In this document: one piece after another, positions 1 through 64,000 of the stretch
Position numbering within the stretch: the stretch's first letter is position 1
Layout of the letters: every line of letters begins with the position of its first letter
Assembly (NCBI GenBank): GCA_023379025.1
Contig: JAMCTH010000005.1
Coordinates: forward strand, 20,663-84,662
Direction: 5' to 3'
DNA length: 64,000 bases
DNA from: Patescibacteria group bacterium
Lineage (GTDB): Bacteria; Patescibacteriota; Microgenomatia; UBA10105; UBA927
Notes under the pieces: model-generated
The model's input: the letters and a program-made list of their open reading frames with translations, nothing else
Told to the model about the DNA's origin: nothing
The model's database searches: none
Position numbers and translations under genes: made by a program

Positions 1-815
1 TGTTCCGTATATTCTACGACTTTTATCCTCTGCCGTTGCCAATCAATGGTTTTAGCATTGTACATGGCGATATCTGCCTGATTAAAGAGATCCTGTGCAG
101 TTAAACCCGGAAGACTCTCCTGATTAAAATGAACTACTCCTACGCTTAATCCTATGGCTTCCATACCTGGTAGGTTCTTATTCAGCTCATACTGCCGTTC
201 CAATCTGCGTTGTAATTCTTCTACCGGTATATCTCCCGCTCCGAAAAATATCAGTCCGTACTCATCTCCATTTTCTGCCTTGCCGGCTACATGGGCATCG
301 ATGTTTCGACGAGTCCCGTCAAATCCAAGGCCCGCGATATCATACGGCCTCTTGATTGCGGAAACCATGTTACCCACCGTCTGAAGCACCTGATTACCAA
401 TCTCATGCCCATGTACATCGTTTACGCCTTTTTTAAAATGATCAATATCGATCACGATAACTGATACGGTTCCAGGGATGTTCTCCCGGATCATATCCAT
501 ATACCGATTAGTTATGCTAACAAGAACTGGTTTATTCGGAAGACTGGTAAGATAATCGCGTTGGGCCTTTTGGGCTTCGTAAAACGATGACACAACTCCA
601 CGCCTAAGCATACTCTCAAACACGGGTACGTCGACATTGGGTAAGGCAATAGGGAGAAGCCGGAATAACAAATCGTCATAAAGCCGTGCATATTCCTCAC
701 GAAGGTGTGCTTTAAGACCGCGGAGAAGAAGAGGGGGAGGCTTGTACCGAAGCCGATTATAAGCCTCGCGCTCGGGTAATGACAGAAGCTCCAATGCACC
801 TTCCGATGGACTCAT
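1..815 (-). CDS. GGDEF-domain (diguanylate-cyclase-like) protein, N-terminal ~270 aa; C-terminus lies beyond window start
   Basis: Minus-strand frame runs from ATG at 815..813 (ATGA overlap with the gatB stop) to position 1 without a stop; it is absent from the ORF track because no stop lies in the window. Translation includes [29 protein letters not shown], matching the GGDEF-domain DxDxFKxxND block. The expected RxGGDEF motif reads [10 protein letters not shown] and is degenerate. Confidence 0.5.
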
Positions 816-2224
816 AGCGAATAGTTTGCCAATAATTCTTTCAGTCGCGTGAGGATCAATTTTGGGTCCGCAGCAATCTGCTTCCTCACCTGTCCCATAA
901 GGAACATAAGGCTTGCTTCCTTGCCGTTTTTGTAATCGGCGGCGGCTTTGGGATTGTCCGTGATGGCCTTCTGAATTGCGGCATCCACGTCATCGTCGGA
1001 TACGGTTACCGCCTCTGACGCTTCCATAATGCGTTTCACAAGCTCGGCAGGAAGCACCGTCTCCGTATCGATGCCGCGGTTGATAAGCCAGTTCGCTATC
1101 TGTTTCGGCGTGACCGGGGCTTTTGCGCCGAGCGTACGGCCTACCCGTACGGCTTCCTCAAAGTAGTCGGCGCGCTGCCGCCTCTCCGTAATGCGTACGG
1201 CATCGGCTGCGTTGAGCCCGTAGTCCTTCGTAAACCGGGAACGCTTCGCGTCCGGCAGCTCCGGAATCCGGGATCTGAGCACTGAAATTTGGGATCGTCT
1301 CCACTGCATGGGAGGGATATCCGGCTCCGGAAAATAGCGGTAATCGTTTGCTTCTTCCTTATGGCGCTGCGGCACGGTCATGTTTTTGCCTTCGTTCCAT
1401 CCGCGCGTTTCCTGGACGGGCTCTTCCCCGCGGACCAGAACTTCGGTTTGACGGGCTATTTCATACTCGAGTGCCTTCCTGCCGAAGCGGAACGAATTGA
1501 TGTTTTTGAGCTCCACGCGATAGGGCGGCAATGCCTTTAAATCTTGGGATGTCGGGTTTTTTGGAGATTTGGTCATTGGGATTTGTGATTTACGCATCGA
1601 TATTGACGGTTCGAGCCTCATGCTGCCTTTTTCCATATCCGCATTGGAAATGCCGAGATAGCGCACGATCTCCTGGAGTTTTTTGAGATAAATGTCGACT
1701 TCGTCAACCGAGCAAAAATCCGGCTCCGTCACGATCTCGACAAGCGGCACGCCGCTCCGGTTAAAGTCGATAAGGGAGACGTGCCTGCCGTCTACGGTCT
1801 CGTGGAGGAGCTTGCCCGTATCTTCTTCCATGTGGACCCGGCGGATACGGATCGGCTTGGCGCTGCCTCCCGGCAATGCTATCGAGAGAAGTCCCCCGAT
1901 ACAGAGCGGCTGATCGTACTGACTGATCTGATAGCCCTTGGGCAGATCAGGGTAAAAATAATGTTTCCGGTCGAATTTACTCACTTCGGGGATGCTGCAG
2001 CCCAAGGCAAGCCCCAACATGATGCACCACTCGACCGCCTTCCGGTTCGGGACAGGAAGCGCTCCCGGAAGCCCCAGACATACCGGACAGCAGTCTGTAT
2101 TGGGCTTGTGGCCGAAATAGTCGGCACTGCAGCCGCAGAACATCTTGCTCCGGGTCGCAAGCTCGACATGGACTTCCAGACCGATGACCGGTTCGAATTG
2201 CTGATCCATACTCATGATACGCAC
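812..2224 (-). CDS. gatB: Asp/Glu-tRNA(Asn/Gln) amidotransferase subunit B
   Basis: 470-aa ORF with [48 protein letters not shown] and [11 protein letters not shown], all GatB hallmarks. The ORF-track start is GTG at 2224; an in-frame ATG at 2215 or 2206 is the more likely start. Confidence 0.9.
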
Positions 2225-2251
2225 ACTTCGATGTATCGATACATCGAAGTG
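2224..2251. repeat. Perfect 28-bp palindrome CACTTCGATGTATCGATACATCGAAGTG filling the gatA-gatB spacer
   Basis: Read directly: the two halves are exact reverse complements centred on ATCGAT. The 22-bp core ACTTCGATGTATCGATACATCG recurs at 5592..5613. Confidence 0.8.
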
Positions 2252-3667
2252 TTAAAACCCCTCGGGATGTACGTTGTAATATGCTGTTTCTTTCTCAAAT
2301 GCCGCACCGATTTTATATAATAATGGTTCCGAAAACTGCGGCCCGGCGAGCTGCATGCCGACCGGCAGACCCCGGGTAAATCCGGCGGGAACGGAGAGTG
2401 ACGGAACCCCCGCGATGTTCATGGGACAAAGGAATATATCGGAAAGGTACATCGTAAGCGGGTCGGCCGTCTTTTCCCCGATCCGAAACGGCGGGGTCGG
2501 CGATGAAGGAACGAGAAGTGCGTCAACCGTCCCGAAGACGTCAGCAAAATCTTTCCTTATGAGGGTACGTACTTTCGAAGCTTTACGGTAGTAGGCGTCG
2601 TAATAGCCTGCGGAAAGCGTATGCGTCCCGAGCATGATACGGCGCTTGGCCTCCGGTCCGAAGGTGTCACGACCCAGACCGAAACGCACACCGTCAAACC
2701 GTGCCAGGTTCGAGCTGATCTCGGAAGGCACGAGGATGTAATAGCAGGCCATGGCCGCTCCGGTATGCGGGAGGGACACCTGCCGTACCGCGGCACCGAG
2801 TTTCTTGAATACGAGGACCGCATCCTCAATGGTTTTCGCTACGTCCGGATCCATACCTTCGACCCCGTAGTATTCTTTCGGCAGACCGATCGTGACGCCT
2901 TTGAGCGTTCCCGTCGTTTTCGGCACATACGCCGGTACCGCAACATCCGCCGTGGTCGCGTCATACGGGTCGTGACCCGCAGTGACTCCCAAGACCATGG
3001 CATTATCGCGGACGGTCCGCGTGATATGGCCGATCGTATCAAAGGAGGACGCCATGGGGATGATGCCGTACCGGGATACCCTGCCATAGGTAGGCTTGAG
3101 TCCCACCAGGTTGCAGTACGCGGCGGGAAGCCGTACGGAGCTGCCGGTATCCGTGCCCGTGGCCATGAGGCACATACCGCTTGCGACAGCCGCGGCAGAG
3201 CCGGAACTCGAGCCGCCGGGAACGCGACCGGTGTCATACGGATTTCTCGTGGGTTCGTAGTCCGTGTTTTCTCCCGAAGACCCGTGTCCCCAGGCATCCT
3301 CATTGGTTTTTCCGACGATAACCGCACCTGCTTCTTTGAGTTTATAGACTACGGTGGCGTCAAACGGAGGAACATAGCTCCCGATGATCCGGGAACCTGC
3401 TGTCGTGCGGATACCTTTTGTCGTAAACAGGTCTTTAAGGGCGACCGGGATACCGAGAAGCGGTCCGTCCAGTCCCCCGGCAATGCGTCTGTCTGCTTCA
3501 TCTGCAGCCGACAATGCCTCATCTTCCGTGACGGTCAGAAAGGCATGGAGGGAACCGTCATATCGCCTGATACGCGCAAGGCACATCCCGGTAAGCTCAC
3601 GGGAAGAAATGGTACGGGCCCGAAGCTTTTGCCGCGCTTCTTCGATGGTCATATATGCTGTATCCAT
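2252..3667 (-). CDS. gatA: Glu-tRNA(Gln) amidotransferase subunit A (amidase family)
   Basis: 471 aa with the amidase signature GGSSSGSAAAVA and the GatA-like N-terminus MTIEEARQKL...; it sits between gatC and gatB. Confidence 0.9.
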   Translation of the reverse strand: MDTAYMTIEEARQKLRARTISSRELTGMCLARIRRYDGSLHAFLTVTEDEALSAADEADRRIAGGLDGPLLGIPVALKDLFTTKGIRTTAGSRIIGSYVPPFDATVVYKLKEAGAVIVGKTNEDAWGHGSSGENTDYEPTRNPYDTGRVPGGSSSGSAAAVASGMCLMATGTDTGSSVRLPAAYCNLVGLKPTYGRVSRYGIIPMASSFDTIGHITRTVRDNAMVLGVTAGHDPYDATTADVAVPAYVPKTTGTLKGVTIGLPKEYYGVEGMDPDVAKTIEDAVLVFKKLGAAVRQVSLPHTGAAMACYYILVPSEISSNLARFDGVRFGLGRDTFGPEAKRRIMLGTHTLSAGYYDAYYRKASKVRTLIRKDFADVFGTVDALLVPSSPTPPFRIGEKTADPLTMYLSDIFLCPMNIAGVPSLSVPAGFTRGLPVGMQLAGPQFSEPLLYKIGAAFEKETAYYNVHPEGF

Positions 3668-3668
3668 G

Positions 3669-3995
3669 CTATGATTCCCCGTCCAAAATTGCTTTCACTT
3701 TCACAAATCCGTTATAAGCATCCGGTGCGTTGGCAAGTACTGCATCCTGGGAGAGGGAACGGGAGGGATCAACGACGTCTTCACGGAACACGTTTGAACG
3801 CCCGGTGACCTGCGAAGTCTCCTCGACGCCATCTGTCGGCGTGGCCGAAAGTTCGGAAATATATCCGACGACCCGGGTGAGTTGCGGAGACAGTGTTTCT
3901 TCTTCTTTCGTCGAAAGCCTAAGATGAGCAAGTGCCGCAGCGTGCTGAATGTCATGACGCGTCAATGAGACTGCTGATCTTTTCTGTTGCCCCAT
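3669..3995 (-). CDS. gatC: Asp/Glu-tRNA amidotransferase subunit C
   Basis: 108-aa protein immediately upstream of gatA with a 1-bp spacer, giving the gatCAB order; size and charge pattern fit GatC. Confidence 0.7.
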   Translation of the reverse strand: MGQQKRSAVSLTRHDIQHAAALAHLRLSTKEEETLSPQLTRVVGYISELSATPTDGVEETSQVTGRSNVFREDVVDPSRSLSQDAVLANAPDAYNGFVKVKAILDGES

Positions 3996-4033
3996 GCACT
4001 CATTATACCGGAAAGGGCTACGTGAGGAAATAA

Positions 4034-4273
4034 TTATGGGAAATATCCCAGGGACTCGAAAAGTCCTCCGGCTCCTGAGGTGAACGCCCGGGACAAAACC
4101 GGATCGGAGCGGATAAGGGGAAGTGACCAGGCAAGGATATAAAAAAATTCCTCAACATCTGCTCTAAGACTTACTTCGGCACATGTCGACTGCTGAAGAT
4201 TCCATGCAGTCATCCGTCCAAGGGTTTCTGCCCACCCCGGCGTACCGATAATCTCCGCGGCAACGGTTTCCAT
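4034..4273 (-). CDS. Hypothetical small protein (79 aa) in the gatD-gatC gap
   Basis: The only ORF in the 306-bp same-strand gap; no recognisable motif. It could instead be an untranslated spacer or promoter region. Confidence 0.2.
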   Translation of the reverse strand: METVAAEIIGTPGWAETLGRMTAWNLQQSTCAEVSLRADVEEFFYILAWSLPLIRSDPVLSRAFTSGAGGLFESLGYFP

Positions 4274-4301
4274 CAGAATACATCCAGTATACCACCCGGC
4301 G

Positions 4302-5108
4302 TCAGATACGGTTCAAGACGGCAGTTTGAGCACGGTATTCGAGCGTGTCATCAAGCGCGGGTAACGGAATCCGTTTTCCGTATTTGGTTTCAAGCGCGCG
4401 TTGTATCAGCCAGTCCGCAAGCAGCGGATTTTTCGGGAGAAGCGGCCCGTGGAAGTAACTGCCGACGGCATGCTTATAGACGGCACCTTCAAAACCGTCT
4501 TCCCCGTTGTTCCCGAACCCTTTGATGACTTTTGCCAGGGGCTTGAGCGCCGGTCCGAGGTACGTCCTGCCGCCGTGGTTTTCAAATCCGACAATAGTAG
4601 TTCTTTTAGTCATTCTGGCGTGTCCAGAATCTGATTCTGGAGTCGCTGACGCTCCCCAGAATGACGGCAAAATCTCGGCAACCACGTTTCCTATCAAACG
4701 TTTGGCCTGATCGCCGGAGTGCTCGGTATAGAGGTCAAAAATTCCCGGACCGGGAATGCGGTCCCCCTGATAGGGCTTGTAATACCTCCCGACCGCCTGA
4801 TACGCGGCACAGACAAAGAGCGCCGGGACTCCGCGTTCCACCATGTCTCTCATAATCGGGCTTTTCCGCTCCAGAAAATCACGCCCGGCGATTTTCTGCT
4901 GCCGGTCCTGCGCCCCTCCCATGAAGATAAGGTCGGAGGATTTCAGTTCGCGGACCGCTGTACCGAGGCTAATGTCTTTGACTATAACATCAATACCCCG
5001 CCACTCGGCCCTTTTGGTAACCGCGATGATATTCCCGCGATCCCCGTACGTGGACATAAGATCCGGATAGAGCCACGCGATATTCAAATTCATTGTTATA
5101 ACAACCAA
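4302..5108 (-). CDS. gatD: Lipid II isoglutaminyl synthase, glutamine amidotransferase subunit (CobQ/CobB-type GATase)
   Basis: 268 aa, GATase1-like with a VCAAYQ cysteine region and a conserved HGP block; lies immediately downstream of murT, the canonical MurT-GatD pairing. Confidence 0.75.
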   Translation of the reverse strand: MVVITMNLNIAWLYPDLMSTYGDRGNIIAVTKRAEWRGIDVIVKDISLGTAVRELKSSDLIFMGGAQDRQQKIAGRDFLERKSPIMRDMVERGVPALFVCAAYQAVGRYYKPYQGDRIPGPGIFDLYTEHSGDQAKRLIGNVVAEILPSFWGASATPESDSGHARMTKRTTIVGFENHGGRTYLGPALKPLAKVIKGFGNNGEDGFEGAVYKHAVGSYFHGPLLPKNPLLADWLIQRALETKYGKRIPLPALDDTLEYRAQTAVLNRI

Positions 5109-5153
5109 AATGTGCCGTCAGTGTAAATGAATCGATTCATTTACACTGCGGTT

Positions 5154-6479
5154 TTACAGAATGTGTTTACCTGTAAGAATCTTTCTCACCTCTAACATCG
5201 CCGAATAGGTCGGCAGGACATACAATGTTTCGCCCGGTCGGACCCTGTCTAGCGCGCTCTCGATTGCGCGCGGTAGCTCCGGTTCTCTGTGGTATTCCGT
5301 CATACCCGAATATTTCATCCGGAGCGCCAGGTCATATACCCGGTCGCCGCTTACGACAGCCTGTACACCGGGAGGGACCGTTTCAAAATCCACATCCCAG
5401 ATCCAGGACACGTCGCGCCCGTCCGGAATCCGGTCATTAAGGACCAGGAGGACCGCTGTTGCCTTCAGTTCGATGACCGTGCGCAGTGAAGCGTTAAAGC
5501 CGGCCGGGTTTTTTGATAAGAAAAGTTTTATCTTCTTCCCGTCTTTGACGAATTCTTCCTGCCTGCCGAATGCGGGCGTAAATCCCGCGAGACTTCGATG
5601 TATCGATACATCGGTGCAACCAACGAGTTTCCCGACGCATCCTGCCGCGCGCGTGTTGTAAAGATTATAGAGCCCCGGAAGCGGAGACCGGAGCCGGGAG
5701 GCCTGCACCGGGGGCCTTGCGAAACCGCAATGCGGGCATGACCATACGCCCAAATGAGAAAAGTAAACGCCCTGGTAGAAAAGCTTCCGGCCGCAGCGCG
5801 GACAGTATGCGGAATCAGTGGCATGTTCCGCCTTTTTTAAGAAGAAAGACGGCGAGTCAATCCCGAAAAACACCGTCGGGAGAGCGCTTTTTTGGGCTAT
5901 AGAGACGATGAGCGGATCATCGGCATTGGCAATAAGCTGAATGTCAGCACATTGTCTTCCCCTCTTCCCGTCTCCCGGACTCCGTATCTTTAATGCCTTC
6001 TCCCACTTTTCGGCGATGATGTCGACTTCCCCGTACCGGTCGAGCTGATCGCGGAAAAGGTTGAGGAAAACAATGTTGACCTGACGGCCGTGCATGAAAG
6101 GTAACAGCAGCGGTAATGAATTTTCGTCTACTTCAAACACGCCCCAATCCGCATCGATACGTCCCGTCCGGGAAGCAGATTTGATGCATGCGGAAACGAT
6201 GCCGTTCAACAAATTTGCTCCGCTTGCATTATGCACAATCCGCTCACCGTTATCCTCAAGAATTTTTTTGATCATGAGGGAAGTGGTCGTTTTCCCGTTG
6301 GTTCCCGCCACAATGATGACGCCTTTCCGGAGATCCGAGGTAAAATCGTTGAGTATGTCCGGCTTAGCATAGAGTGCAAGCTCTCCCGGCCATGTCGCAC
6401 CAGCGCCAAGATTCAAAAATCTGCTTAGACGGGAAACGAGGTTATTCAGGATTACGATTACGGAAATCGGAATATTCAT
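5154..6479 (-). CDS. murT: Lipid II isoglutaminyl synthase, Mur-ligase-family subunit MurT
   Basis: 441 aa with the Mur-ligase P-loop VAGTNGKTTT, a Cys-rich segment CPRCGRK...CPHCG, and a C-terminal domain typical of MurT (DUF1727). Confidence 0.8.
   Translation of the reverse strand: MNIPISVIVILNNLVSRLSRFLNLGAGATWPGELALYAKPDILNDFTSDLRKGVIIVAGTNGKTTTSLMIKKILEDNGERIVHNASGANLLNGIVSACIKSASRTGRIDADWGVFEVDENSLPLLLPFMHGRQVNIVFLNLFRDQLDRYGEVDIIAEKWEKALKIRSPGDGKRGRQCADIQLIANADDPLIVSIAQKSALPTVFFGIDSPSFFLKKAEHATDSAYCPRCGRKLFYQGVYFSHLGVWSCPHCGFARPPVQASRLRSPLPGLYNLYNTRAAGCVGKLVGCTDVSIHRSLAGFTPAFGRQEEFVKDGKKIKLFLSKNPAGFNASLRTVIELKATAVLLVLNDRIPDGRDVSWIWDVDFETVPPGVQAVVSGDRVYDLALRMKYSGMTEYHREPELPRAIESALDRVRPGETLYVLPTYSAMLEVRKILTGKHIL
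5592..5613. repeat. Second copy of the 22-bp palindromic core, inside murT coding sequence
   Basis: Exact 22/22 match to 2225..2246; it encodes TDVSIHRS in MurT. Confidence 0.8.
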
Positions 6480-6556
6480 CCTGAAAGCAATTATCTCACA
6501 CCCGCTGTGTCATTTCGAATGAAGCGAAAGTCAGGAAGTTATTCGACAGCTGTCAT

Positions 6557-7549
6557 TTACATGGACCGGAGTATTTTTATCCTCTCCTCAATCGGCGGAT
6601 GCGTGTCAAAGAGTCCTGCAAACCATGAGCCGAAACTTTTGCCTTTGAACGGATTGACGATGAAAAGATGCGCCGTCGCATTGGTGGACTGCGCCATAAC
6701 GTGCCGGTCGGCGGCAAGCTTCTCAAGCGCCCGCGCCAGTCCTTCCGGATACCGGGTAAGGTAGGCGCCCGACGCATCGGCCAGAAGTTCGCGCCGCCGC
6801 GAAACGGCAAGCTGGATAAGGGTCGCGAGGACCGGTGAAATGATGGCAAGAACGATGCCGACGACGAGAAACAGCTGCCCGCCGGAACGGTTTTCGTCGC
6901 TCTCTCTTCTGCCGCCGCCCCACCAGAGGCTCCTCATGAAGAGATCCGTAAGGAACACGATAGTACCGACCAGGACTGCAACAACGGCAAGAAGCCGCGT
7001 GTCGTAATTTTTGACATGCGACAGTTCGTGGGCTATGACGCCCTCAAGCTCCGTACGGTCGAGCTTCCCGAGGATGCCGCTTGTGGCGCAGACCACGGCG
7101 TGCTGAGGATCCCGGCCCGTCGCAAACGCGTTCATGGCTGGGTCGTCAATGACATAGAGTTTGGGCTTGGGGAGCCCGGCTGCCATGGCGAGATTTTCTG
7201 CAACAGTATAGAAGTTAAAGTCGCGCTTACGGTCCGCGGGGCGCGCGCCCGTCATGGCCAGAACCATCTTGTCCCCCCAATAGTAACTGCCGAAGCTTGA
7301 AATGACGGCAAGAAATACCGCTATCCACATCCAGGAGTTGCCATACCCCAGAGCCTGTCCCAGGACATAGCCGATGAGGACGACAAATACGACAAACCCC
7401 ACCATAAACGCATAGGTTTTGGTTTTATTGGACGAAATCTGCGATTGTATACTCATATCTTTTACTTCCCCGACGGAACACCCCCACCAGCCACCGGATA
7501 TAGCCTCAACCGCTTCCAGTGCTTCGGGAGAAAGTCCCCTATCAGACAT
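6557..7549 (-). CDS. htpX: Zinc metalloprotease HtpX (M48 family)
   Basis: HELSHVKNYD (HExxH) zinc motif, N-terminal TM helices and a typical HtpX C-terminus; the real start is probably the internal ATG near 7456 (MSIQSQ...). Confidence 0.85.
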   Translation of the reverse strand: MSDRGLSPEALEAVEAISGGWWGCSVGEVKDMSIQSQISSNKTKTYAFMVGFVVFVVLIGYVLGQALGYGNSWMWIAVFLAVISSFGSYYWGDKMVLAMTGARPADRKRDFNFYTVAENLAMAAGLPKPKLYVIDDPAMNAFATGRDPQHAVVCATSGILGKLDRTELEGVIAHELSHVKNYDTRLLAVVAVLVGTIVFLTDLFMRSLWWGGGRRESDENRSGGQLFLVVGIVLAIISPVLATLIQLAVSRRRELLADASGAYLTRYPEGLARALEKLAADRHVMAQSTNATAHLFIVNPFKGKSFGSWFAGLFDTHPPIEERIKILRSM

Positions 7550-7555
7550 GACGCG

Positions 7556-8113
7556 TTACTCAAAAGCAACGTGTACGGGTTTTTTATCCTCATCCGACGC
7601 ACCGAAAAATTCCTTTTCCGCAAATCCCATCTGACCGGCCATGAGGTTGGTCGGGAACATACGGATTTTCGCGTTATAGTCCATGACGGTCGTGTTGTAA
7701 AATTGCCTGCTGTAGGCTACTTTGTCTTCCGTGTCCGTCAGTTCACGCTGAAGCTCCAGAAAATTTTCATTGGCTTTCAGCTGCGGATAGTTTTCCGCAA
7801 GCGCGATAAGCTTCCCCAACGCATTGGTCAGAAGGTCGCTTGCCGCAGCTTTTTTCGGGACGGATGTAGCTCCCAGCATGGCTTTATGGGCGTTCGTTAC
7901 TTCAGTGAAAACGCTTTTCTCGTGCTTAGCATACCCCTTGACGGTCGCGACAAGATTAGGGATGAGATCAGCGCGCCGCTTCAACTGCACGTCTATCTGA
8001 GCCCATGCCTCCTCGATCTGGGTCTTCATGGACACGAGACTGTTGTACATGCTCCAGAGCCAGAGCGCTATAAGGACAACAATTCCTCCGATGATAACGA
8101 GTGGTGTAGACAT
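7556..8113 (-). CDS. lemA: LemA family membrane protein
   Basis: 185 aa with an N-terminal TM helix plus the LemA core, in the classic lemA-htpX pairing. Confidence 0.8.
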   Translation of the reverse strand: MSTPLVIIGGIVVLIALWLWSMYNSLVSMKTQIEEAWAQIDVQLKRRADLIPNLVATVKGYAKHEKSVFTEVTNAHKAMLGATSVPKKAAASDLLTNALGKLIALAENYPQLKANENFLELQRELTDTEDKVAYSRQFYNTTVMDYNAKIRMFPTNLMAGQMGFAEKEFFGASDEDKKPVHVAFE

Positions 8114-8138
8114 AGGTCACCTCCTTTCTCGACAATTT

Positions 8139-9986
8139 CTATATTCGGGAAGGTGTGAGCCAGGCAGCAAGATCATTATACTCCATGGAGTTTAAAACAT
8201 CATGAGTGCCGGCCCATCCGCGGCGCGCAACGGATACGCCGTAGCGCATGACATCCATGGCAGTTGCCTCATGGGCATCCGAATCGATAATAAATTTGAG
8301 TCCCTGCCGGCGGGCATCGAAGACGATCGTGTCCGGCAGATCGAGCCTGGCGGGGTGTGCGTTTATCTCAAGCGCAATCCCGCGTGCTTTGCAGACCCGG
8401 AACATTTCCTTCCAGTCAAGGGCGATCCCTTCGCGGTCCGGAAGGAGCCGGCCCGTGGGATGACCGAATATCCGGACTTTCGGATGCGCTGTGAGACCGC
8501 GGACCACCCGTTTGGTCATGGCTCCCTCCGGCTGGGTAAAGCTCGAATGGATGGAGGCGATGACGCCGTCCACATAGGTAAACGCGCTCTCCGGAAGGGC
8601 AAGGGTGCCGTCCGTCAGGATATCCACCTCACAGAGAATAAAGATGCCGACGGCTTTGGTGTGCTTTCGTTGCCAGGCTGCGTGTGCTTTTTCGTAAAAC
8701 GCCTTCCTCCGTTTCATGATGGCCGTTATGTCCTCCGGCGTATGGTTGGTGACACTCGGATTGTGGTCGGAAAGCCCGATATACCGGTAGCCCTGCTCGA
8801 CCGCCCGGTCGAGAAGTACGGCAAGACTGTCTCGGCCGAGGTCATGGGAGGGCTCGAGGTCATAATCACTATGGATGTGGAGGTCGCCTTTTATATCGCT
8901 AAGTCCGACTAAATCAGGAAGTCCGTCGGGCTTCCCCTGAGCCTGGCGGATGGCAGCCTCAAGCTCCCCCCGGTCCTCCCGCAATTCCGGGGGGATCCAC
9001 GGCAGTCCGAGCGCGCGGTAAAAAGCTTCTTCCGTCGCGTACGCCGTCGTTTTCCCTGTTTTGACCTGTTTTATCCCGTACTCGCTGAGGGACAGTCCCT
9101 TGCCGAGAGCCCAGGTACGGAGGGCAATATTATGATTTTTCGAACCGGTGAAATACTGGAGCATGGCACCGTATGCCCTGGGATCCTGGACCCGGAGATC
9201 CGCCTGCCTGCCGTTATGGAGAAGAAGTGAAGCTCCGGTCGGCCCCTTTTCTATCATTTTCTGGTGCGGGTACGAAAGAAACCGGGATATGACGTCGGCC
9301 GGTCTGCCGGTTGCCACGGCGATGTCGATATCCCCGATTGTGGCAACCTGCCGCCGGAGGCTCCCCAGAACCGTAATCTCACGGACCGGAGCTCCCTTCT
9401 GGAGAAATGCGATGATATCCCGGGCGATAGCGTCCGCCTGCGGCAGTCCCATCCGATTTTCTTTGATCTGACCCTTCCGGTATATGGCAATCGCCGAAAG
9501 GATGTCCTGTTCGGATTTTTCTCCAAACCCTTCAAGCGGAGCAATAGCGTGTGCTTTTGCAGCAGTCTCGAGATCACTGACCGCCCGTTTTTCCGTCCGC
9601 ATGTCCAGCGCTTTGACGAGTTTGTATGCCTTTTTCGGTCCGAGGCCGGGCACGAGGAGAAGCGGAAACACCGCTTCCGGCACGCGTTTGAGTGTGGCTT
9701 CAATATGCCGCACGTGGCCCGTACGGAACAGCTCGTCCAGATGCGACCGGATCGCGGGACCGACGCCCGGTATCACACTGAGTTTATCGTCTTCCCAGAG
9801 GTCCTTCACTTCGCTCGTCAGGTGTTCGATGCTGTCGGCAGCCCGTTCGTATGCGATGGTTCTGAATCTGTTTTCACCGAGGATCTCGTAGGCCGCAGCC
9901 ATATTCCGGAGCATGCCCGCAATTGCGAGGTTCGTCATACCTATCGTCATCATACCAAACCGACGCAATCCGGGCAAAAAAGGCAA
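8139..9986 (-). CDS. polX: Family X DNA polymerase with C-terminal PHP phosphoesterase domain (PolX)
   Basis: Pol-beta-like N-terminus (YEILGENRFRTIAYERAA; GVGPAI helix-hairpin-helix; GSLRR...DIDIAV nucleotidyltransferase motif) plus a PHP domain (DLHIHSDYD...). The likely start is MTNLAIAG near 9938. Confidence 0.85.
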   Translation of the reverse strand: MPFLPGLRRFGMMTIGMTNLAIAGMLRNMAAAYEILGENRFRTIAYERAADSIEHLTSEVKDLWEDDKLSVIPGVGPAIRSHLDELFRTGHVRHIEATLKRVPEAVFPLLLVPGLGPKKAYKLVKALDMRTEKRAVSDLETAAKAHAIAPLEGFGEKSEQDILSAIAIYRKGQIKENRMGLPQADAIARDIIAFLQKGAPVREITVLGSLRRQVATIGDIDIAVATGRPADVISRFLSYPHQKMIEKGPTGASLLLHNGRQADLRVQDPRAYGAMLQYFTGSKNHNIALRTWALGKGLSLSEYGIKQVKTGKTTAYATEEAFYRALGLPWIPPELREDRGELEAAIRQAQGKPDGLPDLVGLSDIKGDLHIHSDYDLEPSHDLGRDSLAVLLDRAVEQGYRYIGLSDHNPSVTNHTPEDITAIMKRRKAFYEKAHAAWQRKHTKAVGIFILCEVDILTDGTLALPESAFTYVDGVIASIHSSFTQPEGAMTKRVVRGLTAHPKVRIFGHPTGRLLPDREGIALDWKEMFRVCKARGIALEINAHPARLDLPDTIVFDARRQGLKFIIDSDAHEATAMDVMRYGVSVARRGWAGTHDVLNSMEYNDLAAWLTPSRI

Positions 9987-10041
9987 AAAGCTTGATTGTG
10001 CGGGGTGTGCCCCTATGGTATCATGCTATAAGTCAAAAATT

Positions 10042-10116
10042 GGACTCGTGGTGTAGCCTGGTTAACACGCGTCCCTGTCAAGGACGAGATCGCCGGTTCG
10101 AATCCGGTCGGGTCCG
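10042..10116 (+). tRNA. tRNA-Asp (anticodon GTC)
   Basis: Hand-folded cloverleaf with acceptor GGACTCG/CGGGTCC, anticodon loop CTGTCAA and T-loop GGTTCGAATCC; no encoded CCA. Confidence 0.8.
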
Positions 10117-10222
10117 CTATAATGTGGTCTTATACCGGACACGTGATGATCCTGTGTCACGTCCGGATGGGACCGATATCTTCCTGCCCGCATCTATTTC
10201 TGCCCGGAATGGAGGAGATGAA

Positions 10223-10807
10223 ATGGTCAAAGAATTTTTGAAACGTTTTGAATCCACGGAGTCGCTCATCTCTTTGGCATTGGGACTTGCTGTGGTTGTG
10301 GTTGTTGCCGTTCTCGGTGTCAAATATTTCGAAAACCGGCACCCCGGCAATACCGCCGGCGTCACCGGAGGAGCCTCTACCTCGGCAGCCAGCGAGGTAC
10401 CGCCGAAAGAACCGACGAAGTATACCGTCCGCGCGGGAGATACGCTCTGGAGTATCGCGGATACGTATTACACATCCGGGTACAACTGGGTGGATATCGC
10501 CAAAGCCAATACCTTGGCCGATGCCAACCACATCGAAACCGGCGAATCACTCATTATCCCGGTCGCAACACCGATAATGCCGGAAAGCGCGGTCCAGACC
10601 GGTACGGCAGGACAGCAGATTGCCGCAAGTCACTTTGAGGTAAACACCAAAGAAACGACCTATACGGTATCGCGCGGAGACAGTCTGTGGGATATTGCGG
10701 CCAGTCATTACGGCACAGGGTACCGGTGGACGGATATCGCCAAAGCGAATACCCTCGCAAATCCGGACCTGATTTTTGCCGGCAATGTCCTGACGTTGCC
10801 GCAATAA
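10223..10807 (+). CDS. Membrane-anchored protein with two LysM peptidoglycan-binding domains
   Basis: Single N-terminal TM helix followed by two YTVRAGDTLWSIA.../YTVSRGDSLWDIA... LysM repeats. The ORF-track 5' extension from 9923 overlaps tRNA-Asp and is rejected. Confidence 0.8.
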   Translation: MVKEFLKRFESTESLISLALGLAVVVVVAVLGVKYFENRHPGNTAGVTGGASTSAASEVPPKEPTKYTVRAGDTLWSIADTYYTSGYNWVDIAKANTLADANHIETGESLIIPVATPIMPESAVQTGTAGQQIAASHFEVNTKETTYTVSRGDSLWDIAASHYGTGYRWTDIAKANTLANPDLIFAGNVLTLPQ

Positions 10808-10832
10808 AGGAAACAACGTACAATGAGTAGGA

Positions 10833-10880
10833 AAGCCTGAAGCTTCAGGCACTAAAAATTTGGCAGAGTTGCCAAATTTT
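10833..10880 (+). terminator. Two tandem hairpins downstream of the LysM gene, candidate intrinsic terminator
   Basis: GCCTGAAGCTTCAGGC is a perfect 16-bp palindrome; AAAAATTTGGCAgagTTGCCAAATTTTT is a 12-bp stem flanked by A/T runs. Confidence 0.4.
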
Positions 10881-10885
10881 TTAGG

Positions 10886-10959
10886 TGCGGGATTAGTACA
10901 CCGGTAGTATGCCACCTTCCCAAGGTGGAGAAGCGAGTTCGATTCTCGTATCCCGCTCC
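10886..10959 (+). tRNA. tRNA-Gly (anticodon CCC), CCA encoded
   Basis: Acceptor GCGGGAT/ATCCCGC, anticodon stem-loop CCACC-TTCCCAA-GGTGG and T-loop GTTCGATTC. Confidence 0.8.
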
Positions 10960-11146
10960 AGACGGGACACCTTGCCCCGAAAAGGTCTTAATGTATTGAT
11001 ATAACGGGCTAATCATGAAATTTACAACAATATAAACAAAATTGATTTACCTTCAAATAGGGTTTCGGAGAGACGGAAATCGAACTCAAAATGTTTAAAA
11101 TCAACTTGGCCTTGACAATTCTCATATTTTCTGATATTCTGAAAAT

Positions 11147-11404
11147 ATGAAAGCAGTAAGCATTATTCGAGATAGGGGCCAATTGACCATTCCTGATTCT
11201 ATTCGTCAACTCGTTAGTTGGGTGGCTCCCTTATCTGCGGTAACAATTTCAGTTAGAAAAGCAGACGAAATTGTCATAACGCCTCACCAAAATTATGTTA
11301 ACTGGGAAGGGATTTGGGAAGGCATTAAAAAATCCAGAGCTATAAAAGGCAAAGGCAGCATCAACGCAGCAAAGTTTTTAGAATTTGATCGTAACTCACA
11401 CTAA
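11147..11404 (+). CDS. vapB: AbrB/MazE/SpoVT-type antitoxin (VapB-like)
   Basis: 85 aa with an N-terminal AbrB-fold swapped-hairpin pattern (VSIIRDRGQLTIPDSIRQ); its stop overlaps the next ATG (TAATG) in an AT-rich islet. Confidence 0.6.
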   Translation: MKAVSIIRDRGQLTIPDSIRQLVSWVAPLSAVTISVRKADEIVITPHQNYVNWEGIWEGIKKSRAIKGKGSINAAKFLEFDRNSH

Positions 11405-11823
11405 TGAAAACGGTCGTCACGGATACGTCTGTATTTATTAAATGGCTTAACAAGGATAACGAACAAAGCCTTGAGAAGGCGGACAAAATTCTTCAGGAAG
11501 TAAAAAACGGCCAAACCCAAATTTTTGTTCCGGAACTGCTTAAATATGAATTAGGAAATGTGCTTCTTAAGGGTAAGCAACTGACACCAGATCAAGCTCT
11601 TATTTCTTTGGGGACAGCATATTCTTTACCTGTAACATTTATAGCTGATTCGGAGCAACAGGCAAAAGATACCTATACGCTGGCTTATAATTACGGAATA
11701 AGCTACTATGATGCCTCATTTATGTCAGTTGCAAAAAATTACAACGCGACGTTAGTTACTGATAATCTGAAACATCAAAGTAAAGCTCCAGAAATAAAGG
11801 TTGTTGCCCTTAAAGATTATTGA
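11404..11823 (+). CDS. vapC: PIN-domain ribonuclease toxin (VapC-like)
   Basis: 139 aa with the conserved acidic N-terminus (VVTDTSVFIKW) and an acidic C-terminal residue (LVTDN), typical of a VapC PIN domain. Confidence 0.7.
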   Translation: MKTVVTDTSVFIKWLNKDNEQSLEKADKILQEVKNGQTQIFVPELLKYELGNVLLKGKQLTPDQALISLGTAYSLPVTFIADSEQQAKDTYTLAYNYGISYYDASFMSVAKNYNATLVTDNLKHQSKAPEIKVVALKDY

Positions 11824-11952
11824 CGTTACGCCGTTTGATAAGTCTCCATCAACTTGTTAAAATGTATTAGTATCTCGTCGAGCAAGAGTTCAAAATAATT
11901 TGCGTATCCGGCTCAATTATAGCGAGTTCGACAGCGTCCTGAGCTTGCCGAA

Positions 11953-11972
11953 GGATTCCCCTATCCCGCTCA
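11953..11972 (+). repeat. Imperfect direct repeat of the tRNA-Gly 3' end (candidate attR)
   Basis: GGATTCCCCTATCCCGCTCA versus tRNA-Gly 3' CGATTCTCGTATCCCGCTCC (10939..10958): 15/20 identical, including the 10-nt run TATCCCGCTC; the two copies bracket the AT-rich vapBC islet. Confidence 0.45.
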
Positions 11973-12025
11973 TAACCGAATTAAATTCAAATAAAAAAAT
12001 CTGAAGTCTAATTTAAAGAACGTAT

Positions 12026-12379
12026 ATGGGCATCGTGGTTGAATACAATCCGGATTTAGCACTCCGGGATCATAGTGAATTCACAAGGGGTAGGCGCAAT
12101 CGCGAAGAGTGTGTGCCCAAACAACTCACGGCTGGCAGGGTGTATGCGTTTGCCAAGCTCGGTCAGCGGAATTATTGGCTTATGGGCGAAATACCACTCC
12201 TAGTAACCCACGGAGATCAAAAATTGGGTCTGCCGATTGCAAGTATTCAAATTCTAGAGGCAACACATCGTCTACGAGGTGGTTCAGTGTGGACCGTGGG
12301 GAAATACAAGGTAATTGAAGTGTATAAACCGGGTGACAAAACCATTCATTTTAATGGATTTGCCAAAACGCATTCGTAA
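12026..12379 (+). CDS. Hypothetical protein (117 aa)
   Basis: The ORF alone; no motif recognised. Confidence 0.3.
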   Translation: MGIVVEYNPDLALRDHSEFTRGRRNREECVPKQLTAGRVYAFAKLGQRNYWLMGEIPLLVTHGDQKLGLPIASIQILEATHRLRGGSVWTVGKYKVIEVYKPGDKTIHFNGFAKTHS

Positions 12380-12403
12380 CTCGATTTATGAGACAATATA
12401 CGT

Positions 12404-12913
12404 ATGAAGTTATACCGTTTCAGCCCTATCGGTTCGGAACCGGAGTTACTCCGCGCTATCCGGTACATCCACCGCGCCGGTCACACGCTCTGCCGGGAAA
12501 AAACCGGAAAGTTTCTGCCGGTGCGGGGCTTCATCGGTGTGTTTTGCCACTACGACCGGGAGTACGCATATCTCACGCGCCTTTGCGAAGCGATGACGAT
12601 CCGGGCCGGCAATTTCAACAACAAATATTTCCTTCTGAAAAACCCCATCACGATACGGAAAACACAGGGTATTCCGCAGGCTGTCTATACCCACCTCTAT
12701 ATCAGGAAACCCGACCCCTACCGCGCGCAGGTCGGCGACCTCGACTTTTTCATGGAGAAAAATCCCTATAGCGAGCTCAAACGCGACATAGAAAACCGGA
12801 AAGCCCCGGGTGGCGTACGGATGCTTCCGGATCACCCCGGTCATGAACTCATAGAGCTTTATCATCCCGATATTGACGCCTGCGCCTATATACAACTGCA
12901 TGAACATATCTGA
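12404..12913 (+). CDS. Hypothetical protein (169 aa)
   Basis: The plus frame has a GC-rich third codon position and an ATG tightly spaced after the previous gene; preferred over the antisense 12446..12907 ORF. No motif recognised. Confidence 0.4.
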   Translation: MKLYRFSPIGSEPELLRAIRYIHRAGHTLCREKTGKFLPVRGFIGVFCHYDREYAYLTRLCEAMTIRAGNFNNKYFLLKNPITIRKTQGIPQAVYTHLYIRKPDPYRAQVGDLDFFMEKNPYSELKRDIENRKAPGGVRMLPDHPGHELIELYHPDIDACAYIQLHEHI

Positions 12914-13793
12914 TCAGCGCATCGGAGAATTCTGTATTGTAATGGGTGTCCTTTTGTGGGGTATCTTTCCGGTCTTTACCCAGCTCTCCTACCGTTCGCT
13001 TTCCCCGCTTACATCACTGGCTGGAAGCTCACTCTGTGCCGCGACATTTTTCGGCATAGTCTTGACCGTCCGCCACCGCTGGCATGAACTCAAAAGCAAA
13101 GAAACGCTCCGGTACGCGCTCCTTTCCACAGTCTTTACCGGCATCATTTTTTATTCACTGTATTTCCTGAGCCTGAAATACTCAAGTGCGGGAAACATAA
13201 GCATTCTCGGGCTCTCAGAGGCATTTTTCAGTTTTATGCTCTTCCAGGTGTGGAAAAAAGAATTCATTCCGAAAGAGCATATCTTTGGAGCGATACTCAT
13301 ACTCCTCGGAGCAATCGTGGTGCTTCTTCCTTCCGTAGGTGTATTCCGGCTCGGGGACATCCTCATCCTCATCGCAGCAGCCATCGTCCCGTTTGGAAAT
13401 TACTACCTGCAAAAAGCCAGAAAACACGCCAACGCGGAATCCGTCCTGTTTATCCGGACCCTGGTCGGCGGAACTGCCATCCTGTTCCTGTCCTTCCTGT
13501 TCCATACCGCATCCCCGCTTACGGATATCATGCACTCGCTTTCGTTTCTTCTCGTGAACGGTCTTGTGGTTTTGGGAATTTCCAATATGCTCTGGGTGGA
13601 AGGAATTCACAGGATCCCCGTCACAAAAGCGAACGGTTTGAACGCGCTCGGTCCGCTCGTGACGCTTCTTGCCGCATGGGTCGTCTTCAAAACGGCGCCG
13701 ACCGCCTGGCAGCTTATTGCATTCATCCCCATGTTCTTCGGGATGGGGTATATCGGTAAAAAAATTAGTCTAACCGGAGCAGAACGCAAGTGA
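12900..13793 (+). CDS. EamA/DMT-family transporter
   Basis: About 10 TM helices in two EamA-like halves; the start is taken at MNISDQ (ATG 12900), overlapping the previous stop by 14 nt. Confidence 0.7.
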   Translation: MNISDQRIGEFCIVMGVLLWGIFPVFTQLSYRSLSPLTSLAGSSLCAATFFGIVLTVRHRWHELKSKETLRYALLSTVFTGIIFYSLYFLSLKYSSAGNISILGLSEAFFSFMLFQVWKKEFIPKEHIFGAILILLGAIVVLLPSVGVFRLGDILILIAAAIVPFGNYYLQKARKHANAESVLFIRTLVGGTAILFLSFLFHTASPLTDIMHSLSFLLVNGLVVLGISNMLWVEGIHRIPVTKANGLNALGPLVTLLAAWVVFKTAPTAWQLIAFIPMFFGMGYIGKKISLTGAERK

Positions 13794-13814
13794 TTCTGCT
13801 AAAATCACACTACC

Positions 13815-13885
13815 GCCTCCATAGCTCAGTGGCAGAGCAGCGGTATCGTAAACCGTCGATGTCAGTCCGATTCTGACTGGAGGCT
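13815..13885 (+). tRNA. tRNA-Thr (anticodon CGT)
   Basis: Acceptor GCCTCCA/TGGAGGC, anticodon loop ATCGTAA, T-arm GTCAG-TCCGATT-CTGAC; 71 nt with a 7-nt D-loop. Confidence 0.75.
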
Positions 13886-14373
13886 CAAAAAGCAGAATTG
13901 AGGCTCCAGATTGCCCAGTTCAGCACGCCCGCAAACGAAACCCACAGAAGATACGGTACGAGGAAATAAGCCGCACTCTTCCGGATCCGGTAAAACGCCC
14001 GGATCGTCAGGACGATCGATCCCCAGAGAATGACCAACTCCCAAAACGCAAGACCGGGGTTTCTCAGCCCGAAAAAAAGTATGGACCAGAGAGCGTTCAA
14101 TGCAAGCTGCAGGAGAAAAAGATACGTGGCACCCATGACGCGGCTTTTGGTCATGCCGCGTTCCCATACGAGGAAGAGCGCGACGCCCATAAGCGCATAG
14201 AGGGTTGTCCAGACCGGCCCGAACACCCAGTTCGGCGGACTGAACCAGGGCTTATGAAGCGTAGCGTACCAGCCGGGGATAGCCGATACGGTAAAGAAGG
14301 AGCCGATGATGCCTGCCGCTTCGGAGAGAAGGACGGCCCCCAGAAGATGAGCCACACCGGAACGCTTTCTCAT
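13885..14373 (-). CDS. tspO: TspO/MBR tryptophan-rich sensory protein
   Basis: 162 aa with five TM helices and Trp/Pro-rich loops (PWFSPPNWVFGPVWTTLY) characteristic of TspO. Confidence 0.8.
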   Translation of the reverse strand: MRKRSGVAHLLGAVLLSEAAGIIGSFFTVSAIPGWYATLHKPWFSPPNWVFGPVWTTLYALMGVALFLVWERGMTKSRVMGATYLFLLQLALNALWSILFFGLRNPGLAFWELVILWGSIVLTIRAFYRIRKSAAYFLVPYLLWVSFAGVLNWAIWSLNSAF

Positions 14374-14408
14374 ACGACTACTGTATCACAAACTGTCGGA
14401 GGAAACGA

Positions 14409-15551
14409 TCAGGTATCCCGCGGTTCCCCGTCGGGAAGGGAAAGGAGTTTGATATCCGGGAGACTTGCTCCCATGATGCCCTGGAGTTCTCCGTACATAT
14501 TGGCGATGTTTTCGAGGGTGCGGGTGATGTCCAGTTCCCGCTTTTTCCAGAGGCGCTGCACCGACCGCTTCTCCGTTTCGAGGTCCTGCTGCATGGCGAC
14601 GATCCCCTCGACATACGCCTCAAACCGGTGCCGGAAGGTATCGCTCTGGAGATAGCCGTAGAGTTTTTCGAGTTTCTCATCCTTGTTAGCGGCCGTTGAT
14701 TTGGCCGCCGCCGTCAGCATGATGCTCCTTCTCAGTATTGTGGCAAGCGGAAGCGCATAATGGATGTCCGTCACGAGCACGTTATCGATAAATCCGAAGG
14801 TATCGATATCCCTGGGGAGCGTTTCGCTGACCAGGACGGACAGGCTTGCATCCGCTTTCCGTCCGTCTTCCCGAAGCTTCGGGAGCCATGACGGGCTCCA
14901 TTTGGCGCGCTTGGTCTCCCAGAGGATTGAACCGGCCGTCTGTCCGTAGGAGTTGCGGACCGTCTCGAGGACGTCGCCGCCCTGTGCCCCTTTGGCAATC
15001 GGAGTAATTTCATCGTGGGGGAAGGCGCTACGGAGTTTGGCTTCCAGGTCGAGCTCCAGCACCTCGCCCTGGAGCTGCTGGGATTTCTGCTGTGCCTTGA
15101 GGTTTGCCTCGGCAAGCGCTTTCTGCGTGTCCGTCAGCTGTTTTTTGAGTTCAAGGATCTGAAACTCGGCTTTTTCCTGAAGGGTTTTCGTAAGTTCCGA
15201 ACGCGCTTTGTCTATCTCTTCGGACAGCCGTTTCTGGTTTTCGAGTTCCGTTTTGTCGTTTTTGTCCCTGAGTTCCCGAAGCAGTTTGTTGAGGTCAAGA
15301 AGCTGTCCGGAGAGTTCTTTATTGCGGCTCCTGAGCTCCGCCATCTCGTTTTCCTTATCTTTAAGCGTCAGTTCCGCCAGTGCTGCTGCTTTTTGTTTCG
15401 CCTGCTCTTCCGCAGCTTTCCGCGCGTCGGCAAGCTCTTTGGCGTGCTGGCCCGCAACGTCACGAAGGAGATCTTCCTTCATGTCGTGCATGAGCGCTTC
15501 CGTAATCTCGATCTCTTTGCCGCAGTACGTGCAGGTGACATGCGTCAGCAT
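14409..15551 (-). CDS. DUF2130-like coiled-coil protein with N-terminal CxxC
   Basis: N-terminal CTYCGKEI, a long Lys/Glu-rich coiled coil, and a C-terminal region with KGAQGGDVLE and WETKRAKWS blocks resembling DUF2130. Confidence 0.5.
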   Translation of the reverse strand: MLTHVTCTYCGKEIEITEALMHDMKEDLLRDVAGQHAKELADARKAAEEQAKQKAAALAELTLKDKENEMAELRSRNKELSGQLLDLNKLLRELRDKNDKTELENQKRLSEEIDKARSELTKTLQEKAEFQILELKKQLTDTQKALAEANLKAQQKSQQLQGEVLELDLEAKLRSAFPHDEITPIAKGAQGGDVLETVRNSYGQTAGSILWETKRAKWSPSWLPKLREDGRKADASLSVLVSETLPRDIDTFGFIDNVLVTDIHYALPLATILRRSIMLTAAAKSTAANKDEKLEKLYGYLQSDTFRHRFEAYVEGIVAMQQDLETEKRSVQRLWKKRELDITRTLENIANMYGELQGIMGASLPDIKLLSLPDGEPRDT

Positions 15552-15642
15552 AATGCCTCCGCCTGCATTGTATCACGGGTTGCCCAAACCGCGTTTGCGC
15601 CGGTTTGCTACAATAGAAGGACGGAAAAACTGCGGCATCGTT

Positions 15643-16359
15643 ATGGCATACTCGAGACTGTCACGATTTGAGGAAAAGCGCCAGAAACGGAGGCTCATTT
15701 ATTCGCTCCTCGGGAGCGTGGCGATCCTCGCGTTTATTTTTTTCTTCGGCTTCAAACTGCTCGTCAATTTCAGCGTCCTTCTGGAAAAATTCCAGGGAGG
15801 GTCCGGGACGAGCGCCACGCAGTCAGCCTCCGTCAACATCCTCCCTCCGGCGCTTGACCCGCTGCCGGAGGCGACCAACTCCGCCGATCTTACGGTTACC
15901 GGTAAAGGACAGCCGGGACTGACCGTCATCCTTTACGCCAACGGCACCGAGGCATCGCGGCTGCCGGTCGACAGCACCGGTTTGTTCCGCACCGTCTATA
16001 CCGCCGACGGTGACGGTGCGCAAACGATCAGCGCCAAATTAACGGACAACAAAGGCAACGTCAGCGATCTGTCGAACATCATTTCGACCACGGTAAAACG
16101 TTCCAAACCGACACTGACGATCGATCAGCCGGGAGAGAATGCCACAGTAAACGGGGACCCGAACACGACAACGGTCTCCGGGAAAACGGACCCGGAAGAC
16201 ACCGTCACCATAAACGGGCGGGTAGCGGTCGTCAGGGACGACGGCTCCTTCAGCTATACCATACAGCTCAATGAGGGAGACAACATCCTGACAGCAACGG
16301 CAACGGATACTGCCGGCAACGAAACGACGGTGGAACGCCACGTCAGCTACCATCCGTAG
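15643..16359 (+). CDS. Membrane-anchored protein with tandem bacterial Ig-like domains
   Basis: Start taken at MAYSRLSRFEEK. It has a TM helix and then repeated beta-rich modules (PTLTIDQPGENATV...GNETTVERHVSY). The ORF-track 5' extension to 15208 is antisense to the DUF2130 gene and is rejected. Confidence 0.6.
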   Translation: MAYSRLSRFEEKRQKRRLIYSLLGSVAILAFIFFFGFKLLVNFSVLLEKFQGGSGTSATQSASVNILPPALDPLPEATNSADLTVTGKGQPGLTVILYANGTEASRLPVDSTGLFRTVYTADGDGAQTISAKLTDNKGNVSDLSNIISTTVKRSKPTLTIDQPGENATVNGDPNTTTVSGKTDPEDTVTINGRVAVVRDDGSFSYTIQLNEGDNILTATATDTAGNETTVERHVSYHP

Positions 16360-17530
16360 CGCTTTTTACCACGGCTACCCCGGCCAGGATAAACAACCAG
16401 AGCACCATCCACGGATAAAACAGCGTATTCGTAAACAGGCTATGGAAGGCCGCGGCAAGGGAAGAGGCAAGATAGAGCGCCCAAAATCCCCTATGGTTCT
16501 TCCGCAGCGCAATCGCGGGCCTCAGATACTCCCGTATGAGAAAAAGAAATGCGATCCCTCCGAGAACACCCGAGGAAGCCAGGACATACAGTATGCTGTT
16601 GTCTATCCCGCCTCCCGCGCGGTTCGGGGGCGCCGGGACCGGCAGTGTTTCCGTGGTCCGGCGGGGAAGTGCTGTCATACCGAACCCTTCGCCGGTGAGC
16701 GGCGCGCGGGCCACTACCAGGGCGCTTTCCTGCCAGTTTTGGACCCGGGCTAACGCGGAAATTTCTCTGGTAAACCGCAGTGCTTCAAGCGGAGGCTTGG
16801 GAACGACGACAACGAGAAGGATGATGCCGAGAAGAAGAGCGGCAAGCTTCCACCGCTTGGTAACGACGATCATGGCCGTGATGCCGGCGGCAAAGGCGAG
16901 GTAGCTCCCCCGCGAAAACGTCAGGAGAAGCGCCGTAAACGCAAGCGCCGTGCCGGCAAGGATGAGCGCCCGCCGCTTTACCGTGCCCCGGGCAAGATAG
17001 ATACCCGTAAAAACCGTAAGGGCAAAAATGATGCCTGCAAAGTTCGGATCCAGGAAAACGGATACTACCCGGTAATAATACGGGTCCCAGCCAAGATAGG
17101 AGATATTGCGGATGTCCGGATACAGGAACAGCTGGGCCAGGCCGGCAGCGGCGGCGGCGGCGCCGAAGGCAAAAAGCCCCATAAGCCACCGCCGGGAACG
17201 GATGCCTGCCCCAACGACGACAAACACGATCCCCGCATACCAGAGCCAGCGCGCAAGATACAGGAGCCCACGGACCACGGCGGACTGATCCTGCCCCATG
17301 GCATGTATGACGATAGACCCAAAACATACCGCGGCAAACAACAAAATCGCTCGCCCGATCGCCGGCCACCGCAGGAGGGATTTGTCGCGTAGAGCTGCCG
17401 CGGCAAACCAGAGATATACGCCCCCCAGGACAAGATCATGAAGATGGAGATATGCAGACGGGAAAACCGCAAGCGTCACGAGCTGCCCCCCAAGAAGACT
17501 CGCAAAAAACAGTAGAAGAAGCACATTCAT
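16343..17530 (-). CDS. O-antigen ligase / Wzy_C-family polymerase-like membrane protein
   Basis: About 10-12 TM helices and an LTFSRGSYLA motif in a periplasmic loop. Confidence 0.65.
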   Translation of the reverse strand: MNVLLLLFFASLLGGQLVTLAVFPSAYLHLHDLVLGGVYLWFAAAALRDKSLLRWPAIGRAILLFAAVCFGSIVIHAMGQDQSAVVRGLLYLARWLWYAGIVFVVVGAGIRSRRWLMGLFAFGAAAAAAGLAQLFLYPDIRNISYLGWDPYYYRVVSVFLDPNFAGIIFALTVFTGIYLARGTVKRRALILAGTALAFTALLLTFSRGSYLAFAAGITAMIVVTKRWKLAALLLGIILLVVVVPKPPLEALRFTREISALARVQNWQESALVVARAPLTGEGFGMTALPRRTTETLPVPAPPNRAGGGIDNSILYVLASSGVLGGIAFLFLIREYLRPAIALRKNHRGFWALYLASSLAAAFHSLFTNTLFYPWMVLWLFILAGVAVVKSATDGS

Positions 17531-18297
17531 AATTCAGGCGGTTCGCCGGCCGCCCCGGAGTGCCAGAGAAGATAAAGTTTTGCCCGGGTCAGAAACGAAT
17601 GAAAGCTCATCATGAGCGCGAGCACCATACCTGCCGTTCCGTCCAGAAAGCCCATACGGAAGAGGTAGTTCCGGAGAAACTTGGCAGCGGGCTTGGCTAC
17701 GATATACCAGGACGGCTCATGGATGCCCTGTGATTTGAGATACCGCGCATACTCCGTCGTATACCGGTTTATTTCTGATATAAATTGTGCGACGTCTGAG
17801 TGGGGATAGTGCGTGAGCGGATTCCGGAACGATCCGACCTGTCCGCGGATCTTCCAGACTTCGTGTACCGGGCGCTCCCACTCCCCGAATCCCATTCTTC
17901 CGAGGCGGACCAGTCTAATGCACGCTGTTTCTCCGTGCCGGAGCCATCCCCCACCCCACCAGTCGGTTCTGTGAAAAAAATACCCGGCAGTCACCTTGTC
18001 CGCAGCTTCAAGCTCCTCCTGTATTTCACGGGCCAATTGGGGCGTCACAACCTCATCGCTGTCAACAAACAATATCCACTCCCCTTTTGCTTTTGAGAGC
18101 CCGAAATTCCGCTGCGCGGCAAAATCGTGGCCGAGCTCGTGGGTCAGGACCTGTGCGCCTTCTTCCCCGGCTATTACCCGTGTCCGGTCCTCCGAACGGT
18201 CATCGATGACGATGCGCTCGCCGCACCATGCGAGGCTTTTAAGGCAGGTCCTGATGCGCTCCTCGTCATTATGGGTGAGTACGACCGCTGAGATCAT
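17527..18297 (-). CDS. Family 2 glycosyltransferase
   Basis: GT-A N-terminus VVLTHNDEERI...VIDDRSEDRT and a DSDE motif; the ORF track extends to 18381, but the likely start is MISAVV. Confidence 0.75.
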   Translation of the reverse strand: MISAVVLTHNDEERIRTCLKSLAWCGERIVIDDRSEDRTRVIAGEEGAQVLTHELGHDFAAQRNFGLSKAKGEWILFVDSDEVVTPQLAREIQEELEAADKVTAGYFFHRTDWWGGGWLRHGETACIRLVRLGRMGFGEWERPVHEVWKIRGQVGSFRNPLTHYPHSDVAQFISEINRYTTEYARYLKSQGIHEPSWYIVAKPAAKFLRNYLFRMGFLDGTAGMVLALMMSFHSFLTRAKLYLLWHSGAAGEPPEL

Positions 18298-18318
18298 TTG
18301 GTATAATTCTAGCACACC

Positions 18319-19425
18319 ATGAGGAGCATTCCGGTTTTTTTGTGCATCTTCCTCCTGTATCTTGGCGGGTTTCTGGCCCACAGTCTGTATCTTGGTAAAA
18401 CCGTCTACGGCGACGGGATTTTTTACTTTTCATGGCTCCACGGCGTCCTCGTTCGTCACAGCATAAACTTTACTCCGGAATACGCGCATTTCGGCGTATC
18501 CCAGCCGTTAACTTCTGCGGGTCTGCCGGGCAATAAGTATTCTGTGGGTCCGGCGATGTTCTGGGCTCCCGGATATATCCCGATGCTGTCTCTCCTCGGG
18601 GGGTCGGGCTACGGGCTCCCGTATCAGATCATGATCGGGGGGGTGAGCGTCCTCTCTGCGCTCTTCGGCCTGGTGCTCCTGTACCGTTTGCTCCTCCGGT
18701 ATGTATCCGACAGGGCCGCGAAGCTTGGTATCCTGGGTATTGCCTTTGCCACGAACCTATTGTATTACGGAGCGCTTGATCCGGTGAACTCGCATGCTTT
18801 GTCGTTTTTTGCGGTGTGCCTGTTTCTCAGCTTTCTTGCCGCCGAACGGAAACAGTGGTTTTTGATCGGCATATCCCTCGGCCTCGTAGCCCTGATCCGG
18901 CCGCAGGACGCCGTGGTCGGGCTCGTTGCCCTCCCGTATCTCCGGCCGAACGCATGGGTTCGCTTTCTTGGCGGAGCATTGACGGGGTTTCTCCCGGAAC
19001 TTCTGGCGTGGCTTGCACTCTACGGGTCGTTCGTGAGTCCGTATCTCGGACGGGGTGAAGGGTTTACCTTCCTCCATCCCCATATCATCGAGGTGCTGTT
19101 TGCGCCGTGGTACGGCCTCTTTTTCTTCTCGCCGATACTCCTCGTCGGCGCCGCCGGATTGTGGCGCCACAGGGAACGGTATGTTTATCTTCTCGTACCC
19201 GCTGCCGCAGTTTACCTCATAGCATCCTGGTCCACCTGGTGGCAGGGAGCAAGTGTCGGAAGCCGCATGATGATCGGGACACTGCCGCTTTTTGCCATAG
19301 GGCTTGGTATATCCTTTGAACAACTCCTCAAACGTATGTCAACCCGGATACTCGTCCTTGTTCTTCTCGCGCCCTTGTCCGTCCTCAATGTCCTTCTTAC
19401 CGCTTCCTACCTCGCACTGCACTGA
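18319..19425 (+). CDS. Polytopic membrane protein, possibly a GT-C-type glycosyltransferase
   Basis: 368 aa, more than 10 TM helices, no soluble domain; the only plus-strand gene in the glycan cluster. Confidence 0.4.
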   Translation: MRSIPVFLCIFLLYLGGFLAHSLYLGKTVYGDGIFYFSWLHGVLVRHSINFTPEYAHFGVSQPLTSAGLPGNKYSVGPAMFWAPGYIPMLSLLGGSGYGLPYQIMIGGVSVLSALFGLVLLYRLLLRYVSDRAAKLGILGIAFATNLLYYGALDPVNSHALSFFAVCLFLSFLAAERKQWFLIGISLGLVALIRPQDAVVGLVALPYLRPNAWVRFLGGALTGFLPELLAWLALYGSFVSPYLGRGEGFTFLHPHIIEVLFAPWYGLFFFSPILLVGAAGLWRHRERYVYLLVPAAAVYLIASWSTWWQGASVGSRMMIGTLPLFAIGLGISFEQLLKRMSTRILVLVLLAPLSVLNVLLTASYLALH

Positions 19426-19448
19426 TCCGGGGAGACAAGGAGCGCGCC

Positions 19449-20672
19449 CTACTCCGACAGTATGCGCCGGTACAAATCGGTAAGCTTGCCTGCGCCGATT
19501 GCGATGTCATGGACCCGGATCGCCCTTTTTCTCGCGAGGTCCCCCAAACGGATACGGAGAGGACGGTCGGTTATAAGCCGTTTGAGCTCACGGGAAAGTG
19601 AAGCGGTATCTCCCGGAGCGATCAGGATGCCTGCTTCGCCGATATTTTCCGGTATGCCGCCGCTTTTTGTTGTGATGATAGCAAGGCCCGAAGCCTGCGC
19701 CTCAAGGAGGCTCGTGTTGTATTGCTCCTCCCAGGTGGTCAGGCGTTTCCCTATACGGGAGACCACGCGCGGCTTACTCGGAGCAACAACTATGTCAGCC
19801 CCACGGTAGACATCGGGCATATCATCGTACGCATGATGTTCGTGGATGACCAGAGAGCCGAGACCGTGGCTTTGTTCAAACGCGGTCATCCGGGCCTGCT
19901 CCGTCCCGCCCCCGACAAATACCGCGCGGATAGCAGTGCCGGAAAGGTCCGGATCGTGCCTGAGGATAGTAAGGGCTTCCAGGATATCAAAAATCCCTTT
20001 GTACTCCTCAAGCCTGCCGACGAACAGTATTGTCACTGCGCGGGGATCCCTTTTCTTCACGCCGGGCGTAAAGCGTTTGGTATCGATGAAATGGCTTATG
20101 ACCGTGATCTTTCCCGGATTGGCGCCTTCTTCAACAAGCGCGTCCTTCGCTTTTGCGGTCAGTGCGATCATGTGGTCAAGCTCCCGGCGCGCCCGCGCTT
20201 TATACTGCTTCCTGCCGTGAATGCCTTCGTTGTTGTGCGGTATGGTTTCCAGTACGGTCGCGATTACCTTGCGGACGTAGCCTTTCCGTTTGGCATCAAG
20301 ACACTGCTGGGTATAGCGGTAATACGTTTCCGCCGTATGGACGAGGTCAAAGCCCTGCCTGCCGGCAGGCGGGCCTTTAAGTTTTTCTTCAAGACCCCAA
20401 AGGTAATGAGCATCAATAAAGAGTCTGTTCAGTATGGACATTTTATACGGAAATTCCGGCAGATCCATGGGAGAAGGCAGTTTGACCACGGGGAAAGCAA
20501 ACCGATTGTGATACGGAAAAAGTGATCCGAATGCCGTCACCCGGAAATCCCGGACGAGCGGCTCGAAAAACTGCATTTCGTAGCGGTTCAGAAACTTACC
20601 ACGGACAACGGCTATACTCGGTTTCATAGGTGCTGTATTACGCGGAGAACGGACCGGGCGAATGTATCCCAC
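19449..20672 (-). CDS. Family 4 glycosyltransferase (GT-B)
   Basis: C-terminal GT4 core: FVGRLEEYKG...EAQASGLAIITTKSGGIPE. Confidence 0.8.
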   Translation of the reverse strand: MGYIRPVRSPRNTAPMKPSIAVVRGKFLNRYEMQFFEPLVRDFRVTAFGSLFPYHNRFAFPVVKLPSPMDLPEFPYKMSILNRLFIDAHYLWGLEEKLKGPPAGRQGFDLVHTAETYYRYTQQCLDAKRKGYVRKVIATVLETIPHNNEGIHGRKQYKARARRELDHMIALTAKAKDALVEEGANPGKITVISHFIDTKRFTPGVKKRDPRAVTILFVGRLEEYKGIFDILEALTILRHDPDLSGTAIRAVFVGGGTEQARMTAFEQSHGLGSLVIHEHHAYDDMPDVYRGADIVVAPSKPRVVSRIGKRLTTWEEQYNTSLLEAQASGLAIITTKSGGIPENIGEAGILIAPGDTASLSRELKRLITDRPLRIRLGDLARKRAIRVHDIAIGAGKLTDLYRRILSE

Positions 20673-21706
20673 CGGTACGCTTTCGCTTTAGCGAGCCCCG
20701 CGCGGATCATGCGCTCCCGCCGCTTTCGGTCGGAAGCCACGGCAGCAAGCGCCTGGGTAAGCGCTTCTCCGTCATCGGGGGGAACCAGTATACCTGCATC
20801 CCCCACCACTTCCGGCAGCGCGCCGGCGGTCGAGGCAATCACCGGACACCCCGAAGCCATGGCTTCTGCTGCAGGCAGGCAAAACCCTTCCCAGCGGGAC
20901 GGCGAGACCAGAGCTACGGCACCGCGGTAATAGGCCGGCAGATCCGTATCCGGTACAAACCCCAAAAGCTCCACCCGGCCAGCAAGACCGAGAAACGCTA
21001 TGGTCTTTTTAACTTCCGGATCTTCCCAGTAATCCCCGCCGGCGATCAACAGATCGCATGCCTTTCCGGTTTTCCGGAGAAACGCGGCAAAAGACCGGAG
21101 GACGAGGGGGATATTTTTCCCCCGCTTGACCGAGCCGACCGACAAAAAATACGGCCGTTTTGCGCGATACCCGGCGCCTTTGGGATGAAAGCGTTCATCG
21201 ACTCCGGGATACGCCGCAGTCACCCGGCTACCGTCGACGCCGTAGGTCCTCATGATATCATCGCGGGCGCTTTGGGAAATGGTCACGATATGCCCGGCCC
21301 GCGATATCACTTCGCGGGTCTGCCTGGTAAGCCGGTCCGATGAATCCGGATACGATTGCGGCGTATGGAGAAACCCCAGGTCATAGATAAACCCGATGCT
21401 TTTGGGGGCACCCGACGGCAGTGCCTGCGACAGACCCAAAAAACAGTCAACCGGCCGGAGCCGGAGTTCGAGGGGAAGACGGATACGGAACCAGCCGGTG
21501 GTCGGGCGAAGCACCCGCTCCTCCATACGGCTTCCGAATTCCTTTGTGATATTCCGATCCAGGGGGTCAAAAACATAGAGCCGGTAGATGTTTTCCCGGT
21601 CTAAAACGGCCAGATGTTTGAGAAGATTGACGCTGATCCGCCACACGCCGACCTTGAGCCGTGCATCGGCAATGGACAAGGCGCCTGCATCAACCCCGAT
21701 GATCAT
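20624..21706 (-). CDS. Family 4 glycosyltransferase (GT-B)
   Basis: SVGSVKRGKN...PSRWEGFCLPAAEAMASGCPVIAS, a typical GT4 E-x7-E region. Confidence 0.8.
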   Translation of the reverse strand: MIIGVDAGALSIADARLKVGVWRISVNLLKHLAVLDRENIYRLYVFDPLDRNITKEFGSRMEERVLRPTTGWFRIRLPLELRLRPVDCFLGLSQALPSGAPKSIGFIYDLGFLHTPQSYPDSSDRLTRQTREVISRAGHIVTISQSARDDIMRTYGVDGSRVTAAYPGVDERFHPKGAGYRAKRPYFLSVGSVKRGKNIPLVLRSFAAFLRKTGKACDLLIAGGDYWEDPEVKKTIAFLGLAGRVELLGFVPDTDLPAYYRGAVALVSPSRWEGFCLPAAEAMASGCPVIASTAGALPEVVGDAGILVPPDDGEALTQALAAVASDRKRRERMIRAGLAKAKAYRWDTFARSVLRVIQHL

Positions 21707-22440
21707 GAACGGCCTCCGTATGGGCCGAATTTCCGGACGGCAAAATCCTTTATCCCGTTGAGTTTCCCGATGTTCCCGCCCCAGTATGCTTCAGCAAGCG
21801 TCCTCGGCATGCGCAGGAACTCATGCAGTTTGACTCCCGTCGGCGCCAGGCGTTCGACAAACAGAAGATGGTTTCGCGCCAGATAATACTCATGGTAAAA
21901 GGATCCCGGGGAAAACGTGCCCGCATCCTGGTGCCGGATACCGGTACCGGGAATGCGGGTAAGCGGATATCCGCGCAGTCTTGCCCGGACGGAGTAATCG
22001 GCATCTTCGTAGTACATGAAGTACGGCTCGTACAAAAGTCCGATGTCGCGGATAACGTCGCGGTGCAGCGCCATGCAGGAACCGGAAATATAGTCGGGAT
22101 TGTTTTCTCCGTTCCCGAGCTTCGCCGTCCAGCGAAGCCTGTCAAACGTACCTCCGAACGGTCCGGCGATGCCCGGAGCTACGGAGCCGAGACCCGAAAC
22201 AAGATGCCGCACGGCTTTTTCCGTAACCGTAAGGTCCTGGTTCAGGACTACCACCCAGGAAGCGCCCCCGGCAAGACAACCCGGGATCGCGGCATTGGCC
22301 GCTCCTCCATACCCGCGGTTTCTTTTGTCGGAATTTTCTTCGATCGTGACCGGATACCCGGAAAGGCATTGTTTGAGGAGCCGAAGGGTCTTCAGCTCGG
22401 GTTTATACGTCACGATCACAAAACAAACATCCTGTTTCAT
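21703..22440 (-). CDS. Family 2 glycosyltransferase
   Basis: N-terminal VIVTYKPE, an YEDADYS DxD-like motif; GT-A fold. Confidence 0.75.
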   Translation of the reverse strand: MKQDVCFVIVTYKPELKTLRLLKQCLSGYPVTIEENSDKRNRGYGGAANAAIPGCLAGGASWVVVLNQDLTVTEKAVRHLVSGLGSVAPGIAGPFGGTFDRLRWTAKLGNGENNPDYISGSCMALHRDVIRDIGLLYEPYFMYYEDADYSVRARLRGYPLTRIPGTGIRHQDAGTFSPGSFYHEYYLARNHLLFVERLAPTGVKLHEFLRMPRTLAEAYWGGNIGKLNGIKDFAVRKFGPYGGRS

Positions 22441-23945
22441 AAGCCGTTCCGTTTCATGAGCCAGCCATACACCGGCAGCGGCGCGATTTCCGTATAGTGA
22501 CTCATGATGTAAGCCCCGACTATGACGGGATAGTAATCGTCATAGTAGGACCTCTCTCTATGATACGGAATATACGCAACATAAGGAACCTTTGCCCGAT
22601 CAAAAGAGCGGACGAGCGCTTCCTGGACACCGGGGATTTTGGCGTTCCAGGGAAAAAGCGGCGTCCACGGGAGGATGCGCGGCGTCTCGTTGAGGAACAT
22701 ATAGATATCGTCAAAGTTCCCGAAGACAAACAATGGCTTACCACGGGTCTCCCGCGCAAGAAACGATCCGAGCTGCCGGTATTCCGGACCGAAGAATGTA
22801 CTGGCGGATGCCTGCCGCTCCCGGAACTTTACTGCGCTATGCGCAGCGCCGATGAGGACGAGTACCATAACGGGAAGAACAAGCCGCCGCTTTCCCGAGC
22901 GGAGGAAAAAACCCGTGGCCAGGGCGGCAAACGCAAGTGAAGGCACTATACGGATCGCGCCCCACCGGGGAAGTCCTGCCATGAAAAGCGACACGGCAAA
23001 AAGCACGGTCAGGACCGCCGAAGCATCCGGGCGCTTCCTCTTTTTCACGAACCACCATGCGAGGACGGAAAGCGGTATAAAAGCCGGCGCGATAAGAGCA
23101 ACATCACCGGGGCTCGGCGGCAGGATGTAATCATAGCCGGGTCGGGTGAGAAGGAGCGGAAACCGGAATACCCAGAAAAAGAACTGCCCGCCGGCGCCCT
23201 GCACGGCAAAATAGAGCCACGTCGCAACAACGCCCATGACCGGCAGCGAGAGAAAAAGAGCCGCGCTTCCCAGTGCGCGGGGCAGATTTCGACGCTCGTT
23301 CCCTACGAGAAACAGAACGGAAAACAGAAGCGGCCAGAACGCGGTCTGCTTTATGAGGACAGCCACGGCAAACGCCGCACTCCCTGCAAGGAGAGACCGT
23401 GTTGCAAGATCTCTTCTTGCAACGCAGAGCCGGGTATACCCGTACACACCAGAGAACCCCAGAAGGTAAAACGGCAGGAGGATGGTTTCATACCAGATGC
23501 CGTTCCCGTCGAATATCGGCTGCCAGAAGATGAAAAACAAAAGCACTATACAGGCCAGGAACGTGCCTTTCAGAAGTTTTCCCGCGATAACAAAGAGCAT
23601 CGCGTCGGACAAAAGGATAAAGCCGTATGCAACTACTTTGAGTGATGCCGGTGTAAACCCCAGAAACCGATAGAGGGCATAAAGGATATAGTACGCTCCG
23701 GGTACGTACGCGAGGACCACGTCTCGGTAGTAGAGCATGCCTTTCGTGAGAAACCAGGGGTAAAAAAGCATCTCCGGCCAGTCCGTGAAATGCGTATGCA
23801 GAAGATACGCAAGGTGGAGTATCAGAAGTCCGGCAAGCAGCGCATACGGTACTATCTTTTTCTCCATAGGATTCGGAAGAGGAGAAACACATAGGTCATC
23901 TCTTCCATGTAGGCAAATGCCAGAGCCAAAACCAGACCTCTCCAC
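22437..23945 (-). CDS. GT-C-superfamily membrane glycosyltransferase-like protein (ArnT/PMT-like topology)
   Basis: 502 aa with about 11 N-terminal TM helices plus a C-terminal soluble region; the likely start is MEKKIVPY (~23867). Confidence 0.45.
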   Translation of the reverse strand: MERSGFGSGICLHGRDDLCVSPLPNPMEKKIVPYALLAGLLILHLAYLLHTHFTDWPEMLFYPWFLTKGMLYYRDVVLAYVPGAYYILYALYRFLGFTPASLKVVAYGFILLSDAMLFVIAGKLLKGTFLACIVLLFFIFWQPIFDGNGIWYETILLPFYLLGFSGVYGYTRLCVARRDLATRSLLAGSAAFAVAVLIKQTAFWPLLFSVLFLVGNERRNLPRALGSAALFLSLPVMGVVATWLYFAVQGAGGQFFFWVFRFPLLLTRPGYDYILPPSPGDVALIAPAFIPLSVLAWWFVKKRKRPDASAVLTVLFAVSLFMAGLPRWGAIRIVPSLAFAALATGFFLRSGKRRLVLPVMVLVLIGAAHSAVKFRERQASASTFFGPEYRQLGSFLARETRGKPLFVFGNFDDIYMFLNETPRILPWTPLFPWNAKIPGVQEALVRSFDRAKVPYVAYIPYHRERSYYDDYYPVIVGAYIMSHYTEIAPLPVYGWLMKRNGL

Positions 23946-24610
23946 CCGTCCCGATAACCTTTATCTTTTATAAACCGGGCATAGAACATGTGGGGAGAAT
24001 AAAGAAAAAACTTCTTGAGAGATAACCTTTCTTTTGAAATAACCATTTCACTAGCTCTTAATTTAGCGTAATAAGTAAACTTTGTGAAAACTTGTAATAG
24101 GGTTCTATACGAATAATGGAATATAACACTTTTTAGAGTGCCCAGATTTCCTTCAGCATTTATTTCTTCGTGCACTGCGGATTTTGTTGATCTGCCTCTA
24201 TCTCTTCTAAACAATCTAATCAAGGAATAACTCTCTCCGCCCCAATTTATCTTCTGTCCAAAAGCATATTTTAGATGAGGAATCCAGTATGCAACAATTC
24301 TATTTCTAACTCGATTGTTACAAACTTGTGTTAGTTCCTCTCTAAGATGAGGCGATATTCGCTCATCACTATCTAGTATCAAAATCCACTTCCCTTTTGC
24401 TTTTTCGATAAGCCACTGCTTCCTTTCACCCAAAGTTATTTTCCCCGAATGAAGTACAGTGCCGCCATATCGTGTTACGAGACTAACTGTTTCATCGGTA
24501 CTCCCGTCATCGTCTACTAACAACTCATCCCACAGACCGGTGATGCTTTTAAGTGCATCCTCAAGGACATCTCCGGCATTTTTGGTAACCATCAGGATCG
24601 AAAGTTTCAC
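23852..24610 (-). CDS. Family 2 glycosyltransferase
   Basis: SILMVTKNAGDVLEDAL...VDDDGSTDET...DSDE. The gene is a compositional mosaic: the central part (~23990-24400) is markedly AT-rich compared with both ends. Confidence 0.75.
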   Translation of the reverse strand: MKLSILMVTKNAGDVLEDALKSITGLWDELLVDDDGSTDETVSLVTRYGGTVLHSGKITLGERKQWLIEKAKGKWILILDSDERISPHLREELTQVCNNRVRNRIVAYWIPHLKYAFGQKINWGGESYSLIRLFRRDRGRSTKSAVHEEINAEGNLGTLKSVIFHYSYRTLLQVFTKFTYYAKLRASEMVISKERLSLKKFFLYSPHMFYARFIKDKGYRDGWRGLVLALAFAYMEEMTYVFLLFRILWRKR

Positions 24611-24820
24611 AGATTTGTGAGATATCTCATCGACAAAGAATTTCTCTTATGCTTTTATACATGTAATGACCATCCCTGCCCATAGGATTTTTCACAGTGT
24701 AGTCCAACCATACTGCAAACCGCAAGGTTTGTATTCTTCACATTTCCCCCTTTGTTCAACCTGTTATTTCAGTCGAAACATCGCCCGGACAAGTAAGAGA
24801 AACAAAAATCATACCCGTTC

Positions 24821-26833
24821 ATGAAAAGGTATTTAAGTATACTTATAATCCTTTTTGTTCTGTTGGGTTTTCCGCAGCCTGCCCGGGCAGCAGTAATTTT
24901 CTCTGATTCCTTTTCCGGCGGTTATAATTCCTCATGGTATATACCTGATGGTACGATTTCCCCTATCTCATCAACTCATGGTATTACAGCAGCCAATGTA
25001 ACTAACCCATGGAGCGCAATTGCCTTTCCTTTGACTAGTAACCAAACCTACGATATTAGCTTCGATCTTTGGATAAATTCAACAAATCTTAACAGCGCAT
25101 GGGGTGGCGGTATAAATGATAATAGTGGCCATTGGAAAGGTTTTGGAAACTGGGTGGGGACTGGTAACTTGGGGTATGACAATTACCTACAAATTCATGA
25201 CTCAGAACGCGCTGAAAGTATGGTTGTCTGGGACCATAGTCTAGGACTTCACCATCTCGAATTCGTTATTTCTCCAATTGGAGGTACAAATTTTATCGCG
25301 ATCGAGGATGGTAAGGAACTAACATCGCTAACCACTAACGCCAACTTTAATATTACGGCAACTACGGTCTCCTTTTTTGGTCATGGCGATTACGAAATGG
25401 CAAACTTTGTGCTCTCTACTTATGAAGAGCCGACTCCAACACCTACCCCGACCCCCACCCCGACCCCCGAACCCACGGCGACTCCCACCCCCGAACCGAC
25501 ACCGACGCCGACACCGGAACCGACCCCCACCCCCGTCCCTACGGCAACACCTACGCCGGAAGCAACTCCGACCCCCACCCCGACCCCGCCGCAGAAAATC
25601 GTTGTGATCCCCGGGCTCGGGGCGAGCTGGAATGCCGATGCAATACTCTCCTGCACATTTTCTCCCGATGAAAGCTGGACCATGAATCCGCTCGCTGAAA
25701 TCATATATACACCGCTTATGCAGAGGCTTTCCGATGCCGGCTATGACGTCATCCCGTTTTACTACGACTGGCGGAAATCCGTTCCCGAACACGCAGCCTC
25801 TCTCCAGAACCTGATCCGGAGCCGCTTATCAGCCAATGAGCTCATCGACATCGTCGGGCATAGCATGGGAGGCCTGGTCGGCCGGGCATATCTGGAAGCA
25901 TATCCCCAAACGCACGGCATCGGTAAGCTCCTGACCGTCGGAACGCCGCACCGCGGCACTGCCCTCGCCTACCCTGCCTGGTCCGGCGGCGAGGTGTGGG
26001 GAGACCTGTTATGGAAATTTTCCGCAACCGCGATACTCAAGCACTGCGGTGGGTTCGTGTCTGATCGGAGGGAGACGCTCCAAACTATCATGCCCGCTGC
26101 GGCGAACCTTCTTCCGACCACGGACTATCTCCGTGACCGTAAAACCAAAACCATGCTGCCGCTCGGGACTATGTCCGCACAAAACACCTGGCTTCCGACT
26201 GCGGGTTTTTCCCCTCCGTTTAACGGCGCTTCCGTCGGCACCATGGCCGGCACCGGCTTCTCCACACTCCGGAATATCGACGTCCAGAAACCGACGAAGC
26301 GCGATGTGCGGCTCGGCAACTGGCTCGACGGCAAACCCGCAGGCAAAGAATACGATACCGCCGGCGACGGCACCATTCTGGCAACAAGCGCCTTAGTGGA
26401 AGGTACGACCCAGATCACGATACCGCAAACGCATTCCGGCCTTATCACGTCTGCGGAAGGTAAAGAGGCAATTGTCGGATTTTTCTCGGGTCTCGCACCC
26501 GAGACACTCAGAAAACCGCTCCTGGGAGAACCTTCCTCACTGCCGCCGGAAACCGCGCTCGTCGTCATCGCCCATCCATCCATGTTCTGGCTTTTTGATG
26601 CAAACGGCGCCGCAATCCGCGACCAGGATGGTATGGCTGCTGTGGTAAACCCGAAAAACGGAACATACCGGCTCCTCATATTTCCGAAGGGAGCCAAGAC
26701 GACCCTTATCGTCGGACAGTTCCTTGCAAACGACCGGATACTCTGGAAGGAATACACCCTCAAGAACCAGCTTCCCAAATACCGCGTCATCCGCTTCAAC
26801 GACAAAACGCCCAAAGAGAACGCCGTAGAATAA
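24821..26833 (+). CDS. Secreted class-2 lipase/esterase (alpha/beta hydrolase) with N-terminal unknown domain and Thr/Pro linker
   Basis: Signal peptide [23 protein letters not shown]; an AT-rich N-terminal domain of about 190 aa; a 55-aa (T/E)P linker; and a C-terminal hydrolase with [15 protein letters not shown] (the AHSMGG lipase_2 nucleophile elbow). Confidence 0.7.
25428..25590 (+). repeat. Coding low-complexity repeat (Pro-Thr-Pro-Glu codon repeats) inside the lipase gene
   Basis: Iterated ACNCCNACNCCG-like units encode [55 protein letters not shown]; it is not a CRISPR array because the units are irregular, without unique spacers, and are translated in frame. Confidence 0.8.
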
Positions 26834-27479
26834 CGGACCTGCCCGATCGCACGATTGTCCTTGCCGGACTTCCCGACACCGGTCTCCGATAGTTCCCGGG
26901 CCTAGAGTGCGGGAGAGAAACCCCCAAAATCCAAATCTTGAGAAGTATTTCTTAGTGGTACATTCGGTTTTCCCCGGTCGGCGTTTCGTTTACCGACAAA
27001 CAGACGATCATCTCCGCGATCAGCAAAGTGATAGTACGTATGCCACGCATCATCAAAGTATATGGCAATCTTTGATCCATGATCCTCATCCTGCAATCGA
27101 TCCAGCTCACCATTCATACCAAGTGTGGGTCTCATAAATACTTAACTCGCATCGTACAGATATTTTGCAGTTCCGGATCAAATATGGCAGCGAGAGTGAT
27201 AATTCTTTTGGAAAACTGTTATGCATCCAGAGTAAGGCGTGTGCAAATCGATCAAGTTTCCGATTGTACCATATCCTATCGGTCTCTAAATGTGCATCTG
27301 TAATCCTGATCGCCGACATTTCACCGAAAATTTGACCGAATACGGAGGAATACATATATGGAGGTATTGAGTCTCCCTGAACAAACGGAGTTATCTCAAA
27401 ACCCTGACATTCCGGAAAATTTTCGAGCTCAACGTGCTCGGGCAGCTCTCGGCGATGCAGGCCGTGATCCCTGTCATGC

Positions 27480-27720
27480 GGAAACAACATTCCGGGTGAT
27501 CGTCAATGTCAGCTCCGGTACGGCACGTATGAACCTTCCGGACATGAGCGCCTACGCGGGTACCAAACGCATGGTAGCTGCCCTTTCCCTTGCCGCGCGC
27601 GAAGAACTCGAAAAACGACGGCATCACTGTCCCCGTCATGTACCCCTCCATGACCCGGACAAATTTCGAAAAAAATACCATAAAGACAGGCGTCCGGGTA
27701 GGGGTTCACTTTCCCCACAC
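27480..27720 (+). pseudogene. 3' fragment of a short-chain dehydrogenase/reductase gene, frameshifted
   Basis: One frame gives IVNVSSGTARMNLPDMSAYAGTKRMVAALSLAAREEL, the SDR NxSS and YxxxK region. After about 27620 the continuation ...DGITVPVMYPSMTRTNFEKN is in another frame, and there is no Rossmann N-terminus upstream. Confidence 0.4.
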
Positions 27721-27879
27721 AAACGAACCGAGGACACCGAGAACGGTAACGATGATGCCGACCGTTGCGCCGAGGTCATAGACGGACTTGAACACGGCGC
27801 AAATGAGAAGTCCCAACCCTATACCGGTGACGACATAGACCAGTGCATACGGTTTGGTATACTCACGAAATTTTTGCAT
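27706..27879 (-). CDS. Small membrane protein (57 aa)
   Basis: ATG preceded by GGAGGAAACAG (strong SD); a single hydrophobic helix VVTGIGLGLLICAVF.. The longer ORF-track version (to 28023) runs through tRNA-Val and is rejected. Confidence 0.45.
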   Translation of the reverse strand: MQKFREYTKPYALVYVVTGIGLGLLICAVFKSVYDLGATVGIIVTVLGVLGSFVWGK

Positions 27880-27947
27880 ACTGTTTCCTCCTCTTCCCCA
27901 GTGTAACAGACACGGAAAACGAACGGATTCGCCGAACGATCGGATAG

Positions 27948-28020
27948 TGGGCGCATCAGGACTTGAACCTGAGACCTTTTCAATGTCGATGAAACGCTCT
28001 ACCAGCTGAGCTATGCGCCC
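27948..28020 (-). tRNA. tRNA-Val (anticodon GAC)
   Basis: The reverse complement folds with acceptor GGGCGCA/TGCGCCC, D-arm GCTC-AGCTGGTA-GAGC, anticodon arm TTTCA-TCGACAT-TGAAA and T-arm TCAGG-TTCAAGT-CCTGA. Confidence 0.7.
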
Positions 28021-28085
28021 CAAACTCTCATTGACTCAGCTAATTATATCACCTACACTTATTCTAGCGGTAGAGTTTCAGAACT

Positions 28086-28652
28086 ATGGAATTGGTAAAA
28101 CGCGCAATAGCCGCGGTTTTTGATTTTCTCCAGGGTATCGTCGTCGTCATGGCGGTCGTCGTCATGATCTATCTTTTTGTCATGTCTCCGCAGGAAATCA
28201 ACGGCCAGTCCATGGAACCGAATTTCCACAACAACGAATTCATCCTCACCAATAAGCTTTCCTATCGCCTGGGCGATCCGAAGCGCGGCGACGTCGTCAT
28301 CTTCAAATCACCGGAAAACAAGGATATCGATTTTATCAAACGGGTCATCGGATTGCCCGGCGAACAGGTGACGCTCAAAGACAACGGGATCTACATCAAC
28401 GGCCAACGGCTGGATGAACCGTATCTTGCTCCGGATGTATATATTTTCGGGGAAAGTTATCTTCACGAAGGGCAGACGATTATCGTGCCGCAGGGAGACT
28501 ATTTTGTTCTCGGCGACAACCGTCCGCATAGCTCCGACTCACGGGAATTCGGCCCGATCGCGAAAACGGATTTCATCGGGAAGGCCGTCCTCCGGTACTG
28601 GCCGCTTCCGCTTCTCGGGGTGATACGGCGCCCGACCTACAATATCCCCTGA
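28086..28652 (+). CDS. lepB: Signal peptidase I (S26 family)
   Basis: TM anchor followed by GQSMEPNF (Ser nucleophile box), KRVIGLPGE (Lys box) and YFVLGDNRPHSSDSR. Confidence 0.85.
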   Translation: MELVKRAIAAVFDFLQGIVVVMAVVVMIYLFVMSPQEINGQSMEPNFHNNEFILTNKLSYRLGDPKRGDVVIFKSPENKDIDFIKRVIGLPGEQVTLKDNGIYINGQRLDEPYLAPDVYIFGESYLHEGQTIIVPQGDYFVLGDNRPHSSDSREFGPIAKTDFIGKAVLRYWPLPLLGVIRRPTYNIP

Positions 28653-28664
28653 TTCGGCTCAATT

Positions 28665-29477
28665 CTATTTTTTGCTGAGGCGCTCGTGGATGAGCTTGAG
28701 GGTCTGACTCGTCGATTCCAGGTTTCCGCGGATGACGAAGATGAGTCTCGCCTCAACTTTGGACTGCGTGATCTTCACGAGGCCGCCGATTGCCTGTGCG
28801 ATATCTTTAGAGATGTTGTCAAGCTCGTCACTGTGAATGCGCTCGACCTTATGGACCGGCGCTTTATCGTTTGCCGCTTTGAGCCTCCGCGCCAAATCCT
28901 CGGCCCGGCGCACCGATGCGTTTTCGGCCAAAATCGTCTTATATGCCTCAACCATGAGTTTCACTTCCCCGAGCCCCGCGATAGCCCGCGCATGCCCTTC
29001 GCTGATGGCTTCCGAAATAAGCCCGTCCTTGATCGCATCCGGAAGCGCGAGGAGTCGCATGGAATTGGATACATACGATTCGCTTTTGGAAACACGTTTG
29101 GCAATCTCGGAAACCGGCAGCCCGAAATCCTCGACAAGCCGCTGGAATGCCTGTGCGCGGTCTATGGGGTTTAGGTCCTCCCTCTGGACGTTTTCGACGA
29201 TGGCCATTTCAAGCATCCCGCGGGCGGTCGTCTCCCGGACGAGTACCGGTACGGTCGCAAGCCCCGCGAGCTTCGAAGCGCGCCACCGGCGCTCTCCTGC
29301 AATCAGTTGATACCCGGCCGGCGTTTTGGCTACCACGAGCGGTTCAAGCACGCCGTGTTCACGGATCGAGTTAACGAGTTCGCTGAGGGATTCCTGAGAT
29401 ATGAGTCCGCGCGGCTGCAGGGGATTGCTCTCGATGAGATTGATATCAAGCTGCAGGATTTGCTGTGTATCGGCCAT
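28665..29477 (-). CDS. parB: ParB/Spo0J-family chromosome partitioning protein (orphan, no parA nearby)
   Basis: ParB box GERRWRA, VRE..., an HTH region and a C-terminal dimerisation region. The start is taken at MADTQQIL, overlapping the rpmA stop; the ORF-track extension to 29660 overlaps rpmA. Confidence 0.75.
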   Translation of the reverse strand: MADTQQILQLDINLIESNPLQPRGLISQESLSELVNSIREHGVLEPLVVAKTPAGYQLIAGERRWRASKLAGLATVPVLVRETTARGMLEMAIVENVQREDLNPIDRAQAFQRLVEDFGLPVSEIAKRVSKSESYVSNSMRLLALPDAIKDGLISEAISEGHARAIAGLGEVKLMVEAYKTILAENASVRRAEDLARRLKAANDKAPVHKVERIHSDELDNISKDIAQAIGGLVKITQSKVEARLIFVIRGNLESTSQTLKLIHERLSKK

Positions 29478-29478
29478 A

Positions 29479-29736
29479 CTACCCATGGACCGGCAGGATG
29501 GAAACGAATTGCTGACCCCGTTTGACGGAAAAATGCACTTTCCCCTTTGCCGTCGCGTATATGGTGTGATCCTTGCCAAGGCCGACGCCGTCGCCCGGAT
29601 GGATTTTGGTGCCCCGCTGCCTGACGATGATGCCGCCGGGCGCGGCGTACTGCCCGCCATATACTTTGACGCCGAGCCGCTTGGATACGGAATCTTTATT
29701 GCCTTTCGCTACTCCGCCCGCTTTGATATGTGCCAT
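29479..29736 (-). CDS. rpmA: 50S ribosomal protein L27
   Basis: [16 protein letters not shown]...[10 protein letters not shown]; near-universal L27 sequence. Confidence 0.9.
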
Positions 29737-29751
29737 AGTGAGATACGTTTC

Positions 29752-30906
29752 CTAGTGTCTTCGTACTATATAGAACTTACGCCGGACCACCGCCTGGGGC
29801 CGACTATATTCTATAGGACCGGTTACCACAGTATAACCAAGCATTTCACACTTGTCAATTACTTTTTTCACGGAAATCGTATGTGCTCCCAGCACATATT
29901 CCGGCAGTGCGATGAGTACGGTGCCGCCGGATTTGACCACAGTCTGCCAGTCGCGGAGGCAGCCGATATATAATTTTTCAAGGCCTTTTACGATATTTTT
30001 TATCCGTCCGGCGTCGTTCTCCACAGGCGCCCCCGTACGTCCGCCGAAAGAAGTCGGACCCATGTACGGTTCCGTCACGACGGCGTCGATACTTCGGGGG
30101 GGGATCCGTTCGGAAATATGCGTCGCATCGATACGGAAAAGGTGCCAGGGGCGCCTGACCGCCCCCGTCCTGCCGGCAATGTAGGCAAGGTTCTGTTCCG
30201 AAGCAGAGACCGCCTGATCCGACGTGTCACCTCCCCAGACATCCGCTCCGAGACTGTAGGCTTCAGTAAGTATCGTGCCCATTCCGCAAAAGGGGTCAAG
30301 CAGTGTTTTCCCTTGCGGGTTGGGGCCGAGCGCGATGTTGACGATCATCCGCGCGACTTTCGGCGGCAGCATACCGCTTTTGGGATCGGCAGACGGTCTG
30401 CCGTAATCCCGTGCACTCCATGCTTCAAACGGCTGGACTTCCAGAGTCCTGCCAAAAACCACCCCGGCATCAGAGGGGATAAGTAAAAAATCCAGCGCGT
30501 GCTGTTTGGCAATAGCTACACTCGAGAGAACGGACCCGTCATGCGGGAGAAGATACCGCACGTGCCGCCCTTCCCCGGCGAGTATCTCTTTGCATTTCCG
30601 GACCAGGTCCCGGGGATAGTGCGCATCATCGCCGTACCAACTGAGGCCAAAGGCATCATATCCTGCACTACCTGAGACAACAGACGAAAGTGTTTCCGGA
30701 TCCGGTAATTTTCCCTCATCCAACAATTCACCTATCTTTACCGTCCCTCCGAGACGCGCGATCCATTGCCGTGCTTTTTCCGGGGAACTTTCCCCCGGAA
30801 GGTATGCTACGCGTTCGTGGATCCGCTTGGATGCCGGGGAAAGAGCACATAATTCGAAGAAAGAAAGATCAGGGGTTCTCCCGAAAACAAACAGCAGGCC
30901 TTTCAT
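29752..30906 (-). CDS. THUMP-domain RNA (guanine-N2/adenine-N6-type) methyltransferase
   Basis: An N-terminal THUMP-like region plus a SAM methyltransferase core with LLDPFCGMGTIL (motif I) and VVTEPYMG (motif IV, DPPY-like). It lies between rplU and rpmA, where ysxB is usually found. Confidence 0.65.
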   Translation of the reverse strand: MKGLLFVFGRTPDLSFFELCALSPASKRIHERVAYLPGESSPEKARQWIARLGGTVKIGELLDEGKLPDPETLSSVVSGSAGYDAFGLSWYGDDAHYPRDLVRKCKEILAGEGRHVRYLLPHDGSVLSSVAIAKQHALDFLLIPSDAGVVFGRTLEVQPFEAWSARDYGRPSADPKSGMLPPKVARMIVNIALGPNPQGKTLLDPFCGMGTILTEAYSLGADVWGGDTSDQAVSASEQNLAYIAGRTGAVRRPWHLFRIDATHISERIPPRSIDAVVTEPYMGPTSFGGRTGAPVENDAGRIKNIVKGLEKLYIGCLRDWQTVVKSGGTVLIALPEYVLGAHTISVKKVIDKCEMLGYTVVTGPIEYSRPQAVVRRKFYIVRRH

Positions 30907-31214
30907 GCACCTTCTATGGAGACGATTTCCAGTTTAGTGAGCATCGGGCGGAATCCGATGGATGACCGTTCCCGCACTTTCGATTTAAACCGCCGGACGT
31001 GAATTTTCTCTCCCTTGTATTGGGAGACGATTTTGGCAGTTACCGTGGCCCCCTTCACGTTCGGCGTGCCGACCTTTATTTTGCCGTCGCCCGTCAGAAG
31101 CACCTCCTCGATCTTTATCGTATCTCCCGCGTTTCCTACGACACGGTCGACCTCTATGACCTCTCCGGGAGAGACTTTATATTGCTTGGAACCGACAGAA
31201 ATCACGGCAAACAT
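30903..31214 (-). CDS. rplU: 50S ribosomal protein L21
   Basis: MFAVISVGSKQYKVSPGEVIEVD...; the start is taken at the internal ATG, although the ORF track begins 18 nt upstream. Confidence 0.85.
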   Translation of the reverse strand: MFAVISVGSKQYKVSPGEVIEVDRVVGNAGDTIKIEEVLLTGDGKIKVGTPNVKGATVTAKIVSQYKGEKIHVRRFKSKVRERSSIGFRPMLTKLEIVSIEGA

Positions 31215-31235
31215 AGCGTGGTATTGTACCAAACA

Positions 31236-32321
31236 CTACCGGGCAATTGCAATGCCGGTTCCCCGCCGTTCACTCCGCCTGAGGGACCAGAGCATCCCGA
31301 AGGAGACCGCAATGGACAAAATAGAGCTCCCTCCGTAGGATACGAGCGGCAGCGTGATACCGGTAATCGGGATGATGCCCATGTTCATACCGGCGTTGAT
31401 AAAAATCTGCGTCAGAAGCATCATAAAGAGTCCTATGGAGTAGACAAAAGGCGTGAGATGGTCAACAACGCCCCGAAGAAGCGGTGAGATCGTCCGCCAG
31501 AGGAGTACCGCATACCCCAGGAGGAGGAGTATCCCTCCGAAAAAACCGAACTCTTCCACCAGTGAGGCGAAAATGAAATCCGTATGGTATTCGGGCAGAA
31601 ACCGGAGGTGGCTTTGCGTCCCGCGCCCCAACCCCCTGCCAAAGAGCTGCCCGCTTCCGACGGCAATCATCGCCTGAAGCGCGTTGTATCCCGCGCCTTT
31701 GGGATCAAGTCCGGGATCCAGGAACGTGAGGATCCGGGCGCGCTGATACGGGTGGAGAGCCTCCCACCCAACGGGAAGGAGGATGCTTCCGAGTACCGCG
31801 CTTGCGATACATACGCCGATCGGAAATCCGGCCGCAATCATCATGCCCATCCAGGAAGACGCAAACACGAGAGCGCTCCCGAGATCCGGCTGTTTAAAGA
31901 TAAGAATGAACGGAATGGCAAACAGGATGGTGTGCATCGCGGCGTGGGGGAGATTCCGCGGCGGATAGCGGGCAAATAGCCACGAAAAAGCCAGAAGTAT
32001 GAGCGGCTTGGCGAGCTCGGAAGGCTGGAGCTGAATACCTCCGATCATGATCCATCGCGTTGCCCCGCGGATCGTCGGTCCGAGATACGCTGCCAGAAGG
32101 AGGAGAAGCGACAAGACATACCCGTACGGCGCAAACCACAGGAGTATGACGGCATCAACCTGTGCCAGGACGATCATGAGGAAAAATCCCATGACCAGGT
32201 AGAGGGCCTGCTGGGTAAAAAGACCGTGACTCACCGACAGAAGGAGAAATAATCCGAATAACCCGAGGCAGGAGATGGTCAAGAGATCTATCCAGTCGAC
32301 AGCGCGAGCGAGTCTCCCCAT
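31236..32321 (-). CDS. rodA: SEDS-family peptidoglycan glycosyltransferase (RodA-like)
   Basis: Ten-TM FtsW/RodA/SpoVE pattern with the conserved LQPSELAKP, FIFASLVEEFG and PLVSYGGSS motifs; overlaps the ileS 3' end by about 34 nt. Confidence 0.75.
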   Translation of the reverse strand: MGRLARAVDWIDLLTISCLGLFGLFLLLSVSHGLFTQQALYLVMGFFLMIVLAQVDAVILLWFAPYGYVLSLLLLLAAYLGPTIRGATRWIMIGGIQLQPSELAKPLILLAFSWLFARYPPRNLPHAAMHTILFAIPFILIFKQPDLGSALVFASSWMGMMIAAGFPIGVCIASAVLGSILLPVGWEALHPYQRARILTFLDPGLDPKGAGYNALQAMIAVGSGQLFGRGLGRGTQSHLRFLPEYHTDFIFASLVEEFGFFGGILLLLGYAVLLWRTISPLLRGVVDHLTPFVYSIGLFMMLLTQIFINAGMNMGIIPITGITLPLVSYGGSSILSIAVSFGMLWSLRRSERRGTGIAIAR

Positions 32322-35278
32322 ATGATCGTGTCTGCAAGCGTTTCCCGCTTGAGTACTTCAAGATTTTTACTGCCGAGATCCTTATACGTTTCCGGTACCT
32401 CCAGACGAATGCGTTCATCTATTTTACACCCTTTGTCCTTACGCAGTTTCTGTATTTCGCGGACAAGATCCCGGGTTTTCCCGGCCTCAATATCCTGATT
32501 GCCGACATCCGTTTGGCCGCCGGCCGAATAAACTTCTGTCGCTTCATTGTTTGCTCCTTCATACTCCAATATATTCACGTTGGCTTCTGCCGACACGACA
32601 CGGAGTATTTCCGGGTGTACCTGACGCGGCCCCCGATACCCGAGCCGGAGAAACGGCACCCGCACTTTCACGTTGGCTTGTTTGCGGAAAGCCAAAAGTG
32701 CGGATGTCACCTGTCTTCCGTCAGACATGGCGTGTTCAAGCGCTGTATCGACGAGGCCGGTATCTGCCTCCGGCCAATCCGAAAGATGGACCGAGATCTT
32801 CCCGGTAAGGTTCCGGTATATTTCATCGGACACAAACGGCACAAACGGTGCAAGAAGCGCCGTCAGTGTCGTCAACACCTCATACAGGGTCGTATAACAG
32901 GCCGCTTTATCCTCTGCGTCGGATGCAGCCGGTCCCACACGGTCACGGCTCCGGCGGACGTACCACTGTGACAGATCCGTCACGAATGCTTCTACCGCGC
33001 CTGCTGCGGTTGCCGCGTCAAAGCGTTCAAGAGAGGCTGTGACGACAGCTATCAGCCCGTTGAGTTTACTCACTATCCACCGGTCCAGAACATTGGCTGA
33101 TGGCGTTTTCGTCCCCGGATGCCACCCGTCCACCAGCGCATACGTCACGAAAAAATTGTAGACGTTCCAGAGAAGGAGATGAAACTGCCGGCGGGTCTCG
33201 TCCGCATTGCGGTAGCCGAAGAGGATATTCTGATCGGGATTGTGTCTCGCGAACATCCAGCGCATGACGTCAACGCCTATTTTGTCCGCCCCTTCCCCGA
33301 ACTCGATTGCATTCCCCCAGGATTTATGCATGGGCCGGCCGTCCTCCCCGAGCATGCTCGCATAGCCGAGGACCGTCCGGAAGCACGTCCGTTTTTCAAG
33401 CACCGTCGACATGGCAATCATCGAGTAAAACCAGTTCTTGAACTGGCCCGGGAACGACTCGGTGATAAAATCCGCAGGATACCACGATTTCCAGTAGGTT
33501 TTATCGCCGGTATAGCTGAGCGTACCGGTCGCCGGATCGACAAGCGTCGAAAACCCGACGATACCCGCATCAAGCCACACGTTGCCGACATCGGGAAGCC
33601 GTGACACAGGCTTGCCGCACTGCCCGCAGGCAATTTTGACGTCATCGATGTATGGCTTATGGGGCGAGTGGCCGTCAAATGATTTCCAACCGGCTATGGC
33701 TTTTTCCCTGAGTTCCTCGCGGCTCCCGATAACGGTAAACCATCCGCAGGACGCGCACTCGTAGATCGGGAGCGCAAGCCCCCAATAGCGGTTGGGCTTA
33801 CTGATGAGCCAGTCATGCATATTCGTGAGCCAGTCCAGTTCCCGGTCAAGTCCGAATGCCGGTTTCCAGGTGATTTGCTTTGCCGTTTCGATCATCTGCT
33901 GGCGCAGGGTTTTCCCTTTTCCTTTTTGATCACTCCTTTTGGACTTCTCCGGCTGGTCCATACTGATATACCATTCATCCGTCACTTTCCAGACAAGCTC
34001 GGTTTTACATCGCCAGCACGCCGGATACCGATGAAGATAGTTCTCCACCTTATACATCGTCAGGTGATCGGCCGTACTCCGGGATAGCAGATAGTCAAGG
34101 ACGATCTCCGGGTGTTTTTTGGCGTTCTTGCCGGTCAGAAACCCGAGCCCGTCAAGATAGGTCGCTTCATCATCGATAACCGGTATCATGGGAAGCCCGT
34201 ACTTTTTTCCGAGCCGGAAATCCTCGGCTCCGGCGGAAACGGCGGTATGGACGAGTCCCGTGCCTTCTTCCGTGGAGACCGGCAGTATGAGCGGGTCGGT
34301 CATCACGACCTTATGGAACCGATCGGCGTGGGCTTTTGCTACGGCGGCAACAGCAGGAAGAGCATCAAAGGGAGCAGTATAGGTAAGTCCGTCAAGTTCT
34401 TTCCCCTTTACGGTTTTCTGAATTTTCGCGCCGGTTCCGAATACCGCGGGAACCCGCTCCCTGACGATCCAAAACGAATCGCCGTTCTCATCCGTCACAA
34501 GGGCGTAATCAAGCGATGCATCCGCCGCGACGGCTATGTTTGCCGGTATGGTCCAGGGTGTGGTCGTCCAGATCAACAGATACTCCCGGGAACGGCCGGT
34601 GATGGGAAGCGGCAGGTACACCGATTTGTGGCTCACCTCCTTATAGTCCTCCGTCAGCATCTCGTGCTGGGATATCGCCGTCTGACACCTCGGACACCAC
34701 GGCACGGAGTCTTTGCCTTTGTAGATCCAGCCCTTCTCATGACACACCTTCAGGAAGTACCAGATCATGTAGTTGTTTTCGTCCGACATCGTATAGTACG
34801 AGTGGTCCCAGTCGACAATATACCCGAGACGCTTACTTTGCTCCGACTGGATTGAACTGTACTTTTGCACACGCTCCTTGCATAAGTCCACGAATTTCGC
34901 AATTGAGGCTTTCGGGTCCCCGGGTACGAGGTTTTCGATGTCCCGTTTGTTTTTTATCCCCAACTCCTTCTCAACTTCTACTTCCACCCAGAGCCCCTGG
35001 CAGTCAAATCCGTTCTGAAACCGCTCCTTATACCCGCGGAGTGCAAAAAACCGCTGCCAGAGGTCCTTGTAGGTCCTGCCCCATGCATGGTGGACTCCCA
35101 TAGGATTATTGGCGGTGATGGGACCGTCCAGGAACGAAAACCGTTTATCTGACTGGTCATTTCGGTGAAGATATGCCGCCACGATGCCGTCCCTGTACCA
35201 ACGGGCCAGCGTGTCCTTCTCCATTTCCGGAAAGTTTATCTCTGTCCGGACCGGTTTGAACGTATGGGATATGGTCAT
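32288..35278 (-). CDS. ileS: Isoleucyl-tRNA synthetase, type 2 (long form)
   Basis: 996 aa, collinear with long-form IleS (GPITANN..., GFDCQGLWVEVEVEKELG, WCPRCQTAISQHE, editing and anticodon-binding regions). The HIGH and KMSKS signatures are divergent (MGVHHA; PMHKS). Confidence 0.8.
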   Translation of the reverse strand: MTISHTFKPVRTEINFPEMEKDTLARWYRDGIVAAYLHRNDQSDKRFSFLDGPITANNPMGVHHAWGRTYKDLWQRFFALRGYKERFQNGFDCQGLWVEVEVEKELGIKNKRDIENLVPGDPKASIAKFVDLCKERVQKYSSIQSEQSKRLGYIVDWDHSYYTMSDENNYMIWYFLKVCHEKGWIYKGKDSVPWCPRCQTAISQHEMLTEDYKEVSHKSVYLPLPITGRSREYLLIWTTTPWTIPANIAVAADASLDYALVTDENGDSFWIVRERVPAVFGTGAKIQKTVKGKELDGLTYTAPFDALPAVAAVAKAHADRFHKVVMTDPLILPVSTEEGTGLVHTAVSAGAEDFRLGKKYGLPMIPVIDDEATYLDGLGFLTGKNAKKHPEIVLDYLLSRSTADHLTMYKVENYLHRYPACWRCKTELVWKVTDEWYISMDQPEKSKRSDQKGKGKTLRQQMIETAKQITWKPAFGLDRELDWLTNMHDWLISKPNRYWGLALPIYECASCGWFTVIGSREELREKAIAGWKSFDGHSPHKPYIDDVKIACGQCGKPVSRLPDVGNVWLDAGIVGFSTLVDPATGTLSYTGDKTYWKSWYPADFITESFPGQFKNWFYSMIAMSTVLEKRTCFRTVLGYASMLGEDGRPMHKSWGNAIEFGEGADKIGVDVMRWMFARHNPDQNILFGYRNADETRRQFHLLLWNVYNFFVTYALVDGWHPGTKTPSANVLDRWIVSKLNGLIAVVTASLERFDAATAAGAVEAFVTDLSQWYVRRSRDRVGPAASDAEDKAACYTTLYEVLTTLTALLAPFVPFVSDEIYRNLTGKISVHLSDWPEADTGLVDTALEHAMSDGRQVTSALLAFRKQANVKVRVPFLRLGYRGPRQVHPEILRVVSAEANVNILEYEGANNEATEVYSAGGQTDVGNQDIEAGKTRDLVREIQKLRKDKGCKIDERIRLEVPETYKDLGSKNLEVLKRETLADTIIWGDSLALSTG

Positions 35279-35279
35279 A

Positions 35280-35540
35280 AAAAACCCGCTCTCCTTCCAT
35301 TATATAAGGCCGAGCGGCATGCCGGGGTACCACCTTATTTTGGAGCTTCGCGATTTCGAAACTCGTTTTTGCGAACTAACGAATAACGAACTAACGCATG
35401 TGCTCCCTTCATTCCAGCTGTTACGGGCATACCCGGGATGGTCTACTACGGCCGCAAAACCGGTTCTTCATCCGGCGCCGACTCGCGCAGTAGCGCATAG
35501 TCCGTCCCCCATGGATAGTGGAAGCACGCGCCGTTATCTA
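35280..35540 (-). promoter_or_regulatory. T-box-like leader RNA upstream of ileS (probably acting by SD sequestration)
   Basis: The minus-strand leader contains AAAUAAGGUGGUACCCCGGC (T-box consensus AAnnnGGGUGGnACCGCGG, with the UGGU bulge able to pair with tRNA ACCA). A downstream hairpin CCGCUC...GAGCGG encloses the GGAAGGAG SD and ends in UUUUU at the AUG. The leader is about 260 nt. Confidence 0.55.
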
Positions 35541-35545
35541 TTGCC

Positions 35546-35574
35546 AGTATACCAAATAGCCGCCGGGAGAACAA
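35546..35574 (-). promoter_or_regulatory. Sigma70-like promoter for the ileS leader
   Basis: On the minus strand: TTGTTC, 17 nt, TATACT; the predicted transcription start is near 35540. Confidence 0.4.
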
Positions 35575-35579
35575 ATTGT

Positions 35580-35595
35580 GATATAGATCACATCC
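35580..35595. promoter_or_regulatory. CRP/FNR-family-type palindrome TGTGAtatagaTCACA
   Basis: An exact TGTGA-N6-TCACA core with A/T flanks. It lies just upstream of the ileS-leader -35, centred about -43, and 45 bp upstream of the divergent ABC-exporter ATG. Confidence 0.3.
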
Positions 35596-35639
35596 CATTT
35601 GTTGTGCGTACCGGAAAGACCTGAGATAATACGGCTGAT

Positions 35640-37451
35640 ATGAAACCGATTTTTCGTATCATCTCATTTACGCGGCGCTTTGCACTCTGGTATATCGGTA
35701 TGGGGCTTTTCGTCCTTTCGGTATCGGCGCTTTCGCTGGTCGGGCCGTTTCTGTCCAAAAGCATCGTCGACCTCATCGTCGCAAAACTTACGGGGCACCC
35801 GGGAAATATCTCCATGTTTTTGGTTTTTTTGGGTGGCATCATAGCCACGGATATCGCGATTACACTCTTTACCGCTCTCGGCCAATGGGCCGGAGATCTT
35901 TTGACCATCCGGCTTCAGACGTTTCTCTCCAAAGCGTTTTACGAGCACGTCCTTTCCCTCCATATCGGCTATTTCGACAATGAAATTACCGGACAGATCG
36001 TGAACAAAATGTACCGCGGCATTACCTCCATTACGGAGTTTATGCAGAATATGCTTAATAATTTCCTCCCCTTCTTTTTTACGGCCTTTATCACCATTGT
36101 GGTCCTCTCGTTCTATTCGCCGGTCATCAGTATCCTCCTTTTTATCCTCTTCCCGGCATATATCCTCATATCCCACGGATCAAGCAAAGCATGGATGGGC
36201 ATAGAAGACCGGAAAAACACGCTCGTTGACCAGAGCCAGGGACGGGTGTTTGAAAGTTTCGTCGGCATCCGCGTCGTCAAATCCTTTGCGGCAGAACTCG
36301 GAGAACTGGCCTCGTTCCTGAAAACCCGGCGTGAGGTTGAGGATCTCACGAAAACGCAGACACGGCAGTGGCACCTCTATGATTTCGGCAGGAGACTCGT
36401 CCTTAACATCATCCTGTTTGCGATTTTCAGCTATATCGTCTACTGGACCTATCACGGACGGTATACATTGGGAGATATGACGCTCCTTCTCCAGCTCGTC
36501 CAACAGGCGCGGTTCCCTTTGTTTGCCATGTCATTTATCCTTGGCCAGATACAGGAAGCAAGCGCCGGATCTGCCGATTATTTCCGGGTGCTGGAAACCT
36601 CGTCCCGTATTACCGACCGCCCGGGCTCCGGAAAACTGGTCATCCCGTCTCCGGCGCGGATACCGGAGTTTATTTCGTTTGACCGCGTGTCGTTTGCGTA
36701 CGACGCCGTCCGAAACGTCCTCAGCGATATATCCTTTACCGTCCGGCGGGGCGAGCGGTTTGCACTGGTCGGCGAAAGCGGACAGGGAAAATCCACACTC
36801 GTCAATCTCCTGCTTCGCTATTACGAACCGCAAAAAGGCACGATCCGTATTGCCGGACAGGATATCCTGACGGTCAGCCAGGAATCGCTCCATCGCGAGA
36901 TTGCCGTCGTCTTCCAGGAGTCGCTCCTTTTTTCCGGCACGATCATGGACAATATCCGCTATGGAAATCCTGCCGCATCGGATAGCGATGTCAGACGTGC
37001 GGCGCGCGCCGCCAATGCGGACGGCTTCATTACCGAACTTACCGACGGATATAAAAGCCTCATAGGGGAACGCGGGGTGCGGCTCAGCGGCGGGCAGAAA
37101 CAGCGCATCGCCATAGCCCGTGCGATCCTCAAAAACGCGCCGATCATCATTCTCGATGAAGCGACGAGCTCGCTCGACAGTAAGGCGGAACTCGAAGTGC
37201 AGAAGGGTCTTGCGGCACTTCTCAAAGGGCGGACAGCAATGATCATCGCACACAGACTCTCGACCATCGCCAATGCCGACCATATCCTGGTCCTCGAACA
37301 CGGGAAAGTGGCGCAGTACGGGAACCATCGGGAGCTTGTCCGGGACAAAAAGGGTCTCTACGCGCAGCTCGTTTCCCTCCAGCAAACCCTCATGGCCGCC
37401 CCGACGGAAGAACGCCAAAAACAGCTTGCGGCGTTTGATTTGGTGGGATAA
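35640..37451 (+). CDS. ABC exporter, fused permease and ATPase (MsbA/type I exporter-like)
   Basis: Six-TM N-terminal domain; Walker A GESGQGKST, signature LSGGQKQRIAIARA, Walker B IIILDEATSSLD and an H-loop AHRLST. Confidence 0.85.
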   Translation: MKPIFRIISFTRRFALWYIGMGLFVLSVSALSLVGPFLSKSIVDLIVAKLTGHPGNISMFLVFLGGIIATDIAITLFTALGQWAGDLLTIRLQTFLSKAFYEHVLSLHIGYFDNEITGQIVNKMYRGITSITEFMQNMLNNFLPFFFTAFITIVVLSFYSPVISILLFILFPAYILISHGSSKAWMGIEDRKNTLVDQSQGRVFESFVGIRVVKSFAAELGELASFLKTRREVEDLTKTQTRQWHLYDFGRRLVLNIILFAIFSYIVYWTYHGRYTLGDMTLLLQLVQQARFPLFAMSFILGQIQEASAGSADYFRVLETSSRITDRPGSGKLVIPSPARIPEFISFDRVSFAYDAVRNVLSDISFTVRRGERFALVGESGQGKSTLVNLLLRYYEPQKGTIRIAGQDILTVSQESLHREIAVVFQESLLFSGTIMDNIRYGNPAASDSDVRRAARAANADGFITELTDGYKSLIGERGVRLSGGQKQRIAIARAILKNAPIIILDEATSSLDSKAELEVQKGLAALLKGRTAMIIAHRLSTIANADHILVLEHGKVAQYGNHRELVRDKKGLYAQLVSLQQTLMAAPTEERQKQLAAFDLVG

Positions 37452-37489
37452 TGAGGCAACTCTGCTTCAGTAAAAGCGCCCATTCATGA

Positions 37490-37523
37490 TTCAACCCGTC
37501 GGGTTGAATAGGTTTAAACCTAT
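37490..37523. repeat. Copy A of a ~30-bp two-hairpin element (CAACCCGTCGGGTTGAATAGGTTTAAACCT), candidate bidirectional terminator / island boundary
   Basis: AACCCgtcGGGTT hairpin plus the perfect 18-bp palindrome AATAGGTTTAAACCTATT; it is located between the convergent ABC exporter and ORF 37573..38052. Confidence 0.6.
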
Positions 37524-37572
37524 TGGACGCCAACCACTAGCGAGGTACTCAACACTCCTCAATAGCTGCCCT

Positions 37573-38052
37573 CTATGGCAATAAATCCCATGGACTCGGT
37601 TCCTCCGGCGCAAGCCGTATACGGTCCTGATGCTCGGGGGAAAAGACGCCTGGTATCATAACAAAGGGAAGATAGCCGATGGCATTGTCCTCTTGATCAT
37701 CGATAAACAGCCAGACCCCTATGACATACTCGTCTCCGAGCTCCTGAGCCTCACGGGCATGTTGTTTCTCGTGAACAATTCGTTCCGTATATCCCTCCGC
37801 CCCGAGAAAAACCAGAAATCGCTCCAATACGTCGAACGAGCCGAACGTATACATGTCCCGGTCAAAATGGACGCGGTCCTTCCATACTTCGCACAGAGCC
37901 GTAATGCGACCTGTTAGTTCGTCTGAGGTCATGAGCCCTTGCCGTTCTTTGTGCATCAAGTCCCGTTGAAGGACGAGAAAGTCGTACAGATCGCTATATC
38001 GGGTGGTCGGTCTGATAATATGCGTATCGATTTCTTCTTTAGCGTTCGGCAT
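37573..38052 (-). CDS. Hypothetical protein with HExxH motif (possible metallopeptidase-like)
   Basis: 159 aa containing VHEKQHAREAQELGDEY (HExxH followed by acidic residues); no other recognisable domain. Confidence 0.35.
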   Translation of the reverse strand: MPNAKEEIDTHIIRPTTRYSDLYDFLVLQRDLMHKERQGLMTSDELTGRITALCEVWKDRVHFDRDMYTFGSFDVLERFLVFLGAEGYTERIVHEKQHAREAQELGDEYVIGVWLFIDDQEDNAIGYLPFVMIPGVFSPEHQDRIRLAPEEPSPWDLLP

Positions 38053-38227
38053 ATTCTTTTAAAAATCTGTATTCAAATCTTACTATAACATTCATGAGTC
38101 CGGCCGTGCAGTCTTGTATCTTTTCTGTTTTGGCTTATAATACGCTGTCAGTTCAGGACCTAAACATCAGAGCTTGTTTAGGGTGTCTTACCTGCCTGCT
38201 ATAGTCGTTGCGCCTTAACAACTCCGG

Positions 38228-38330
38228 GTGTCAATCTCGGCAGAGCCGACGGGAAGATAGTCTCTCCTGTCTTTCTCTAGGCTCTGCCGAGAGGACGGGA
38301 GAGGGTTGCATTCGGCACCCAATACGACTT
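38228..38330 (+). other. Candidate structured leader/ncRNA upstream of ORF 38346
   Basis: A 12-bp inverted repeat CTCGGCAGAGCC...GGCTCTGCCGAG closes a ~30-nt loop with repeated GACGGGAAGA/GACGGGAGAG; the GGGAGG SD follows immediately. Confidence 0.25.
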
Positions 38331-38345
38331 TATGTGTGAAGGGAG

Positions 38346-38570
38346 GTGAAACCCGTGCAATCGCCATTAAATCCAAACAGGGAAAAAGCAGCGACTCTCA
38401 TCACAAAGGCAGAAGAGATCGCTGACGAGGTGGTCGACCTGGCTAAAGAGGCTGTCGCGTTGGATCTCGACCCATTGACCGAGACCGACATTAGAGACAT
38501 CGCAAGGAAAGTGGGGAAGGCAGCCGACGCCTATCTTGAAGGATTGGGGATTCAGGTCGAAACAAAGTAG
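38346..38570 (+). CDS. Hypothetical small acidic protein (74 aa)
   Basis: GGGAGG SD upstream; GTG/ATG start ambiguous; predicted helical and highly acidic. Confidence 0.35.
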   Translation: MKPVQSPLNPNREKAATLITKAEEIADEVVDLAKEAVALDLDPLTETDIRDIARKVGKAADAYLEGLGIQVETK

Positions 38571-38693
38571 CCAGACGTCAAAAAAATCCGGAGAATCAAC
38601 CCTCTCCAAATTTTTCCGGCGAAAGGAGAAAAGCCTATCGAGAAATTCCAAATTGGTTATCAAATCGGGATCTTATGACAACGGAGGAATAAA

Positions 38694-38912
38694 ATGCACT
38701 TAACTCGCGCTCAACAGATTTTGCGCATACTCGGCTGGGCTGGGGTGGTATTCCTCTTCGGGCTCACACTGATCCTCGGCGTCCATCCGGAGGTAACCAT
38801 TGGTTTCGGACCGCTCACGATTTCCGCGGTCGTACCAATCGGCGCAACAACGGTCGTCGAGGGACTTTGTCTCTACTTTAAAAAGGGACCAGCAACCCGT
38901 CGGGTTACTTAG
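38694..38912 (+). CDS. Hypothetical small membrane protein (72 aa)
   Basis: GGAGGAATAAAATG start context and two hydrophobic helices; its stop lies inside repeat copy B. Confidence 0.4.
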   Translation: MHLTRAQQILRILGWAGVVFLFGLTLILGVHPEVTIGFGPLTISAVVPIGATTVVEGLCLYFKKGPATRRVT

Positions 38913-38922
38913 GTTCAAACCT
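38893..38922. repeat. Copy B of the two-hairpin element (CAACCCGTCGGGTTacttAGGTTCAAACCT)
   Basis: 26/30 identical to copy C; the 4 central nt differ. Confidence 0.55.
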
Positions 38923-38978
38923 CCAATGATCGATCGTTTGCTTCCCGAAAACATGTAAGAATTCCGCACTAATTCCGG

Positions 38979-39446
38979 ATGTGCTACAATCATCTCGATA
39001 TGAGTGAACCTGAACAAAACAGCACAGTTCAAAAACTCTTAAAGGATTTGTGCTCGCTCTTTCCTCTTCCTGCACTTCACATACGTCAGACAGAATATTA
39101 CATGCCGGAAGCTCATGAACTGAGGAACACGCACCCTGATTGGCCGAGTGTATACTTGGGAAATTTCACCAGGGAACAACTTCAACGAATCAGTGATGAT
39201 GAATTTTTTCCGGTGTATCTCCGGAACTGGGCTTCCATGCTGAGCGATTGTTATCTCAACGAAGACGCGGCTGCTCAAGGAATTGGTGAATTAGCGGAGT
39301 TGCGGCAGCGCGAACAAATCTACGGAAAAGAATTACGTTCCAATTGGTCTTTTCCCGTACCAGAACCCGTTAGAACGTATATGATAGAAAACGGTTTGCT
39401 TCCCGTTAATGCAGATATTGTCCCCAAGGAACTACATTTCGAGTAG
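38979..39446 (+). CDS. Hypothetical protein (155 aa)
   Basis: ORF in the AT-rich part of the island; a TGTGCTACAAT extended -10-like sequence overlaps the first ATG, so the start may be the downstream MSEPEQ codon. No motif recognised. Confidence 0.35.
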   Translation: MCYNHLDMSEPEQNSTVQKLLKDLCSLFPLPALHIRQTEYYMPEAHELRNTHPDWPSVYLGNFTREQLQRISDDEFFPVYLRNWASMLSDCYLNEDAAAQGIGELAELRQREQIYGKELRSNWSFPVPEPVRTYMIENGLLPVNADIVPKELHFE

Positions 39447-39564
39447 AGTGCTTCTTCAGCGTTAACTCCCAGTAGCAAAAATGCAGGGATGTCAAATTCG
39501 TCTTCCTTAGGTAGAAGATCATCGTATCTCGGTCATGGCCTTCTCAATTTTATGAATAGGATTG

Positions 39565-40350
39565 CTAATCTAGAACAGCAATCATACGTTCTGCCTGTAC
39601 TAAAAACGCTTCCATTGTGGAGTCGTTTTGAAGAGTGATAGTCGCAAAATTCCGAATTTCTTCCAGAAGCGCATGTTCTTGTTCCTCTCGTGATTGAAAC
39701 GATTCTACATCTCCGGATCGACTGGAATCCAATAGTGCACGTGCCTCTGCACGCCTGCGTCTCATCTCATAGTCTCTCGCACTATCATCAGGATTCAACG
39801 TGACAAAAATTACGTTTCCAACCGCCTCCTTCGGTCGTCTTGGACCGAATAAAACCAACTTAGTGTAACCCGTTTCGGCCGATTTCAAAATCGCAAGCCT
39901 CACTAAAATATCATCACCGAACATTTCCTTGAAACTAATCCCGACGTCTATTTTATCCTGGTTGTTATTACGATCCTTTCCCCACGCAGTTGCAATATCC
40001 CGCGCCATATCGGAAAACGTGATGAGGTGATAGTTGTGGGCTGCAAAAACTGGCCGTAATGCGTCTTTCCAGGAAAGTTGGTGACCGGCTACTGTCACAA
40101 CATTTACCCCATTCATTTGCGGTCCGAGGCGCTGTACCCTATCCACGACTCTCCCGAAGTGATCAGTAAGATACTCAGTTATACAGACGGTGGATAGTGT
40201 GGGTTCAAACCTCGCCACTCGATTACTTAGATCCTGCATAACCCGGATAAAAAGTTCCTCATGCCTGTCTTTAAGGGTTGACGAAGGTTGAAGTGCTAAA
40301 GCAAGACAGAAATAAAAGAAACAACAACCCGTCGGGTTGAATAGGTTCAA
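39565..40350 (-). CDS. Hypothetical protein (up to 261 aa; true start probably downstream of the ORF-track TTG start)
   Basis: Long minus-strand ORF with no recognisable motif (no P-loop, no HTH seen); its 5' end as drawn overlaps repeat copy C. Confidence 0.4.
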   Translation of the reverse strand: MNLFNPTGCCFFYFCLALALQPSSTLKDRHEELFIRVMQDLSNRVARFEPTLSTVCITEYLTDHFGRVVDRVQRLGPQMNGVNVVTVAGHQLSWKDALRPVFAAHNYHLITFSDMARDIATAWGKDRNNNQDKIDVGISFKEMFGDDILVRLAILKSAETGYTKLVLFGPRRPKEAVGNVIFVTLNPDDSARDYEMRRRRAEARALLDSSRSGDVESFQSREEQEHALLEEIRNFATITLQNDSTMEAFLVQAERMIAVLD

Positions 40351-40354
40351 ACCT
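40325..40354. repeat. Copy C of the two-hairpin element (CAACCCGTCGGGTTGAATAGGTTCAAACCT)
   Basis: 29/30 identical to copy A; it sits 8 bp beyond the ftsZ stop codon. Confidence 0.6.
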
Positions 40355-40362
40355 GTTCTCTC

Positions 40363-41562
40363 CTAACTCCTCTGCCGCAGGAATGCGGGGATGTCGAATT
40401 CGTCTTCCTCGGGCGGAAGATCATCGGAAGCAGACGGGAACGTTGAAGACTGCGCCGGCTGCACCGGAGTTTGCCGTGGCTGAAAATTCTGCGGCTGTTG
40501 CGGCTGCTGAGCCGGTTTCTGATAGACGGAAGTGTTCCCGCCCATGGCGCCGCCCGTCATCGCCCCGCCCATAGCCGGACGCCCCGATAATTCCCGGAGG
40601 CGCTTTTTGGTTTCGTCAAAGCCTGTGGCTATCACCGTGATTTTCACCTGGTCGACCAGGTGGTCGTCGATGGTTGCGCCGAAGATGATATTGGCATCGG
40701 GGTCGACAGCCGCGGCTATCTGCTTAGCCGCCTCATCCACTTCGCTCATGGTCAGGTCCGGACCGCCGGTGATGTTAAACAATACGCCTTTGGCCCCTTC
40801 TATGGAAAGCTCAAGAAGCGGCGATGCGATAGCGGTGCGTGCCGCGGTTGCCGCCCGGTTTTCCCCGACGCCGGTACCGATACCCATAAGGGATGATCCT
40901 GCCTTGGTCATGATAGTCCGGACATCGGCAAAGTCAACGTTTATAAGTCCCGGCATGGTGATAAGATCCGCTATCCCCTGCACCCCCTGACCGAGCACCG
41001 AGTCAGTCACCCTGAAGGCCTCAAGGAGGGTCATTTTTTTATCGATGACGTCAAGGAGCCGTTGGTTGGGGATAACGATGAGGGTATCTACTTTATCCTT
41101 CAGGTTCATGATCCCCTCTTCGGCGGTCACCATCCGCCGCGTTCCTTCGAAATGAAACGGCTTCGTGACGACGCCGACGGTGAGGGATCCGAGCTCGCTC
41201 GCGATCTCCGCAATGACGGGTGTTGCCCCGGTACCGGTTCCTCCGCCTTCCCCGCAGGTCAGGAACACCATATCGGTATCGCGGAGATATTCCTTGATTT
41301 TCTCCCGTGATTCTTCTGCGGCCTGTTGGCCGATGTCCGGATTGCCTCCGGCGCCCAATCCCCGCGTCAGATTTTCCCCGATCTGGATCTTCGTCGTCGC
41401 CTGACAGGTCAGAAGCGCCTGGGCATCGGTGTTGAGCCCGATGAAATCCACTCCCGCAATCTGATTGACACCGATCATGGAGTTGAGGGCGTTGGAACCC
41501 CCTCCGCCGATGCCGATAACTTTAATTTTGGCAAAATGCGCAATATCGGGTTTTATAAGCAT
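40363..41562 (-). CDS. ftsZ: Cell division GTPase FtsZ
   Basis: [14 protein letters not shown], the tubulin signature GGGTGTGA, a T7 loop and a C-terminal Q/P-rich tail ending [10 protein letters not shown]. Confidence 0.95.
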
Positions 41563-41676
41563 ACCATTTGACGTGAGAGGCAGGACCTCACCGGTCCGGG
41601 CAGAAAGCTGAAATCAGAACTTCGAGAGACTGCGGCAACGGTACGGATACCACATTCCGGATACGTTCCGCACCCA

Positions 41677-42975
41677 TTAGGGCAGAAATGACTTTACCAG
41701 ATCAACCACTCGTCCCGCAATACCCTTGACGGGAATATGCTGGCTGATTTTTCCGATATTTCCGAACATGGTCCCGCCTTCGGACTTTTCCATACGGATG
41801 CCATAGAGAAGAAGTCCCACCGAAGCCGCGTACGCAGGAGTCATAATCTCATCGATCAGTCCGCTTATCCGCGTCGGTGTTGCTATGTGGACCGGCATGG
41901 CAAGGTTTCTCCTTGCTGCTTCCGCTGCACCGACCGTCAGCGCTCCGCCTCCCGTGATGACGACCCCCGACGGCGTCATGCCGCCGAAGCCGCTGCGCTT
42001 GATTTCAAGACCCACCATGGTAAAAATTTCGTTGAGCCGCGGCTTTACGATGCCTTCCACCAATGTTTTTTTCGATACCGTTTTCATCTCTTCCGAAAGC
42101 CCGAGACCGCTCACGTCGAGCTCATCCCCGATTGCATCCTTTTTCTGTTTGGGCTTTTCCTCTTCCGGGAGTATGGGCAGCTTGGGCGCTTCGCCGAGAT
42201 GGATCTTGATTTTCTCGGCGCTTTCAAGCGACACGCGCAGCCCCGCGGCGACGTCTTTGGTGATATTGATGGCGCCGATCGGGATAACGGACGAATACGA
42301 CAGCGCGCCTTCGACAAAGATCGCAACATCCGTGGTGCCTCCGCCGATATCCACGAGTACGACACCGAGTTCTTTTTCCGTATCAGAGAGGCTGGAAAAG
42401 GCGGATGCCAGTCCGCCGAATACCGCAGAGACGACTTCTATCCCAAGCTCCTCCACACACTTGTGGAGGTTCCTTACCGCGGTAGCGCCGCCGGTCACCA
42501 GATGCGTATCAACTTCCAGGCGTACACCGGTCATCCCGACCGGATCCACGATTCCCTCCTGACTGTCTACGACATATCCCCGCGGCAACACATGAAGGAT
42601 TTCCCGTGAAGAAGGGAGTTGTATGGCTTTGGCAGCTTCGATGACCCGACGGACGTCGTTTCCTCCTATTTCCTTATCGGGTTCTGCCACCGCTACAACG
42701 CCGTGCGAGTTCATGGAAGCGATGTGATTACCCCCGACGGAAATATACGCGCGTCCGACCGTCACGCCGGCCATCCGTTCCGCCGCCTCAACGGACTGGG
42801 AGATGACGCCTGTGGCTTCTTCTATGTTGACCACCTGTCCTTTACGAAGACCCTTGCTTGGCACTGTCGACACGCCCAGGATATTTGCCGTCCCCTCTTC
42901 CGTAGCCGAGGCAATAAGCGTCGTAATTTTTGAAGTCCCGACGTCTATGCTGGATAGGACATGGTCACGTGCCAT
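41677..42975 (-). CDS. ftsA: Cell division protein FtsA (actin-like ATPase)
   Basis: SSIDVGTSKITTLIA, DIGGGTTDVAIF and an amphipathic C-terminus; the start is taken at MARDHV, although the ORF track extends to 43032. Confidence 0.9.
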   Translation of the reverse strand: MARDHVLSSIDVGTSKITTLIASATEEGTANILGVSTVPSKGLRKGQVVNIEEATGVISQSVEAAERMAGVTVGRAYISVGGNHIASMNSHGVVAVAEPDKEIGGNDVRRVIEAAKAIQLPSSREILHVLPRGYVVDSQEGIVDPVGMTGVRLEVDTHLVTGGATAVRNLHKCVEELGIEVVSAVFGGLASAFSSLSDTEKELGVVLVDIGGGTTDVAIFVEGALSYSSVIPIGAINITKDVAAGLRVSLESAEKIKIHLGEAPKLPILPEEEKPKQKKDAIGDELDVSGLGLSEEMKTVSKKTLVEGIVKPRLNEIFTMVGLEIKRSGFGGMTPSGVVITGGGALTVGAAEAARRNLAMPVHIATPTRISGLIDEIMTPAYAASVGLLLYGIRMEKSEGGTMFGNIGKISQHIPVKGIAGRVVDLVKSFLP

Positions 42976-43126
42976 AAATGGCGTACGCGGGGATACGTAT
43001 ATCTTCATCCGCCGGGTACGAAATATATACACTAGTATAAAGCGTTTCCTCTGTCCGATACAACAGGTTTATTCTGATATGGTATTCTTTGACCGGCTTC
43101 GTCGGACATAACGCTTTTTGGTGCAA

Positions 43127-43816
43127 TCAAAATGTGACTACTGGTTTGTTGAACCGGAGATCGACGTGCGAAGGCAGCTTACCTTTTATTTTAAACCCCG
43201 CCATAAGGATTTGTAAAGCAGATCCGAGTGTTTTGGTATCGGCATCCTGGGAAAAATAGATGTCCGTTTGCGGCGTTTTTGCAAGAAGCGACGTGCTCTC
43301 ATAAGACGTGATCTCACGGACATCGAGATAGGTCCGTGTTGCATCCAAAAACCCTATACCCGTGAGGACGCGACGGTCCGATACCTGAACGCCTTCAACA
43401 AGCGGCGAGACGGGAAAAATGAGGACCGGCAATCCGCTCTGGCGCACGTCATCAATGACATATCCCTTATCATCCAGGCCGACCGTCCTCCCGTTACTTC
43501 TGAGGACAACAACCGCGTTCCGCGCCAGGACGGTGATCACCAGCGTATGCGGATATTTTTTGGATACGGTTAATGCACCGATAAGCGGATTATCCTCAAG
43601 AATCTGCTTTTTCAGTTTCGATGTTGAAAGAAACAAAAGGCTCTGCGGCAGCGTTTTCTGATTGACGTCCACCTGTACATTCTGCCCGACTACTTCGATC
43701 TTTTGTATGCTGCTCACCGCAAAAAGCAACCGGTATGCAACCCAGACGGCAAGTACCGCTACAATTGCAAACGTCAGAACTCTTCCGGTCTTACGAAGCC
43801 CGCGCCCCCACCTCAT
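43127..43816 (-). CDS. ftsQ: Cell division protein FtsQ/DivIB (POTRA domain)
   Basis: N-terminal TM helix, POTRA-like IQKIEVVGNQNV... and the FtsQ beta domain; the start is taken at MRWGRG, a 4-bp overlap with the murG stop. Confidence 0.7.
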   Translation of the reverse strand: MRWGRGLRKTGRVLTFAIVAVLAVWVAYRLLFAVSSIQKIEVVGQNVQVDVNQKTLPQSLLFLSTSKLKKQILEDNPLIGALTVSKKYPHTLVITVLARNAVVVLRSNGRTVGLDDKGYVIDDVRQSGLPVLIFPVSPLVEGVQVSDRRVLTGIGFLDATRTYLDVREITSYESTSLLAKTPQTDIYFSQDADTKTLGSALQILMAGFKIKGKLPSHVDLRFNKPVVTF

Positions 43817-44967
43817 ACCCCTGCCCCGCGGCGGCGGATCACCCGGTAGCATACCGCAACAATCCGCTCCGCAGCATCGCGGGGCACCGTATATGCATAC
43901 GTTTCCGCGTTTTTCCTGTACGGCTTCATTGCAGTAAACATAGCATCAATACCGGCTGTAAGACTATCCGGCGTAAGCGTCTCCTGGGATAGCATTTCGG
44001 ACGTGCCGGCGGACACAAGGAGTTCGGCATTCTTCTCCTGCTCTCCGCCGCCGGACCACGGAAGCGGGATAAACAGTGCATTCTTGCCGAGGGCGGCGAT
44101 CTCTCCCACGGTATTTGCGCCAGATCTGCCGATCACGAGATTCGCATGATGGTAAATCCAGGCAATATCCGTTTCATCAAAATACCGTGCAACGACGTAT
44201 CTGGAAGCCAGATGCGGCGCAAGTATGTCTTTACGTTGTCGGGCCTTCGTAAGAAAGTGCTGCCCGGTCTGATGGATGATGGTGTACCGCTCTAATAACT
44301 TGGGGAGTGCCTCCGCGACGATCTCGTTGAGGCTGACGGCGCCGGTGGTCCCGCCGGTCACGTAGAGAAGCGGATGGTGGGTTTGCGGCAGGGAAAACGA
44401 CGGCATTAGCGGCGGATGGAAAAGCCCTTTGCGCAGCGGAAGTCCGACAACCATCGTTTTTGCCCCTGACGGACCGGCCTGTCCCCCAGGAAACGAAAGA
44501 AGCACGTGCGACGCCAAATTTCCGATAAGCTTGTTTGCAAGCCCCATCGCCCTCGTCTGCTCATGCGTTATGACCGGTACTCTTCCGAGCCGGGCAGCCA
44601 GGACGACCGGAAGCGCCACGTACCCGCCGAACGACAGGATACAGTCCGGACGGTAACGCCGGACATATCCGTATGCGCGAATACATGCAAACGGTACCTT
44701 GGACAATGAACGTAGTGCTGGGAACAAATTTTCCCGAGAAAATCTTCCGGTATCGAGGGGAAGAAAACGGAGGGATTTTTTCCGAATAATCCTGAATTCC
44801 TCGGAATCGAAGCTATCACCTTCAAATGCACGGGGCCGCCCGACAAAAAAAAGGTTCCAGTCCGGTTTTTCTGACCGGAGCGCATCAATAACCGCGAGAG
44901 CCGGAGACAGGTGGCCTCCGGTCAGAAACAATGTCTGTGTGTGTTCCTTTGTGCCTGTTTTATCCAT
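43813..44967 (-). CDS. murG: Undecaprenyldiphospho-muramoylpentapeptide beta-N-acetylglucosaminyltransferase MurG
   Basis: GT28 N-terminus LTGGHLSPALAV and a C-terminal UDP-GlcNAc-binding region LYVTGGTTGA..., GRSGANTVGE. Confidence 0.85.
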   Translation of the reverse strand: MDKTGTKEHTQTLFLTGGHLSPALAVIDALRSEKPDWNLFFVGRPRAFEGDSFDSEEFRIIRKKSLRFLPLDTGRFSRENLFPALRSLSKVPFACIRAYGYVRRYRPDCILSFGGYVALPVVLAARLGRVPVITHEQTRAMGLANKLIGNLASHVLLSFPGGQAGPSGAKTMVVGLPLRKGLFHPPLMPSFSLPQTHHPLLYVTGGTTGAVSLNEIVAEALPKLLERYTIIHQTGQHFLTKARQRKDILAPHLASRYVVARYFDETDIAWIYHHANLVIGRSGANTVGEIAALGKNALFIPLPWSGGGEQEKNAELLVSAGTSEMLSQETLTPDSLTAGIDAMFTAMKPYRKNAETYAYTVPRDAAERIVAVCYRVIRRRGAGV

Positions 44968-46192
44968 GATGTCTGCTGATGTTCATGAGAATCCCCATCC
45001 CGATAAGCATCATAACAAGCCCGGAGCCTCCATAGGAGATAAGCGGCAACGGCACGCCGGTCAGAGGCACGAGCGCGACCATCGCAGCCAGATTAATGCC
45101 GGACTGTATGCCAAACCACGATCCGATGCCGGCCGCCAAAAGCCTGCCGAACCGGTCCGGCGCGTGAATGGCTATATGAAATGCACGCCAGATCAGGAGG
45201 AGGATCAGAACAAGGAGGGTCGTGCCTCCGACCAGTCCCGTCTCCTCTCCGATAACGGCAAAAATCGAGTCCGTATTGGCTTCCGGCAGATACTCGTATT
45301 TCTGCCGGGATTTCCCGATGCCAAGCCCGAACCAACCGCCGGAACCCAGTCCCAGCATGACCTGGCGCATCTGGTAGGAAGCGCCGAGCGGATCGCTGTC
45401 GGGGTTGAGAAACGTCATGATCCGTCCGGCACGGTACGGGGCGATAAGAGCAACCACCAAAGCCCCGGCGGCAAGAATCGGAAAAAGAAAGAAAAAATGC
45501 CGGACCGCCGCGCCGGAAAGGAAATAGAGCGCGAGCGCTATACCGACGATAATCATCGCGGTTCCGAAATCCGGTTCGATGATAATAAGACCGAAGATCA
45601 TTCCCATGAGCAGTAAGAATGCCAGAAATCTGCCTTTTTCCGCCGTACTGAACCACGCAGACAGATAGAGGATCATGGAGAGCTTGGCCACTTCCGCGGG
45701 CTGCAGGACAAAGAGGCGGAAATTTAACCATCGGTGAGCTCCGAGCGCCCTGATGCCCAACCCCGGAATAAAAACGAGGATGAGAAGACACATCGTCACC
45801 AGAAGAAACGGCAATGCGATCCGGTACAGCCTCCGGTACTCCGTCAGGGAAAATACAGTAAGCGCGGCATACCCTACTGCCATCCACCGGAGCTGGTCCT
45901 TGACGAAGTGGTAGGGATCGGAAAAATCGCGGATAGCAATGGCAACGGAAGAGTCATACACCATAATGATGCCGATGACGGATACCATGAGTACGAGAAG
46001 GACAAGCGCTTTGTCCGGCAGTCCGGAACGGTGTGCGCTCTTCTGAATATCACGGTGATAACCGCGACTGCTTCCGGAACGCCGGCGGTTCAGGAAAGCG
46101 GAGATTTTGTTAGGAGCGCGAGCCATAGGCCGAAAATGGAAAGAATGATGGATATGACCCAAAAGCGCATAACGATTTTCGTCTCCGGCCAC
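44960..46192 (-). CDS. ftsW: SEDS-family peptidoglycan glycosyltransferase FtsW
   Basis: Ten TM helices; LQPAEVAKL, FAVIGEETGL and PLISYGGSG motifs; located between mraY and murG. Confidence 0.85.
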   Translation of the reverse strand: MAGDENRYALLGHIHHSFHFRPMARAPNKISAFLNRRRSGSSRGYHRDIQKSAHRSGLPDKALVLLVLMVSVIGIIMVYDSSVAIAIRDFSDPYHFVKDQLRWMAVGYAALTVFSLTEYRRLYRIALPFLLVTMCLLILVFIPGLGIRALGAHRWLNFRLFVLQPAEVAKLSMILYLSAWFSTAEKGRFLAFLLLMGMIFGLIIIEPDFGTAMIIVGIALALYFLSGAAVRHFFFLFPILAAGALVVALIAPYRAGRIMTFLNPDSDPLGASYQMRQVMLGLGSGGWFGLGIGKSRQKYEYLPEANTDSIFAVIGEETGLVGGTTLLVLILLLIWRAFHIAIHAPDRFGRLLAAGIGSWFGIQSGINLAAMVALVPLTGVPLPLISYGGSGLVMMLIGMGILMNISRHHG

Positions 46193-47139
46193 CCGTTATA
46201 CTGCAGCCAGAGATGGAGCGGCGCTACACTGAAGAGCTTTTTTCCGAAGAATCTCTTGGATACAAGCTGCAGGAAGGAAGACAGAACTTCGACAACAAAT
46301 ACCCCGCCGATGAGGAGAAGGACCGGCCCCTTCCCGAGTATGAGTCCGACGGTAGCAAGCGTTGCCCCGAAAGACAAGGCGCCGACATCTCCGAGAAATA
46401 TGCGCGCCGGATGCACATTGAAGTAAAGGAATGCGAGGATGGCTCCGATCCAGACCGCCAGAAACACGGAGAGCGGTGTGTCCAGGATGGAGGCAGAAAT
46501 AATCCAGAAAGAGAAAAGCGCGATCATAAGGACGCCGCTCGCAAGTCCGTCCAGCCCGTCCGTGATATTGAATGCGTTCGCAAATCCCAGAATAAACAGA
46601 ACGGCGGGAAAGATATACCACCATCCGAGCTGTATGACGCCCAAAACCGGCACGTAGATAATGTCTATCTGAAGGTCCCGCACCATCCAGAATCCGATGA
46701 TGCTCGCCAAAAGTATTTCAAGGACCAGCTTATGACGGAGCCGCAATCCGAAAAACGTCTCATGCGGGAGGACGAACGTTTTTTTTATGTCATCGACCAG
46801 TCCCAAAAGTCCGAACGATACGAAGGTAAACAGAAGTATTTTCACTTCCGCGCGCATGGGGTACACATGGGTGACGGGATACCAAAAATAATGCAAGAGG
46901 AGAAGGATAACCGGCAGAAGGGCGGTCGTAATGGCGATGATGAGGAGCCCGCCGCCGACCGGCGTACCTGCTTTATTTTTATGGAGGCGGTCGAAAATCG
47001 GCGTACGGTTGTTGAAGGCATCAAGCGTTTTTTGCCTGAGCCGCTGGAATTTCAGGTGATACAGGAGGCGGATAAACGGAATAAAGAGGATGCTCGCCAT
47101 AAACCAGGAAAACAACAGCGCTCCGAAAAGTATGATCAT
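46090..47139 (-). CDS. mraY: Phospho-N-acetylmuramoyl-pentapeptide transferase MraY
   Basis: VDDIKK, NAFNITDGLDGLASG (the DDxxD / NxxNxxDGIDGL motifs) and HH near the C-terminus; the start is taken at MIILFG. Confidence 0.9.
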   Translation of the reverse strand: MIILFGALLFSWFMASILFIPFIRLLYHLKFQRLRQKTLDAFNNRTPIFDRLHKNKAGTPVGGGLLIIAITTALLPVILLLLHYFWYPVTHVYPMRAEVKILLFTFVSFGLLGLVDDIKKTFVLPHETFFGLRLRHKLVLEILLASIIGFWMVRDLQIDIIYVPVLGVIQLGWWYIFPAVLFILGFANAFNITDGLDGLASGVLMIALFSFWIISASILDTPLSVFLAVWIGAILAFLYFNVHPARIFLGDVGALSFGATLATVGLILGKGPVLLLIGGVFVVEVLSSFLQLVSKRFFGKKLFSVAPLHLWLQYNGWPETKIVMRFWVISIILSIFGLWLALLTKSPLS

Positions 47140-47155
47140 AATATTCCCCTCGCCT

Positions 47156-47536
47156 CTAGTACCCCAAAAAACGCGGAACGATATGCGGCCAGAAGACAAT
47201 AACAGCGATAACCACCGCACCTATAGCGGTCAGAAGCATCATGCCTGCGGATACGTCTTTGGCGATCTTGGCTTCTTTTTTCCACTCCCGGGTTATAAGA
47301 TCCGTCATGGCCTCAAGTGCCGTATTGACCATCTCCGCGGAAAGACCAAGCACGACGGCAAAAATGAGAAGCACTGTTTCCGTGCGCGACAAGCCGAACC
47401 AAACGCTTCCGGCAAGCACACAGGCGGACAGGATAAGATGTATGCGGAAATTCGGTTGTGTGCGAAACGCCCAGACCATACCCTCGCATGCCGCACGGAA
47501 TGAAACATGATGTCGATGGAGCGTATCTGTAAGCAT
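47156..47536 (-). CDS. dgkA: Diacylglycerol kinase / undecaprenol kinase (DgkA family)
   Basis: 126 aa with three TM helices and SAEMVNTALEAMTD (the DgkA EcNTAIE motif). Confidence 0.7.
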   Translation of the reverse strand: MLTDTLHRHHVSFRAACEGMVWAFRTQPNFRIHLILSACVLAGSVWFGLSRTETVLLIFAVVLGLSAEMVNTALEAMTDLITREWKKEAKIAKDVSAGMMLLTAIGAVVIAVIVFWPHIVPRFLGY

Positions 47537-47620
47537 TGTCTCACATACTAGTATACCCCAAGGAAATTCTGAAATACAATGAAGCTCTCCCGGGCTTCCC
47601 GTACGGCTTCCCGGACCCTG

Positions 47621-48649
47621 CTACACATACCCTTTCCGGATTTTCCTTATCGTTTCGATAGTCTTCGGGATGACATACCACGGAGAAATCGGCAGATCCA
47701 TGGCATGCATGTACTTAACCGCATGCCCTCCGAAACCTTTTTTGAACAATGTTATTCCCCTCCATGGATGTTTCATGCTGTCTTCAGGAGCTATACCCCA
47801 AAAATTGTACACTTCCATTCCCCGTTTTTTTGCCTCACGGATGGCTTCCCACTGTACCAGCGCTGCAACGGGAGTACCGATGTTTATCGAAGCGCCGTGA
47901 TGGTATATCCCCTGCCGGCCGTAAAAGAGTATAAGAGCACCTGCAGCTATGGCGCCCTTGTACTCTCCCAAAAAAAGCATGCACTCCCCTTTTTTGGAAA
48001 ATTCACGGTATTCTTCCTCAATACCGGTATGGGGCACAAATCCATGACGCTCATAGGTAGCTTTATAAAGGCGGAGGAATTCCGCCATGTCTTTTCCGTC
48101 CGTTCCTTTGTGTATCCGTACTCCCCGTTTCTCCGCCTGGCGGATATCATAGCGCGTACTTTTTCTCATAGCGCCGAGAAGCTCCTGCTCGCTGTTCCGA
48201 AGATCCAGCACCCAGCAGTATTCGCCGTCCATCGCATGGACCGGTGCCGGCACGAGCCCCAATCCCCGAAACATGTCTCTTACCGCCGGTTCATCCGGTA
48301 TAAGCGGACTTATGCGGATGAACCAACACTTTTGCGACGCCGCATACGCCCTGAGATCCGAAAGAATCGCCGCTACAAATCGCGGATCCGGCCTCTCCCC
48401 GAGTACCGGACCGTGACGGATATGGAGAAAACGGCCCCGTTTTGCACGGACCACCATGCATTGAGCAAGCGCGAGAAGTTTCCCGTTCCGTTTCCATCCG
48501 ATACGGCGGACGTCATGCCCGAGAGCCCGTTGCACTTCTCCCCAGGCCCAGCTCTGAAAGAGCGACCGCGGAGCAAGACAGAGAAGTACGGACTCCCACT
48601 CTTCCTCATCGGTAATTTCACCCATCGGATAAGACATATGAGACAGCAC
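47621..48649 (-). CDS. FemAB-family peptidoglycan aminoacyltransferase (FemX-like)
   Basis: 342 aa, FemAB/GNAT-like with YKATYERHGF and a GASINIG block; its position inside a dcw cluster fits interpeptide-bridge formation. Confidence 0.65.
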   Translation of the reverse strand: MLSHMSYPMGEITDEEEWESVLLCLAPRSLFQSWAWGEVQRALGHDVRRIGWKRNGKLLALAQCMVVRAKRGRFLHIRHGPVLGERPDPRFVAAILSDLRAYAASQKCWFIRISPLIPDEPAVRDMFRGLGLVPAPVHAMDGEYCWVLDLRNSEQELLGAMRKSTRYDIRQAEKRGVRIHKGTDGKDMAEFLRLYKATYERHGFVPHTGIEEEYREFSKKGECMLFLGEYKGAIAAGALILFYGRQGIYHHGASINIGTPVAALVQWEAIREAKKRGMEVYNFWGIAPEDSMKHPWRGITLFKKGFGGHAVKYMHAMDLPISPWYVIPKTIETIRKIRKGYV

Positions 48650-48751
48650 TACACCCCTATCCTAACCCCTTCTGCACGGAAAATCCCGGTGTCACAGAAC
48701 CGGCGAGAAAGAGAAGAAGCGCGTTGATCATCCAGCGTATGATAAGCGGCG

Positions 48752-49432
48752 TCATATGATGACTATGTCTTCGTCTCCCTGGCTTCCAGTCTCGGAAGAA
48801 GTCCGAATCGTATGGTACTCTGCGAGAGAAAAGCTCGCTCCGTGCCCGGGATAGACGGTGACATCACCGGAAAAGCGTCCGAGGACAGTAAGTGACGACC
48901 GCAGTACGCCGCGGTCGGAATAGGGGAAATCCGTACGCCCCGTCAAGCCGTCCGCGAAAACGAGATCGCCGGAAAATAGGCTGCGGCTTTCCCGTTCGTA
49001 AAGAAGTATGCTGCCGGGTGTATGTCCGGGAGCGTGCATAACCTTCAGTGTTAGAGTACCAAGGTTCATGAGATCGCCGTCTTTCACCGGCCTGTCAACG
49101 GGGGGATGCGGATCAACCTCCCCAATCTTCAGGTACTTTTCTGCCGAACGATTCATTGTCTTCACGAGAAACAGGTCAGCCGGGTGAAGACAAAACGGCA
49201 CGCCGAACGTCCGTGATACGGCAAATGCCGCCATGATGTGATCAAGGTGCCCGTGCGTCGCGACCACGGCAACCGGCTCAATAGCAAGCGCCGCAACATG
49301 GCTGATGATATAGTCGGCATCATCACCCGGATCAATGATAACACTCTTTCCGGAACCGGCATCGGATACGATATAACAGTTTGCCGCCATGCTGCCGACC
49401 ACGAGTGTCTGTATCTGAAAACCGTGCGGCAT
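48752..49432 (-). CDS. MBL-fold metallo-hydrolase
   Basis: VVATHGHLDH (HxHxDH), HAPGHTPGS and a downstream His/Asp. Confidence 0.7.
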   Translation of the reverse strand: MPHGFQIQTLVVGSMAANCYIVSDAGSGKSVIIDPGDDADYIISHVAALAIEPVAVVATHGHLDHIMAAFAVSRTFGVPFCLHPADLFLVKTMNRSAEKYLKIGEVDPHPPVDRPVKDGDLMNLGTLTLKVMHAPGHTPGSILLYERESRSLFSGDLVFADGLTGRTDFPYSDRGVLRSSLTVLGRFSGDVTVYPGHGASFSLAEYHTIRTSSETGSQGDEDIVII

Positions 49433-49441
49433 AGAATGCTG

Positions 49442-50404
49442 TCAGTTGGTAAACTCCTGCGTAAACATTTCTCCGTATATTCCGCCGCTGATGATTCCGA
49501 TTCCGACCCGGTGAAATGCCGGGTCCAGAATATTTCTCCGGTGACCGGGGCTGTTCATCAGTCCCTGGTGGGCTATCTGAACATCCGGAGCATACGCGAG
49601 GTTTTCCCCGATGACGGAAAATGAAATACCGGCGGCCTCTGCCCGGTACGCCACATCATGACCGTCCGGATCAATATGCGAGAAATAGTGCCGTACAAAC
49701 ATGTCGCGGCTTTTTGCCCGCGCCAACGACGCGAGAGCGGGATCGCTCACCAATGCCCCAACCCCTGCTTTAGCGCGTTCGGCATTGACCAGTGAGAGCA
49801 TTTCCCGTTCCGCCGCTTCATCTGTGGTAAGGGACGACGGCGTTACGTCAATGGGGATACTTTCGTTTGATTTTGGTTCGACGGTCAGAAATTTTGTCGC
49901 TTCACGTCCGACGGTCTGAACCGTTCCGGTAATTGTCCCCCCGTACTGCTCCCCAAGCCGGACAAGGCGCGAACCGAGGAACGAACCGGTGATATCCTGC
50001 CGTATCGTACCCCGAAGAGGCAGCGATGTCGCAAGGATCAGGAAAAAAGCGAGGATAATCAGTCCGTTCACGACCGATACGAAGGATCCCAGTACTCGAT
50101 TGGTACGCGACACATGTACGGCATCCGGAAACCGTGATACGATACGGGACAATAACTCGGACAGCACAAATTCCGAAAGAAGTGCCACTCCGACATATCC
50201 CAGAATGTTTGCCCAGGCCGACGGCACTCCGAATTTTAGTGCGATGAATGCCGCCGCAGCACTGTAATACCGCAGCGCCAGCCAGAGCGCCGCAAGAAGA
50301 GACAGAAAGCTTGCAATAAGGGATAATAACCCTGCCTCCCACCCCTCGATAAAAAAATAAAAAGCGACAACAGCTATGATGATATCGACCCAGTTGAACT
50401 GCAT
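49442..50404 (-). CDS. CvpA-family membrane protein fused to a C-terminal CAP/SCP (PR-1-like) domain
   Basis: Four-TM CvpA-like N-terminus; C-terminal LVNAERAKAG...GHRRNIL...GENL CAP-domain motifs; the start is taken at MQFNWVD. Confidence 0.6.
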   Translation of the reverse strand: MQFNWVDIIIAVVAFYFFIEGWEAGLLSLIASFLSLLAALWLALRYYSAAAAFIALKFGVPSAWANILGYVGVALLSEFVLSELLSRIVSRFPDAVHVSRTNRVLGSFVSVVNGLIILAFFLILATSLPLRGTIRQDITGSFLGSRLVRLGEQYGGTITGTVQTVGREATKFLTVEPKSNESIPIDVTPSSLTTDEAAEREMLSLVNAERAKAGVGALVSDPALASLARAKSRDMFVRHYFSHIDPDGHDVAYRAEAAGISFSVIGENLAYAPDVQIAHQGLMNSPGHRRNILDPAFHRVGIGIISGGIYGEMFTQEFTN

Positions 50405-50435
50405 GCTACCTGCAAGTATACCTCCCTTCGGGTAT

Positions 50436-51674
50436 TCAGGCAAAACTGCCGGCGAGACGCTCTTCGAGAACCGCGCGTGCGCGGGCAAGCGGCAGTGTCG
50501 TCGGGAGATTTATGATGCTAAGCGCCGCCTTCTCTGCCTCGGGACAACTGCCCTTCCGGTATCCGACCGCCGTAAAGTTTACCCCTCCGGGATCGATGAT
50601 ATTGTGGTACCAATTTCCGAGCAGTACCCCCCGGGCCTGAGCGGTTTTTCTTACCTTCTCCGGGTCGCGGACAAGGATGGGGTACCGCAGAAATCCTGCA
50701 TCTCGAAGCCGTTCTCCGGAAACCCCGGCTCCGAAACCCCGTAGCTGAGCTTCATAGTAGGTTGCCGCGGTCTGACGGAGGCGAATAAGTGCCCCGAGTT
50801 TCCCAAGCTGCGGGAGCAGCAATCCTGCGAGCGCGTTGGGATAGCGCTCGGGAAATATCCCCGGACGTTTTCCCTGTTTTTCCGAAGGATACACCGGGAA
50901 GGATAATACGTGCAGCCGCTGCAGCACAACTAACAGAAGCTTTCCGATACCCAACGTATAGAGAGGAAGAATCACGGCAAATGCGATCGGGTGGAGCAGC
51001 TGTTGGACGATAAAAAACCACGACGGGAACGGCAGCGACTCTTGAAACGCAAGAAGCTTCCGCTGCGCATCCCTATGCGTGTCCCGCACGATCGCCATGC
51101 CGCCGAATACACTGGAAACGGCTTTATCCCGTCCGAAACTGAAAACTGCCGCGTCTCCCATACTCCCCAGAAGCTTCCCTTTCCATTTTGCTCCGAGCGC
51201 ATGGGCGCAGTCTTCGATGAGCATGATAGTATTGTCGTCACAAAGCGTCCGGAACGCATCCATATCCGCGGGGATACCGAATGTATGCTGTACGATGATT
51301 GCCTTCGTCCGTGGCGAAATCTTCTTCTTTGCATCCTCCGGATCCATATTGTAGTACCGGTCGATATCGGCATACACGGGCGTTGCGCCGGTCCATAAAA
51401 CGCTGTTGGGTACCGCAACACAGGTAAAAGCCTGTACGATGACTTCATCACCCGGACCTATTCCGAACGACCGGAGCACCGCCATGAGCGCGCTCCTGCC
51501 GCTATTGAACGATACGGCGCTGTACCCCCGAAAGCGCATACGGAACCAGGATTCCGTCCGTCCGATATCCGGGCCCCGTTGCCAAAGCCGCGGACGGAAA
51601 AGAAGCGAAACCGCCTTTTTAACATCGGATCCACCGGTATTCGGAGAAAGCGATGCGGAGATTATGGTGTTCAT
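50436..51674 (-). CDS. DegT/DnrJ/EryC1/StrS-family PLP-dependent sugar aminotransferase
   Basis: IVQHTFGIPADMD...LIEDCAHALGA and a SFGRDK active-site lysine region. Confidence 0.8.
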   Translation of the reverse strand: MNTIISASLSPNTGGSDVKKAVSLLFRPRLWQRGPDIGRTESWFRMRFRGYSAVSFNSGRSALMAVLRSFGIGPGDEVIVQAFTCVAVPNSVLWTGATPVYADIDRYYNMDPEDAKKKISPRTKAIIVQHTFGIPADMDAFRTLCDDNTIMLIEDCAHALGAKWKGKLLGSMGDAAVFSFGRDKAVSSVFGGMAIVRDTHRDAQRKLLAFQESLPFPSWFFIVQQLLHPIAFAVILPLYTLGIGKLLLVVLQRLHVLSFPVYPSEKQGKRPGIFPERYPNALAGLLLPQLGKLGALIRLRQTAATYYEAQLRGFGAGVSGERLRDAGFLRYPILVRDPEKVRKTAQARGVLLGNWYHNIIDPGGVNFTAVGYRKGSCPEAEKAALSIINLPTTLPLARARAVLEERLAGSFA

Positions 51675-53158
51675 GGTTTTGTTGCAGCTGCAAGCTCCAT
51701 AAAGCGTCGAAGCATCGTCTCCGATTCCTTTCCCTTAAACAGCACCGTATCGCCCGACGTAACGGCAGAGTACAGCCGGCGCGCTCCTTCCCGCGCCGTC
51801 AGGACGCTGACTGTTGCAGCTCCTCCGGATCCCCTGACGCCGGACAGAAATTCTTTTTCATGGTCACTGTTGGTGAGTATGATCCCGTCGCAGACGCGGC
51901 CCGCCGCTTCCCCCACGCGCCGGTGACTTTCCGCGGCAAAAGAACCGAGCTCTATCATCGGCTGAAATACCAAAAACCGTCCGTGCGGTCGGGATGCAAG
52001 ATAGGCAATCGCTGCAAGCGCCGCATCCGGGTTATTATTGAATGTATCATTGATCACCAGAGCGCCGCCCGACGTCTTGAAGGGTTCCATGGTTTTTCTG
52101 TACGGCCGGATCATTTCTGCAGCCCGGACGGCGTCAGAAAACTTCATGCCGGCAGCACACGCGGCGGCAATTGCCAGAGCTATATTGGTCGCCTGATGAA
52201 GACCCAGAACGTGGGCGGTAACCGTTGCCCGTTTACCGCGATATTGCACCTCAAATGTTACGCCGTCCGGCGTGTCCTTTACCGACCCGAACGTTATGGC
52301 CTCTTCCGCCGCATCTCCGGTTTGCTTTCCGCGGCCTACTGCCCACACGTGAACTCCGTCCTTTCGGGCGTCCCGGGCCATATGGCATACATAGGAATTG
52401 TCCGTATTCATGACGCCGATACGCATACCCGATAACCCGCCTAAGAGCTCATATTTTGCCCGGACCGTTCCCTCAACCGAACCAAAAAGATCCTGATGCT
52501 GGGCATTTATAGCGGTGACAATACCGATCTCAGGCCGTACCATATCGGCCATGAACCGTATTTCTCCCGGTTTGTATGCGCCCATTTCCACGATGAAATA
52601 CCCGTGTTCCGGTTGAAGGCGCCGGATAATCACTTCCGCGATACCGATCGGTGCGTTTTTACTGGCTTCCGTTGTCAGTACACGGTATTGGCTGCCGAGT
52701 ATGGTCCCAAGATATTCCTTAACGGATGTTTTGCCATAGCTTCCGGTAATACCGATAACCACCATCGGCCGGTGGTGCCGGAGCAGTGATACGGCGCGGG
52801 CAATGATTACGCGGTGATACACCCACGTCGGCATCCTGAGACATCCGACGATGAGGGCAGTGACCGGAAAGGAAAGAATATCAACAAGAACAAGGCGAAG
52901 AATAAGCGGCAAGGGAATCACCAGAAAAAAAGCTCCCAAAACGACAAGCGTCCCTCCGATAAGACTGACCGATTTAGGCGAAACCGGAGGTCTTCTCCAG
53001 GGGGGAACATACAGCCGTCTGCCCTCTGGCGTACCAAGGTGGATGCGCATGCGGTCAAACCGGTATTCTTTGATGTACCAAAGCCGTGCAAATGAACAGA
53101 CATTACCGAAGATCCGCAGAAACCACACCGCGGTCAGAAACTGGAGAAAAATATTCAT
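51671..53158 (-). CDS. murF: Mur ligase, MurF-like (UDP-MurNAc-tripeptide--D-Ala-D-Ala ligase) with N-terminal membrane extension
   Basis: IGITGSYGKTS P-loop, VEMGAYKPGEI, NAQHQD; about 130 aa of hydrophobic N-terminal sequence replaces the usual MurF N-domain. Confidence 0.7.
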   Translation of the reverse strand: MNIFLQFLTAVWFLRIFGNVCSFARLWYIKEYRFDRMRIHLGTPEGRRLYVPPWRRPPVSPKSVSLIGGTLVVLGAFFLVIPLPLILRLVLVDILSFPVTALIVGCLRMPTWVYHRVIIARAVSLLRHHRPMVVIGITGSYGKTSVKEYLGTILGSQYRVLTTEASKNAPIGIAEVIIRRLQPEHGYFIVEMGAYKPGEIRFMADMVRPEIGIVTAINAQHQDLFGSVEGTVRAKYELLGGLSGMRIGVMNTDNSYVCHMARDARKDGVHVWAVGRGKQTGDAAEEAITFGSVKDTPDGVTFEVQYRGKRATVTAHVLGLHQATNIALAIAAACAAGMKFSDAVRAAEMIRPYRKTMEPFKTSGGALVINDTFNNNPDAALAAIAYLASRPHGRFLVFQPMIELGSFAAESHRRVGEAAGRVCDGIILTNSDHEKEFLSGVRGSGGAATVSVLTAREGARRLYSAVTSGDTVLFKGKESETMLRRFMELAAATKP

Positions 53159-53883
53159 ACCCGGGACAAAAATGCCTCAACGGTTTTTGCAAAAAGGGCA
53201 GGCTGACGGAACGGTACGGAATGATTTGCGTGTTCAAGAATGATAAGCTCGGATCCGCGGATTACCCGCTGCATCCGGCGTGCTATGGCAACCGGACAGA
53301 TCGTATCTTCCTCGCCCCAGATGAGCGCCGCGGGTACACGGACCGCCCGCATACATTCTTCCAGTTCCTCCTGCACAATAACCTTGAAGGTATCCCGCAT
53401 GACGCCTTCCGCACGGTAAAAATCACGGGCTCCCACGAGGTAGTAATACCAGAGCCGGAGCTGATTCTGTACGACGGAAAGCATGGGAAGGGAAAAAATA
53501 AATTTACCGACTTTGGCAATAAAGATGAAAATCTGGAGTTTCTTTCTGGGTACGGGCGTGTACCCGGGCGCGCCGCTCAGGATCAGGGCGGAAAGTCCGC
53601 CGGCAAACATCTCCTGATACCGGAGGGCAACGCGTCCCCCGAACGAATGGCCTATGACAACCGGTTTTGCAACATGTTTTTCCCTCAGAAACAGGTGTAC
53701 GTATTCCGCATATTCACCGAGCGTCAGAGGATGCTCGGGCATCGGGGACCTGCCGAATCCCGGAAGATCCGGAGCCAAGACGGTATACCCTGCGGTTTCC
53801 AGCGTCCGTCCAAGCGGCGCAAACACTGCTCCGGACAACCCCCATCCGTGAAGAATGAGTATGGTCTTCGCCTTCGTTTTCAT
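53155..53883 (-). CDS. Alpha/beta-fold hydrolase
   Basis: ILILHGWG, the nucleophile elbow GHSFGG and a C-terminal His; the start is taken at MKTKAKT. Confidence 0.7.
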   Translation of the reverse strand: MKTKAKTILILHGWGLSGAVFAPLGRTLETAGYTVLAPDLPGFGRSPMPEHPLTLGEYAEYVHLFLREKHVAKPVVIGHSFGGRVALRYQEMFAGGLSALILSGAPGYTPVPRKKLQIFIFIAKVGKFIFSLPMLSVVQNQLRLWYYYLVGARDFYRAEGVMRDTFKVIVQEELEECMRAVRVPAALIWGEEDTICPVAIARRMQRVIRGSELIILEHANHSVPFRQPALFAKTVEAFLSRV

Positions 53884-53887
53884 ACCG

Positions 53888-55195
53888 TCAAAGTTTCCGG
53901 CGGAATGCGTCGCGGTCTTCCCCGACATGCTTCCTATTGGCGCTCACGCGGGTTTCCACGATAGTACGGACAAAACTTCCGTCCGGAACGTCCCGGTCGA
54001 CAAGGCTACCGGCGCCGATAAAACTGTTCCCGCCGATCTTCACTCCGGGCATAGTGCTCGCATTTACCCCGATCCGTACGTTTTTGCCGATAATCGCCCC
54101 GAGCTTGTTCCTGCCCGTTGGGATCCGTTCCTGTTTTACGGCGGAAACAATCTCTTCCTCATCCAGCCGTAAGTTGGCAAGGACCGTTCCCGAACCCATG
54201 CTGATGTTTTCCTCAAGGACACTGTCCCCGACGTAATTATTATGGAACCAGCAGTTTTTTCCGACGTAGCTTCTCGTGATATCGCTGCTGAAGCCGGTTA
54301 CCGTCCCCTCACCGATGTGACTCGCCCGTATCATGGTGTTGGTGCCGACTATCGCGTTATCGCCGATATAGGCCGGTCCGACTATCTTTACGTTTTCCAG
54401 TATCCGGACGTTATCGCCTATCCATACCGGCACCGGGTATCGCGCGGATTTATTAATTTCCGTATGGTTCCCCCTGTGGGAAGAAAGACGGGTCAGGAGA
54501 ATTTCCATGACATCCAAAATTTGCCAGGGATACTTAAGCGACGCAAAAGGCCCTTTGTACGGTTCCATGGAAAAGTTCTCTTCTGACATGAGAGACGTCA
54601 GCGCACGTTCGTATACATCATCCCGGTCGCTTGTCGTCGACCTGAGCTTCCTGAGAAATGCATCGCCGTGGATAATGAAATGGCCGGTGATATCTGCGTA
54701 GGGACTGGGTTCATTCCCTGCCCCGGGCTTTTCCCTGATTGCCCGGATCCTGTCGTTCACGATCTCGAAATATCCGATCGGCAGATACTGACCGGTTTTT
54801 AATCCGGGCAATACTCCTCCTTTAGCAAGACCTCCTCCGCGCTTCAGAACCTTAGCGTAAAGTGACGGATCGGTCACATCGTCTGCAATGACAACCAGAA
54901 GCGAAGCGCCGCCGATCTGACTTTCCGCGGACAATATGGCATCGGCCATGCCGAGCGGGCGCTCCTGTACGACCGTGACGTGCGGCACGGGAAGCCTGAG
55001 CGCATCCAGGACATCGTGATTGACCGTGTTGGTGATTATGACGGCACGTGTAACCCCCTTGGGAAGTACATCCCTCACCGTATAGGAAAAAAACGGCTTC
55101 CCCATAAAAGGAAAGAGGATCTTATTTTCCGTAATGGGCCAGAAACGGCTTCCTGAGCCTCCGGCGCAAACGACGGCAACAATTTCATGTTTCAC
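53888..55195 (-). CDS. GlmU-like bifunctional sugar-1-phosphate nucleotidyltransferase / left-handed beta-helix acyltransferase
   Basis: N-terminal VVCAGGSGSRFWP NTP-transferase motif and C-terminal hexapeptide repeats (NVRIGVNASTMPGVKIGGNSFIGAGSLV); the size (435 aa) and architecture match GlmU. Confidence 0.6.
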   Translation of the reverse strand: MKHEIVAVVCAGGSGSRFWPITENKILFPFMGKPFFSYTVRDVLPKGVTRAVIITNTVNHDVLDALRLPVPHVTVVQERPLGMADAILSAESQIGGASLLVVIADDVTDPSLYAKVLKRGGGLAKGGVLPGLKTGQYLPIGYFEIVNDRIRAIREKPGAGNEPSPYADITGHFIIHGDAFLRKLRSTTSDRDDVYERALTSLMSEENFSMEPYKGPFASLKYPWQILDVMEILLTRLSSHRGNHTEINKSARYPVPVWIGDNVRILENVKIVGPAYIGDNAIVGTNTMIRASHIGEGTVTGFSSDITRSYVGKNCWFHNNYVGDSVLEENISMGSGTVLANLRLDEEEIVSAVKQERIPTGRNKLGAIIGKNVRIGVNASTMPGVKIGGNSFIGAGSLVDRDVPDGSFVRTIVETRVSANRKHVGEDRDAFRRKL

Positions 55196-56526
55196 ACATC
55201 CTCCTTCCGTCGGGTGATACCCGCCCCGAGTTTCCGTAACCGTATTTCGATGTGTTCATAACCGCGGTCTATCTGTTCAACGCCGCGCACCATACTTTCA
55301 CCCTCCGCGGCAAGGGCGGCAAGAACAACGGTTGCCCCCGCACGCAGATCCTGAATCTCCAGTATGCCGTTGTGAAGCCTGGTCGGACCGCTGATCCGTA
55401 TGCCCTGATGGTACCCCTGTATCCGGTCGGCCCAGTTAAAATTATAAAACCGTTCCGGATCCCGGACCGGAGGATCAAAAAAAGATATATCCGCACCAAG
55501 TTTTTTGAGTTCCGCGACATATGAAAACCTGCTTTCAAACACGGTCTCATGGATGGTGGATACCCCGTGTGCCTGTGTCATGAGAACCGCCCAGGGAGCC
55601 TGCCAATCGGTCATAAATCCGGGATACGGCGCTGTGGTGATATGGCTCGGGCGATACCCGGTGCCGGCGGCATACCGTGTCGTCTCAGGGCCCACGCGTT
55701 CAACCTTTCCGCCGCACTCCCCGAGAAGCTTCGTGAAGACGTCCAGATGTCTGGCACAACTATTCCGGACGACGATATCCCCGCCCGTAACGCACGCGGC
55801 CAATGCAAACGTCACTTCTTCATTTCTGTCAGACATGATCGAGTGCGTGGCACCGTTTAGGGATGGTACTCCGTGAATAACGATCTCCCGCGTCTTTGTC
55901 CTGCGGATCTTTGCACCCATATGATTAAGAAACGCAATCAGATCATCTATCTCCACTTCGGCAGCCGCGTTCTCGAGGACTGTTTCTCCTTCGGCCAGCA
56001 CTGCGGCAAGCAGAAGCGTTTCCGTACCGGTGTGCGTATTTTTATCGAAGCGGTATCGCACGCCGTGCAGTCGGGACGCCTCTGCATGAAAATATCCGTC
56101 ATGGGGATCATATCGCACTGCCGCGCCCATCTTCGTCAATCCCAGAATATGCCGGTCTATGGGACGCGCTCCGATCCTGCAGCCGCCCGGATTCGGAATC
56201 ACTGCCTCGCCGTAGCGCGCGAGAAGCGGCCCCAATACCATGGACGATGTCCGAAGCCGCGCGCCAAGAGAAAGCGGCACTTCTTTTTTCCCTTCATGGG
56301 TGCGCCGTATCCGGAGAACCTTCCCCCGCTCGGTCACTGTCATGCCGAGCGTCCGGATGACATCACACATGATGCGTACATCGGCAATATCCGGAATATT
56401 ACGAAGCTCCACCTCCTTGTCCGTCAAAAGCGTTGCGGCCAGGGCTTTGAGAGCGGCATTTTTTGCGCCGCTCACCGCTACTTCCCCGGATAACGGCCTA
56501 CCGCCGTGTATTAAAAACGTTTCCAT
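55192..56526 (-). CDS. murA: UDP-N-acetylglucosamine 1-carboxyvinyltransferase
   Basis: GGRPLSGEVAVSGAKNAALK..., an EPT-family fold, active-site Cys region CRIGARPID. Confidence 0.9.
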   Translation of the reverse strand: METFLIHGGRPLSGEVAVSGAKNAALKALAATLLTDKEVELRNIPDIADVRIMCDVIRTLGMTVTERGKVLRIRRTHEGKKEVPLSLGARLRTSSMVLGPLLARYGEAVIPNPGGCRIGARPIDRHILGLTKMGAAVRYDPHDGYFHAEASRLHGVRYRFDKNTHTGTETLLLAAVLAEGETVLENAAAEVEIDDLIAFLNHMGAKIRRTKTREIVIHGVPSLNGATHSIMSDRNEEVTFALAACVTGGDIVVRNSCARHLDVFTKLLGECGGKVERVGPETTRYAAGTGYRPSHITTAPYPGFMTDWQAPWAVLMTQAHGVSTIHETVFESRFSYVAELKKLGADISFFDPPVRDPERFYNFNWADRIQGYHQGIRISGPTRLHNGILEIQDLRAGATVVLAALAAEGESMVRGVEQIDRGYEHIEIRLRKLGAGITRRKEDV

Positions 56527-57509
56527 CAGAAATCCCCCATACGCCGTATTTCTTCCTCAAGCGTCACGCCGTACTGATCATGAACGCGCCGGCGCATTTC
56601 CTCTATCAATTGTACAACATCTGAAGCCTTCGCATGCCCCAGATTGATGATAAAATTCGCATGGACCGGAGACACCTGTGCATCTCCGACGCGATATCCT
56701 TTAAGCCCGGCGTGATCGATCAGAAACCCTGCTGATGTGGTGTGATTCGGGGTCGGAATGGAAATGGCCTCCGATACCGTCAGATTACGGAACGTGCACC
56801 CCGGGGAGGAAACCCCCTGAGGCTGCGTCTTCCTGCGGTATCCGATACTTTCATTGGCTGTCTTCCATAACAGCTCCTTGTCGCCCGGAGTGAGGGCAAA
56901 CACAACCCGGAGCACGATATCCGCCGTCTTCTGCATATGGCTTGTGTCATAGGAAAAACGGAAATATGCCCTGGGAACGGTTTGCACCTCATTGTCCCCG
57001 TTCAGAATCGTCGCCTGATAGACCGCGTCTCCGACAGCACCCTCCGGATGGGTCCATTTTGAATTCATAAAGACAGCGCCTCCTACCGTTCCGGGAAGAC
57101 CGAGATGCATTTCCAGTCCCCCGAGCCCCTCCTCAATCGTGGTCCTCACGAGCTGGTTCATCCCGAGGCCGCTGTCCGCTTCCACGTATACCTTTCCGGA
57201 CTGTTTTTTCCCTTTCTGTATGACTCCCGTAGCACCGCGTATGGAAACGGAGGAGGTAAGGTTCCGTATGACCAACCCCTTCATGCCCCGATCTCCTATC
57301 AGGATATTTGACCCGCCTCCCAGTACGGTAACGGACAGGGAGAGCGATCTTCCGAGACAGACGGCGCGGGCCAGTTCCTCCGCAGACCGGATTTCGATAA
57401 AGTATTCAGCGGGCCCCCCGATTTTAAAGGTGGTATACGGAGCAAGCGGCACATCTCTTCCGACCGTATCGCCGAATTCTTTTTTGAGTTCAGAGAATGG
57501 ATTATTCAT
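56526..57509 (-). CDS. murB: UDP-N-acetylenolpyruvoylglucosamine reductase
   Basis: PLAPYTTFKIGGPAEYF FAD-binding motif, GGGSNIL; the start is taken at MNNPFSEL, abutting the murC stop. Confidence 0.85.
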   Translation of the reverse strand: MNNPFSELKKEFGDTVGRDVPLAPYTTFKIGGPAEYFIEIRSAEELARAVCLGRSLSLSVTVLGGGSNILIGDRGMKGLVIRNLTSSVSIRGATGVIQKGKKQSGKVYVEADSGLGMNQLVRTTIEEGLGGLEMHLGLPGTVGGAVFMNSKWTHPEGAVGDAVYQATILNGDNEVQTVPRAYFRFSYDTSHMQKTADIVLRVVFALTPGDKELLWKTANESIGYRRKTQPQGVSSPGCTFRNLTVSEAISIPTPNHTTSAGFLIDHAGLKGYRVGDAQVSPVHANFIINLGHAKASDVVQLIEEMRRRVHDQYGVTLEEEIRRMGDF

Positions 57510-58954
57510 AGTATACCGCGTTTTACCCGTTTCTGCCCGTATACCAGCCTGGATGCGATGGCGCGGCTCCAGACATAGATGTCGCCTGCTCCCATGCATA
57601 TGACGACCGTATGATGAAGATCTGTTGAAAATAAATAGTTCTCCACATCTTCGGGCGCTTCGCCATACCGGACTCTGTGGTGATAAAGAGCGGTTTGACG
57701 GTACAATTGCCGGCCGGAAACGCCGCGCTGTTTTTTTTCCCGTGCCGAAGCATAGATATCGGTTATGATCACCTCGTCCGCATCTTTGAATGACCGGGCG
57801 AACCCGTCAAGGAGTGCGGCGGTCCGCGAGTAAGTATGAGGCTGGAATACCGCAATAATGTGCTGACCGGGAAACCAGTTCCTTGCGCCTCTCAGCGTAG
57901 CGGCTATTTCCCTCGGGTGATGGGCATAATCGTCATACATCCAAAAGCTCCCTCTGTGCGCAAGAAGTTCAAAACGGCGAAGCGTCCCGCCGAAACGTCC
58001 GAGACCCTCACGGATTTTGCGTTTCCCGACGCCGCAACGCTCGGTAGCGACAGCCGCAAGCGCCGCATTGGTTACATTATGCATGCCGGGAACCGCGATA
58101 CGGTAGCGACCTGCAGCTTTACCCTTTCCCAAGAGACGGAATGACGTTTTTCCGCGGGAAAACCTGACCTCCTGTATCCGGTAGGTGGCGCCCGGCTTTT
58201 TCCCTACCGAAACGGCGGAAATGGTTTTCCCGCCGAGTGAGGCAGACCAGCGGTCATCCGCCGATACGATGAGCGTTCCGTCCTTCGGCATGCGGTCGCG
58301 GAGCTTTCTGAATGCACGGATCACGTCGTGTACCGAACCGTACGCATCCGGGTGGTCATAATCGATATTGGTCACGACCAAAACATCCGGGCGCTGCCAT
58401 AAAAACCGGGGTGTCCGGTCATGACCGGGATCCGTCACGTATTCGTCCGCTTCCGCGACAAAGCATACCCCTTTGCCGTAATGACCGGCGGCTCCGATCG
58501 GCCGGATATTGCCGCATCCGATCGCATAGGACGGGTCGAGTCCTGCACCGACCAAAATTGTGGCGATCATTGCCGAGGTTGTGGTCTTCCCGTGACTGCC
58601 GGCAACCGAGATTTGTGTCGCCCCGCTCATATACTGTCCCAGTGCTTGGGCGTGGGAAAGAACCGGAATACCCTCCGCTATTGCCTCATTTACTTCGGGG
58701 TTAGAACGACCGCCATGGGCCCCGGTGTAGATGACGAGATCGGGGTGTTCTTCGGAAATATGCTTCCGGTCAAAGCCCCTCCGCCATAAAATACCGTGAT
58801 CCGACAGTTCCTGATCCGACGGAAACACTTCGTCCCGGTCACTGCCGGAAACACGGTTGCCGCGCTCTTTACAATAGACGGCAAGGGCAGCCATAGCTAT
58901 CCCCTTGATGCCCGTAAAATAAATTTTCAATCGTTTATGCGCCCACTCTGTCAT
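57506..58954 (-). CDS. murC: UDP-N-acetylmuramate--L-alanine ligase
   Basis: IYFTGIKGIAMAALA, AGSHGKTTTSAM and a MurC-type C-terminal domain. Confidence 0.85.
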   Translation of the reverse strand: MTEWAHKRLKIYFTGIKGIAMAALAVYCKERGNRVSGSDRDEVFPSDQELSDHGILWRRGFDRKHISEEHPDLVIYTGAHGGRSNPEVNEAIAEGIPVLSHAQALGQYMSGATQISVAGSHGKTTTSAMIATILVGAGLDPSYAIGCGNIRPIGAAGHYGKGVCFVAEADEYVTDPGHDRTPRFLWQRPDVLVVTNIDYDHPDAYGSVHDVIRAFRKLRDRMPKDGTLIVSADDRWSASLGGKTISAVSVGKKPGATYRIQEVRFSRGKTSFRLLGKGKAAGRYRIAVPGMHNVTNAALAAVATERCGVGKRKIREGLGRFGGTLRRFELLAHRGSFWMYDDYAHHPREIAATLRGARNWFPGQHIIAVFQPHTYSRTAALLDGFARSFKDADEVIITDIYASAREKKQRGVSGRQLYRQTALYHHRVRYGEAPEDVENYLFSTDLHHTVVICMGAGDIYVWSRAIASRLVYGQKRVKRGIL

Positions 58955-58957
58955 AGG

Positions 58958-59710
58958 TCACTCTGATTCCCCCGCACGCATCCCGATGATATTCAGCTGT
59001 TCACCGAACTTCTCATGGCCATCTCTTCGGAACGAATAAAAGCCCCGGTCGCATGCCGTACATCCCGGATATCGCTCTATTGCTTCAGCAGCCACCCCTT
59101 CCTCGTTAAGCTGCCGCATGATAACCGTTTCGAGGGAAAGACAGTGTTTGCCGTCTCCTGCATGCGATACGGCATCTCCGTACCCCGCATCACGGAAAGC
59201 ATCCGACCGGTCTTTTGGGATATGGTAACAACACCGCCGGATGTGCGGACCTATAACCACCCTGATGTCGCCGGCAGGAGCGCCGAGATCGTTCATGCGG
59301 CTGATAAGCTTCCCTGCGATGTTTCCGAGCGTTCCGCGCCATCCGGCATGGGCTGCGCCGATGATACCGGCAGATGCATAGGAAAGAATCGGCACGCAAT
59401 CTGCCGTCCGGATCCCCAAAAATATCCCGTGGCTCGCGCGTTGTGAACGGTCAGCGACCATACCGTCAACACGGTCTAAATCCGATTGCCCGGGTATCCC
59501 GTTTCCGGAAAATACTGCAACCGCCGTGCCGTGCGGCTGACCGGCCGTATAGCATATATCCCCGGCATCCATACACATACGATAAAATTTCCGTCTGGCG
59601 GCATCAGCGCGCATGTCCCCCAAAGCACGAACGGAAAACGCATGGGTAAGACCCGGTATGCCGGACAGCAAACGCGACGTAAGATACCCGGATGGGTGCG
59701 TCATAAACAT
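58958..59710 (-). CDS. pgeF: Peptidoglycan editing factor PgeF / YfiH-family (DUF152, laccase-domain) protein
   Basis: TADCVPIL, AHAGWRG and HIRRCCY motifs of the YfiH family. Confidence 0.7.
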   Translation of the reverse strand: MFMTHPSGYLTSRLLSGIPGLTHAFSVRALGDMRADAARRKFYRMCMDAGDICYTAGQPHGTAVAVFSGNGIPGQSDLDRVDGMVADRSQRASHGIFLGIRTADCVPILSYASAGIIGAAHAGWRGTLGNIAGKLISRMNDLGAPAGDIRVVIGPHIRRCCYHIPKDRSDAFRDAGYGDAVSHAGDGKHCLSLETVIMRQLNEEGVAAEAIERYPGCTACDRGFYSFRRDGHEKFGEQLNIIGMRAGESE

Positions 59711-59714
59711 GCGG

Positions 59715-60941
59715 TTACCTCTTTTTCCGGAGCGCCTTCCCGGCTTCCTCAACATCACTCCAGGGTATTTCCCTCCTGCCCCGGCAGAGACTTTGTTCGT
59801 GTCCCTTTCCCGTTATAAGCACGAGATCGCCCGGTCTGGCCGACCCGATGGCAAACACCACGGCATCCCTGCGCTGTCCCAACCTGTATACCGTTTTTCC
59901 TTCCGGTATACCGCCCGCGATCTCGTTCATAATGGTCTCGACGTTTTCTGTCCGGTAATCCTCTTCCGTCAGCACGATGATATCGGAAAAACGCGCGGAC
60001 GCCTGCCCCATAAGCGGCCGTTTGCTCCGGTCCCGAAGACCCGCGCTTCCGAAGACATGGATAAGCCGTTTCTTCGTCAATGTTCGCACGGTACGCAGTA
60101 CCTGCAACAGTGCATTCGGTGTGTGGGCAAAATCGACAATAACCCAAAACGGTTTTTTCTGCACGACCTCGAGCCTTCCCTTTACTCCTTCAAAAGACGC
60201 AATTGCTTTTCTGGCGATACCCATGTCAATACCAAGGGCCCCGGCCGCCGCAAGCGCCGCAAGACAATTGTATCTGTTAAACTCACCGGGTAGTTCCGTC
60301 GTAAACGGTACCGTTTCGGGGTTTATTTTTGCTTCCCTTCTGATTCCGTACGAAAAAAAGCGTTTATTGCGGAGAAAGGGGGCCGCGCGGGTATATGTTT
60401 CCGCATCATCCCGGTTGATAACGGCAATAGCCGCGCGCCGGAGCAACGACAGCTTGGCGGCCCGGTAGTGTTCCATGGTTTTATGCCAGTCAAGATGCTC
60501 GTGCGTGACGTTTGTCAGTACACCCACGGCAAACGGAATACCGAACACCCTATGCTGTGAGAGTCCGTGAGACGTCACCTCAAGGACAACATGCGTATCG
60601 CCGTGATCGACCGCCTTACGCAGATACCGCTGTACCGCAAAAGAATCGGGTGTCGTGACATGGAAGCCGGTGTCGTATACGCGGCCGCCTACGACCGCAT
60701 GGACCGAGGTGATCATGGATGCCCGGATCCCGGCCGCTTTCAGAATCGTGTAGATGAGCGTTGCGGTTGTTGTTTTACCGTCGGTCCCCGTGACGCCGAT
60801 GACCGTCAATCGCCGGCCCGGAAACCGGAACCAGAGGACGGCAAAGAGCGCAATGAAGAAATGATACAGCCCTTTTAGGCTCCGGAGCATACGGTCAATT
60901 ATAGCACGCATAAACGCCCCAAGTCGAACCCGTACCTGCAA
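59715..60941 (-). CDS. murE: Mur ligase, MurE-like (UDP-MurNAc-L-Ala-D-Glu--diamino acid ligase)
   Basis: VIGVTGTDGKTTT, EVTSHGL, VIVDFAHTP; its position next to ftsI fits murE. Which amino acid is added (mDAP or Lys) cannot be read by eye. Confidence 0.7.
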   Translation of the reverse strand: MQVRVRLGAFMRAIIDRMLRSLKGLYHFFIALFAVLWFRFPGRRLTVIGVTGTDGKTTTATLIYTILKAAGIRASMITSVHAVVGGRVYDTGFHVTTPDSFAVQRYLRKAVDHGDTHVVLEVTSHGLSQHRVFGIPFAVGVLTNVTHEHLDWHKTMEHYRAAKLSLLRRAAIAVINRDDAETYTRAAPFLRNKRFFSYGIRREAKINPETVPFTTELPGEFNRYNCLAALAAAGALGIDMGIARKAIASFEGVKGRLEVVQKKPFWVIVDFAHTPNALLQVLRTVRTLTKKRLIHVFGSAGLRDRSKRPLMGQASARFSDIIVLTEEDYRTENVETIMNEIAGGIPEGKTVYRLGQRRDAVVFAIGSARPGDLVLITGKGHEQSLCRGRREIPWSDVEEAGKALRKKR

Positions 60942-60952
60942 TCTTTCGTCGG

Positions 60953-62626
60953 TTACTGTGGCGGGATACCGTAGTAGGAAAAGAGATCATCGGCGATCCT
61001 GAAAAATACCGGTGCTGCGGTTTCCGACCCCCAGATCGATGCCGTCGGCTCCGAAAGGGTAACCAGCATCACAAACTTCGGATCGTCCGCAGGGGCAAAT
61101 CCCACAAACGATGCTATGGTCTTTTGCGCATCGTAGTGCCCTGCAACAGGAACCTGGGCGGTTCCGGTTTTCCCTGCGATTCTGTATCCGGCGGGTTTGG
61201 CCCATTTAGCTTCTCCCTTGTCAACGGCCGCGATCATCATCTCCGTCATGATATGGGCCGCTGATGTGCTTATCACCTGACGTATGCGTTTGGGGGGTAT
61301 CGGGATGACTTTTCCGCGGCTGTCCGTAATCGTTTTGACGACATGCGGCTCCATAAGCCAGCCGCCGTTGGCAAGAGCGGCAACAGCGCGCACCATCTGA
61401 AGCGGGGTCACGGCAATTCCCTGACCGAAGGACGCCGTGGCAAGATCGATATCCGCCCATGCATTGTCCGGCCGGAGTTCCGGTGAAGCCTCATCCTCGA
61501 GATCTACTCCCGTCGGCACTCCGAATCCGAACGCGTGAATAAGCGAAAGCATCCGGTCCCGTCCGAGGAGACGCTCTATGGCTACCATGCCGACGTTTGA
61601 TGAGTATTCGAGGACCTGCGTCGTTGTGATCTGGCCATGGTATTGATTATTCCATGTCCTGATGAAATATCCCGCAACAGGAACCGGGCCCGTTTCCGGA
61701 ACCTTCGTATCCGGCGTGACGAGTTTTGCATTTATGGCCGTGCCCATAACCAGCACCTTAAACGTAGAGCCGGGTTCGTAGGAACCTGCAACGATCGGAT
61801 TTTTATACACATCCCTGCTGTACTCCCCGAAATTACCGGGGTCATAATTAGGAAACGATGCCATAGCTAAGACCCCGCCGGTTTTCGGATCGAGTATGGT
61901 TACGGTACCGGATTTGGCACCGTACTGTTCGATCCCCTCTTTGAGCCGTTTCTCTGCAATATACTGAACCGTTCGGTCAAGCCATAGCGTAAGATCACGG
62001 CCGTCCTGGGGCTCAATGCGCTCGCTGTCTCCGATAAGGATCGGTGCTCCGCGGACATCCTTTTCCATTCTGAGCTCCCCGTCCTTGCCGCGGAGTTCGC
62101 GGTCATAATACCCTTCCAGTCCGAAATATCCTTTATCCTTGCCGTCCGTATCCGAGCCGACAAACCCCAAAAGCTGCGCGGCCATCGAGCTTTCCGGATA
62201 ATATCTTCTCGACTCGTTTTCAAACCCAAGGCCGTCCAGATGAAGCGCCTTCAGGGTTGCTGCGGTTGCGTCGTCCACTTTATGGGCCAGGGGAATCCAG
62301 ACTCTTCCCGGCTGGCTCAACTCACGCGCAAGGTTCGTCTCGTCTCTTCCGAAAATTCCGGACACCCCGCGGGAAAACAAAGGAATATTGTTGATCTTTC
62401 CTGGTTCGGCATAGACCAGATGTCCGATTTCATTCATGGCTAGGGGGTTGCCGTCTGAAGCAAAGATACTGCCTCTTAACGCCGGAAGCGTAAGTTCCGC
62501 ATAGTACTGAGCCTCAGCCGCGAGGCGCAGACTATCGGCGGCAACAACCTGCCAGTAAAAGAGCCTGAGAAAGATGACGGCATAAACGATAAGAATGATC
62601 GTAAACAGTATCCGGATTCTCCACAT
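60953..62626 (-). CDS. ftsI: Class B penicillin-binding protein (FtsI/PBP2-type transpeptidase)
   Basis: N-terminal TM helix and dimerisation domain; SxxK (STFK), SSN and KTGTA transpeptidase motifs. Confidence 0.85.
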   Translation of the reverse strand: MWRIRILFTIILIVYAVIFLRLFYWQVVAADSLRLAAEAQYYAELTLPALRGSIFASDGNPLAMNEIGHLVYAEPGKINNIPLFSRGVSGIFGRDETNLARELSQPGRVWIPLAHKVDDATAATLKALHLDGLGFENESRRYYPESSMAAQLLGFVGSDTDGKDKGYFGLEGYYDRELRGKDGELRMEKDVRGAPILIGDSERIEPQDGRDLTLWLDRTVQYIAEKRLKEGIEQYGAKSGTVTILDPKTGGVLAMASFPNYDPGNFGEYSRDVYKNPIVAGSYEPGSTFKVLVMGTAINAKLVTPDTKVPETGPVPVAGYFIRTWNNQYHGQITTTQVLEYSSNVGMVAIERLLGRDRMLSLIHAFGFGVPTGVDLEDEASPELRPDNAWADIDLATASFGQGIAVTPLQMVRAVAALANGGWLMEPHVVKTITDSRGKVIPIPPKRIRQVISTSAAHIMTEMMIAAVDKGEAKWAKPAGYRIAGKTGTAQVPVAGHYDAQKTIASFVGFAPADDPKFVMLVTLSEPTASIWGSETAAPVFFRIADDLFSYYGIPPQ

Positions 62627-62659
62627 AGGCTGGTATCCGTACAGTGTAACACGAAGACA

Positions 62660-62953
62660 TTAGCGGATGTTCTGAAGTGCCACCTGCTCCTCGCCGAGAG
62701 AGAGGTATGTGGGTGTTGCCGTAAAACCCATTGCCGCGGCTTTTGCTTCAATTGTCAGAAGAGAGCTTGCAGATGCTACTTTTTGGCTTAACAGCTCGTT
62801 TTCCGTCCGGAGCGTTTCGATATCGCTATCAAGCTGCATGGCGTTCCGGCTCATGCCGGCAAATTCGTTACTCAAACCGATCTCAACAACGACCAGCACC
62901 GCCGCAATGAGCGGCATGACACTGAATATGATTTTTATGCCCTTTTGTATCAT
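62660..62953 (-). CDS. ftsL: Cell division protein FtsL-like
   Basis: 97 aa, a single TM helix followed by a coiled coil (DSDIETLRTENELLSQKVA), between rsmH and ftsI. Confidence 0.6.
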   Translation of the reverse strand: MIQKGIKIIFSVMPLIAAVLVVVEIGLSNEFAGMSRNAMQLDSDIETLRTENELLSQKVASASSLLTIEAKAAAMGFTATPTYLSLGEEQVALQNIR

Positions 62954-63834
62954 AGTTTTTCCGCAACGCGCAGTTTTGCGCTTCTTGCACGTCTATTCTG
63001 AGACAGTTCCCGGGCATTTGGTGTCAGCGGTTTTTTCGTTACCATGTGCCACGGACCGGTGCGCATTTCCTGTTTGACCATACGGTCTTCCAGCGAATGA
63101 AAACTCAAAACGACCAGTCTTCCGCCACGCTTTACGAGTACCCGCGATCCCTCAAGACCTTCCCTGAGCGCTCCCATTTCGTCGTTTACCGCGATCCTGA
63201 GCGCCTGATAAACCCTCGCGGCAATCCCGGGAATTTCCGCAATGTGGTGACCCGCATCCTTCACTATTGCCATGAGTCCGTCTGCCGTTTTCACCGGTCT
63301 TACCGAACGGGCGCGCACAATACCATGAGCAATGCGCCGAGCAGACTGTTCTTCACCATATGTTGCCAGAATTTCATACAAGTCATCCTCCGACAGACGG
63401 CGTAGTAGTGATTCCCCTGTTTCACCGCTCGTTCTGTCAAACCGAAGATCAATAGGTGCATCAGGAAACCGATAACTGAATCCCCGCTCTTTGGTATCGA
63501 GCTCAAAGCTCGATACCCCGAGATCAAACAGCATTCCTTCCACGTTCTCCCATCCGGTATCTTTGGCTATGGTCACCACATTGCGGAAATTCCCTTTTAC
63601 GATAATCCAGTCTTTCCCTTCCTCCGCTTCGGGTCGTACCCTGCGTAGGTTCCTCCGCGCTTCCGCAACCGCATCGGCATCCGCGTCGATCCCCAGCACT
63701 ATGCCACCCTGTTCCACAATACCCAGAGCGTGTCCTCCACCCCCTGCCGTTGCATCTATATACCGCTTCCCTCTCCGAATACCTAGGGCGTCAATAACTT
63801 CTTTTGCCAGTACCGGCGTATGAAATGTGCTCAT
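62950..63834 (-). CDS. rsmH: 16S rRNA (cytosine1402-N4)-methyltransferase RsmH (MraW)
   Basis: HTPVLAKEVIDAL, DATAGGGGH, SFHSLEDRMVK. Confidence 0.9.
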   Translation of the reverse strand: MSTFHTPVLAKEVIDALGIRRGKRYIDATAGGGGHALGIVEQGGIVLGIDADADAVAEARRNLRRVRPEAEEGKDWIIVKGNFRNVVTIAKDTGWENVEGMLFDLGVSSFELDTKERGFSYRFPDAPIDLRFDRTSGETGESLLRRLSEDDLYEILATYGEEQSARRIAHGIVRARSVRPVKTADGLMAIVKDAGHHIAEIPGIAARVYQALRIAVNDEMGALREGLEGSRVLVKRGGRLVVLSFHSLEDRMVKQEMRTGPWHMVTKKPLTPNARELSQNRRARSAKLRVAEKL

Positions 63835-64000
63835 ACGACCTCAAGTTTTGCCGAGTACTCGCTCCACTGCACCTTATCCCACAGTTCGAAATGATCTCCG
63901 GCCCCCACTACAACTACCTCTTTCCGGATACATGCGTATTCCTTGAGCTGGGCAGGCAAGAGAATACGGCCAAGCTTGTCTATTTCAACCTTTTCGGCTC
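63831..64000 (-). CDS. mraZ: Transcriptional regulator MraZ, C-terminal part (N-terminus beyond window end)
   Basis: The reverse complement translates ...IDKLGRILLPAQLKEYA...VVVVGAGDHFELWDKVQWSEY*, the second MraZ/SpoVT-AbrB repeat; its stop overlaps the rsmH ATG (ATGA). Confidence 0.7.
   Translation of the reverse strand, partial: AEKVEIDKLGRILLPAQLKEYACIRKEVVVVGAGDHFELWDKVQWSEYSAKLEVV

Follow-up and report, generated by a model that had tools for sequence, protein, structure and literature searches.

Genes and palindromes of the murT-gatD-gatCAB region

The window, a stretch of 64 kb from a Microgenomates-like Patescibacteria group bacterium, contains murT, gatD, gatC, gatA, and gatB as a single co-directional array on the minus strand. 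The gene murT (positions 5154 to 6479; Pfam Mur_ligase_M and MurT_C, gene calls of the Logan assembly L001) encodes the ligase subunit of lipid II isoglutaminyl synthase, and gatD (4302 to 5093; GATase_3, start codon from the L001 gene call) its CobQ-type glutamine amidotransferase partner. They are followed by gatC (3669 to 3965; GatC), gatA (2252 to 3667; Amidase, E value 1.5e-140), and gatB (812 to 2215; GatB_N and GatB_Yqey, with the ATG at 2215 according to the L001 gene call). These Pfam assignments agreed with the gene identities in an earlier note on this DNA. The GC skew of the window was monotonic. Between positions 2000 and 6700, the gene strand had a single match to a sigma-70-like promoter, TCGAAA-17-tgGATAAT upstream of murT (6490 to 6518, minus strand; a consensus match only). 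One transcription unit would therefore include the three palindromic sites described below, P1′, P2, and P1, in its interior.

The spacer between gatA and gatB contains P1 (2223 to 2252; ACACTTCGATGTATCGATACATCGAAGTGT), which has no strand. The earlier note had recognized this perfect palindrome correctly but gave its length as 28 bp instead of 30 bp. P1 begins at the final base of the gatA stop codon, stops 8 nt ahead of the gatB ATG, occupies 28 to 29 nt of the 36-nt spacer, and contains TCGA three times with a spacing of 8 bp. The 22-mer ACTTCGATGTATCGATACATCG is present at 2225 to 2246 and, due to its palindromic nature, also on the other strand at 2229 to 2250. As the earlier note had reported, it recurs exactly and in frame within murT at 5592 to 5613. 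This copy, P1′ (no strand), encodes T-DVSIHRS and is palindromic only over the inner 18 bp (5596 to 5613); the Thr codon ACC stands in place of one outer arm, and two of the three TCGA remain. P2 (5119 to 5148, no strand; CAGTGTAAATGAATCGATTCATTTACACTG), a second perfect 30-bp palindrome, was missed in the earlier note. It fills the spacer between murT and gatD, 5 nt past the murT stop codon and 25 nt ahead of the gatD ATG, and shares with P1 the centre ATGwATCGATwCAT but not the arms.

When the window was Markov-shuffled 200 times, the longest perfect palindrome ranged from 12 to 22 bp and never reached 30 bp. A palindrome of 18 bp by itself was within the range of the shuffles (38 of 200), but no match to the 22-mer appeared in any of 100 shuffles. 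Two independent Logan assemblies contained the same sequences with 100% (L001) and 99.9% (L002) identity, so that P1 and P1′ are not an assembly artefact; with the window, this makes three independent assemblies. About 35 other genomes also contain the box, where long open reading frames carry it in frame at orthologous positions. Chance identity of the 22-mer, or an assembly or adapter artefact, is refuted by these results and retains a negligible probability.

Distribution of the box in other genomes

The 18-bp core CGATGTATCGATACATCG was present in 101 stretches in the GTDB species representatives versus about 9 expected, and nearly all carriers were Roizman-, Gottesman-, or Shapirobacteria or other Patescibacteria. 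Viral contigs contained no copy. The carrier genomes had 4 to 9 exact cores each, at a density of about one per 70 to 150 kb; on the 802-kb contig JBAZVQ010000001.1, for instance, the sites were located at about 430, 584, 760, and 774 kb, spread over about 345 kb. The extended consensus, TACTT-CGATGTATCGATACATCG-AAGTA, was the same as in P1. The stem sequence was invariant over 26 nt in genomes of about 34 to 54% GC, and exact cores outnumbered near-matches 106 to about 5 in 709 kb of loci, with the qualification that exact matching, by which most loci were found, makes the conservation look greater. The outer arms varied by lineage yet stayed symmetric (ACTT, GTTT, GTAT, CTAC) and were uniform within one genome. 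Half-sites of 12 bp were rarely alone (4 of 127 occurrences). P1 is a copy of a 26- to 30-bp palindromic DNA box conserved across the Microgenomates (Patescibacteria), ultra-small bacteria of the Candidate Phyla Radiation (CPR), and P1′ is a truncated copy of it; these were the only exact cores in the window. P2 was absent from the other Microgenomates loci (754 kb searched). At 14 of 16 positions, its core AATGAATcgATTCATT agreed with the palindrome found on both sides of a TrpR-like gene in locus L129. P2 probably represents a related specificity class of the box.

Among some 100 loci of about 35 further genomes, none had a copy near murT, gatD, or gatCAB. Copies were within or adjoined genes for a UvrD-like helicase, MurC-MurB, TsaC-TsaE, RsmI, glycosyltransferases, ThrRS, and SHMT. 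No common function was found among the box-neighbouring genes, nor was an association with division or segregation genes seen. The boxes are not specific to amidotransferase genes, and the shared regulation of two amidotransferase operons that had been proposed for the window is not supported, also because the genes concerned form one array. The earlier note regarded an occurrence at dozens of unrelated loci as the sign of a generic REP-like element. The box does occur at that many loci, but with 4 to 9 copies per genome and 70% of them intragenic it is not an element of this kind. In the literature library searched, no paper reported the motif or linked Trp-repressor proteins with Patescibacteria.

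Boxes inside genes

A total of 74 of the 106 boxes (about 70%) were within called genes, in all three frames, and in housekeeping genes the protein length was unchanged. MurT had an equal length across 27 orthologues without the box, which had the consensus GIxDxxIxxALxxF in this segment; a shorter loop, as considered previously for orthologues lacking the repeat, was not observed. The length of TsaC was likewise equal across 120 orthologues. The peptide TDVSIHRS was unique among the 120 closest MurT homologues, and only its D and I were kept in the orthologues, which disagrees with conservation at the protein level. Orthologous DNA positions had 0, 1, or 8 mismatches to the box, in a graded fashion, and no direct repeats were seen around the boxes in the window or around the inspected copies of relatives. 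Boxes probably arise and decay in place through point substitution where the sequence tolerates it, in spacers directly past stop codons and in variable protein segments. An inserted miniature element, such as a MITE or a Rickettsia-type in-frame palindromic element, was rejected on the basis of the equal protein lengths, the stepwise substitutions, and the missing direct repeats, and the miniature mobile repeat offered earlier as the alternative explanation is, as an insertion, not supported.

A TrpR-like protein bracketed by boxes

In loci ascertained by the palindrome, pairs of boxes 420 to 570 bp apart flanked an open reading frame matching Pfam Trp_repressor (E values of 4e-9 to 2e-15, 8 genomes). 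The product of the bracketed gene has 126 to 153 amino acids and a Trp-repressor fold. A box was 13 to 105 nt ahead of the ATG in 6 of these 8 loci, and 0 to 10 nt past the stop codon in 7 of 10 metagenome loci found via the protein. In 9 diverse members of the family (25 to 37% identity), a palindrome was positioned 5 to 16 nt ahead of the ATG in 8, with L126 as the exception, and 0 to 48 nt past the stop codon in 8, although some of these copies were imperfect. Locus L125 contained the exact P1 motif on both sides of the TrpR-like gene, and in L117 and L125, hexamers similar to −35 and −10 motifs, as read by eye, abut the box.

The AF2 model of the TrpR-like protein had a pLDDT of about 90 over residues 11 to 101. 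In a structure comparison, the top 36 PDB matches were TrpR or TrpR-like without exception, among them the tandem-binding complex 1TRR, and a profile search matched 3FRW, 3KOR, and 3G1C. The NCBIfam model yecD_yerC was among the best two matches for every protein tested and exceeded its cut-off only in the case of the L062 protein (43.8 versus 42.2 bits). From these matches we infer that the protein is related to YerC/YecD, with a C-terminal helical extension. It possesses a helix-turn-helix (HTH) only, without a nuclease or recombinase domain. The class of the palindrome appears to track its recognition helix, as judged from a small sample of about 12 lineages without statistics: STST or STAT was paired with the centre ..TATCGATA.., SLxT with TTTTAAAA or TTTCGAAA, TQNT with AATTAATT, and SAPT with TTTAAA. 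The neighbourhood of the cassette differed by lineage (an rplM-rpsI-GT cluster, proS-HIT, lepB-rpsG, or uvrD-DUF2298), but its synteny was stable within lineages. Neither tblastn nor a family HMM on six-frame translations found the TrpR-like gene in the 68.8 kb that the window and the L001 extension of 4.8 kb cover together, and its presence in the host genome is therefore assumed.

Evaluation of possible functions

Since the box is conserved and paired around the TrpR-like gene, it is most likely the site of that protein and not a private signal linking two amidotransferase operons. The most probable interpretation, held with some confidence, is an operator-type box that serves as a putative binding site of a lineage-specific HTH protein with a Trp-repressor fold. 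The previous impression that the palindrome looked like the operator of a dimeric protein gained weight from the conservation of the box and its position around a TrpR-fold gene. The three TCGA at a spacing of 8 bp suggest overlapping or tandem dimer binding, as by Escherichia coli TrpR on its operators. A box upstream of the regulator's own gene would allow autorepression, and P1, 8 nt ahead of the gatB ATG, has the geometry of such an autoregulatory box. When occupied, P1 would most likely be a roadblock to RNA polymerase arriving from gatA or an occluder of gatB translation initiation. Several observations count against an operator. The intragenic majority of the boxes with functionally unrelated neighbours is atypical of a classical repressor, no promoter-like site adjoined P1 or P2 in the gene-strand scan of 2000 to 6700, and a block within the gatA-gatB or the murT-gatD pair would make little regulatory sense because the subunits of obligate complexes would become unbalanced. 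A stable RNA hairpin is also expected from every perfect palindrome, and the preference of intergenic boxes for positions directly past stop codons fits an RNA 3′-end role, too.

A tentative alternative, which we consider rather doubtful, is that the TrpR-like protein with its extension and the few near-perfect boxes of 26 to 30 bp form a Microgenomates-specific genome-wide site system instead of a metabolic repressor. The intragenic boxes, about 70%, would then be kept in unrelated housekeeping genes against the protein-coding constraint, and the protein could be a chromosome-architecture or occlusion factor, comparable to SlmA, Noc, and MatP, which were recruited from transcription-factor folds, or part of a network of transcription roadblocks across the genome. 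The regulator gene with a box on either side would serve to titrate the protein level to the number of boxes, and P1, P1′, and P2 would be three sites clustered in 3.4 kb. It is unlikely that P1 and P2 act primarily as mRNA hairpins at cistron boundaries (13-bp stem, UCGA loop), for instance in 3′ exonuclease protection of the upstream cistron, as a processing or termination signal, or in sequestration of the weak Shine-Dalgarno-like GAAG 8 nt ahead of the gatB start, with the link to the TrpR-like gene being secondary. The predicted hairpins of P1 (−20.1 kcal/mol, z score −5.6) and P2 (−26 kcal/mol, z score −5.5) are stable, and the one at the gatB start, suggested in the earlier note, may play a role. 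Both sites are 0 to 5 nt past a stop codon, about 17 of 32 intergenic boxes of other genomes are within 18 nt of one, and apart from the boxes upstream of the TrpR-like gene only one intergenic box was within 10 nt of a start codon; several copies in AT-rich genomes are flanked by A- and T-tracts in the manner of bidirectional terminators. However, the sequence of the stem itself and not only its pairing is invariant irrespective of the GC content, G-U pairs and site-specific compensatory changes do not occur, the arm variants being uniform per genome, and a terminator or stabilizer makes no sense in the open reading frames that harbour 70% of the copies. The palindrome class moreover shifts with the recognition helix. 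The box had no match in Rfam, whose covariance models yielded only two sub-threshold chance matches in positions 1 to 8000, both elsewhere than the boxes. A Rho-independent terminator was rejected: the sequences that follow P1 (GCGUAUCAUG) and P2 (ACGGCACAUUUUGG) have no U-tract, and a terminator scan reported neither site.

Even less probable is a selfish cassette of palindrome, TrpR-like gene, and palindrome that spread together with solo palindromes by transposition, gene conversion, or excision, in which case P1, P1′, and P2 are its copies or footprints and have no host function; the analogy would be the REPs flanking RAYT genes. A gene flanked on both sides by a repeat dispersed in the same genome is the hallmark that linked REPs with RAYTs, the cassette neighbourhood differs between lineages, exact cores greatly exceed near-matches, and a solo intergenic box like P1 would result from recombination between the two copies around the gene. 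The HTH-only protein, the stable synteny within lineages, the low copy number, and the absence from viral contigs speak against such a cassette, as do intragenic copies without insertion or target duplication and the stepwise substitutions at orthologous positions.

Comparison with known systems

The operators of E. coli TrpR (trpEDCBA, aroH, trpR; PDB 1TRR) resemble the box in the fold of the protein, predicted for that of the box, in being palindromic, and in a 4-bp palindromic element repeated at an 8-bp spacing, as TCGA in the box; in TrpR operators, this element is CTAG/GNACT (see also PMC9413887). As in TrpR, the box overlaps the promoter or 5′ end of the regulator's own gene, which implies autoregulation, in the relatives and not in the window. 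The box differs in its length of 26 to 30 bp, its sequence, the second copy directly past the regulator's stop codon, the 4 to 9 near-perfect copies per genome with 70% in unrelated genes, the missing Trp biosynthesis context, and about 45 extra C-terminal residues of the protein. TrpR and HisR operators are palindromes of about 20 bp whose consensus differs by lineage; their half-sites are spaced by 8 bp, and autoregulation is frequent (PMC9413887). The regulons of HisR (YerC/YecD), known from Firmicutes and other phyla, share the protein family, lineage-specific palindromes, and frequent autoregulation, and the ends of the HisR motif, cacTT...AAgtg, resemble those of P1, but the 20-bp HisR sites are located upstream of his biosynthesis and transport genes (PMC9413887), whereas the Microgenomates box is 8 bp longer, mostly intragenic, and does not involve his genes.

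REP/REPIN elements with RAYTs are also dispersed short palindromes with copies directly past stop codons in operons and an associated gene flanked by two copies. Assignment to this class was rejected because the flanked gene encodes an HTH-only TrpR fold and no HUH/Y1 transposase, and the copies are in single digits instead of hundreds and mostly in open reading frames (74 of 106); REPs are, moreover, species-specific, whereas the box is conserved over order- or class-level divergence. The sites of SlmA (SBS), Noc (NBS), MatP (matS), and ParB (parS) are likewise few, near-perfect, palindromic, and mostly intragenic, whatever the gene does; a protein with the fold of a transcription factor binds them, as is predicted for the TrpR-fold protein and the box. 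Sequence and protein family are different, and by inspection the box is unrelated to the parS consensus TGTTNCACGTGAAACA. Like the box, DUS/USS and the cyanobacterial HIP1 occur in every frame of coding sequence where the protein tolerates them, evolve by substitution, and have more exact than near copies. A DNA uptake signal was nevertheless rejected, since those motifs occur about once per kb and the box once per 70 to 150 kb, half-sites of the box are almost never alone, and the box brackets a cognate HTH gene.

Implications

To our knowledge, almost nothing is known about gene regulation and chromosome organisation in the CPR, because these bacteria are largely uncultured. A box that is the same at about 34 to 54% GC, a cognate protein family, and the stereotyped box-gene-box layout provide a directly testable protein-DNA pair. 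The intragenic copies are a clean example of a DNA-level signal that overrides the choice of codons and amino acids in the essential genes for MurT, TsaC, MurC, and UvrD. For annotation, perfect palindromes in operon spacers of the CPR should not be taken for operon-specific attenuators.

Palindromes in the murT-gatD and gatCAB region

The earlier note reported an exact 22-mer recurring between the gatA-gatB spacer and murT, and this was confirmed: ACTTCGATGTATCGATACATCG is present at positions 2225-2246 and 5592-5613 (the latter termed P1'), had no match in shuffled versions of the window, and both sites were identical in sequence in two further, independent assemblies. The gene identities given for murT, gatA, and gatB were likewise borne out by Pfam and by the genes called on a Logan contig of identical sequence, which place murT (6479-5154), gatD (5093-4302), gatC (3965-3669), gatA (3667-2252), and gatB (2215-812) on the minus strand. 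A 79-aa open reading frame between gatD and gatC (4034-4273, minus strand) is kept in all three assemblies of the organism and had no Pfam match.

The spacer copy is part of a perfect palindrome, P1, which is real and 30 bp long (2223-2252) instead of the 28 bp described before; the longest palindromes in 200 Markov shuffles had 12 to 22 bp. P1 extends from the last base of the gatA stop codon to 8 nt before the gatB ATG and reads ACT-TCGA-TGTA-TCGA-TACA-TCGA-AGT, which are three palindromic tetranucleotides at 8-bp spacing. P1' is in frame in murT (T-DVSIHRS) and palindromic over just 18 bp. A palindrome scan revealed a second perfect 30-bp palindrome, P2 (CAGTGTAAATGAATCGATTCATTTACACTG, 5119-5148), missed by the earlier note, 5 nt past the murT stop codon in the murT-gatD spacer, with the centre ATGwATCGATwCAT in common with P1. 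P1 and P2 account for two of just five hairpins in the 64 kb that have stems of 11 bp or more. The window had no degenerate copies of the 22-mer or 16-mer (3 mismatches allowed) or of the 14-mer core (2 allowed); with 5 allowed, the 18-mer gave three 5-mismatch hits at chance level and no other degenerate copy.

Other repeats were found elsewhere in the window. A repeat of about 41 nt (..CAACCCGTCGGGTTGAATAGGTTCAAACCT) has three copies (37481-37521, 38882-38922, and 40314-40354) about 1.4 kb apart, each with a small hairpin, AACCCGTCGGGTT, and an 18-bp palindrome, AATAGGTTTAAACCTATT (37507-37524), overlaps one of them; a pair of 50-nt repeats at 39475 and 40377 is 84% identical. The 41-nt and 50-nt repeats seem to belong to paralogous gene units arrayed in tandem, with a common 3' or 5' signal. 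The arms of a perfect 24-nt inverted repeat, GGGAATTTCCGCAATGTGGTGACC (63229-63252 and 63571-63594), are 318 nt apart, with an 11-bp-stem hairpin between them (63493-63517). Two perfect 16-bp palindromes, GCCTGAAGCTTCAGGC (10835-10850) and TCCCGAAGCTTCGGGA (14869-14884), have a notable common centre, GAAGCTTC; their lengths and that of the 18-bp palindrome CACCTGGTCGACCAGGTG (40645-40662) are within the shuffle range. Two long A/T-flanked hairpins on either side of tRNA-Gly (10887-10960), AAAAATTTGGCA-GAGT-TGCCAAATTTTT (10854-10881) and TCATATTTTCTGA-TAT-TCTGAAAATATGA (11122-11150), look like bidirectional terminators. A C-rich repeat with a 12-nt period (CCGACCCCCACC..., 25419-25598) would encode a Pro/Thr-rich linker.

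Distribution of the palindromic box

Exact matches to the 18-bp core of P1, CGATGTATCGATACATCG, were sought in a single genome from each GTDB species; 101 stretches were found, compared to about 9 expected (596 Gb/4^18). A few hits in unrelated phyla, with flanks that do not extend the palindrome, look like those expected by chance; the remaining ones belonged to Roizman-, Gottesman-, and Shapirobacteria or unnamed Patescibacteria. The box-bearing Patescibacteria were taken to include several AT-rich MAGs with the label "uncultured Gammaproteobacteria," because these MAGs have genes and synteny in common with Roizmanbacteria. Besides many of these "boxes," such MAGs (ENA "binchicken") contained the TrpR-like gene, together with genes and synteny of the Roizmanbacteria type (e.g., L094 compared to L052), and their label is probably wrong; they are the source of L006, L009, L012, L013, L018, L020, L021, L025-L027, L030, L037, L040, L042, L045, L047, and others.

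Each genome contained 4 to 9 copies of the box. Their flanks make the palindrome longer, with the consensus TACTT-core-AAGTA, and P1 has this very sequence; 72 of the 106 copies were perfect over at least 24 bp. The outer arms depended on the lineage (ACTT, GTTT, GTAT, or CTAC) and were symmetric and uniform inside one genome. A DUS-like signal consisting of half-sites only was rejected since lone half-sites were almost absent. The 18-mer was not found in viral contigs.

Most copies (74 of 106) fell within called genes, with all three frames represented, at orthologous positions in unrelated housekeeping genes such as those for a UvrD-like helicase, MurC-MurB, TsaC-TsaE, RsmI, NnrD, glycosyltransferases, and a lamin-tail-domain protein. 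About 17 of the 32 intergenic boxes were positioned within 18 nt of a stop codon, like P1 and P2, and they hardly ever abutted a start codon, save at the TrpR-like gene. No coherent regulon emerged among the genes downstream of intergenic boxes. With a box distributed over the phylum and none near murT, gatD, or gatCAB in any of about 35 other genomes, a private repeat joining two amidotransferase operons was rejected, and a shared regulation specific to them was not supported.

Boxes bracketing a TrpR-like gene

P1 belongs to a conserved family of boxes that is physically coupled to a gene for a TrpR-fold protein and co-varies with it in sequence. In eight genomes, pairs of boxes 420 to 570 bp apart bracket an open reading frame of 126 to 153 aa, with one box at most 12 nt after the stop codon and, in six of the eight, another 13 to 105 nt before the ATG. 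The product scored above the threshold of Pfam Trp_repressor; of its matches to the NCBIfam TrpR/YerC-YecD models, only that of the L062 protein to yecD_yerC exceeded the curated cut-off. Profile searches matched TrpR-like structures in the PDB, and the best 36 Foldseek matches to an AlphaFold model (pLDDT about 90 for residues 11 to 101, two extra C-terminal helices with low confidence) were all chains of TrpR or TrpR-like proteins, among them the tandem-binding complex 1TRR.

When the protein was used as the starting point, a box was found 0 to 10 nt after the stop codon in 7 of 10 metagenome loci, which came from a four-sequence alignment and represent close relatives only (60 to 100% identity). 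Nine diverse family members, 25 to 37% identical to the Roizmanbacteria protein, had a palindrome 5 to 16 nt before the ATG in eight cases and a matching or related one 0 to 48 nt after the stop codon, also in eight. Among these, the palindrome was lineage-dependent and tracked the recognition helix. Helix class STST/STAT was associated with the centre …TATCGATA…, as the exact P1 motif on both sides (L125), as TACTTTCATCTATCGATAGATGAAAGTA (L117), or as a 42-bp version with three TATCGATA units (L122); helix SLxT with …CATGTTTTAAAACATG… / …TTTCGAAA… (L121, L128); TQNT with TTGAATGAATTAATTCATTGAG on both sides (L129); and SAPT with AATGATTTAAATCATT (L130).

The core of the L129 palindrome was identical to P2 at 14 of 16 positions, so that P2 probably belongs to a box class of neighbouring specificity. 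It was the sole relative of P2 found, and P2 was absent from 754 kb of loci; three matches in viral contigs were put down to chance or to an inverted repeat at a contig end. Microgenomates genomes contain further recurring families of long perfect palindromes, (A)CCTGCCTGCCGGCAGGCAGG(T), GTAGAGAC..GTCTCTAC, and ..AATGTTTTAAAACATT.. (L018, L028 with two copies, L085, L117 1841-1862; L077 6322-6349, L090 2242-2269; L015, L033, L044, L047). In L044 the last immediately precedes a canonical short YerC/TrpR paralogue; in L121 a relative flanked by CATG, CATGTTTTAAAACATG, is found on both sides of the long TrpR-like gene. It seems that these genomes have several pairs of protein and palindrome side by side.

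The stable synteny rplM-rpsI-GT2-GT4-gene-variable gene-GT4 in Roizmanbacteria indicates that the TrpR-like gene behaves as chromosomal and not as a transposon. It was not found by tblastn or a family HMM in 68.8 kb of this genome, and the synteny anchors proS, HIT, rpsG/rpsL, and rplM/rpsI led to nothing in the window either. Amino-acid composition singled out no GC-rich orthologue among 120 listed family members. Boxes can distort start-codon calls: in the family member P0183, the gene call was evidently extended into the palindrome upstream, where no frame contains a stop codon, and the GTG start listed for gatB at window position 2224 is a similar case.

Origin of the murT copy

The MurT protein has an identical counterpart at NCBI under "Patescibacteria group bacterium"; its nearest non-identical relatives are 56 to 59% identical, the named ones mostly from Gottesmanbacteria. 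In an alignment with 27 orthologues (28 sequences), the TDVSIHRS segment was constant in length and variable in sequence (consensus GIxDxxIxxALxxF), and DVSIHR was absent from 119 other closest homologues. This indicates that the segment is no insertion and that the peptide is not conserved; the mobile repeat offered by the earlier note was thereby rejected as an insertion into murT, and MurT orthologues do not keep TDVSIHRS at the protein level. Among 120 TsaC-TsaE orthologues, chosen without bias, the conserved GxRxP is followed by an equal-length series with "MYRYIE." in 59, MYQYIEVL in 5, MYQPIKEL in 8, and x[FY]QLINRL in about 20, which at the DNA level corresponds to 0, 1, and 8 mismatches to the 22-mer. 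This graded series indicates that boxes were gained or lost in place by point substitution, not inserted.

Possible function of the boxes

The proposed operator for a dimeric protein was supported in a different form, as a lineage-wide box of the TrpR-like protein, with palindrome classes that track the helix. This protein probably binds the box. According to PMC9413887, TrpR-family operators are palindromes of about 20 bp, with half-sites spaced by 8 bp and a consensus specific to the lineage, and autoregulation is frequent. The three tetranucleotides of P1, 8 bp apart, suggest overlapping dimers of the TrpR-like protein, as in the tandem binding of TrpR; 1TRR was among the fold hits. With the geometry of an autoregulatory box, 8 nt from the gatB ATG, P1 when occupied might, speculatively, hinder read-through from gatA or initiation at gatB. 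No promoter was found adjoining P1 or P2, and since the gene strand has its single promoter-like match upstream of murT, P1', P2, and P1 may all be internal to one transcript. The operator reading is weakened by the missing TrpR-like gene in the 68.8 kb, by the intragenic position of most boxes together with the lack of a coherent regulon, and by the difficulty of rationalising a block between subunit genes of obligate complexes.

A role of the palindromes as RNA, in hairpins or 3' ends, is a minor alternative. Perfect palindromes predict RNA hairpins as well (-20 and -26 kcal/mol for P1 and P2, z about -5.5; no Rfam match), and the preference of intergenic boxes for post-stop positions also fits a 3'-end role. 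However, the stem does not vary in sequence and shows neither G-U pairs nor site-specific compensation, most copies are inside genes, and the palindrome class shifts with the HTH helix. A REP/RAYT-like "selfish cassette," another minor rival, has the flanked gene in common with the boxes but differs in the catalytic protein, the insertions, and the high copy number, none of which was seen here.

The box system, a 26- to 30-bp triple-TCGA box in a box-gene-box arrangement with mostly intragenic copies kept against coding constraint, is undescribed in the searchable literature. Boxes and TrpR-like protein probably represent a TrpR-family protein with its operator; as another possibility, they could constitute a genome-wide architectural or roadblock system.

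What the first reader, a model, noticed from the sequence alone, without database searches (positions are those of the whole stretch)
10886..11972. tRNA-Gly-adjacent 1-kb AT-rich islet carrying vapBC, bracketed by a repeat of the tRNA 3' end
Immediately 3' of tRNA-Gly(CCC) the composition drops sharply (about 10960-11900), and the only genes there are an AbrB-type antitoxin and a PIN toxin with a TAATG overlap. At 11953..11972 the sequence GGATTCCCCTATCCCGCTCA repeats the last 20 nt of the tRNA in 15/20 positions, including the 10-nt run TATCCCGCTC. This is the classic attL/attR signature of an element integrated into a tRNA 3' end. No integrase remains, so it looks like a minimal remnant retained because of the addiction module.
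Basis: seen in the sequence. Interest (0 to 1): 0.5.

Follow-up and report, generated by a model that had tools for sequence, protein, structure and literature searches.

The report
Decayed vapBC islet in tRNA-Gly
A 1-kb piece of foreign, AT-rich DNA carrying a toxin-antitoxin gene pair sits in the 3' end of a glycine tRNA gene of a Gottesmanbacteria (CPR) genome. It is the stripped-down remnant of a site-specific mobile element, an ordinary kind of scar, except that the lost integrase was a large serine recombinase, a type not usually linked to tRNA genes.

Summary
tRNA-Gly(CCC) is at 10887-10960. The next ~1 kb has 38% GC against 53.7% for the window and is its most deviant stretch. It holds only vapB (11147-11404) and a PIN-domain vapC (11404-11823), overlapping as TAATG. 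The repeat at 11953-11972 matches the tRNA 3' end 16/20, not 15 or 17.

The insertion reading is supported. Gottesmanbacteria relatives share PolX-tRNA-Asp-LysM-tRNA-Gly-[gap]-tRNA-Thr synteny. In L025 and L033 the p117 homologue follows the tRNA after 9-18 nt, with no vapBC.

Three corrections:
- The vapBC unit ends at a second tRNA-like repeat, 11887-11914. The same cassette in an unrelated AT-rich contig (L041, ~85-89% nt identity) stops there.
- The integrase is not entirely gone. 10957-11013(-) encodes the last 19 codons of a large serine recombinase (LSR). Intact LSR genes abut tRNA-Gly(CCC) in L017, L018 and L032.

Best reading: a decayed, CIME-like remnant of an LSR-type integrative element, with vapBC under purifying selection (pN/pS ~0.1). 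The islet is ordinary; the tRNA-targeting LSR family and its cassette arrays are mildly novel.

The parts
10887..10960 (+). tRNA-Gly(CCC), intact. It is the integration target. Its last bases (the CA of the encoded CCA, 10959-10960) are inferred to come from the element.
   Evidence: ARAGORN and Rfam tRNA at 59.4 bits. The first 72 nt are identical to the tRNA-Gly of L027, L007 and L011. Relatives with unoccupied sites end ...CCCGCTCA. GCTCCA occurs only in the window and in L013, L017, L032 and L009; the first four of these are occupied.
10951..10958 (+). Left (attL) copy of the 8-nt common core TCCCGCTC, within which the crossover is inferred to lie.
   Evidence: This is the only block shared by every junction in the window, L013, L041, L042, L049 and L054/55. 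The host-type 'A' or the element-type 'CA GAC' follows it.
10961..11016 (-). Left arm of the element: a fossil of the 3' end of a large serine recombinase gene. The reverse strand reads ISPLYQYIKTFSGQGVPSG. It contains the conserved motif TAATGTATTGATATAACGGGCTAATC at 10989-11014.
   Evidence: blastn gives 84% identity over 70 nt to L042 1989-2058 (E 5e-15). The L042 106-aa ORF carrying the same end matches residues 410-509 of the 551-aa LSR of L053 (42% identity, E 1e-26; Pfam Resolvase+Recombinase+Zn_ribbon). tblastn of that LSR against the window finds its best hit at 11022-10909 (E 1.7e-4).
11062..11088 (-). Inverted tRNA-Gly-like fragment (T-arm plus part of the acceptor strand). Its origin is unexplained. 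It is also present in L041.
   Evidence: Inverted repeat I3 with the tRNA T-arm, 15/18. Conserved in the alignment with L041.
11112..11150 (+). vapBC promoter (TTGACA-17 nt-TATTCT with a TG extension) overlapped by a palindrome with 13-nt arms (11122-11134 and 11138-11150). The palindrome covers the vapB ATG and is the likely VapB operator. The transcript is probably leaderless.
   Evidence: Promoter scan, 10/12 match. Inverted repeat I9, 92% complementary. The block is conserved in L041, L042 and L044.
11147..11404 (+). vapB-like antitoxin gene (85 aa).
   Evidence: ORF. More than 500 homologues, always about 85 aa. Paired with the PIN gene in every locus seen. pN/pS is 0.12 against L041. Family hits are weak only: PrlF and AbrB.
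11404..11823 (+). vapC toxin gene (139 aa, PIN domain). Its start overlaps the vapB stop (TAATG).
   Evidence: Pfam PIN, E 6.5e-12, 46.6 bits against a cut-off of 23.6. D7, E44 and D103 are invariant in 30 homologues. pN/pS is 0.10 against L041. An NCBI record names the identical protein a VapC family toxin.
11824..11914 (+). Right arm of the vapBC element. It ends in the tRNA-like block AGTTCAAAATAATTTGCGTATCCGGCTC (11887-11914). The attR core TCCGGCTC is at 11907-11914 and is followed by the host-type 'A'.
   Evidence: The block recurs with 0-2 mismatches at the cassette end in L041, L042, L049 and L051. It also recurs in L013, where the cargo is an APH-like kinase. Homology with L041 stops exactly at 11914.
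11915..11972 (+). Older scar that predates the vapBC insertion. It has a T-arm 5' fragment AGCGAGTTCGA (11921-11931), a 22-nt spacer, then GATTCCCCTATCCCGCTC+A (11954-11972).
   Evidence: Local alignments. The block is 18/18 identical to the tRNA-Gly 3' end of L013. A homologous split structure follows tRNA-Gly directly in L016/L037. Its right side (GCTCA|TAACC) continues into sequence colinear with L025.
12026..12379 (+). p117, the first gene on the far side of the insert. It is flank, not cargo of the vapBC unit. It marks the pre-insertion neighbour of the tRNA.
   Evidence: Homologues of 63-69% aa identity start 9-18 nt after tRNA-Gly in L025 and L033.

Best explanation
The segment from about 10959 to 11914 is the decayed remnant of a small site-specific integrative element. 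The element inserted into the 3' end of tRNA-Gly(CCC) of a Candidatus Gottesmanbacteria genome.

Inferred mechanism:
1. A large serine recombinase (LSR) lay at the tRNA-proximal end of the element, convergent with the tRNA, with its ORF running into the attachment site.
2. It recombined the element's attP with the tRNA end inside the 8-nt core TCCCGCTC. The attP had the form ...AGTTCAAAATAATTTGCGTCTCCCGCTCCA|GACGGG....
3. The element supplied a new tRNA terminus (CCA plus downstream sequence). This left the tRNA intact.
4. The host's original downstream sequence was displaced to the far end, behind a tRNA-like copy carried by the element (11887-11914).
5. The insertion landed next to an older integration scar (11915-11972).
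6. Deletions later removed the recombinase gene except its last 19 codons. This immobilised the element, at least for self-mobility.
7. Both att-like ends and the vapBC operon survived.

vapBC is inferred to work as a type II toxin-antitoxin pair. VapC would be a PIN-domain RNase. VapB would neutralise it and repress the operon at the palindrome over the promoter and start codon. That activity would favour retention of the islet.

Shown: the insertion, its boundaries, foreign composition, the recombinase fossil, and purifying selection on vapBC.
Inferred: which enzyme catalysed the integration, the crossover position, and VapBC activity.
For: Taxon and synteny:
- PolX matches Gottesmanbacteria MAGs at 54-66% aa identity.
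- PolX-tRNA-Asp-LysM-tRNA-Gly(CCC) is conserved in about 25 loci. The gap to tRNA-Thr(CGT) ranges from 4 nt to 7.7 kb.

Empty site:
- L025 and L033 have the p117 homologue 9-18 nt after the tRNA.
- Deleting 10959-11971 in silico restores colinearity with them.

Foreign composition.

Independent copies of the cassette with the same ends:
- L041 shares ~85% nt identity over 937 nt. Its homology runs from CCCGCTCCA to 11914 and its flanks are unrelated.
- L042, L049 and L051 carry the same ends.
- L013 has the same right arm with different cargo.
- L042 1973-2056 and L054/55 carry right-arm/core/left-arm junctions, as expected for tandem arrays.

CCA signature: host-type TCA sits at unoccupied sites and at both distal repeats. 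Element-type TCCA-GAC sits at the live tRNA.

Recombinase:
- The fossil in the window.
- Full LSRs whose ORFs end at the tRNA-Gly(CCC) 3' end in L017, L018 and L032.
- An LSR next to tRNA-Phe in viral contig L053.
- The fragment family maps to the C-terminus of 477-543-aa proteins; five that were tested are LSRs.
- 11 of 24 such proteins carry xRT[RPG] in their last 32 aa, the translation expected from the antisense strand of a tRNA T-arm.

vapBC:
- PIN hit and conserved acidic residues.
- pN/pS of 0.10-0.12.
- Promoter and palindrome.
- The nearest VapC relatives (73-78% aa) are in Daviesbacteria, Blackburnbacteria and Levybacteria. That is closer than housekeeping PolX is to any same-lineage genome.
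Against: - The window's recombinase trace is only 19 codons. The link to LSRs runs through a chain of homology (window to L042 to L053).
- No intact LSR lies in the 64-kb window. The rest of the genome was not available.
- LSRs need no long identity between att sites. The 8-13-nt direct repeat with a tRNA-like arm is what tyrosine integrases typically leave.
- The attP-like junctions show no significant dyad symmetry.
- The attR copy carries host-type A at the position where the element consensus has C (GCGT-A-TCC). This does not fit one simple crossover point unless the incoming copy already had A.
- The window and L041 share the same truncated architecture in different contexts. That is easier to explain if the already integrase-less unit moved, or was carried within an array.
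- No excision product, circular form or polymorphic empty site was seen for this organism itself.
- VapB's fold could not be assigned.
Confidence: 0.7

Rival explanations
1. The integrase-less cassette is itself the unit that moves. It consists of the left-arm fossil, vapBC and the right arm. The unit was already truncated when it entered this genome. A helper LSR from a co-resident element excised and re-inserted it in trans, or it was carried in cis as part of a tandem array, as CIMEs are. This differs from the best explanation only in the order of events: decay before arrival rather than after.
For: - The window and L041 share the same internal architecture, including the 55-nt fossil and the 11017-11110 spacer. 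Identity is ~85-89% nt and the flanks are unrelated.
- All 13 database relatives of the L042 fossil found by word search are truncated, at 58-155 aa.
- Right-arm/core/left-arm junctions in L042 and L054/55 show cassettes stacked in arrays.
- Cargo differs while the arms stay the same: APH-like kinase in L013, AbiEii in L054, vapBC here.
Against: - No helper LSR was found in the 64-kb window.
- Truncation end-points differ among copies: L042 keeps 106 codons, the window and L041 keep 19 plus a spacer, and L049 keeps 19 with no spacer. This looks like independent progressive decay.
- Short metagenomic contigs inflate the count of 'truncated' proteins.
- No circular cassette was observed.
Confidence: 0.3
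2. This is the classic tyrosine-integrase genomic-island remnant. A P4- or lambda-like integrase targeted the tRNA 3' end and has been completely deleted. The LSR fossil would belong to an unrelated neighbour.
For: - Direct repeats of the tRNA 3' end with a tRNA-like arm are the usual signature of tyrosine integrases.
- In a large survey, tRNA and tmRNA sites were used by 44.5% of tyrosine-integrase elements but only 4.9% of serine-integrase elements (PMC7192596).
- A vapBC homologue lies next to a 288-aa tyrosine recombinase and a tRNA-Ile in L044.
Against: - No tyrosine recombinase gene or fragment was found in the window or in any tRNA-Gly gap examined.
- The LSR fossil is physically contiguous with the att core and is conserved with it in five loci.
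- Intact LSR ORFs end exactly at the tRNA-Gly(CCC) 3' end in three relatives.
- The L044 enzyme looks like a housekeeping Xer, and that locus lacks the conserved arms.
Confidence: 0.1
3. The cassette was imported by homologous recombination or gene conversion between tRNA-like flanks after transformation. No site-specific recombination took place in this genome.
For: - The tRNA-Gly/tRNA-Thr interval is flanked by highly conserved tRNA sequences that could act as recombination anchors.
- The interval is hypervariable in relatives.
Against: - The shared blocks at the junctions are only 8-13 nt, too short for efficient homologous exchange.
- The switch from TCA to TCCA-GAC exactly at the core fits a precise site-specific crossover.
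- The right flank of the cassette (11915 onward) has no homology with the flanks of other copies.
Confidence: 0.07
4. It is a native, vertically inherited vapBC pair whose flanking repeats are chance matches.
For: TA pairs are common in chromosomes. vapBC also lies between a tRNA-Gly and tRNA-Thr(CGT) in the distant locus L050.
Against: - vapBC is absent from this interval in all the Gottesmanbacteria loci that cover it.
- GC3 is 0.32-0.34 against 0.61-0.68 for neighbours.
- Three clustered matches of 12/13 or better to the tRNA end, all in direct orientation, are the only ones in 128 kb of sequence.
- The L050 cassette is itself bracketed by tRNA-end repeats.
Confidence: 0.02

Closest known systems
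CIMEs (cis-mobilizable elements), such as the decayed ICESt1/ICESt3 relatives of Streptococcus thermophilus. They are defined as elements that have lost their integration and transfer genes but retain attL and attR, and they are often found in tandem accretions (Guedon et al. 2017, PMC5704250).
   Same: - No functional integrase.
- Both att-type ends retained.
- Sits beside a further att scar. Relatives show tandem arrays with hybrid junctions.
   Different: - The parent appears to be an LSR element, probably phage-like, rather than a tyrosine-integrase ICE or IME.
- The target is a tRNA 3' end in a CPR bacterium.
- Only 1 kb long.
- No conjugation context.
- Mobilisation is untested.
tRNA-integrated genomic islands and integrative genetic elements of the Islander/TIGER type (Mageeney et al. 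2020, PMC7192596).
   Same: - The target tRNA gene is kept functional by a fragment supplied from attP.
- A displaced tRNA 3' fragment marks the far end.
- Foreign composition.
- The integrase gene, here its fossil, sits at the element terminus.
   Different: - Such islands almost always use tyrosine integrases. That paper states that use of a tRNA or tmRNA gene by a large serine integrase had not been reported and needs proof.
- Here the only recombinase trace is an LSR.
- The element has shrunk to a single operon.
Large serine recombinase (serine integrase) prophages and elements such as phiC31, Bxb1, A118 and TP901-1. This comparison rests on my own knowledge of the family.
   Same: - Relatives encode Resolvase+Recombinase+Zn-ribbon proteins of about 500-550 aa at the element edge next to the att site.
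   Different: - Characterised LSRs target protein-coding or intergenic sites and share only a 2-bp crossover identity.
- This family's ORF runs into the antisense strand of a tRNA 3' end.
- Its attP carries a tRNA-like arm.
VapBC type II toxin-antitoxin modules.
   Same: - A small upstream antitoxin gene overlaps a PIN-domain toxin gene.
- Conserved PIN acidic residues.
- A palindrome over the promoter.
- Frequent association with mobile DNA.
   Different: - VapB matches no Pfam family above threshold (AbrB and PrlF hits are sub-threshold).
- The transcript is probably leaderless.
- The cleavage target is unknown.
Chromosomal integron cassette arrays, which often hold TA cassettes. This comparison rests on my own knowledge.
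   Same: - Arrays of short, promoter-poor or single-operon units without their own integrase.
- Each unit is bounded by a repeated recombination site.
- TA and defence cargo.
   Different: - No IntI tyrosine recombinase.
- No attC hairpin sites and no attI.
- The repeated site is a tRNA-Gly 3' end.
- The associated enzyme is an LSR.

Membership tests
tRNA-integrated genetic element / genomic islet | Abuts the 3' end of an intact tRNA gene. | tested here: met
   tRNA-Gly(CCC) at 10887-10960 is intact. Foreign DNA starts at 10959/10961.
tRNA-integrated genetic element / genomic islet | A direct repeat of the tRNA 3' end at the distal boundary. | tested here: met
   Repeats at 11897-11914 (14/18) and 11954-11971 (16/18). 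These are the only such matches in the window.
tRNA-integrated genetic element / genomic islet | Absent from the orthologous site in relatives (empty site). | tested here: met
   In L025 and L033 the tRNA-Gly is followed directly by p117. In L004, L014 and L027 the Gly and Thr genes are 4-10 nt apart. These relatives are distant (PolX at most 66% aa identity), so the site is not a same-species allele.
tRNA-integrated genetic element / genomic islet | Atypical composition and closest relatives in other lineages. | tested here: met
   GC is 38% against 53.7%. It is the top tetranucleotide outlier. VapC is 73-78% identical to Daviesbacteria, Blackburnbacteria and Levybacteria proteins.
tRNA-integrated genetic element / genomic islet | Encodes its own integrase. 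| tested here: not met
   Only a 19-codon LSR C-terminal fossil remains. No recombinase ORF lies in 10961-11972 or elsewhere in the window.
CIME (cis-mobilizable element) | Has lost integration and transfer genes but retains attL and attR. | tested here: met
   Core plus left arm at 10951-11016 and right arm plus core at 11887-11914. Both are conserved with other copies.
CIME (cis-mobilizable element) | Can be mobilised by a related element that integrates in tandem. | not testable with these tools
   Tandem junctions exist in L042 and L054/55. No excision or transfer data are available.
Large serine recombinase integrative element | Encodes a Resolvase+Recombinase(+Zn ribbon) integrase next to the att site. 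| tested here: not met
   Not met in the window, which has only the fossil. Met in relatives at the same tRNA (L017, L018, L032) and in L053.
Large serine recombinase integrative element | Crossover at a 2-bp central dinucleotide between attP and attB half-sites with dyad symmetry. | tested here: inconclusive
   The crossover is confined to the 8-nt core TCCCGCTC by the TCA/TCCA signature. No significant dyad symmetry was found in the attP-like junctions.
VapBC type II toxin-antitoxin | PIN-domain toxin with the conserved acidic residues. | tested here: met
   Pfam PIN at 46.6 bits against a cut-off of 23.6. D7, E44 and D103 are invariant. D120 is present here and is the majority residue.
VapBC type II toxin-antitoxin | Small antitoxin gene immediately upstream, co-transcribed with or overlapping the toxin gene. 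| tested here: met
   The 85-aa ORF ends in TAATG shared with vapC. The pair is conserved in all loci examined.
VapBC type II toxin-antitoxin | The antitoxin has a recognised DNA-binding fold (AbrB/SpoVT, RHH, PHD or HTH). | tested here: inconclusive
   PrlF at E 0.014-0.028 and AbrB TIGR01439 at E 0.054, all below their cut-offs. No PDB hit with a profile. The AlphaFold2 monomer has pLDDT 63.6 and Foldseek finds nothing at E 0.001 or better.
VapBC type II toxin-antitoxin | Toxicity, neutralisation and autoregulation. | not testable with these tools
   Indirect support only: a palindrome over the promoter and ATG and purifying selection.
Integron gene cassette | attC site and a neighbouring IntI/attI platform. 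| tested here: not met
   No tyrosine recombinase was found in the window. The boundaries are tRNA-end repeats, not attC-type sites.

The most novel reading that the evidence does not exclude
Microgenomates (CPR) bacteria may harbour a clade of large serine recombinases that specialises in tRNA 3' ends. The evidence here covers Gly-CCC, Gly-TCC, Phe, and fossils at Val, Met and Thr.

The crossover site would lie inside the last codons of the recombinase's own ORF. Through repeated integration and decay, these elements would build integron-like arrays of integrase-less cassettes between tRNA-Gly and tRNA-Thr. Each cassette is bounded by att-type sites and carries toxin-antitoxin, abortive-infection or resistance-type cargo. 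A resident LSR could re-mobilise the cassettes in trans.

The window's vapBC islet would be one such cassette rather than a dead end.
Probability: 0.3. Interest if true: 0.6.

Novelty: new variant of a known kind. Interest (0 to 1): 0.42.

Why it matters
The islet itself is ordinary. It is a toxin-antitoxin pair stranded in a tRNA-linked scar, and a public record already names the toxin as VapC.

Its anatomy has wider interest for three reasons:
- It shows that in CPR/Microgenomates genomes the tRNA-Gly/tRNA-Thr interval is a recurrent landing pad.
- The enzyme associated with that pad is a large serine recombinase. A systematic survey described this class as not known to target tRNA genes (PMC7192596).
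- If the LSR-tRNA pairing is confirmed, it gives attP/attB pairs with a highly conserved, ubiquitous target. That would be useful for serine-integrase engineering.

It would also offer a tractable view of how tiny, reduced CPR genomes acquire and keep accessory and defence genes.

Tried and rejected
- Exact-protein look-ups for LysM and PolX found nothing on record, probably because the start-codon choice differed.
- The Logan contigs L001 and L002 are the same strain. They simply break inside the tRNA, which is not informative about an empty site.
- The metagenome scan with VapC returned only 5 loci.
- The viral-contig scan with the right-arm motif found none.
- A search for a distal tRNA-Phe repeat in L053 found nothing convincing within the 10.4 kb held.
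- Rfam found no RNA family other than the tRNA in 10800-12100.
- PHROGs and PADLOC gave nothing useful for vapB, p117 or p169. vapC had only a weak PADLOC hit at E 0.003.
- VapB fold assignment failed by three routes: a profile against PDB sequences, an AlphaFold2 model (pLDDT 63.6) and Foldseek. The domain is probably an obligate dimer.
- A dyad-symmetry test of the attP-like junctions was not significant.
- I considered that the conserved left-arm motif might be a small protein-coding gene or an RNA element. I rejected this because start codons and reading frames are not conserved among copies. The motif is explained instead as the C-terminal coding remnant of the LSR.
- I considered that the repeat at 11954-11971 is simply a decayed copy of the live tRNA end. 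That is less likely because it is 18/18 identical to the T-stem variant of other Gottesmanbacteria and belongs to a structure shared with L016/L037.
- The two 243-aa cargo proteins of L050 and L013 are unrelated.
Full report
**1. What is at the coordinates**

ARAGORN places tRNA-Gly(CCC) at 10887-10960 and Rfam confirms it at 59.4 bits. The gene ends ...TCGTATCCCGCTCCA, so CCA is encoded.

From 10961 the GC content falls to 33-40% and recovers after about 11950.
- 10961-11952 has 38.0% GC against 53.7% for the window. This is the lowest 1-kb value in 64 kb.
- It is also the top tetranucleotide outlier, at 0.618 against a median of 0.31.
- GC3 is 0.34 for vapB and 0.32 for vapC, against 0.61-0.68 for the surrounding genes.

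The only credible ORFs are an 85-aa gene (11147-11404) and a 139-aa gene (11404-11823), overlapping as TAATG. The second is a PIN-domain protein (Pfam E 6.5e-12, above the cut-off). An NCBI record names the identical protein a VapC family toxin from a 'Patescibacteria group bacterium'.

The reported repeat at 11953-11972 matches tRNA 10940-10959 at 16/20, with the exact 10-mer TATCCCGCTC.
- It is the only match of 16/20 or better on either strand of the window.
- A score this high arose in 0.2% of shuffles.

**2.

The three best local alignments of the tRNA against the downstream 1.4 kb all fall within 70 nt:
- 11903-11914, matching tRNA positions 61-72;
- 11921-11931, matching tRNA positions 46-56;
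- 11954-11971, matching tRNA positions 55-72.

The 13-mer CGTATCCCGCTCA with at most one mismatch occurs only at 10947, 11903 and 11960 in the whole window, always on the + strand.

**3. Who the host is, and the empty site**

The PolX gene upstream (8139-9986, minus strand) retrieves about 30 Candidatus Gottesmanbacteria/Microgenomates MAG loci at 54-66% aa identity. Nearly all share the order PolX, tRNA-Asp, LysM protein, tRNA-Gly(CCC).

tRNA-Thr(CGT) follows, but at very different distances:

| Locus | Gap from tRNA-Gly to tRNA-Thr |
|---|---|
| L014 | 4 nt |
| L027 | 8 nt |
| L004 | 10 nt |
| L029 | 127 nt |
| L005 | 7.7 kb (largest) |
| window | 2,854 nt |

The interval is therefore a hypervariable hotspot.
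- In the closest relative L025 (PolX 66%), and in L033, the homologue of the window's p117 gene (12026-12379) starts 9-18 nt after the tRNA. Identity is 63-69% aa, and there is no vapBC.
- Removing 10959-11971 in silico makes the window colinear with both loci.
- None of the Gottesmanbacteria loci has vapBC in this interval.

**4. The true boundaries of the vapBC unit**

VapC's nearest database relative outside the same strain is 94% identical. It lies on a 1.3-kb ENA contig, L041, with AT-rich flanks that are unrelated to the window and hold no tRNA.

The DNA alignment shows where the homology runs.
- It starts at CCCGCTCCAGA, the tRNA end in the window.
- It stops at ...AGTTCAAAATAATTTGCGT[A/C]TCC[G/C]GCTC, which is window position 11914.
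- Beyond that the two sequences are unrelated. blastn gives 85% over 937 nt.

The same right-arm block recurs at cassette ends elsewhere.
- It has 0-2 mismatches in L042, L049 and L051.
- In the Gottesmanbacteria genome L013 it closes an 880-nt AT-rich insert after tRNA-Gly. That insert carries an APH-like kinase instead of vapBC.

The left arm is the sequence right after CCA: GACGGGAC..., followed by the motif GAATATATTGATATAACGGGCTAATC. It recurs in L041, in L042 (twice) and in L049.

L042 1973-2056 and L054/55 contain right arm, core, left arm in one piece. This is the junction expected between two elements stacked in tandem, or equivalently an attP.

The vapBC unit therefore runs from the tRNA core (10951-10958) to 11914.

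**5.

11915-11972 reads GCGAGTTCGAC, then 22 nt, then GGATTCCCCTATCCCGCTCA.
- The last 18 nt are identical to the tRNA-Gly 3' end variant of L013, whose T-stem is GGGGG/CCCCT. They do not match the window's own GCGAG/CTCGT stem.
- The same split structure (GGGTTCGAC, 31 nt, GGATTCCCTTCATCCGCTC) lies 4 nt after tRNA-Gly in L016/L037.
- Its right side (GCTCA|TAACC) continues into sequence that aligns with L025.

I read it as the attR of an earlier event. The vapBC element later inserted into the live tRNA beside it. This is the accretion pattern described for CIMEs (PMC5704250).

**6. A signature of site-specific crossover**

In almost all relatives the tRNA-Gly gene ends ...CCCGC-TCA, with no encoded CCA. 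GCTCCA is found only in five places:
- the window;
- L013, which holds the cassette with the same right arm;
- L017 and L032, which have an LSR gene abutting the tRNA;
- L009.

Both distal repeats in the window carry the host-type form (GGCTCA|ATT and GCTCA|TAA). The live tRNA carries the element-type form (GCTCCA|GACGGG).

This is what is expected if attL inherits the element's right half and attR inherits the host's right half, with the crossover inside the shared 8-nt core TCCCGCTC. One detail does not fit a single clean crossover. The attR copy has host-type A where the element consensus has C, unless the incoming copy already had A there.

**7. The integrase fossil**

The reverse complement of the left arm encodes ...ISPLYQYIKTFSGQGVPSG.
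- In L042 the same sequence is the end of a 106-aa ORF. That ORF aligns with residues 410-509 of a 551-aa protein on IMG/VR contig L053 (42% identity, E 1e-26).
- The L053 protein has Resolvase, Recombinase and Zn_ribbon_recom domains, so it is a large serine recombinase. Its 3' end runs antisense into a tRNA-Phe gene.
- tblastn of that LSR against the window gives its best hit at 11022-10909 on the minus strand (E 1.7e-4). No other recombinase-like sequence, serine or Xer-type, was found in the 64 kb.
- Three relatives (L017, L018, L032) have intact or near-intact LSR genes of 499, 495 and more than 415 aa. These are convergent on tRNA-Gly(CCC), and the ORFs end at the tRNA 3' end.
- Fossils of the same motif lie about 30 nt after tRNA-Val in L042 and tRNA-Met in L044. 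An L017-type fossil abuts tRNA-Thr in L022.

An exhaustive profile-free search with a 155-aa fragment found 249 clusters.
- 24 of the top 150 are 477-543 aa long, with the match at their C-terminus.
- Five that were tested are LSRs.
- 11 of the 24 have xRT[RPG] within their last 32 residues. This is the translation of the antisense strand of the conserved tRNA T-arm (ATT/AAT CGA ACN). At most 0.016 such hits per 32 residues are expected from the rest of the sequences.

The peptide ...PSGAG itself is the antisense translation of the core TCCCGCTCCAGACGG. The crossover site therefore lies within the last codons of the LSR ORF.

**8. State of the cargo**

- vapB and vapC differ from the L041 copies at 13% and 11% of nucleotides, with pN/pS of 0.12 and 0.10.
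- D7, E44 and D103 of the PIN site are invariant among 30 homologues.
- A TTGACA-17 nt-TATTCT promoter (11112-11140) is overlapped by a palindrome with 13-nt arms that also covers the ATG. The -10 element ends 6 nt before the ATG, which suggests a leaderless transcript.
- VapB has more than 500 homologues of about 85 aa but no family assignment. There are only sub-threshold PrlF and AbrB hits. Structure prediction was uninformative.
- VapC's closest named relatives (73-78% aa) are in Daviesbacteria, Blackburnbacteria and Levybacteria. These low-GC Microgenomates lineages match the islet's composition.
- Other cassettes with these arms or fossils carry an APH-like kinase, AbiEii, a Fic/HTH protein or a MazE-like gene.
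- In the distant locus L050, tRNA-Gly(GCC) is followed by vapBC, a tRNA-end repeat, a LuxR-like gene, another repeat, and then tRNA-Thr(CGT).

**9. Interpretation**

The best-supported account is a site-specific integrative element of an LSR family that inserted into the tRNA-Gly(CCC) 3' end next to an older scar. It then lost its recombinase by deletion. It persists as an att-flanked, integrase-less vapBC islet, which is a CIME-like state.

The main uncertainty concerns the order of events.
- Decay may have happened in this genome. Truncation end-points differ among copies, which favours this.
- Alternatively, the already truncated cassette may have arrived as such. The window and L041 share the same truncated architecture in unrelated contexts, and close relatives of the fossil are all truncated, which favours this.

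A tyrosine-integrase origin is not excluded. It has no positive evidence here.

**10. Comparison and novelty**

tRNA-linked islands, their decay to CIMEs, and TA-mediated retention are all well known. The unusual aspect is the recombinase class. Mageeney et al. (PMC7192596) found tRNA or tmRNA targets for 44.5% of tyrosine-integrase elements but only 4.9% (14 of 297) of serine-integrase elements. They stated that such use had not been reported and needs proof. My literature searches found nothing on LSR-tRNA integration in CPR bacteria.

I therefore rate the islet as a new variant of a known kind, with modest interest.

Noticed in passing
window 23500-25250: This is the second most compositionally deviant patch of the window (GC about 0.39-0.41, tetranucleotide distance 0.596). 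It holds a 252-aa ORF (23852-24610, minus strand) and the start of a 670-aa ORF with a Pro/Thr-rich linker (24821-26833). It may be another acquired segment.
   Followed up: no
window 11062-11088 (-): An inverted tRNA-Gly-like fragment lies inside the islet (reverse complement GAGTTCGATTTCCGTCTCTCCG, a T-arm plus part of the acceptor strand). It is conserved in L041 as GGGTTCAATTCCCGTCTCC. It breaks off near or inside the att core. Its origin is unexplained.
   Followed up: partly
window 12026-12913 (p117, p169) and about 12900-13793 (EamA): p117 and p169 hit no Pfam, NCBIfam, PHROG or PADLOC family. Their homologues occupy the same tRNA-Gly/tRNA-Thr gap in L025 (both), L033 (p117) and L013 (p169). 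They are absent where the two tRNAs are adjacent. The EamA transporter is unique to the window. The whole 2.85-kb gap therefore looks like accreted cargo.
   Followed up: partly
L009 about 680-742 and L031 4948-5007: A 5'-truncated tRNA-Gly-like pseudogene (...GGTAGTATGCCCCGCCAA[A/C]GGCGGGGAGAAG...) with an altered anticodon stem-loop sits immediately after the real tRNA-Gly.
   Followed up: no
L006 5570-5598: A 29-nt copy of the window-type tRNA-Gly 3' end plus CCA lies about 45 nt downstream of a differently sequenced tRNA-Gly(CCC). This is another att-type scar in a relative.
   Followed up: no
L044 8830-10493 (Daviesbacteria JACPKL010000001.1): A vapBC homologue (78% aa for VapC) lies between a 288-aa Xer-like tyrosine recombinase and the 3' end of tRNA-Ile(TAT), without the conserved arms. 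The same TA cassette therefore occurs in a different tRNA-linked context.
   Followed up: partly
L042 10606-10631, L044 3512-3537, L022 2358-2547: LSR C-terminal fossils (ISPLYQSI / ISPIYQSI, or L017-type) lie about 30 nt after tRNA-Val(CAC) and tRNA-Met, and directly abut tRNA-Thr(CGT). In L042 the neighbour is a Fic+HTH_17 gene.
   Followed up: partly
L055 3131-5122 and L050 3612-5490: These are multi-cassette arrays bounded by tRNA-Gly 3'-end repeats. L055 runs tRNA-Gly(TCC), 148-aa gene, AbiEii, then an LSR fossil. L050 runs tRNA-Gly(GCC), vapBC, a LuxR-like 243-aa gene, then tRNA-Thr(CGT).
   Followed up: partly
window 11140-11147: The -10 element of the vapB promoter ends 6 nt before the ATG and there is no Shine-Dalgarno sequence. 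vapB is probably translated from a leaderless mRNA.
   Followed up: no
L001 and L002 (Logan contigs of the same strain): Both assemblies break inside the tRNA-Gly 3' end (window 10955 and 10931). This is as expected if that 30-mer is repeated or branches in the assembly graph. It is compatible with, but not proof of, alternative junctions in the population.
   Followed up: partly
window 10854-10881: A perfect 12-nt palindrome (AAAAATTTGGCA / TGCCAAATTTTT) lies between the LysM gene and tRNA-Gly. It is a likely terminator of the LysM gene, immediately upstream of the tRNA.
   Followed up: no

Follow-up and report, generated by a model that had tools for sequence, protein, structure and literature searches.

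The three copies of a 30-nt repeat that lie between ileS and ftsZ in this Candidatus Gottesmanbacteria (CPR) genome are half copies (singlets) of a mobile palindrome of the REP/REPIN type and are not recombination boundaries. To the joint reading, in which these singlets are stranded in a filler of the ftsZ–ileS gap that was built up in at least two steps, we assign a probability of roughly 60%. Directly shown are the presence and uniqueness of the repeat, its identity with elements that flank RAYT-like genes elsewhere, a break in synteny, a second copy of the ftsZ tail and a shift in codon usage. Features of the window, the whole 64-kb stretch that was analysed, are collected in Table 1.

Table 1. 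Features between ileS and ftsZ, in window coordinates.
Feature	Position	Strand	Description
ileS	32288..35520	-	second conserved flank of the variable gap
ABC exporter	35640..37451	+	fused permease and ATPase; NCBIfam MsbA-like families at sub-threshold scores
REP copy A	37490..37532 (30-nt pattern 37492-37521, 0 mismatches)	+	singlet between the convergent ABC exporter and p159
p159	37573..38052	-	159 aa, acidic; HEKQH at residues 94-98
hairpin	38235..38292	+	p74 5′ untranslated region, within the divergent p159/p74 intergenic region
p74	38346..38570	+	74 aa, acidic, pI 4.6, no family
p72	38694..38912	+	72 aa, basic, pI 10.3, two hydrophobic segments
REP copy B	38893..38922, 3 mismatches	+	most diverged copy
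p155	38979..39446	+	155 aa (148 aa in the NCBI call); orphan, foreign codon usage
decayed ftsZ-tail copy	39463..39524	-	last 20 codons and stop; 1-nt deletion, no start codon
p224	39565..40239	-	224 aa; orphan, foreign codon usage; between the true ftsZ tail and the decayed copy
REP copy C	40325..40354, 0 mismatches	+	8 nt past the stop of minus-strand ftsZ
ftsZ	40363..41562	-	conserved flank; Pfam Tubulin and FtsZ_C on the called gene

Lineage-specific DNA fills the ftsZ–ileS gap

The FtsZ of the window is 76–81% identical to Gottesmanbacteria FtsZ. A same-strand ileS was found downstream of ftsZ in 15 of 81 loci, and the gap between the two genes in relatives ranges from 50 nt to 5.1 kb, the shortest being 50–58 nt. 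Because ileS directly follows ftsZ in relatives, positions 35521–40362, including the ABC exporter, are lineage-specific filler. This 4.8 kb interrupts an otherwise conserved ftsA–ftsZ–ileS arrangement, and the stretch studied here is its distal part. The original prediction had described an island bounded by the ABC exporter and ftsZ as convergent conserved genes, and had raised the question of whether the exporter adjoins ftsZ in relatives. The exporter belongs to the filler itself and was not found in the ftsZ–ileS gap of any relative examined; the conserved genes on either side are ftsZ and ileS, and these run in the same direction. Across 80 loci with FtsZ from related bacteria, no relative was found of the exporter, whose codon usage is native, or of any of the five island proteins, which supports the view that the DNA at this variable site is lineage-specific. 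In the closest relative the same gap is occupied by unrelated ORFs. The ileS leader (35303–35520) weakly resembles a T-box, scoring 30.2 bits (E 9e-4) where the gathering score is 93.

Three half copies of one repeat

Scanning with the 30-nt pattern gave exactly three matches in 64 kb, all on the plus strand, where zero are expected by chance. They lie where they had been predicted and were recovered by the covariance model R1, which was built solely from copies in other genomes: copy A over its full length (56.8 bits, E 7.9e-18), copy B (29.2 bits, E 4.8e-8) and copy C (43.9 bits, E 3e-13). R1 found no fourth site in the window and none in other CPR loci totalling about 0.9 Mb. The element was absent from four Gottesmanbacteria relatives, and the 16 kb beyond the window ends held neither a further copy (fuzzy pattern scan and R1) nor a RAYT homologue (tblastn). 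The probability that three random sites in 64 kb would cluster within 2865 nt is about 0.006.

Copy A begins 38 nt after the stop codon of the ABC exporter and consists of the hairpin CAACCCGTCGGGTTG and an arm holding AATAGGTTTAAACCTATT, the perfect 18-nt palindrome noted originally, which is present at 37507–37524. The final 6 codons of p72 and its stop are encoded by copy B. Copies A and C each fold into a pair of small hairpins (z about -2.5; -2.6 for A). On the minus strand, B and C each form a terminator-like hairpin followed by a T-rich tail, and neither strand of copy A carries a T-tract. Shuffled sequences contain at least as many terminator-like sites as the region does. The same-orientation copies are spaced 1401 and 1432 nt apart. 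B and C have both lost the TTC found before AACCCG in all other copies; their identity is 83% over 41 nt.

The repeat flanks a transposase gene in other genomes

The same 30–43 nt sequence was found in low-GC CPR contigs (29–42% GC), with 30/30 identity; copy C agrees at all 30 nt with a copy on contig Ga0209102_1031593 (GC 0.285). Similarity of these contigs to the window is confined to the element, and their flanks do not match. The element occurs there either as full palindromes of about 56 nt, CCGAAAGGTTCAAACCTATTC-AACCCGTCGGGTT-GAATAGGTTCAAACCTTTCGG, with a fold of -38.6 kcal/mol (z -9), or as half copies of the same strand-specific form as those of the window. These foreign copies are found at the 3′ ends of genes, in most cases where two genes converge.

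On one such contig, L083, a 222-aa ORF lies 16 nt from a half copy. It matches Pfam Y1_Tnp (26.4 against a gathering score of 23), and its best NCBIfam match is the REP-associated tyrosine transposase (RAYT; E 1.2e-13), at a score of 51 that is below the equivalog cut-off of 80. The protein has an HUH motif (MPNHFHLL) and a tyrosine motif (SRYIHLN), both invariant in 27 homologues, and the profile of this RAYT-like family matches solved TnpA structures weakly (E 0.03–0.7; ISDra2 TnpA, E 0.03). Orthologues with 67–71% identity in four contig sets (L087/88, L098, L099/100 and L101), three of which were left out when R1 was built, have the same element on both sides; flanking of the 222-aa Y1/HUH transposase on both sides was seen in five genomes. 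More distant homologues (48–52% identity) have another hairpin, TTCACCC..GGGTG, at their flanks. The orthologues stay at one locus, beside a prepilin peptidase gene, and the elements in the contigs that bear them are solitary at gene ends, with no pairs around cargo. We infer that the element is mobile, presumably spread by the RAYT-like transposase.

These occurrences bear directly on the roles first proposed for the repeats, att-like boundaries or reused terminators. The att-like role falls away, the repeats being REP-type copies that stand in unrelated contexts in other genomes and flank a RAYT-like transposase there. The terminator role is half borne out. A purely native origin, in which the repeats would be terminators or RNA-stabilising hairpins, with no mobile element, and the five genes fast-evolving residents, agrees with the position of every copy at a gene 3′ end, with the hairpins and T-tracts that B and C show when read on the minus strand, C directly behind ftsZ, and with the folding of A and C, which is better than that of shuffled sequence. 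CPR genomes are also rich in orphan genes. However, it explains neither the 30/30 identity with elements in genomes of 29–42% GC nor the flanking of a Y1 transposase in five genomes. The sequence is also found at no other gene end in 80 kb and is missing from the four Gottesmanbacteria relatives, and copy A has no T-tract; we consider this origin distinctly improbable.

Five genes that probably do not form one system

None of the five ORFs gave a significant match in Pfam, PADLOC, PHROGs or NCBIfam, so that their description as genes of no recognisable family holds. They are unrelated small genes and not one system, and all but p159 are orphans. p159 is one of a small, uncharacterised family of proteins in which an HExxH (H94, E95, H98) is invariant; its confident structure model matches no known fold, and it is a putative small metal-binding protein or metallopeptidase. 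Its homologues, in CPR bacteria and one archaeal contig, stand alone in unrelated contexts without REPs. For p74 the annotated frame is the best-scoring of six, and both p74 and p72 form singleton clusters (MCL4360104 and MCL4360105). For p155 and p224 the only match among 5.8 billion proteins was the protein itself, and p155 had no relative in viral contigs. p224, which has alternative starts giving 261 aa (TTG at 40350) or 183 aa (40116, NCBI call), is weakly similar to a P-loop-kinase-like family (NCBIfam PRK08356, E 1.4e-5, 24.9 bits against a cut-off of 189), its own Walker A motif being degenerate; its single-sequence AlphaFold2 model was unusable (pLDDT 40).

Upstream of p74, where a structured leader had been suggested at 38228–38330, there is indeed a strong hairpin, a long, nearly perfect inverted repeat with 26-nt arms (fold of 38225–38345, -54.2 kcal/mol, z -4.2). 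It is unique, with no second instance in the window, the loci or viral contigs, and it belongs to no credible Rfam family.

Composition differs among the genes. GC3 is 0.43 in p155 and p224, 0.56–0.58 in p159, p74 and p72, and 0.65–0.67 in ftsZ and the ABC exporter. The AT-rich segment first placed at 38050–39600 is real as to its low GC but has other limits, namely 38850–40350 (GC 0.42–0.47) together with the intergenic 37950–38250, against a window average of 0.537. The filler probably accumulated in at least two steps, with an older block (p159, p74 and p72) of nearly native composition and a younger, lower-GC block (p155 and p224) with foreign codon usage.

The five genes could instead be a single module, for defence, toxin–antitoxin or bacteriocin/immunity with the ABC exporter, that entered the genome as an integrative island. 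A set made up of small acidic proteins, a small membrane protein and an HExxH protein, next to an exporter, would suit such a module, as would a variable site with an insertion scar, and p74 has a match to MT0933_antitox (E 0.025, 15 bits) that is sub-threshold at a cut-off of 27. That match is the sole hint of the defence or addiction module originally proposed. For the five proteins PADLOC gave no match at E<=1, and the exporter has no peptidase domain match (NCBIfam). A decayed integrative element is likewise not supported: no integrase or recombinase lies in or near the stretch. The genes lie on both strands, split by REPs and terminator-like sites, their composition suggests at least two ages, and p159 homologues occur alone, so we judge a single module highly improbable.

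A decayed copy of the ftsZ tail

The 62-nt decayed copy aligns with 40426..40364 of ftsZ at 50/62 identity with one gap and ends at the stop codon. Its alignment score is 64, against 20.4 +/- 2.5 in shuffles, and it is nearer to the resident ftsZ (52/65) than to the ftsZ of any relative. It lies 902 nt downstream of the true ftsZ tail, with copy C and the last ORF, p224, in between. Identity between the two tails is 81%, and their longest identical core does not exceed 13 nt. This duplicate, which the original prediction did not mention, is a scar left by the insertion or replacement of DNA. One event probably ended inside the last 62 nt of ftsZ, bringing or keeping an intact ftsZ tail and leaving the old one 902 nt downstream as a decaying fragment. 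We infer this order and mechanism of the insertions.

The scar also bears on whether the REP copies are working boundaries of mobile gene cassettes. The same-orientation singlets, about 1.4 kb apart, could be subterminal hairpins of IS200/IS605-like, transposase-less units A–B and B–C served in trans by a RAYT-type Y1 enzyme; alternatively, an incoming circle carrying a REP could have recombined with the REP behind ftsZ and so brought in the B–C block. One orientation for all copies, their near-equal spacing and their confinement, within 80 kb, to one cluster at a variable site agree with this, and Y1 transposases are established to act on subterminal hairpins of one strand in IS608 and ISDra2 (PMC6006769). 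The derived features common to B and C, and the low-GC, foreign-codon block (GC 0.448) that they bracket, suit cassettes and count against the REP reading. However, the scar in the middle of the B–C block suggests a breakpoint away from any REP, and the likeness upstream of B and C is a T-rich tail that may be a convergent terminator feature. There is no second instance of either unit, p155 and p224 matching only themselves and p159 relatives lacking REPs; elements in RAYT-bearing contigs are unpaired, and no transposase lies within 80 kb. We therefore regard cassette boundaries as unlikely. Of the inserted cassette first envisaged, lineage-specific DNA, partly foreign codons and an ftsZ-tail scar survive, but not the boundaries chosen for it.

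Discussion

REP/REPIN sequences and their RAYT transposases are known from Pseudomonas and Enterobacteria (Nunvar 2010; Bertels & Rainey 2011; PMC3116915, PMC5581495). As in those systems, the element described here is a short imperfect palindrome at gene 3′ ends that forms singlets as well as inverted doublets with a long hairpin, flanks a Y1/HUH transposase gene kept at one locus across genomes, and differs in its cognate hairpin between transposase lineages. The host, in contrast, belongs to the CPR/Patescibacteria, for which our literature search found no description of REP–RAYT systems. The transposase of about 222 aa is under the NCBIfam RAYT cut-off, the tag beside the hairpin is WTAG and not GTAG, with CGTC in the central loop, and one sequence is common to genomes of very different GC. 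The window copies are, moreover, few, clustered and without a transposase.

This last point weighs against the REP reading, since such a family is expected to be dispersed and over-represented, yet all copies lie within 2.9 kb, with none in the other ~77 kb and no cognate transposase in the 80 kb of this genome examined. The score of the RAYT-like protein under the equivalog cut-off and its weak match to solved TnpA structures count in the same direction. REPIN–RAYT systems have also been described as vertically inherited (PMC5581495). Given this description, the lack of the element at the closest Gottesmanbacteria loci and the very different GC of its carriers, horizontal arrival must be assumed.

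The enzyme class, the recognition of one-strand subterminal hairpins, same-direction hairpins at both unit ends and the weak profile match to ISDra2 TnpA recall the 'peel and paste' transposition of IS200/IS605 elements (IS608, ISDra2). Unlike those, the window copies enclose no transposase or TnpB, the enzyme gene is syntenic at a single locus and not multi-copy, and the cargo would be orphan genes without a second copy.

At the ftsZ tail, a diverged 62-nt direct repeat brackets the insert, as at the replacement end of islands in the 3′ ends of conserved genes (tRNA, tmRNA or protein), and ftsZ stays intact because the tail homology ends at the stop codon. Unlike such islands, the insert comprises just 902 nt with one orphan gene and no integrase, and the two repeat copies share only 81% identity. 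Homology-facilitated illegitimate recombination would yield the same picture.

Under the REP reading, the window copies would have been brought in with imported DNA or placed there by a transposase whose gene lies elsewhere in the genome, and they are stranded because no transposase lies within 80 kb. Their current effect is most likely that of RNA or DNA hairpins at gene 3′ ends, copy C being a likely terminator of ftsZ, copy B a likely minus-strand terminator as well as the end of p72, and copy A probably a hairpin separating convergent genes. Copies B and C resemble rho-independent terminators in form; unlike these, their sequence has been conserved in unrelated genomes, where it accompanies a transposase. 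Copy A lacks a T-tract, so a terminator role does not extend to every copy. The region is an ordinary kind of variable region, consisting mostly of orphan genes and holding one useful insertion scar.

Three clustered copies of a 30-nt repeat

The 30-nt element CAACCCGTCGGGTTGAATAGGTTYAAACCT, which the original prediction placed in three copies, was recovered three times in the 64-kb window by pattern scan, always on the plus strand, with zero occurrences expected by chance. A covariance model of the element (R1), trained on foreign copies alone with the window copies left out, returned copies A, B and C and no further site in the window. Start-to-start distances between neighbouring copies are 1401 nt (A to B) and 1432 nt (B to C), and clustering of three sites within 2.9 kb has a chance probability of ~0.006. 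Each copy forms two hairpins (z = -2.6 for A, -2.5 for C and -1.4 for B), as expected for the short imperfect palindrome of 20-40 nt that characterizes REP elements. REPs also carry a conserved GTAG (or CGTC) tetranucleotide at one end, where the transposase cuts (PMC3733652). In our element ATAG or TTAG adjoins the second hairpin and CGTC lies in the loop of the first, with no exact GTAG present. No Rfam family covers the repeats. Within p224, the 5' part of the ORF contains an arm-only REP fragment, TGGGTTCAAACCT, that probably matches by chance.

The many dispersed, over-represented extragenic copies typical of a REP family were not seen, as the three copies in ~80 kb all fall within 2.9 kb. 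Neither fuzzy pattern scanning nor R1 detected another copy in the 16 kb flanking the window, and R1 had no match in ~0.9 Mb of other CPR loci, four Gottesmanbacteria included. Searches for RAYT homologues gave none in the window and, by tblastn, none in the flanking 16 kb. None of the source samples of the closest RAYT orthologues was SRR10278331, the run whose Logan contig carries the window sequence. The window copies do not look like those of a typical resident REP family. Since they are clustered, with no further copy nearby and no RAYT within the searched DNA, they are either imports or a local deposit by a transposase whose gene lies elsewhere in the genome.

Positions of the repeats, RAYT-like genes and associated features (plain numbers, window; L-prefixed, loci of other genomes)
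Feature	Position	Strand	Detection or score
Repeat copy A	37492-37521	+	pattern scan; R1 E 8e-18
Repeat copy B	38893-38922	+	pattern scan, 3 mismatches; R1 E 5e-8
Repeat copy C	40325-40354	+	pattern scan; R1 E 3e-13
Arm-only REP fragment	40200-40212	+	1 mismatch; R1 E 0.19
T-box-like leader upstream of ileS	35303-35520	-	30.2 bits, E 9e-4 (gathering score 93)
95-aa ORF antisense to p159	37630-37917	+	codon-usage score 0.259 (p159 frame there, 0.153)
Hairpin in 5' untranslated region of p74	38235-38292	+	
RAYT-like gene	L083:10617-11285		
RAYT-like gene	L087:3619-4287		
RAYT-like gene	L088:4106-4774		
RAYT-like gene	L098:1694-2359		
RAYT-like gene	L099:1529-2197		
TTCACCC..GGGTG hairpin	L089:10684		
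TTCACCC..GGGTG hairpin	L091:6126, 6151, 9941, 10712		
ftsZ-ileS gap of closest relative	L002:9171-13102		
Second ftsZ C-terminal fragment plus stop, Levyibacteriota	L007:10857-10889	-	
p159 homologue	L096:5001-5489; L097:5001-5489		

The element flanks a RAYT-like transposase gene in other genomes

When metagenome contigs were scanned with AACCCGTCGGGTTNNNTAGGTTYAAACC, five stretches were found: three on the 149-kb contig Ga0209102_1000010, a fourth on a 1-kb contig from that sample and the fifth on JADDYB010040199. GC content of these contigs is 29-38%, and all they have in common with the window is the element. There it is often present in a full form, a palindrome of ~56 nt (CCGAAAGGTTCAAACCTATTC-AACCCGTCGGGTT-GAATAGGTTCAAACCTTTCGG), and such doublets fold as a long hairpin (-38.6 and -32.5 kcal/mol, z = -9 and -6). 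Half copies, made up of the central hairpin and one arm, also occur there and have the same form as all three window copies. Doublets were seen in the contig sets L082, L083, L086, L087, L098 and L099 and singlets of the same half in L083, L084, L085 and L087 as well as at A, B and C, which is the REP pattern of mobile inverted doublets with singlets as remnants. The foreign copies sit at the 3' ends of genes, in most cases where two genes converge, and the 149-kb RAYT-bearing contig has at least five element sites, all extragenic.

One of these contig sets (L083) carries a 222-aa ORF 16 nt from a half copy; a full palindrome adjoins the gene on the opposite flank. The protein scores 26.4 bits against Pfam Y1_Tnp (IS200-like transposase, PF01797; gathering score 23). 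Its best and only NCBIfam match is the REP-associated tyrosine transposase NF047646 (E 1.2e-13), for which it falls short of the equivalog cut-off (51.2 versus 80 bits). An HUH motif (MPNHFHLL) and a tyrosine motif (SRYIHLN) are present and invariant across 27 homologues; compared with E. coli TnpA-REP (4er8) the transposase profile gave E 0.74. By these motifs and matches the protein is a predicted Y1/HUH enzyme, RAYT-like by context and below the curated RAYT cut-off. It belongs to a family of >1200 proteins of ~222 aa whose named members come from Woesebacteria, Daviesbacteria and other Patescibacteria, one of them labelled RayT by JGI.

The element flanks the RAYT-like gene in five contig sets. 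Besides L083 these are L087/88, L098, L099/100 and L101, where orthologues with 67-71% identity have the same element on both sides; three of these four sets are independent of the R1 training. The gene adjoins a divergent prepilin peptidase gene in L087, L088, L098 and L099, and a matching type IV pilus cluster is found in L083. That the orthologues stay beside the prepilin peptidase gene suggests one inherited locus, not a multi-copy insertion sequence. The REP flanks are nearly unchanged across the RAYT-like loci though the protein is at 67-71% identity and the remaining intergenic DNA has changed.

Homologues with 48-52% identity have a different flanking hairpin, TTCACCC..GGGTG, located in Woesebacteria and Daviesbacteria contigs; one of these (L091) holds additional copies away from the transposase gene. 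Microgenomates-type CPR bacteria seem to have several REP-RAYT pairs, and our literature search found no paper on REP-RAYT systems in CPR bacteria. A matched hairpin for each transposase lineage is the signature of REP/REPIN-RAYT systems (PMC3116915, PMC5581495), and because such matched pairs are found here we read the 30-nt repeats as REP singlets. They show most of the features that define REP/REPIN families, the exceptions being dispersal and, in the ~80 kb of this genome that was searched, a cognate transposase.

Boundary, terminator and defence readings of the repeats and their neighbours

The repeats had been put forward as possible att-like boundaries of an inserted cassette. This did not hold up: the same element occurs in other genomes, so the copies are not target-derived, and no integrase or recombinase family was detected among the five proteins or in the genes called within +/-10 kb. 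A phage cos/att origin is unsupported, the element being absent from viral contigs. The sequence ATTCAAC...GTTGAAT fits the integron attC consensus RYYYAAC/GTTRRRY, but an attC site was rejected, as the boxes are only 7 nt apart and no integrase is present; dif/Xer and parS sites were rejected for want of any architectural likeness.

The suggestion that the repeats are reused terminators stands in part. On the minus strand copies B and C form a hairpin followed by a T-rich tail, C directly behind ftsZ; copy A has no T-tract, and terminator-like sites in the region are as numerous as in shuffles. A present-day terminator or RNA-stabilising role of B and C is a reasonable reading of their sequence. 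That the repeats are plain native terminators is quite improbable, as neither their identity with elements of unrelated genomes nor the transposase link would be explained.

We consider it most improbable that the five genes form a defence or toxin-antitoxin module, as had also been envisaged. No positive evidence for one emerged: PADLOC returned 0 families at E<=1, and the only hint, a match to PF14013 MT0933_antitox, remained below threshold (E 0.025, 15.2 bits versus a cut-off of 27).

The ftsZ-ileS junction is variable

FtsZ of the window is 76-81% identical to FtsZ of four Candidatus Gottesmanbacteria MAGs. Among 81 FtsZ-bearing loci, ileS follows ftsZ in the same orientation in 15. In ten of these the gap between the two genes measures 50, 58, 149, 327, 418, 426, 841, 852, 1270 and 1495 nt; in the remaining five, among them the window genome and its closest relative, it is 3.5-5.1 kb. 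Searching relatives' loci by tblastn with the five proteins and the ABC exporter gave no match in any. From the position of ileS in the relatives and the lack of matches for the intervening genes it follows that the conserved frame would be ftsA-ftsZ-ileS, and 35521-40362, ABC exporter included, is best described as lineage-specific filler. The picture of an insertion between two convergent conserved genes thus has to be given up.

The closest relative's 3.9-kb gap encodes ORFs of 147, 168, 100, 130, 303 and 83 aa, unrelated to those of the window, and lacks REP copies, ftsZ fragments and notable repeats. The low-GC segment noted earlier is a real drop, although its extent is 38850-40350, where GC is 0.42-0.47 versus 0.54 for the window. 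No tRNA gene lies near the island, which rules out a tRNA-linked element. Upstream of ileS there is a weak T-box-like leader.

A decaying second copy of the ftsZ tail

A direct repeat overlooked in the original prediction, 39475-39524 versus 40377-40426 (50 nt, 84% identity), is a second copy of the ftsZ 3' end. Read on the minus strand, 39524..39463 can be aligned to the final 20 codons and stop of ftsZ (40426..40364); 50 of 62 positions are identical, there is one single-base gap, and the homology goes no further than the stop codon. The alignment score is 64, compared with 20.4 +/- 2.5 in shuffles. REP copy C and p224 lie between the fragment and the true ftsZ tail. The fragment has no usable start codon. 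A translated decoy of the FtsZ C-terminal peptide was rejected, since a 1-nt deletion breaks the frame and no ATG, GTG or TTG is available; an upstream in-frame stop lies only three sense codons before the fragment motif.

The fragment is nearer to the resident ftsZ (52/65) than to the ftsZ of any relative, which led us to reject a foreign ftsZ as its source. Given this likeness, it is a decaying piece of the lineage's own ftsZ or of that of a very close relative. The scar would have been left in one of two ways. Either an insertion brought a replacement tail in the fashion of an integrative element, or DNA of a close relative replaced ftsZ and what lies downstream of it, one illegitimate end falling within the old tail. 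The pair 39463-39524 / 40364-40426 has the form expected of target-derived direct repeats, but is only 81% identical. In the relatives ftsZ is followed by ileS after 50-1500 nt, and the nearest, 81% identical in FtsZ, is too far removed to serve as the empty site for a 902-nt insert. No recombinase was found near the scar.

In a Levyibacteriota locus (L007) a second ftsZ C-terminal fragment with stop codon lies inverted, 1.7 kb downstream of the resident ftsZ, which ends at L007:9176. Almost all of its codons carry synonymous changes relative to the resident tail. Extra tail fragments were present in 2 of 81 loci, and on the strength of this second example the ftsZ tail may be a recurrent rearrangement end-point in the group.

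The scar also bears on whether directly oriented singlets serve as working cassette ends, moved by the Y1 transposase or by recombination at REPs. Such units would account for the equal spacing, common orientation and clustering of the copies and for the bracketing of the low-GC block by B and C. We nevertheless regard them as unlikely, because the cargo has no second copy, the elements are solitary in other genomes and the ftsZ scar sits in the middle of the B-C block.

The five ORFs and the p159 family

The five ORFs between the ABC exporter and ftsZ exist as described and are annotated on a 131-kb NCBI contig as hypothetical proteins M1555_02515 to M1555_02535. Codon analysis scored the annotated frame best for all five. 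As anticipated, they belong to no recognisable family: searches against Pfam, PADLOC, PHROGs and NCBIfam gave no significant match, and PDB sequence searches with p261 (the longest version of p224), p159, p155 and the p159 profile gave none. Among 5.8 billion proteins p155 and p224 matched only themselves, and they had no relatives in viral contigs. GC3 is 0.43 in p155/p224, 0.56-0.58 in p159, p74 and p72, and 0.65-0.67 in ftsZ and the ABC exporter. p74 is acidic, and p72 is a small membrane protein with two segments whose last six codons come from REP copy B. Nothing links the five genes as one system.

NCBIfam PRK08356 weakly matched p224 (E 1.4e-5, far under the cut-off), and the position expected for a Walker A motif reads VAGHQLSWKD. 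We can only guess at a degenerate P-loop kinase-like fold, because the single-sequence AlphaFold2 model is too poor (pLDDT 40). The 5' untranslated region of p74 holds a long, nearly perfect hairpin (fold of 38225-38345, -54 kcal/mol, z -4.2) with no second copy in the window, fetched loci or viral contigs and no Rfam family.

Residues H94, E95 and H98 of p159 do not vary across 16 family members, and in the predicted structure (pLDDT 92) the HExxH motif lies on a helix, residues 86-104, as in zincins. Neither fold nor sequence resembled a known metallopeptidase family. The 95-aa antisense ORF outscores p159 in codon usage where they overlap; as a real gene it is disfavoured by the conserved p159 family and the confident p159 model, which indicate that p159 is the gene of that stretch. 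A p159 homologue (37% identity, HExxH kept) lies directly behind a radical SAM gene on an archaeal contig with S17e, aIF2-gamma and Cdc6/Orc1 (L096/L097). This homologue points to a family common to CPR bacteria and, probably, small archaea. Three homologue contexts were examined, two of them on contigs too short to inform.

Discussion

Our preferred reading, to which we assign a probability of about 0.6, is that the stretch consists of DNA from gene turnover between ftsZ and ileS, assembled in two or more steps, with three stranded REP singlets acting at most as 3' hairpins. A more far-reaching conjecture, which we consider very improbable, is that the CPR RAYT-type Y1 transposase moves, beyond bare REPINs, ~1.4-kb cassettes bounded by directly oriented REP singlets. 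A-B and B-C would then be two such units, and landing or recombination would recur at the ftsZ tail, in line with the inverted fragment in the Levyibacteriota genome. Such cassettes would resemble IS200/IS605 units, but with orphan genes as cargo in place of the transposase. If real, they would be a source of variable sites, the ftsZ-ileS gap among them.

Under the preferred reading, gene turnover with stranded singlets, these findings do not overturn current understanding; their worth lies in the correction of the att-site assignment, the ftsZ-tail scar and the p159 family. For annotation, repeats of this type should not be taken for att sites or island boundaries. The p159 proteins would constitute a small HExxH family, predicted to fold confidently and found in CPR bacteria and on an archaeal contig, that is without a known fold match. 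In these reduced genomes the ftsZ-ileS junction emerges as a place where genes turn over, marked by a datable scar. A REP-RAYT pair is documented in candidate-phyla (Microgenomates-type) bacteria, and the occurrence of REP copies with no transposase close by, in a genome whose base composition is very different, bears on whether REP systems are inherited strictly vertically.
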